Of a stretch of DNA of 3,343 nucleotides, positions 1-3,343 are shown piece by piece; position 1 is the first letter of the stretch, and each line of letters opens with the position of its first letter. The stretch lies in sequence record PZ195125.1; one strand, written 5' to 3'. Under the pieces are notes generated by a model that was given only the letters and a program-made list of their open reading frames with translations, was not told where the DNA came from and did not search any database. The translations under genes and the position numbers were made by a program. The stretch is from a phage.

Positions 1-50
1 ACCATGCCGTCAGGTTTAGGTGACGGTATATTCCATATACCGGAGGATCT
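1..50 (+). promoter_or_regulatory. Partial 5' untranslated leader of the maturation gene, with a stem-loop and the maturation-gene ribosome binding site
   Basis: Seen in sequence: positions 4-12 (AUGCCGUCA) pair with 21-29 (UGACGGUAU) to give a 9-bp stem (one G-U pair) closing an 8-nt loop GGUUUAGG (13-20). A Shine-Dalgarno GGAGGA lies at 42-47, 3 nt before the ATG at 51. An in-frame stop TGA at 21-23 closes the maturation reading frame upstream, so no longer N-terminal extension is possible. The window does not begin with the GGG typical of levivirus 5' termini, so the leader is probably truncated. Confidence 0.6.
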
Positions 51-1223
51 ATGTTTCCGAAGTCAAATATCGATAGAAATTACAGGATTAAACTTATCTC
101 TTACGATAAGAAAGGGAAGCTTGTTTCCGACGACTCTTTTGAGCAAGTCGAAAACTATCTCTTTCAGAATCGTTCGAGTACGTATAAACCTGGTTATATC
201 CGTCGCGACTTTCGAAGACCGACTAACTTCTGGAACGGCTATCGCTGTTTCAATCAGCCAGTCGGTACCTTCACTCGGAAACTCTCTGATGGTGGGAGAC
301 AAGTTGCTGATTACGGCATCGTGAACCCTAATAAGTTCACTGCCAATAGCCAGCACTTGGGGGACAACATGGTAATTTACCCTGGTCCCTTTTCTATAAA
401 CATTGATCAGCGTGCTTCTGTTGAAGTCCTCAATAAGCTTTCACAATCAAACCTCAATATTGGGGTTGCAATTGCTGAAGCTAAGATGACTGCTTCATTA
501 CTCGCTAAACAATCTATAGCTCTCATCAGAGCCTACACTGCTGCAAAGCGCGGTAATTGGCGAGAGGTGTTTTCTCAACTCCTCATCTCCGAACACCGTT
601 TCAGAGCTCCTGCTAAGGATCTCGGAGGTCGATGGCTCGAACTGCAGTACGGTTGGTTACCCCTTATGAGCGATTTGAAGGCTGCATATGATTTGCTTAC
701 GCAAACCAAATTGCCTGCTTTCATGCCCCTGAGGGTTACCCGCACCGTTGGCGGAACGCACAACTACATAGTGCGCAACGTCGAATCTGCAGGGGATACT
801 TGGTCCTATAGCGATCGTTTATCGGTGAACTACCGAATATGGTACTTCATTTCCGATCCGCGCCTCGCATGGGCTAGTTCCCTCGGGCTTCTTAACCCTT
901 TAGAAATTTATTGGGAAAAGACGCCCTGGTCGTTCGTTGTTGACTGGTTCTTACCTGTCGGTAATCTTATAGAAGCCATGAGTAATCCTCTTGGCCTCGA
1001 TATTATCTCCGGCACGAAGACCTGGCAACTTGAATCAAAACTCAATGCGACGCTTCTGGCTCCGGGTTGGTCTGGGACTGCAAAGTTGTCTGCATACGCG
1101 AAAGCATATGACAGATCTACTTTCTATTCCTTCCCTACCCCTCTGCCTTACGTGAAATCTCCACTTAGTGGTCTTCACTTAGCGAATGCATTGGCCTTAA
1201 TCAACCAACGCCTGAAAAGGTAA
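51..1223 (+). CDS. mat: Maturation (A / assembly) protein of an ssRNA phage, 390 aa; pilus-binding attachment protein present in one copy per virion
   Basis: A 1173-nt ORF that is first in gene order and preceded by a strong SD (GGAGGA 42-47). Its length of 390 aa matches what I recall for the GA maturation protein (MS2 is 393 aa). The translation contains blocks I recognise as conserved in levivirus A proteins, e.g. [54 protein letters not shown] and [19 protein letters not shown]. Stop TAA at 1221-1223. Confidence 0.93.
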
Positions 1224-1239
1224 TTACGGAGTTAGCCAT

Positions 1240-1632
1240 ATGGCAACTTTACGCAGTTTCGTACTCGTCGATAATGGCGGTACGGGGAATGTTACTGTCG
1301 TTCCTGTTAGCAATGCCAACGGCGTCGCTGAGTGGCTTTCTAATAACTCGCGCAGTCAAGCTTATCGCGTAACTGCCAGTTATCGTGCGTCAGGCGCAGA
1401 CAAGCGCAAATACACCATCAAACTCGAAGTGCCGAAAATCGTCACTCAGGTTGTGAACGGTGTTGAGCTGCCTGTTTCTGCCTGGAAGGCTTACGCCTCC
1501 ATTGACCTGACCATCCCTATCTTTGCTGCAACCGACGATGTGACCGTTATTTCCAAGTCACTCGCTGGCCTGTTCAAAGTTGGGAACCCTATCGCTGACG
1601 CCATCTCTTCTCAGAGTGGCTTCTACGCGTAA
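1240..1632 (+). CDS. cp: Coat (capsid) protein, 130 aa including the initiator Met; also the translational repressor of the replicase gene
   Basis: ORF with SD GGAG at 1228-1231, 8 nt before the ATG at 1240. The translation MATLRSFVLVDNGGTGNVTVVPVSNANGVAEWLSNNSRSQAYRVTAS...IPIFAATDD...GNPIADAISSQSGFYA is, from memory, near-identical to the Escherichia phage GA coat protein and clearly homologous to the MS2 coat (FVLVDNGGTG, NGVAEWISSNSRSQAYKVT, TIPIFA, GNPIP). Stop TAA at 1630-1632. Confidence 0.96.
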   Translation: MATLRSFVLVDNGGTGNVTVVPVSNANGVAEWLSNNSRSQAYRVTASYRASGADKRKYTIKLEVPKIVTQVVNGVELPVSAWKAYASIDLTIPIFAATDDVTVISKSLAGLFKVGNPIADAISSQSGFYA

Positions 1633-1823
1633 TGGGTCTGAAAGCAAAACATAAGGAAAACCTATGTTCCGATTCACAGAGATCGAAAAGACTCTATGTA
1701 TGGATCGCACTCGCGATTGTGCTGTCCGATTTCACGTCTATCTTCAGTCATTGGATTTGGGGTCTTCTGATCCTCATTCTCCGGACTTTGATGGACTTGC
1801 CTACCTTCGTGATGAATGTTTAA
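1632..1823 (+). CDS. lys: Lysis protein L, 63 aa; small single-pass membrane protein
   Basis: The ATG at 1632-1634 shares its A with the coat stop codon (UAAUG at 1630-1634). The ORF is in a different frame from the replicase and overlaps its first 160 nt. The translation has a basic N-terminus (MGLKAKHK...RSKR) followed by a long hydrophobic stretch LYVWIALAIVLSDFTSIFSHWIWGLLILILRTL, including an LS dipeptide as in the essential LS motif of MS2 L. It aligns by eye with MS2 L (…RSSTLYVLIFLAIFLSKFTNQLL…). Size and position match the lysis gene of group II leviviruses. No convincing SD lies upstream, consistent with translation coupled to coat termination. Confidence 0.85.
   Translation: MGLKAKHKENLCSDSQRSKRLYVWIALAIVLSDFTSIFSHWIWGLLILILRTLMDLPTFVMNV
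1649..1667 (+). promoter_or_regulatory. Translational operator hairpin (coat-protein binding site) containing the replicase start codon
   Basis: Seen in sequence: ACAUA-A-GG-AAAA-CC-UAUGU. The lower stem is 1649-1653 paired with 1663-1667 (5 bp), with a bulged A at 1654, an upper stem GG 1655-1656 paired with CC 1661-1662, and a 4-nt loop AAAA 1657-1660. The replicase AUG (1664-1666) sits in the 3' arm and the SD-like AAGGA (1653-1657) in the 5' arm. This has the same architecture as the MS2 operator ACAUGAGGAUUACCCAUGU (bulged A, 2-bp upper stem, 4-nt loop). Confidence 0.88.
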
Positions 1824-3262
1824 CTAAACATCCTTCACTTGGAGATAGTAATTCGGACGCACGCCGTAAGGAATTGGCATATGCCAAACTTATGGATAGT
1901 GATCAAAGATGCAAAATCCAAAACAGTAACGGATACGACTACTCTCATATCGAGAGTGGCGTACTGAACGGCATACTCAAGACCGCTCAGGCCCTTGTGG
2001 CAAACTTGCTTACGGGTTTTGAATCTCACTTCCTGAACGATTGTTCATTCTCCAATGGAGCCTCACAAGGGTTCAAGTTGCGGGATGCAGCGCCGTTTAA
2101 GAAGATCGCTGGGCAAGCAACCGTTACAGCTCCTGCTTATGGCATCGCCGTAGCCGCCGTTAAAACGTGCGCGCCGTGGTATGCTTATATGCAGGAAACG
2201 TATGGCGATGAGACCAAATGGTTTCGTCGGGTATACGGCAACGGTTTGTTTTCTGTTCCGAAGAACAATAAAATAGATCGGGCTGCCTGTAAGGAGCCTG
2301 ATATGAATATGTACCTCCAGAAAGGGGCGGGATCTTTTATAAGAAAACGCCTTCGTTCCGTTGGTATAGATCTTAACGATCAAACGCGCAATCAGGAATT
2401 AGCCCGACTTGGCAGCATTGATGGTTCACTCGCTACTATTGATCTTAGTAGCGCTAGTGATTCTATCTCTGACCGTCTCGTCTGGGATCTACTTCCACCG
2501 CACGTTTATTCATACCTCGCTCGTATCCGTTCGTCTTTCACCATGATCGACGGGCGGTTACATAAGTGGGGTCTATTTTCTACCATGGGAAACGGCTTTA
2601 CGTTCGAACTCGAGTCCATGATCTTTTGGGCTCTGAGTAGGAGTGTCATGCTGTCCATGGGTGTTACTGGCTCATTAGGCATCTACGGTGACGATATAAT
2701 CGTTCCTGTAGAATGTGCCCCAACCCTCCTTAAGGTACTATCCGCCGTAAACTTTCTTCCAAATGAGAAGAAGACGTTTATAACGGGTTACTTTCGTGAG
2801 AGTTGTGGTGCTCATTTCTTTAAGGGTGCCGACATGAAACCTTTTTACTGCAAGCGGCCAATGGAAACCCTTCCCGATGTCATGTTGCTTTGCAACAGGA
2901 TAAGGGGTTGGCAGACCGTTGGTGGAATGTCAGATCCGCGGCTCTTCCCAATTTGGAAGGAGTTTGCTGATATGATTCCGCCGAAGTTTAAGGGTGGATG
3001 TAACCTGGATCGCGATACTTACCTCGTTTCACCGGATAAACCCGGTGTCACATTGGTTCGTATCGCTAAGGTGCGCTCTGGTTTTAACCACGCGTTCCCG
3101 TACGGTCATGAAAATGGCCGCTACGTCCACTGGTTACATATGGGATCGGGAGAAGTTCTCGAGACCATATCCTCCGCCAGGTTTAGGTGTAAACCTAACT
3201 CGGAATGGAGAACACAGATCCCTCTATTTCCTCAGGAATTAGAGGCCTGCGTTCTCTCCTGA
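1664..3262 (+). CDS. rep: RNA-dependent RNA polymerase (replicase beta subunit), 532 aa
   Basis: A 1599-nt ORF that is last in gene order. The catalytic motif C, YGDD, is at 2684-2695 in the context GSLGIYGDDIIVP. A motif-A-like acidic block IDLSSASDSISD lies at 2438-2473. Long stretches match the MS2 replicase as I recall it (VPKNNKIDRAACKEPDMNMYLQKG, GSxDGSLATIDLSSASDSISDRLVW, FSTMGNGFTFELESMIFWA, KTFxxGxFRESCGAHF, KPFY, GGMSDPRL). Stop TGA at 3260-3262. Confidence 0.96.
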   Translation: MFRFTEIEKTLCMDRTRDCAVRFHVYLQSLDLGSSDPHSPDFDGLAYLRDECLTKHPSLGDSNSDARRKELAYAKLMDSDQRCKIQNSNGYDYSHIESGVLNGILKTAQALVANLLTGFESHFLNDCSFSNGASQGFKLRDAAPFKKIAGQATVTAPAYGIAVAAVKTCAPWYAYMQETYGDETKWFRRVYGNGLFSVPKNNKIDRAACKEPDMNMYLQKGAGSFIRKRLRSVGIDLNDQTRNQELARLGSIDGSLATIDLSSASDSISDRLVWDLLPPHVYSYLARIRSSFTMIDGRLHKWGLFSTMGNGFTFELESMIFWALSRSVMLSMGVTGSLGIYGDDIIVPVECAPTLLKVLSAVNFLPNEKKTFITGYFRESCGAHFFKGADMKPFYCKRPMETLPDVMLLCNRIRGWQTVGGMSDPRLFPIWKEFADMIPPKFKGGCNLDRDTYLVSPDKPGVTLVRIAKVRSGFNHAFPYGHENGRYVHWLHMGSGEVLETISSARFRCKPNSEWRTQIPLFPQELEACVLS

Positions 3263-3343
3263 TAGTGTCAGGACCTCCCCGGACGGGGTGGGTGTGACCG
3301 AAAGGCCACTATGGAGGTGAATCCTCCACCGCCCAAAAGGCGG
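3263..3343 (+). other. 3' untranslated region (partial) with a series of short stable hairpins; cis-acting replication domain
   Basis: Seen in sequence: (a) CCCC 3277-3280 / GGGG 3285-3288 with loop GGAC; (b) GUG(A)CC 3294-3299 / GG(C)CAC 3304-3309 with a GAAA tetraloop 3300-3303; (c) GGAGG 3313-3317 / CCUCC 3323-3327 with loop UGAAU; (d) CCGCC 3329-3333 / GGCGG 3339-3343 with loop CAAAA. The window ends in GGCGG rather than the CCCA characteristic of levivirus 3' termini, so the extreme 3' end appears to be missing. Confidence 0.6.

Follow-up and report, generated by a model that had tools for sequence, protein, structure and literature searches.

A near-complete genome of a GA-like genogroup II RNA coliphage in sequence record PZ195125.1

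The phage sequence record PZ195125.1 is given in DNA letters, and its 3,343 nucleotides (the window, by which we mean the whole stretch that was analyzed) raise the question of whether they are a DNA locus or the copy of an RNA genome and, if the latter, to which phage they belong. A first-pass annotation made without database searches had proposed a near-complete levivirus genome resembling phage GA. Our analysis leads to the same type of phage. With a probability of about 0.97, the window is cDNA that covers ∼96% of the plus-strand genome of one of the F-specific RNA coliphages of genogroup II (Fiersviridae, Emesvirus japonicum, GA/DL20/DL10 sublineage), a strain identical to no record searched. 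None of the results spoke against this assignment.

Placement among the genogroup II phages

The window corresponds to nt 87-3429 of the 3466 nt of GA (X03869 / NC_001426), the genogroup II prototype. End to end, nucleotide identity was 95.5% to BZ13 strain DL20 (FJ483839.1, a clam isolate from Narragansett Bay) and 94.4% to GA. The complete window could be aligned at 94.3-95.8% identity to DL20, GA, DL10 and the uncultured Logan contig L030, and 99% of it at ∼85% to KU1 (AF227250) and T72 (BZ13, FJ483838), in agreement with the genome-wide similarity to group II phages that had been anticipated. GA itself is not the nearest relative: the closest full-length sequence was L030 (95.8%), followed by DL20, with GA slightly farther away. 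DL20 is collinear with the window, without indels across the 3343 nt, and differs at 151 nucleotides, while against GA there are 185 mismatches plus two single-base indels, which lie in the untranslated regions (UTRs). The window represents a strain of its own that has not been deposited, at a distance of 4–5% from every full-length relative.

For species assignment, we used the replicase amino acid identity thresholds of the ICTV (at least 80% for Emesvirus japonicum, 50% for the genus; ICTV 2021, PMC8743537). Replicase identity was 98.7% to DL20, 97.6% to GA, 97.6% to DL10 and 90.4% to KU1 and T72, and because these values exceed 80%, the window is assigned to Emesvirus japonicum. The replicase of MS2 (V00642, Emesvirus zinderi, genogroup I) agrees at 53% of aligned positions, which is above the genus threshold but indicates another species. 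The earlier attribution to an "MS2/GA group" thus holds for the species of GA, but not for MS2 and GA in general. Genome architecture is that of Emesvirus (formerly Levivirus, comprising groups I and II), with the gene order maturation-coat-lysis-replicase, a separate small lysis gene that overlaps the replicase gene, and no A1 read-through protein. Within the species, a UAAUG overlap, a lysis protein of 63 aa and a coat-lysis junction without insertion are features of the GA-like sublineage.

Around 85% of the substitutions that separate the window from its relatives are third-position or synonymous, and there are no internal stops, which argues for a replicating lineage under purifying selection. 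Among the group II sequences examined, 28 nucleotides are private to the window. Seven amino acid changes are also private, four of them in the maturation protein (K12R, V13I, N43S, K240I) and three in the replicase (D160G, K326R, T373I); an effect on the phenotype is a remote possibility. Judging from the 94-99% identity to cultured F-specific isolates, the phage would be expected to have an ssRNA virion genome, to be infectious, to enter E. coli via the F pilus and to be of serogroup II. The RNA nature is also indirectly supported by the lack of matches in the DNA replicon collections searched.

Genogroup II F-specific RNA coliphages serve as indicators of human fecal pollution, with DL20-like strains predominating among the group II phages of wastewater (PMC6963950). 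The sequence of an additional divergent strain is modestly useful for primer and probe design and for the description of strain diversity.

Genes and RNA elements

As had been described from the open reading frames, four genes for proteins of 390, 130, 63 and 532 aa follow each other on the plus strand; order and lengths are the same as in GA, and each protein passes the cut-off of its own levivirus family in Pfam. Compared with GA, there are 10 differences in the maturation protein, 3 in the coat protein (relative to X03869), 3 in the lysis protein and 13 in the replicase.

The maturation (A or assembly) protein is encoded at 51-1223 (Phage_mat-A, 2e-61). Its amino acid identity is 98.2% to DL20, 97.4% to GA, 89.5% to KU1 and about 44% to MS2, and substitutions in the gene are mainly found at the third codon position. 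The coat protein (1240-1632, 130 aa or 129 without the initial methionine; Levi_coat, 1.6e-38) had been expected to be nearly identical to the GA coat, at more than 90%, and the identity obtained was 97.7% (127/130) to X03869 and 128/129 to the crystallized GA capsid (PDB 1GAV). It is 99.2% identical to that of DL20 and 63% to that of MS2, and belongs to the Fiersviridae coat family, with matches to MS2 and fr capsid chains at E = 1e-48 to 1e-50. Exactly the same protein is encoded in 5 Logan contigs. The coat gene ends with UAA, and an in-frame UGA follows only 3 codons downstream, so that a read-through extension is impossible. The replicase beta subunit (RdRp) occupies 1664-3262 (RNA_replicase_B, 3.8e-219). 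The YGDD motif of the polymerase, already noted in the first-pass annotation and shared with MS2, is located at residues 341-344 (nt 2684-2695), and the motifs DLSSASD and MGNGFTFELES are also present.

The lysis gene (1632-1823) encodes a protein that scores 30.6 bits for Phage_MS2_lysis (3.3e-07), where the cut-off is 25. It is 100% identical in DL20 and L030, identical at 60/63 positions in GA and 40% identical in MS2. Its hydrophobic segment and Leu-Ser dipeptide align with the L protein of MS2, which makes it L-type (domains and dipeptide of such proteins: bioRxiv 10.1101/2023.10.16.562596). The MS2 lysis gene encodes 75 aa and, unlike the gene in the window, begins within the coat gene (at 1678, with the coat end at 1727). 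In the window, coat stop and lysis start share one base in the sequence UAAUG (1630-1634, plus strand; TAA 1630-1632, ATG 1632-1634), a GA-type termination-reinitiation junction that is identical in GA, DL20, DL10 and L030-L034 and different in KU1, T72, L008, L010 and L015. Directly 5' of the lysis start, the segment 1597-1621 on the same strand folds into a hairpin (-9.7 kcal/mol, z = -2.4), which is shared with GA, where it is annotated as a potential control structure for the lysis gene (misc_feature 1683-1707). Single mismatches are found in the stem in some strains.

An operator hairpin on the replicase AUG had been pointed out from the sequence, and we recovered it as a candidate translational operator at 1649-1667 on the plus strand, enclosing the start codon at 1664-1666. 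The minimum free energy fold is the predicted one (ACAUA-A-GG/AAAA/CC-UAUGU), with 5 bp, the bulged A1654, 2 bp and an AAAA loop, and the hairpin is predicted to bind the coat protein. The only Rfam match in the window was to this region (RF02359, MS2 operator, 1647-1667), with 18.1 bits versus a gathering score of 40 bits and E = 0.48, which taken alone would not reach significance. The shortfall stems from a loop and one base pair of the GA type instead of the MS2 type: both operators have a bulged A and a 4-nt loop, but MS2 has an AUUA loop and a G-C pair that is replaced on both sides, yielding A-U, in the window. We nevertheless maintain the assignment because of the position of the hairpin, its identity to the coat-binding stem-loop annotated in GA (1733-1753) and its invariance, as it is identical in 14/14 group II sequences examined, including DL20, KU1 and T72. 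The same invariance implies that there is no covariation evidence inside group II. A candidate long-range pairing of 1335-1340 in the coat gene with 1640-1645 upstream of the replicase start is a 6-mer match at chance level.

The lysis/replicase overlap and the operator region retain 97-99.5% identity even in comparison with KU1 and T72, as against 75-90% for the remaining genome, as would be expected from stacked coding and RNA constraints. Positions 1201-1400 are also 95-98% identical even in these two phages. Once the window is recognized as an RNA phage, its overlapping genes and the extremely high conservation near nt 1600-1800 are accounted for, and mis-annotation with promoters, terminators and minus-strand reading frames is avoided.

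In the untranslated parts, positions 1-50 are the 3' part of the 5' UTR and align to GA nt 87-135, with the maturation Shine-Dalgarno sequence GGAGG at 42-46. In the full-length L030, this region pairs with an upstream AUCCUU (fold z = -6.1) that lies in the part the window lacks. The spacer between maturation and coat genes (1224-1239) is the same as in DL20 and GA and contains the coat Shine-Dalgarno sequence GGAG at 1228-1231; the coat AUG is placed in a small hairpin by folding. The truncated 3' UTR (3263-3343, like the other two segments on the plus strand) aligns to GA 3348-3429 and forms four small hairpins. For the full GA 3' UTR, the fold z-score is -3.9, and when 6 group II sequences are folded to a consensus, 3 pairs are maintained via double changes.

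The window is not a complete genome. At the 5' end, about 86 nt (78-88 nt) are absent, among them the terminal hairpin that begins with GG(G); the 3' end lacks 37 nt, which include its terminal hairpin and the end ...ACCACCCA-3' (GA nt 1-86 and 3430-3466). Absence of the native termini leaves the taxonomic assignment unaffected. What is lost includes, at the 5' end, the regulatory partner of the maturation ribosome binding site and, at the 3' end, the site where the replicase initiates, and the molecule as given would be replication-incompetent because both termini are lacking.

Expected course of gene expression

MS2 and the window share architecture and regulatory logic, and by homology we assume that the established levivirus scheme applies to this strain. 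The genomic RNA would double as mRNA, with the coat gene as the main site of ribosome entry. Ribosomes that terminate at the coat UAA would occasionally reinitiate at the overlapping AUG and produce a little of the lysis protein, which is expected in the membrane, and translation of the coat gene would unfold RNA structure and make the replicase start accessible. Late in infection, coat dimers on the replicase-AUG hairpin would switch off replicase synthesis and nucleate packaging. The maturation protein would be translated only from nascent strands, until the upstream 5' UTR segment sequesters its Shine-Dalgarno sequence, and the replicase subunit with its YGDD motif would copy the RNA from the 3' end together with host factors. 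Operator repression, coat-dependent translation of lysis and replicase genes and nascent-strand translation of the maturation gene have been described (PMC6071253).

The scheme has no DNA stage, so that DNA promoters and terminators are not applicable. The virus type is known and thoroughly studied, as the first-pass annotation had remarked, and the window contains nothing mechanistically new; it neither opens nor resolves a mechanistic question.

Alternative origins and the 5' end

The use of DNA letters and the lack of both natural termini, as in a cloned or amplified fragment, might suggest a DNA locus, either cloned cDNA carried by a plasmid or a copy residing in a bacterial genome, integrated or endogenous. 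We regard this as extremely improbable. The window contains no flanking vector or host sequence, truncated ends are typical for assemblies of RNA-virus reads, and the closest relatives in Logan and IMG/VR are short contigs of genome length or below. Megablast of the window found no match in 72,556 plasmids or in 5,426 complete E. coli genomes, and no replicase relatives were present among 185,579 species-representative prokaryotic genomes (GTDB), consistent with the prediction that no DNA replicon would be the best match. Promoter-like and terminator-like motifs were no commoner than in shuffled sequence, and no conserved alternative reading frame was found on either strand, since each is interrupted by stops in other group II strains; both results fit the earlier statements that coding is confined to the plus strand and that DNA promoters and terminators are absent.

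Placement in the other group II sublineage, that of KU1 and T72 (JP34-like), and not with GA would be compatible with the replicase identity to KU1, which indicates the same species, and with the very high nucleotide identity of the lysis genes and the near identity of the lysis/replicase overlap. The two phages are, however, at only 85% nucleotide identity, compared with 94-96% for GA, DL20, DL10 and L030, and their 3' UTR is divergent (about 76% identity). They also carry an insertion of ∼21 nt after the coat stop and a lysis protein of 64 aa initiated at a separate UUG; the window has neither, its AUG being part of UAAUG. Junction sequence and distance matrix together rule this placement out, and we give it hardly any weight.

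A genogroup I phage, or a natural group I/II recombinant comparable to JS strains DL52 and DL54, would share gene order and Pfam families with the window, and environmental levivirus recombinants have been reported (PMC3499819). MS2 records indeed match nt 2237-2632, but this is the conserved replicase core of ∼400 nt, at 74-76% identity, and no more than 12% of the window is covered by MS2; protein identities are as low as 40% (lysis) and 44% (maturation), with 63% for the coat protein and 53% for the replicase. Identity to GA and DL20 in sliding windows is uniformly 89-99%, and the nearest relative never switches, so that there is no mosaic. Such an origin is ruled out across the 3343 nt present and could apply only to the missing 5' 86 nt; overall its probability is close to nil.

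The deposited 5' terminus (nt 1-78) of DL20, the nearest reference record, is MS2-like, has no counterpart in the window and ends exactly where the window starts, with the switch to GA-like sequence at the hexamer ACCAUG (window nt 1-6). Between nt 1-50 of the window and the 5' region of MS2, similarity is limited to 7 nt that match by chance. The window shares its start at ACCAUG with an independent Logan contig (L033), and the T72 record starts 3 nt downstream. That the hexamer is a natural recombination joint, at which 5' termini of group I and of group II meet, is a long shot. If it were natural, the lineage of the window may circulate with alternative 5' modules for replication and translation control.

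Assignment to the GA-like sublineage of Emesvirus japonicum

In a megablast search of 50,697 phage records, the whole window proved collinear with the genogroup II F-specific RNA coliphages, as the first-pass annotation had proposed. Nucleotide identity was 95.5% to BZ13 strain DL20 (FJ483839), 94.4% to GA (X03869 / NC_001426), 94.3% to BZ13 strain DL10, 85.7% to T72 and 85.2% to KU1. Matches to MS2-type records were limited to window nt 2237-2632, at 74-76%. All group II records matched are classified as Emesvirus japonicum (Fiersviridae).

For the maturation, coat, lysis and replicase proteins, in this order, amino acid identities were 98.2, 99.2, 100 and 98.7% to DL20, 97.4, 97.7, 95.2 and 97.6% to GA, and about 89.5, 96, 96 and 90.4% to KU1, but only 44, 63, 40 and 53% to MS2. 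The near-identity of the coat protein to that of GA, which the first-pass annotation had claimed, extends to the GA capsid protein in crystal structure 1GAV, where 128 of the 129 residues of the mature protein agree and the sole change is D to E. The ICTV criteria set replicase identity thresholds of 80% for species and 50% for genera (PMC8743537). By these criteria, the window belongs to Emesvirus japonicum and not to the MS2 species.

Two sublineages can be told apart within Emesvirus japonicum. The window carries the GA-type junction UAAUG, an overlap of the coat stop with the lysis start, and encodes a lysis protein of 63 aa, whereas KU1, T72 and three IMG/VR contigs have an insertion of about 21 nt and a UUG-initiated lysis protein of 64 aa. 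In a distance matrix, the window was roughly equidistant (4-6%) from DL20, GA, DL10 and the full-length uncultured Logan contig L030, which are themselves 5-6% apart. All features tested match the GA-like sublineage, and complete termini are the only defining feature that the window lacks.

Two further observations concern the relatives. The 1986 GA record (X03869) has A59 and G79 in the coat protein (initiator Met counted), where the window, DL20, DL10, KU1, T72 and 1GAV have T and V. X03869 is thus an outlier at these two codons, either through a stock difference or through an early sequencing error. The replicases of uncultured contigs L037, L038, L040, L042 and L043 (metagenome OGVK/OGVH/FUIF) and L007 (IMG/VR) are 52-59% identical to that of the window, a distance resembling that to MS2, and these contigs may represent further Emesvirus-level lineages.

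Coding content of the window

All four proteins of the window scored above the curated thresholds of their respective Pfam families, and the plus-strand ORFs have exactly the sizes stated in the first-pass annotation. They are the maturation gene at 51-1223 (390 aa; Phage_mat-A, 2e-61), the coat gene at 1240-1632 (130 aa; Levi_coat, 1.6e-38), the lysis gene at 1632-1823 (63 aa; Phage_MS2_lysis, 3.3e-07, 30.6 bits versus a cut-off of 25) and the replicase gene at 1664-3262 (532 aa; RNA_replicase_B, 3.8e-219). The polymerase motif YGDD was found, as claimed, at replicase residues 341-344, with DLSSASD and MGNGFTFELES upstream. The lysis protein combines a basic N-terminal part with a hydrophobic segment and has a Leu-Ser dipeptide aligned with that of MS2 L. 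These elements correspond to the L-type lysis architecture (bioRxiv 10.1101/2023.10.16.562596).

The view that the window is not a DNA locus also held. Megablast searches of 5,426 complete E. coli genomes and of 72,556 plasmids gave no match, and relatives of the replicase were absent from 185,579 bacterial and archaeal species, represented by one genome each. Motifs resembling DNA promoters and terminators, said to be missing, occurred at the level of shuffled sequence (3 sigma-70-like promoters versus 3.9 ± 2.2, and 2 intrinsic-terminator-like motifs versus 3.1 ± 1.7).

Coding likewise appears confined to the four plus-strand genes. All other ORFs of 60-106 aa, on the plus strand at 4-324 (106 aa) and 2994-3242 (82 aa) and on the minus strand at 2063-2383, 63-356, 1835-2029 and 575-763, acquire stop codons in GA, DL10, KU1 or T72, and were therefore rejected as genes. 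The ORF at 4-324 has its ATG in the 5' UTR and runs into the maturation gene in an alternative frame. Its frame is open in the window, in DL20 and in L030. It is not a conserved gene, since a 1-nt UTR indel shifts its frame in GA, DL10 and KU1, where stops interrupt it.

RNA structures and the proposed mode of expression

The operator hairpin claimed to lie on the replicase start was located at 1649-1667 of the plus strand (ACAUA-A-GG / AAAA / CC-UAUGU), enclosing the replicase start codon (AUG, 1664-1666). Minimum-free-energy folding yields this structure, and the GA record annotates an identical stem-loop as a potential coat-protein binding site. The hairpin does not vary among the 14 group II sequences collected, so that covariation support within group II is impossible. 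The only Rfam match in the window was to the MS2 operator family RF02359, at 18.1 bits, below the gathering score of 40 bits because the model is MS2-specific; no Rfam family beyond the operator was found in the window at E <= 1. Compared with the MS2 consensus, the loop reads AAAA rather than AUUA, and one stem pair has both bases replaced (A-U for G-C). At the positions aligned with MS2 K43, N55 and N87, which we take to be those that set GA apart from MS2 in operator recognition, the coat protein of the window has R, K and S. Shortly before the lysis start codon lies a second plus-strand hairpin (1597-1621; -9.7 kcal/mol), which corresponds to a GA feature annotated as having a "potential function in lysis gene control".

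The operator lies in a conservation island. Window nt 1601-1900 are 97-99.5% identical even to KU1 and T72, versus 75-90% in the remaining genome, which fits the presence of two overlapping reading frames and the operator in this region. The lysis gene is 100% identical to that of DL20 at the nucleotide level and 97-98% identical even to those of KU1 and T72, a near-invariance that falls where the lysis and replicase genes overlap and the operator lies. Another conserved island (1201-1400) runs from the end of the maturation gene into the start of the coat gene.

The long-distance Min Jou pairing of MS2, which joins the coat gene to the region ahead of the replicase start, presumably involves nt 1427-1434 and 1738-1745, and MS2 V00642 has 7 bp of complementarity within these segments. 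A few nucleotides off the homologous position, the window has a 6-bp complement, GCUUUC / GAAAGC, between 1335-1340 in the coat gene and 1640-1645 shortly before the operator, with each arm unchanged across 14 group II sequences. Such a 6-mer complement was found in 75% of shuffled coat genes and is thus not above chance, which leaves the pair as an unproven candidate for a Min Jou equivalent.

By homology with leviviruses, the genome most likely works according to the scheme in PMC6071253. The RNA itself would serve as mRNA, with the coat gene as the chief ribosome entry. A small fraction of the ribosomes ending at the coat stop would start again at the lysis AUG, which in UAAUG is only one base away, and coat translation would unfold the structure that conceals the replicase start. 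Accumulating coat dimers would then bind the operator hairpin, repressing replicase synthesis and nucleating packaging. Maturation protein would be made from nascent strands only, before the 5' UTR folds over the ribosome-binding site.

Termini and strain-level divergence

The window matches GA nt 87-3429 of 3466; 78-88 nt are absent at the 5' terminus and 37 nt at the 3' terminus. Since it holds all four genes in full, the description as a near-complete genome is correct. The missing terminal parts are functionally important. In L030, the complete 5' UTR has a very stable fold (-64.8 kcal/mol, z = -6.1) with a terminal hairpin and a multi-branch structure. The latter pairs the maturation Shine-Dalgarno sequence GGAGGAU with an AUCCUU further upstream, which falls in the 5' part absent from the window. 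The absent leader would be expected to be of the GA/KU1/L030 type, about 86-88 nt long, starting with GG and including this AUCCUU. At the other end, the window retains four small hairpins, in which three base pairs are preserved by double changes across a set of six group II sequences, and is without the 3' terminal hairpin and the ACCACCCA end; a complete genome would be expected to end in ...UUCUCGGUGACUAGUUUGCUUGGCUAGUCACCACCCA.

What is new here is the strain-level sequence alone, 4-5% away from any full-length record searched; knowledge of the genome type, genes, capsid structure and regulation dates from the 1980s and 1990s. The exact replicase protein was absent from a 153-billion-gene index. 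The exact coat protein occurred in five Logan contigs, with best nucleotide identities to the window of 97.4% (2.1 kb partial) and 95.8% (full length). Scans of IMG/VR and JGI metagenomes gave nothing closer, only GA itself or KU1-like partial contigs.

Third codon positions hold the overwhelming share of the differences from relatives (versus DL20, counts by codon position are 6/4/52 for the maturation gene and 7/4/55 for the replicase gene), and none of the four genes has an internal stop. Among 28 private nucleotides of the window, 20 are synonymous, 7 non-synonymous and 1 non-coding. This substitution pattern is typical of a lineage that replicates under purifying selection, not of sequencing noise. 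The nearest relative was constant throughout in 200-nt sliding-window identity, and there is therefore no sign of recombination or mosaicism inside the window.

The seven amino acid changes private to the window among the group II sequences examined are K12R, V13I, N43S and K240I in the maturation protein, three of the four within its N-terminal 43 residues, and D160G, K326R and T373I in the replicase (window positions 85-178, 769, 2142, 2640 and 2781).

A last observation concerns the deposited record of DL20 (FJ483839.1), the closest reference genome. Its first 84 nt share 97.6% identity with MS2 nt 1-82; no MS2-like segment occurs in the window itself. The MS2-type terminus of DL20 (nt 1-78, about 98% identical to MS2) is not alignable with the 5' ends of GA, KU1 and L030, which are mutually alike. 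The switch point is a shared ACCATG, exactly at the window start (nt 1-6). An independent Logan contig, L033, begins where the window begins, and the T72 record begins 3 nt downstream. The DL20 terminus could have arisen as a laboratory chimera, or the switch could mark a natural exchange point between groups I and II.

Follow-up and report, generated by a model that had tools for sequence, protein, structure and literature searches.

A GA/BZ13-type levivirus lysis gene whose start codon overlaps the coat stop and which is very probably coupled to coat translation

Positions 1632-1823 (plus strand) of the window, by which we mean the whole 3343-nt stretch of DNA that was analysed, are almost certainly the L (lysis) gene of a group II levivirus of the GA/BZ13 type, coupled to the coat gene by termination-reinitiation. 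The anatomy of this gene, its homology, its lack of an SD sequence and its conservation were all observed directly in the window. The original prediction had been made from the bare sequence, and its reasoning was sound. The window can be labelled with confidence as a GA/BZ13-type levivirus strain in which all four genes are intact. The GA coat/lysis UAAUG junction is itself already known. It was annotated in 1986 and dissected in 2000 and 2023, and the KU1 variant of it was described in 1996. The new material reported here consists of side observations, on a junction variant in which an insertion is combined with a restored AUG, and on a block of the coat gene that does not vary.

Genome identity and the coat/lysis junction

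A megablast search of the whole window against annotated phage records returned six full-length matches, in which GA is counted twice (X03869 and NC_001426), and all of them are group II F-specific RNA coliphages. Nucleotide identity was 95.5% with BZ13 DL20 and 94.4% with GA (each over 100% of the query) and 94.3% with BZ13 DL10, followed by 85.7% with BZ13 T72 and 85.2% with KU1. For MS2-type genomes the megablast match was limited to a 400-nt segment of the replicase gene. Both this genome similarity and the gene order maturation-coat-L-replicase, with each of the four genes assigned to the expected Pfam family, are those of Emesvirus japonicum. Judged by its sequence, the window is a GA/BZ13-type strain of this group II levivirus. 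It represents a near-complete genome; compared with GA, it lacks approximately 86 nt of 5' and 37 nt of 3' terminal sequence.

All of the features described below lie on the plus strand. The maturation gene (51-1223) was taken from the ORF list and matches Phage_mat-A. The coat gene (1240-1632, 130 aa) is the upstream ORF of the coupled pair; it matches Levi_coat with 132 bits and has annotated equivalents in GA, DL20 and DL10. The replicase beta-subunit gene (1664-3262, 532 aa) matches RNA_replicase_B with 729 bits. Between them lies L (1632-1823), which specifies a type II single-gene lysis protein of 63 aa, recognised by Pfam family PF11125 and by BLASTP similarity to MS2 L, and intact in the relatives.

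The original prediction held that the coat stop codon and the L start codon share one nucleotide, and direct reading confirmed this. The coat stop UAA occupies 1630-1632 and the L start AUG 1632-1634, with A1632 common to both, so that the junction reads UAAUG (1630-1634), alike in GA, DL20 and DL10. Reading from the preceding in-frame stop (TGA at 1596), no start codon is encountered in this frame before the ATG at 1632. In the GA record (X03869) the coat gene is annotated at 1325-1717 and the lysis protein at 1717-1908, so that the two genes again have one base in common; the DL20 and DL10 annotations agree with this. The window therefore has the UAAUG-type overlap by which GA-type termination-reinitiation is recognised. 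From 27 nt 5' of the coat stop to 44 nt 3' of it, the window and GA differ at one base, which is located 21 nt upstream of the AUG.

GA, DL20 and DL10 also share with the window the 63-aa L, the 160-nt overlap with the replicase gene and the operator hairpin. They differ from it by strain-level substitutions only, and the architecture is identical. GA L and window L differ at 3 of 63 residues, for example at residue 51, which is Q in GA and R here (nt 1783). This position is polymorphic in both group II lineages: G is found in the window, DL20 and KU1, and A in GA, DL10, T72 and the metagenomic contigs. The change is synonymous in the replicase gene (Pro) and exchanges Arg for Gln in L.

The absence of a good SD upstream of L had also been predicted, and duplex energies bore this out. 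The best anti-SD duplex within 20 nt 5' of the L start has an energy of -2.7 kcal/mol, which is the background level: the mean across the window is -2.62 kcal/mol, and 46% of positions are as good as the L start or better. The corresponding values are -9.5 kcal/mol for the maturation start, -6.1 kcal/mol for the coat start and -6.2 kcal/mol for the replicase start. L is thus an SD-less downstream ORF, as in GA-type coupling.

Coupling of L to coat translation

Stop-start overlaps of 1 nt or 4 nt (UAAUG or AUGA) and termination-reinitiation are general in bacterial and archaeal operons (PMC10666635, PMC12548453). Many of the cellular pairs keep an SD inside the upstream gene, whereas the GA-type junction works without any. 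For this reason studies of ribosome recycling and translational coupling have, since 2000, turned to the GA junction as a clean, SD-less model.

The proposal that L is translated by ribosomes that terminate on the coat gene and then reinitiate at UAAUG agrees with published reporter work on GA, the junction of which is one base away from that of the window. According to Inokuchi et al. (PLoS One 2023, PMC9955659), who summarise EMBO J 2000;19:3788, the SD-less GA lysis gene is read strictly by ribosomes that have completed the coat gene. In the same paper, changing the upstream AUG to AUU abolished downstream expression, as did changing the AUG of UAAUG to AUA when ribosome recycling factor (RRF) was active, and approximately 25% of the upstream ribosomes reinitiated with RRF active. 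Shifting the AUG by -1 to +4 nt relative to the stop left the yield unchanged. Deletion and substitution analyses revealed no element that permits expression of the lysis gene independently of coat translation (PMC9955659). We take the dependence of L on coupling from these GA experiments, and its lytic activity from those on KU1 described below. By this analogy, we infer that the strain in the window would behave like GA.

In the mechanism that we propose, L has no ribosome-binding site of its own. A ribosome finishing the coat gene at UAA 1630-1632 would be released by RRF, and a fraction of the released ribosomes would re-engage the AUG at A1632, in the -1 frame relative to coat. Their product, 63 residues long, is basic at the N-terminus and hydrophobic in its C-terminal part, where LS is located, and would bring about autolysis of the host. 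The output of L would be a fixed small fraction of the coat output, so that lysis would be delayed until much coat protein had been made. Further downstream, L occupies the +1 frame relative to replicase codons 1-53, and L codons 6-12 lie on the operator hairpin, where coat protein represses translation of the replicase gene.

A different route to the same dependence on coat translation would be RNA unfolding, in which the L start is buried in a structure that is melted by the ribosomes translating the coat gene and is then used for de novo initiation by free 30S subunits. This is among the models given for MS2 in a 2025 review. A candidate for such a structure is a hairpin at 1597-1623 in the 3' end of the coat gene, which corresponds to GA 1683-1707 and is labelled in the GA record 'pot. 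function in lysis gene control'. Its predicted energy of -10.7 kcal/mol is no better than that of shuffled sequences, however (z = -1.29; 22 of 200 shuffles were equally good), and a search for compensatory changes in this hairpin among the relatives found none. On this folding model the hairpin is weakly supported and probably dispensable for the mechanism, and we did not adopt the annotated lysis-control element into it. Closer to the start codon, a predicted pairing of U1633-C1638 with 1671-1676 includes the UG of the L AUG and could in principle hide it, but L has no SD by which free 30S subunits would be recruited. The GA experiments argue more directly against unfolding. They exclude free ribosomes, and no sequence was found from which the lysis gene is expressed without coat translation (PMC9955659). 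Moreover, structure that was destabilised without coat translation is reported for GA to have failed to turn on L. We consider de novo initiation after unfolding very unlikely at this junction, and retain termination-reinitiation.

The group I phages MS2 and fr (Emesvirus zinderi) provide a comparison within the leviviruses. Their L proteins are homologous to that of the window, with 43% identity over the conserved core for MS2 L, and share with it the basic N-terminus, the hydrophobic domain containing LS and the overlap of the replicase start in the +1 frame. Their expression is also coupled to termination on the coat gene, as at the GA-type junction. The position of the start codon is different. 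In MS2, L (1678-1905) has its start codon within the coat gene (1335-1727), 50 nt ahead of the coat stop, which upholds the contrast drawn in the original prediction, and in fr the L start lies 38 nt before the stop. The MS2 and fr proteins thus have approximately 17 extra N-terminal residues, whereas L of the window overlaps the coat gene by one base only. In MS2 L, homology sets in at residue 23, immediately past the coat stop. Group II L is therefore essentially MS2 L minus its coat-embedded N-terminal extension.

One statement about MS2 did not stand. Reinitiation in MS2 had been said to depend on out-of-frame termination, a frameshift proposal for MS2 L that was reportedly made by Kastelein et al. 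in 1982. That model has been superseded, and later work credits termination at the coat stop itself. As relayed in the 2025 review (Berkhout 1987), MS2 L is activated by termination at the coat stop, through RNA unfolding and/or (backward) scanning.

The L protein and its overlap with the replicase gene

The identification of the 1632-1823 product as an L-type lysis protein was substantiated by several comparisons. It matches Pfam PF11125 (Phage_MS2_lysis) over residues 6-53 with 30.6 bits, above the cut-off of 25 (E = 3.3e-7). BLASTP against MS2 L gave 43% identity with an E value of 1e-10, and aligned KHKENLCSDSQRSKRLYVWIALAIVLSDFT against KHEDYPCRRQQRSSTLYVLIFLAIFLSKFT with LS on LS. The LS dipeptide of the window (L31-S32, nt 1722-1727) is aligned with L48-S49 of MS2. 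The protein matches the lysis protein annotated in BZ13 DL20 at every residue (100% identity), and it equals KU1 L across the last 57 residues.

The domain organisation is likewise that of a lysis protein of this type. Residues 1-20 (1632-1691) form a basic N-terminal domain with a net charge of +4. Hydrophobicity was scored with Kyte-Doolittle windows, and the 19-residue windows scoring above 1.6 cover residues 21-39 and 42-60/45-63. The first hydrophobic stretch, residues 21-39 (LYVWIALAIVLSDFTSIFS, 1692-1748), scores 1.77 over 19 residues, includes LS and aligns to MS2 L 38-52; the second, residues 42-60 (1755-1811), scores 1.73. The resemblance to MS2 L that had been noted from the sequence, in the LS dipeptide and in a basic N-terminus followed by a hydrophobic C-terminal part, was thus recovered in charge, in hydrophobicity and in the register of LS. 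A cationic N-terminus, a hydrophobic domain, LS and a C-terminal segment follow one another in the order described for type II lysis proteins (bioRxiv 10.1101/2023.10.16.562596). The location of the gene is also the expected one, between the coat and replicase genes and overlapping the replicase start in another frame. The single-gene lysis protein (Sgl) of KU1 lyses E. coli and does not stop net peptidoglycan synthesis, which places it in the type II or L-like class (bioRxiv 10.1101/2023.10.16.562596). By analogy with KU1 Sgl, the L protein of the window would be expected to be lytic as well.

The 160-nt overlap of L with the replicase gene (1664-1823), with L in the +1 frame of replicase, was found as predicted. 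In this segment replicase codons 1-53 and L codons 11-63 are encoded together, and the variability of replicase third codon positions is in keeping with dual coding. Across six genomes, 4 of the 53 third positions in the overlap vary, compared with 215 of 480 elsewhere in the gene (Fisher p = 1.7e-8), and the least variable 48-codon windows of the whole replicase gene are those that start at 1664-1697. The group I phages MS2, fr and DL52 show the same dip in third-position variability over their own L overlap. The L frame is open in all 11 relatives compared (GA, DL20, DL10, T72, KU1 and six metagenomic or viral contigs), and it survives insertions of 18 nt and 3 nt in the KU1 lineage. The hydrophobic segments, the similarity to levivirus L proteins and an uninterrupted ORF in every relative, the absence of which would have counted against the original prediction, were therefore all present.

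The window also contains a number of alternative-frame ORFs with lengths of 45-106 aa, so that the length of the L ORF alone is not evidence beyond chance. What lifts L above chance is its homology, its conservation and the suppression of synonymous change. Of six control alternative-frame ORFs, five are broken in the relatives, and these show no comparable third-position suppression: the third-position variability of the main gene is 0.21 across 1839-1967 and 0.47-0.69 across the other four broken controls. The ORFs at 4-324, 991-1155, 1839-1967, 2409-2546 and 2994-3242 were considered as hidden genes, and they were rejected as chance ORFs because they are interrupted in relatives. The ORF at 2409-2546, which would specify 45 aa within the replicase gene and includes a very hydrophobic stretch (Kyte-Doolittle score of 2.9), recalls phage M and its embedded lysis gene. 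Stops interrupt it in KU1 and T72, however, and the replicase third positions there vary freely.

Third-position suppression is not in itself specific proof of L coding, since a block of the coat gene at 1273-1349, in which the sixth control ORF lies, is equally invariant. Judging from this block, RNA-level constraints of like strength do exist in the genome. That L might be no more than a chance open frame, lying without a functional protein over a region conserved for the replicase N-terminus, the operator and long-range RNA pairing, can nevertheless be dismissed as vanishingly improbable: a 63-codon open frame is not rare, comparable alternative-frame ORFs occur in the window and the coat gene holds another invariant block with an intact alternative-frame ORF, but the L product exceeds the curated Pfam threshold, is significantly homologous to MS2 L with the LS motif aligned and is nearly identical to a KU1 protein that is lytic (bioRxiv 10.1101/2023.10.16.562596), and its frame remains open through both insertions of the KU1 lineage.

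Operator hairpin, junction variants and an invariant coat-gene block

The replicase operator, a predicted binding site for coat protein, is a hairpin at 1649-1667 that has a bulged A1654 and an AAAA loop, and whose 3' arm contains the replicase AUG. Its predicted energy is -4.9 kcal/mol (z = -2.64) and it is invariant in all of the relatives. In the GA record the corresponding site is labelled 'pot. binding site coat protein'. Rfam matched 1647-1667 to the MS2 operator family RF02359 below the gathering score of 40 (18.1 bits, E = 0.48) and gave no other match. On the predicted fold, the hairpin would work like the MS2 operator, yet it fails the score required by the MS2-derived RF02359 model.

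The original prediction had assigned three functions to the segment shared by L and the replicase gene, namely the L membrane-spanning domain, the replicase N-terminus and the operator. L, replicase and operator do coincide in this segment, but the operator covers L codons 6-12, in the basic N-terminus, together with the first replicase codon, whereas the hydrophobic domain is encoded by nt 1692-1811. That part of the claim had to be corrected.

The operator hairpin lies 15 nt downstream of the L start. In the predicted fold of 1590-1680, the pairing of U1633-C1638, in which the UG of the L start codon takes part, with 1671-1676 forms the base of an extended operator helix, and all of these pairing positions are invariant among the relatives. 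In this model, coat protein bound to the operator might also lower reinitiation at L, although we think this unlikely. If it were true, gating by the operator would tie the timing of lysis in group II to the concentration of coat protein, which MS2, with its L start far upstream, cannot do.

At least three states of the junction are found in group II, represented by the GA type, the KU1 type and the metagenomic contig L011. The GA type reads UAAUG and the KU1 type reads UAA, then GGCGUAGUUCUUCAGCAU, then UGG. KU1 and T72 share with the window the L protein from residue 7 on, the operator and the replicase overlap. They differ from it in an 18-nt insertion that lies between the coat UAA and the remainder of the start codon. 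L of KU1 and T72 starts at a UUG 18 nt 3' of the stop, and one further residue is contributed by a 3-nt insertion. Groeneveld, Oudot and van Duin (1996, Virology 218:141) described the KU1-type junction with its UUG start.

The insertion opens with 7 nt (GGCGUAG) that are exactly the reverse complement of the final 7 nt of the coat gene (CUACGCC). The sequence CUACGCC-UAA-GGCGUAG can therefore form a perfect 7-bp hairpin with the coat stop as its loop (KU1 1708-1724; also in L004, L007-L009, L011 and L012). This complementarity hints at a copy-back origin of the 18-nt insertion.

In contig L011 (OGVH01001890.1, 375-400, to be compared with 1630-1640 of the window) the KU1-type 18-nt insertion is present and ends in ...CAGUAAUGGGUC. 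L would here have an AUG start, within a second UAAUG that is in the coat frame, five codons past the coat stop. KU1, T72, L007-L009 and L012 read CAUUGG where L011 has this AUG. In a neighbour-joining tree built from 866 shared columns, bootstrap values inside the KU1-type clade were 44 or lower. The L011 junction may be either ancestral or a revertant. Contig L007 (IMGVR_UViG_3300019216_000186) has a KU1-type junction, with approximately 89-90% identity to GA-type genomes and only 89-93% to KU1 and T72, and in the tree it does not group with the remaining KU1-type sequences. From these comparisons L007 may be a recombinant or an intermediate lineage.

The invariant block in the coat gene (1273-1349) comprises 77 nt with zero variation in ten group II sequences. 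Overall, 40% of coat third positions vary, and further downstream of the block as many as 17 of 20 sites do so. An alternative-frame ORF (1274-1372), which would specify 32 hydrophobic residues (MAVRGMLLSFLLAMPTASLSGFLITRAVKLIA), overlaps the block and is intact in 10 of 10 sequences; no SD was seen by eye. In MS2, fr and DL52 the equivalent of this ORF stops after six codons, and the 5' region of the coat gene is only mildly conserved.

Within the block, GCUUUC at 1335-1340 (coat codons 32-34) is complementary to GAAAGC at 1640-1645, which lies between the L start and the operator. Both hexamers are invariant in all of the relatives. In MS2, the long-range 'Min Jou' pairing couples translation of the replicase gene to that of the coat gene. 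We take 1335-1340 and 1640-1645 to be at the position expected for this pairing. When the replicase ribosome-binding site was scanned for long-range duplex partners, several sites came out with similar energies, among which the one at approximately 1335-1340 (-10.2 kcal/mol) did not rank first. Because of its position, an RNA-level constraint is the likelier explanation of the block, in preference to the ORF at 1274-1372. A 6-bp pairing is insufficient to account for 77 invariant nt. The pairing of 1335-1340 with 1640-1645 would be a fourth constraint on the 5' part of L.

Follow-up and report, generated by a model that had tools for sequence, protein, structure and literature searches.

Positions 1649–1667 of the 3343-nt stretch of phage DNA analysed in this study (the window) very probably represent the translational operator of the replicase gene of a group II (GA/BZ13-type) RNA coliphage, at which replicase synthesis would be repressed by a dimer of the coat protein. 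The initial annotation had already proposed a replicase operator and target of the coat repressor at this site, and this reading gained support, largely by analogy, from the identity to the site of phage GA, the position on the start codon, compensatory changes among relatives, and the coat protein pockets.

The window covers almost the entire genome of an F-specific RNA coliphage of group II (Emesvirus japonicum, BZ13/GA). Comparison with phage records via megablast revealed a match spanning the whole window, with 95.5% identity to BZ13 strain DL20; further identities were 94.4% to phage GA, 94.3% to BZ13 DL10, and about 85% to BZ13 T72 and KU1, all five being assigned to Emesvirus japonicum, i.e., classical group II. 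For MS2-type genomes, the match was confined to part of the replicase gene (about 75%). The gene order is that of a levivirus, namely maturation, coat, lysis, and replicase, with the same four genes in GA and BZ13. Based on the list of open reading frames, the maturation gene was located at 51–1223, followed on the plus strand by the coat protein gene (1240–1632, 130 aa including Met, homologous to the GA and BZ13 coats and matching PDB entries 1GAV and 1UNA), the lysis gene (1632–1823, 63 aa, the homologous place being annotated as lysis in GA and BZ13), and the gene for the replicase, the RNA-dependent RNA polymerase beta subunit (1664–3262, 532 aa, annotated as replicase in GA, BZ13, and KU1). 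Compared to GA, the window is shorter by about 86 nt on the 5' side and by about 37 nt on the 3' side; with its ends inside the GA genome, it lacks the terminal replication hairpins or has them only in part.

The operator hairpin on the plus strand has the sequence ACAUAAGGAAAACCUAUGU (as DNA, ACATAAGGAAAACCTATGT) and is of the GA type. Its lower stem is formed by 1649–1653 with 1663–1667 and its upper stem by 1655–1656 with 1661–1662, both upper pairs being G-C, and the loop AAAA occupies 1657–1660. One A (1654, or alternatively 1653) is unpaired two pairs below the loop, and an extra pair (1648–1668) is possible below the hairpin. Thus, the bulged purine, the 2-bp upper stem, and the 4-nt loop described in the initial annotation were borne out by fold and sequence. 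Folding of the isolated 19-mer resulted in (((((.((....))))))) at −3.3 kcal/mol, while the minimum-energy structure of the region 1640–1675 contained the same hairpin plus the pair 1648–1668 at −4.9 kcal/mol. With flanks of 10, 25, 50, 100, and 200 nt, all of the operator pairs (7/7) were kept in the minimum-energy structure, and the hairpin was also present in the fold of 1230–1900. Pair probabilities were 0.92–1.0 with the exception of 1653–1663, which reached only 0.5 and alternates with 1654–1663, because positions −11 and −10 are both A and U1663 can pair with either of them. The two resulting bulge registers, with A1654 or A1653 unpaired, have equal predicted energy (probability 0.33 each in the 19-mer), compared to a predicted +3.1 kcal/mol for the alternative register of MS2. 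In the work of Gott et al. from 1991, binding by the GA coat protein reportedly depends on base pairing of the stem, on an unpaired purine within it, and on the bases at −4 (A) and −7 (a purine); which of the two positions the unpaired purine takes is said to make no difference, and a pyrimidine at −5 not to be strongly preferred. The isoenergetic bulge registers fit this description, and the loop AAAA satisfies both the purine rule at −7 (A) and the A at −4. The replicase AUG (1664–1666) sits in the 3' arm and pairs with 1650–1652, thereby accounting for three of the lower-stem pairs. Upstream of it, the motif AAGGA (1653–1657, plus strand; GAGGA in MS2) spans the 5' arm and the loop and, based on its position 7–11 nt upstream of the AUG, presumably acts as the Shine-Dalgarno sequence of the replicase gene.

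The 19-mer is identical in GA, KU1, and BZ13 strains DL10, DL20, and T72. In the GA GenBank record X03869 from 1986, it equals nt 1735–1753 in 19/19 bases, and the feature at 1733–1753 of that record, which corresponds to window positions 1647–1667 (offset 86), is annotated as 'pot. stem loop structure; pot. binding site coat protein'. The operator hairpin was already known, as it was annotated in 1986 and, according to citation, characterised in 1991. Generally, the hairpin at the replicase start binds the coat protein and works as a translational operator (PMC3561173). In MS2, GA, and PRR1, binding depends critically on an unpaired purine and on an A four bases 5' of the start codon (PMC3561173); for coat binding in GA through the loop A at −4 and the unpaired purine, that publication cites Gott et al. 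1991. Furthermore, the GA coat protein represses a reporter in vivo via its native site, and the GA and MS2 coat proteins revealed overlapping specificity with cross-talk on each other's sites (bioRxiv 10.1101/168625). Neither the 19-mer nor its core was found as a string in a full-text literature search.

In regard to chance expectation, thermodynamics alone proved modest (z = −2.1 to −2.3), with 7 of 200 shuffles folding equally well. The full architecture, defined in the motif scan as an RNNA loop, two base pairs, a bulged A, and at least five lower pairs, occurred once in the window compared to 0.10 expected per dinucleotide shuffle, and this single copy falls exactly on the replicase start codon at 1664–1666. 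The string of the 19-mer alone is not diagnostic, because an exact copy was also detected on an unrelated contig of 36.7 kb (L022, IMGVR_UViG_3300042090_000749) at 7377–7395, the start of a 323-aa ORF, which is a coincidence of Shine-Dalgarno sequence and ATG. The scan of IMG/VR with a degenerate pattern, in which this copy turned up, revealed mostly chance matches of this kind on large DNA-phage contigs. Therefore, relatives were retrieved by their coat protein, with no selection on the hairpin, and the replicase start was then read in each of them.

Within group II, all contigs found in IMG/VR and metagenomes (L008, L010, L026, L035, and L036) carried the identical 19-mer, and the hairpin lies within a run of 37 nt that is invariant in this group. 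Since 10.8% of all 19-nt windows are invariant among six group II genomes and three overlapping reading constraints act on the site, we rejected this invariance as evidence. Outside group II, contig L038, with a coat 73% identical to that of the window, also revealed the identical 19-mer, within different flanks and in front of a replicase starting with MSKSS. The hairpin of L037 (coat 73%) was of the fr type (ACAUGAGGAAUACCCAUGU), that of L039 (coat 63% to the window and 73% to MS2) displayed an MS2-like stem together with an AAAA loop (ACAUGAGGAAAACCCAUGU), and contigs L029, L027, L028, and L040 (coat 56–57%) shared the hairpin CAUGAGUAUAAACCAUG with the loop AUAA and a loop-closing U-A pair. 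Contigs L037, L038, and L039 are ENA metagenome contigs (OGVH01000845, OGVK01001857, and OGVH01003227, respectively) of Emesvirus-like phages, the coats of which are intermediate between groups I and II with 63–74% identity to either.

Covariation was analysed in a small sample of nine hairpins in register representing six distinct sequences; the hairpins of PRR1, Hgal1, and M were left out of this count owing to differences in loop length, by which they were misaligned by MAFFT. Among the nine hairpins, 97.6% of the pairing cells formed a pair, and both-sided changes were detected in three of the seven pairs, namely A-U to C-G, G-C to A-U, and G-C to U-A. The covariation score of 0.324 was reached by 2 of 500 shuffles (0.101 in shuffles), and pairing collapsed when the partners were slid by one to three columns as a control. 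The AUG takes part in each of the three invariant pairs. Thus, the hairpin architecture, on the conservation of which the initial annotation had made its proposal depend, is kept in relatives with compensatory changes in 3/7 pairs. Across the nine hairpins, no change was seen at the bulged A (−10) or at the A at −4, and −7 was a purine throughout; only −6 and −5 vary freely, which is the pattern expected from the published recognition rules.

The coat protein encoded by the window revealed 98–99% identity to the GA and BZ13 coats and 61% to that of MS2, and its closest solved relatives by name are PDB 1GAV and 1UNA (both GA), followed by many MS2 entries. In MS2 numbering, V29, T45, S47, R49, K57, T59, K61, E63, and Y85 are as in MS2, and differences comprise K43 to R, N55 to K, N87 to S, and E89 to D, S87 being the GA state. 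With the two adenine pockets and the −5 contact assigned as in the MS2 complex structures, the deduced coat protein keeps the adenine-pocket residues of MS2. Apart from that, residues 59 and 79 are Thr and Val in the window coat and likewise in DL10, DL20, T72, and KU1, compared to Ala59 and Gly79 in reference GA, which may thus be the exception at these two sites. Thr59, which is also the MS2 state and lines an adenine pocket there, is replaced by Ile in one group II metagenome contig (L035).

In place of the MS2-type pair, a pyrimidine at −5 read by Asn87, the window harbors A at −5 and Ser at residue 87. Comparison with the other lineages showed that Asn87 co-occurs with U at −5 (MS2 and fr), Ser87 with A (group II, L038, and L039) or U (L037), and Asp87 with A (L029 and L040); within the lineages sampled, genomes with A at −5 had Ser or Asp at residue 87 and never Asn, and the close pair L037 and L038, both with Ser87, differed in U versus A at −5. 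This distribution over about five lineages fits a relaxed reading of −5 where Asn87 is missing, but is only suggestive. As A at −5 is also found in three further uncultured coat lineages (L038, L039, and L029/L040), it may not be a peculiarity of group II, and one might speculate, with more doubt than confidence, that relaxed reading of −5, perhaps together with that of the bulge register, is widespread or ancestral, and that U at −5 with Asn87 in MS2 is a derived specialisation. In L037, L038, and L039, Ser87 was found together with loops AAUA or AAAA, and the coats of L037 and L038 additionally displayed Thr in place of Tyr85. Among solved structures and in the table of PMC10610835, no GA-type coat–RNA complex was found.

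Directly 5' of the operator, GAAAGC (1640–1645, plus strand) is predicted in the fold of 1230–1900 to pair with GCUUUC in coat codons 32–34 (1335–1340, plus strand). Both sites carry other sequences and are again complementary in MS2 (UGAAUGG with CCAUUCA), fr (GAAUGG with CCAUUC), L039 (UGGAUUUC with GAAAUCCA), L038 (AGUGGUU with AACCACU), and T72 and KU1 (GCUUUCU with AGAAAGC). By analogy, this pairing seems to correspond to the long-range Min Jou interaction of MS2, through which replicase translation depends on ribosomes opening the coat gene. In another frame, the operator sequence encodes lysis codons 6–12 (KHKENLC). The bases at 1647–1667 are thus read three ways, as these lysis codons, as replicase codon 1, and as RNA structure; a lysis-like ORF of L038 (GTG start, 60 aa) reads KHKENLC across the same 19-mer as well. 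A neighbouring hairpin at the end of the coat gene (1597–1623, plus strand), just 5' of the coat stop and lysis start, was present in the fold of 1230–1900 and corresponds to the X03869 feature at 1683–1707, a stem-loop annotated with 'pot. function in lysis gene control', which is separate from the operator. Coat stop and lysis start overlap as UAAUG (1630–1634 in the window), likewise in GA, DL10, and DL20; in T72 and KU1 (L004 and L005 among our relatives), additional bases lengthen the stretch from the coat stop to the operator, and the annotated lysis gene starts at a UUG about 18 nt after the coat stop.

Altogether, these features can be combined into a scheme in which binding, repression, and any role in assembly are put forward on the basis of what is known from GA and MS2. 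Both the AAGGA motif and the start codon of the replicase gene would be sequestered in the hairpin. As coat protein builds up late in infection, a coat dimer would bind the hairpin, which it would recognise by the unpaired A and by loop positions −4 (A) and −7 (a purine), and the bound dimer would lock the ribosome binding site, so that replicase synthesis is switched off. The same complex of coat and hairpin may also provide one high-affinity contact between genome and capsid. As a second layer consisting of RNA only, the pairing of 1640–1645 with 1335–1340 would couple the replicase start to translation of the coat gene.

Three other explanations have to be weighed. That the site is an ordinary ribosome binding site which folds by chance, is conserved through the lysis and replicase frames, and has no specific affinity for the coat appears scarcely credible to us. 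Its sequence does consist of a Shine-Dalgarno motif and an AUG, the exact 19-mer occurs at the start of an unrelated ORF in L022, the fold is weak, invariance in group II does not exceed the background, and the KHKENLC reading frame over the hairpin recurs in L038. However, a chance fold would not lead one to expect a stem kept by compensatory changes where lineages differ in sequence, nor an invariant bulged A and A at −4, a purine at −7, and a variable middle of the loop in agreement with the published recognition rules, and binding and repression have been published for the identical GA site. It is likewise very improbable, if slightly less so, that RNA structure alone, i.e., the hairpin and the pairing of 1640–1645 with 1335–1340, mainly controls the replicase by tying it to ribosomes on the coat gene, with coat repression playing a minor part. 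The predicted long-range pairing and its complementarity, maintained with different sequences in MS2, fr, L038, L039, and T72/KU1, agree with such a mechanism, and Min Jou coupling is established in MS2. Repression by the coat is compatible with it, though, as both controls operate in MS2, and RNA structure alone leaves unexplained why −6 and −5 vary when the bulged A and the A at −4 are retained along with a purine at −7.

The third explanation concerns packaging, since the hairpin might mainly or solely serve as a signal for genome packaging or initiation of assembly, with repression being secondary, which we consider unlikely. By analogy it could draw on the MS2 operator, which is the coat site of highest affinity and was long proposed as the packaging signal (PMC3561173, PMC12377776). 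However, in-cell experiments with MS2 revealed that the operator is not required for selective packaging and favoured many dispersed stem-loops (PMC12377776), and in cryo-EM models 19 operator-like loops touch the MS2 capsid (reviewed in PMC10610835). The description of the site as 'the' RNA packaging signal in the initial annotation was thus overstated, as a requirement for the operator is excluded for MS2 in cells. A scan of the window for further operator-like hairpins resulted in one weak look-alike at 907–921, which is no more than expected by chance and has no bearing on packaging. The preferred reading of a translational operator repressed by the coat dimer leaves room for such a contact, and the coat probably touches this hairpin as one of many sites.

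Searching the window with the Rfam model of the MS2 operator hairpin (RF02359) resulted in a match at 1647–1667 with 18.1 bits (E = 0.48), which is below the gathering threshold of 40 bits and covers only model positions 16–36, the hairpin half of the 36-nt model. Scores were 18.1 bits for reference GA, 20.2 for L038, 20.3 for L039, 61.3 for MS2, and 53.6 for fr. Because reference GA scores the same 18.1 bits, the low score of the window is a limit of the model: RF02359 as built covers group I only, and the score reflects this gap and not novelty. GA-type hairpins are beyond the reach of the Rfam operator family and are consequently missed by automated annotation. Otherwise, the significance of the finding is small, in that the window is confirmed as a standard group II coliphage with a standard regulatory hairpin. 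The pair of GA coat and hairpin serves as an RNA-tethering tool alongside that of MS2, and the natural loops AAAA, AAUA, and AUAA, all accompanied by a residue other than Asn at position 87, show the range that such proteins tolerate.

Among known systems, the operators of PRR1, C-1, Hgal1, and M, which are further pilus-specific leviviruses, share a hairpin over the replicase AUG with the window and differ from it in their stem sequences. In PRR1, C-1, and M, two pairs separate the loop from an unpaired A, and −4 is occupied by A (see also PMC3561173), with a 5-nt loop in PRR1 and M and the loop GGUA in C-1, while Hgal1 displays an unpaired C, an upper stem of three predicted pairs, and a three-base loop. 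The operator of the group I phage fr has the same architecture and, with its loop AAUA, the A at −6, but differs in the U at −5 and the bulge-adjacent G-C pair, and its coat has Asn87. The MS2/R17 operator (TR hairpin) is identical to the window in 16/19 bases and shares the seven pairs, the bulged A at −10, the 4-nt loop, A at both −7 and −4, and the AUG in the 3' arm. Its loop is AUUA compared to AAAA in the window, just as stated in the initial annotation, which had further described the base of the stem as A-U rich. This held for the bulge-adjacent pair, A-U in the window and G-C in MS2, but not for the remainder of the lower stem, where four of the five pairs are as in MS2. With a predicted stability of −5.3 kcal/mol for MS2 versus −3.3 kcal/mol, the fold of the window is 2 kcal/mol weaker. 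The closest counterpart is the operator of the group II phage GA, which matches the window in 19/19 bases, likewise sits on the replicase AUG, and overlaps the lysis gene as well; there is no difference at the RNA level, and the coats are 98% identical, differing in two residues.
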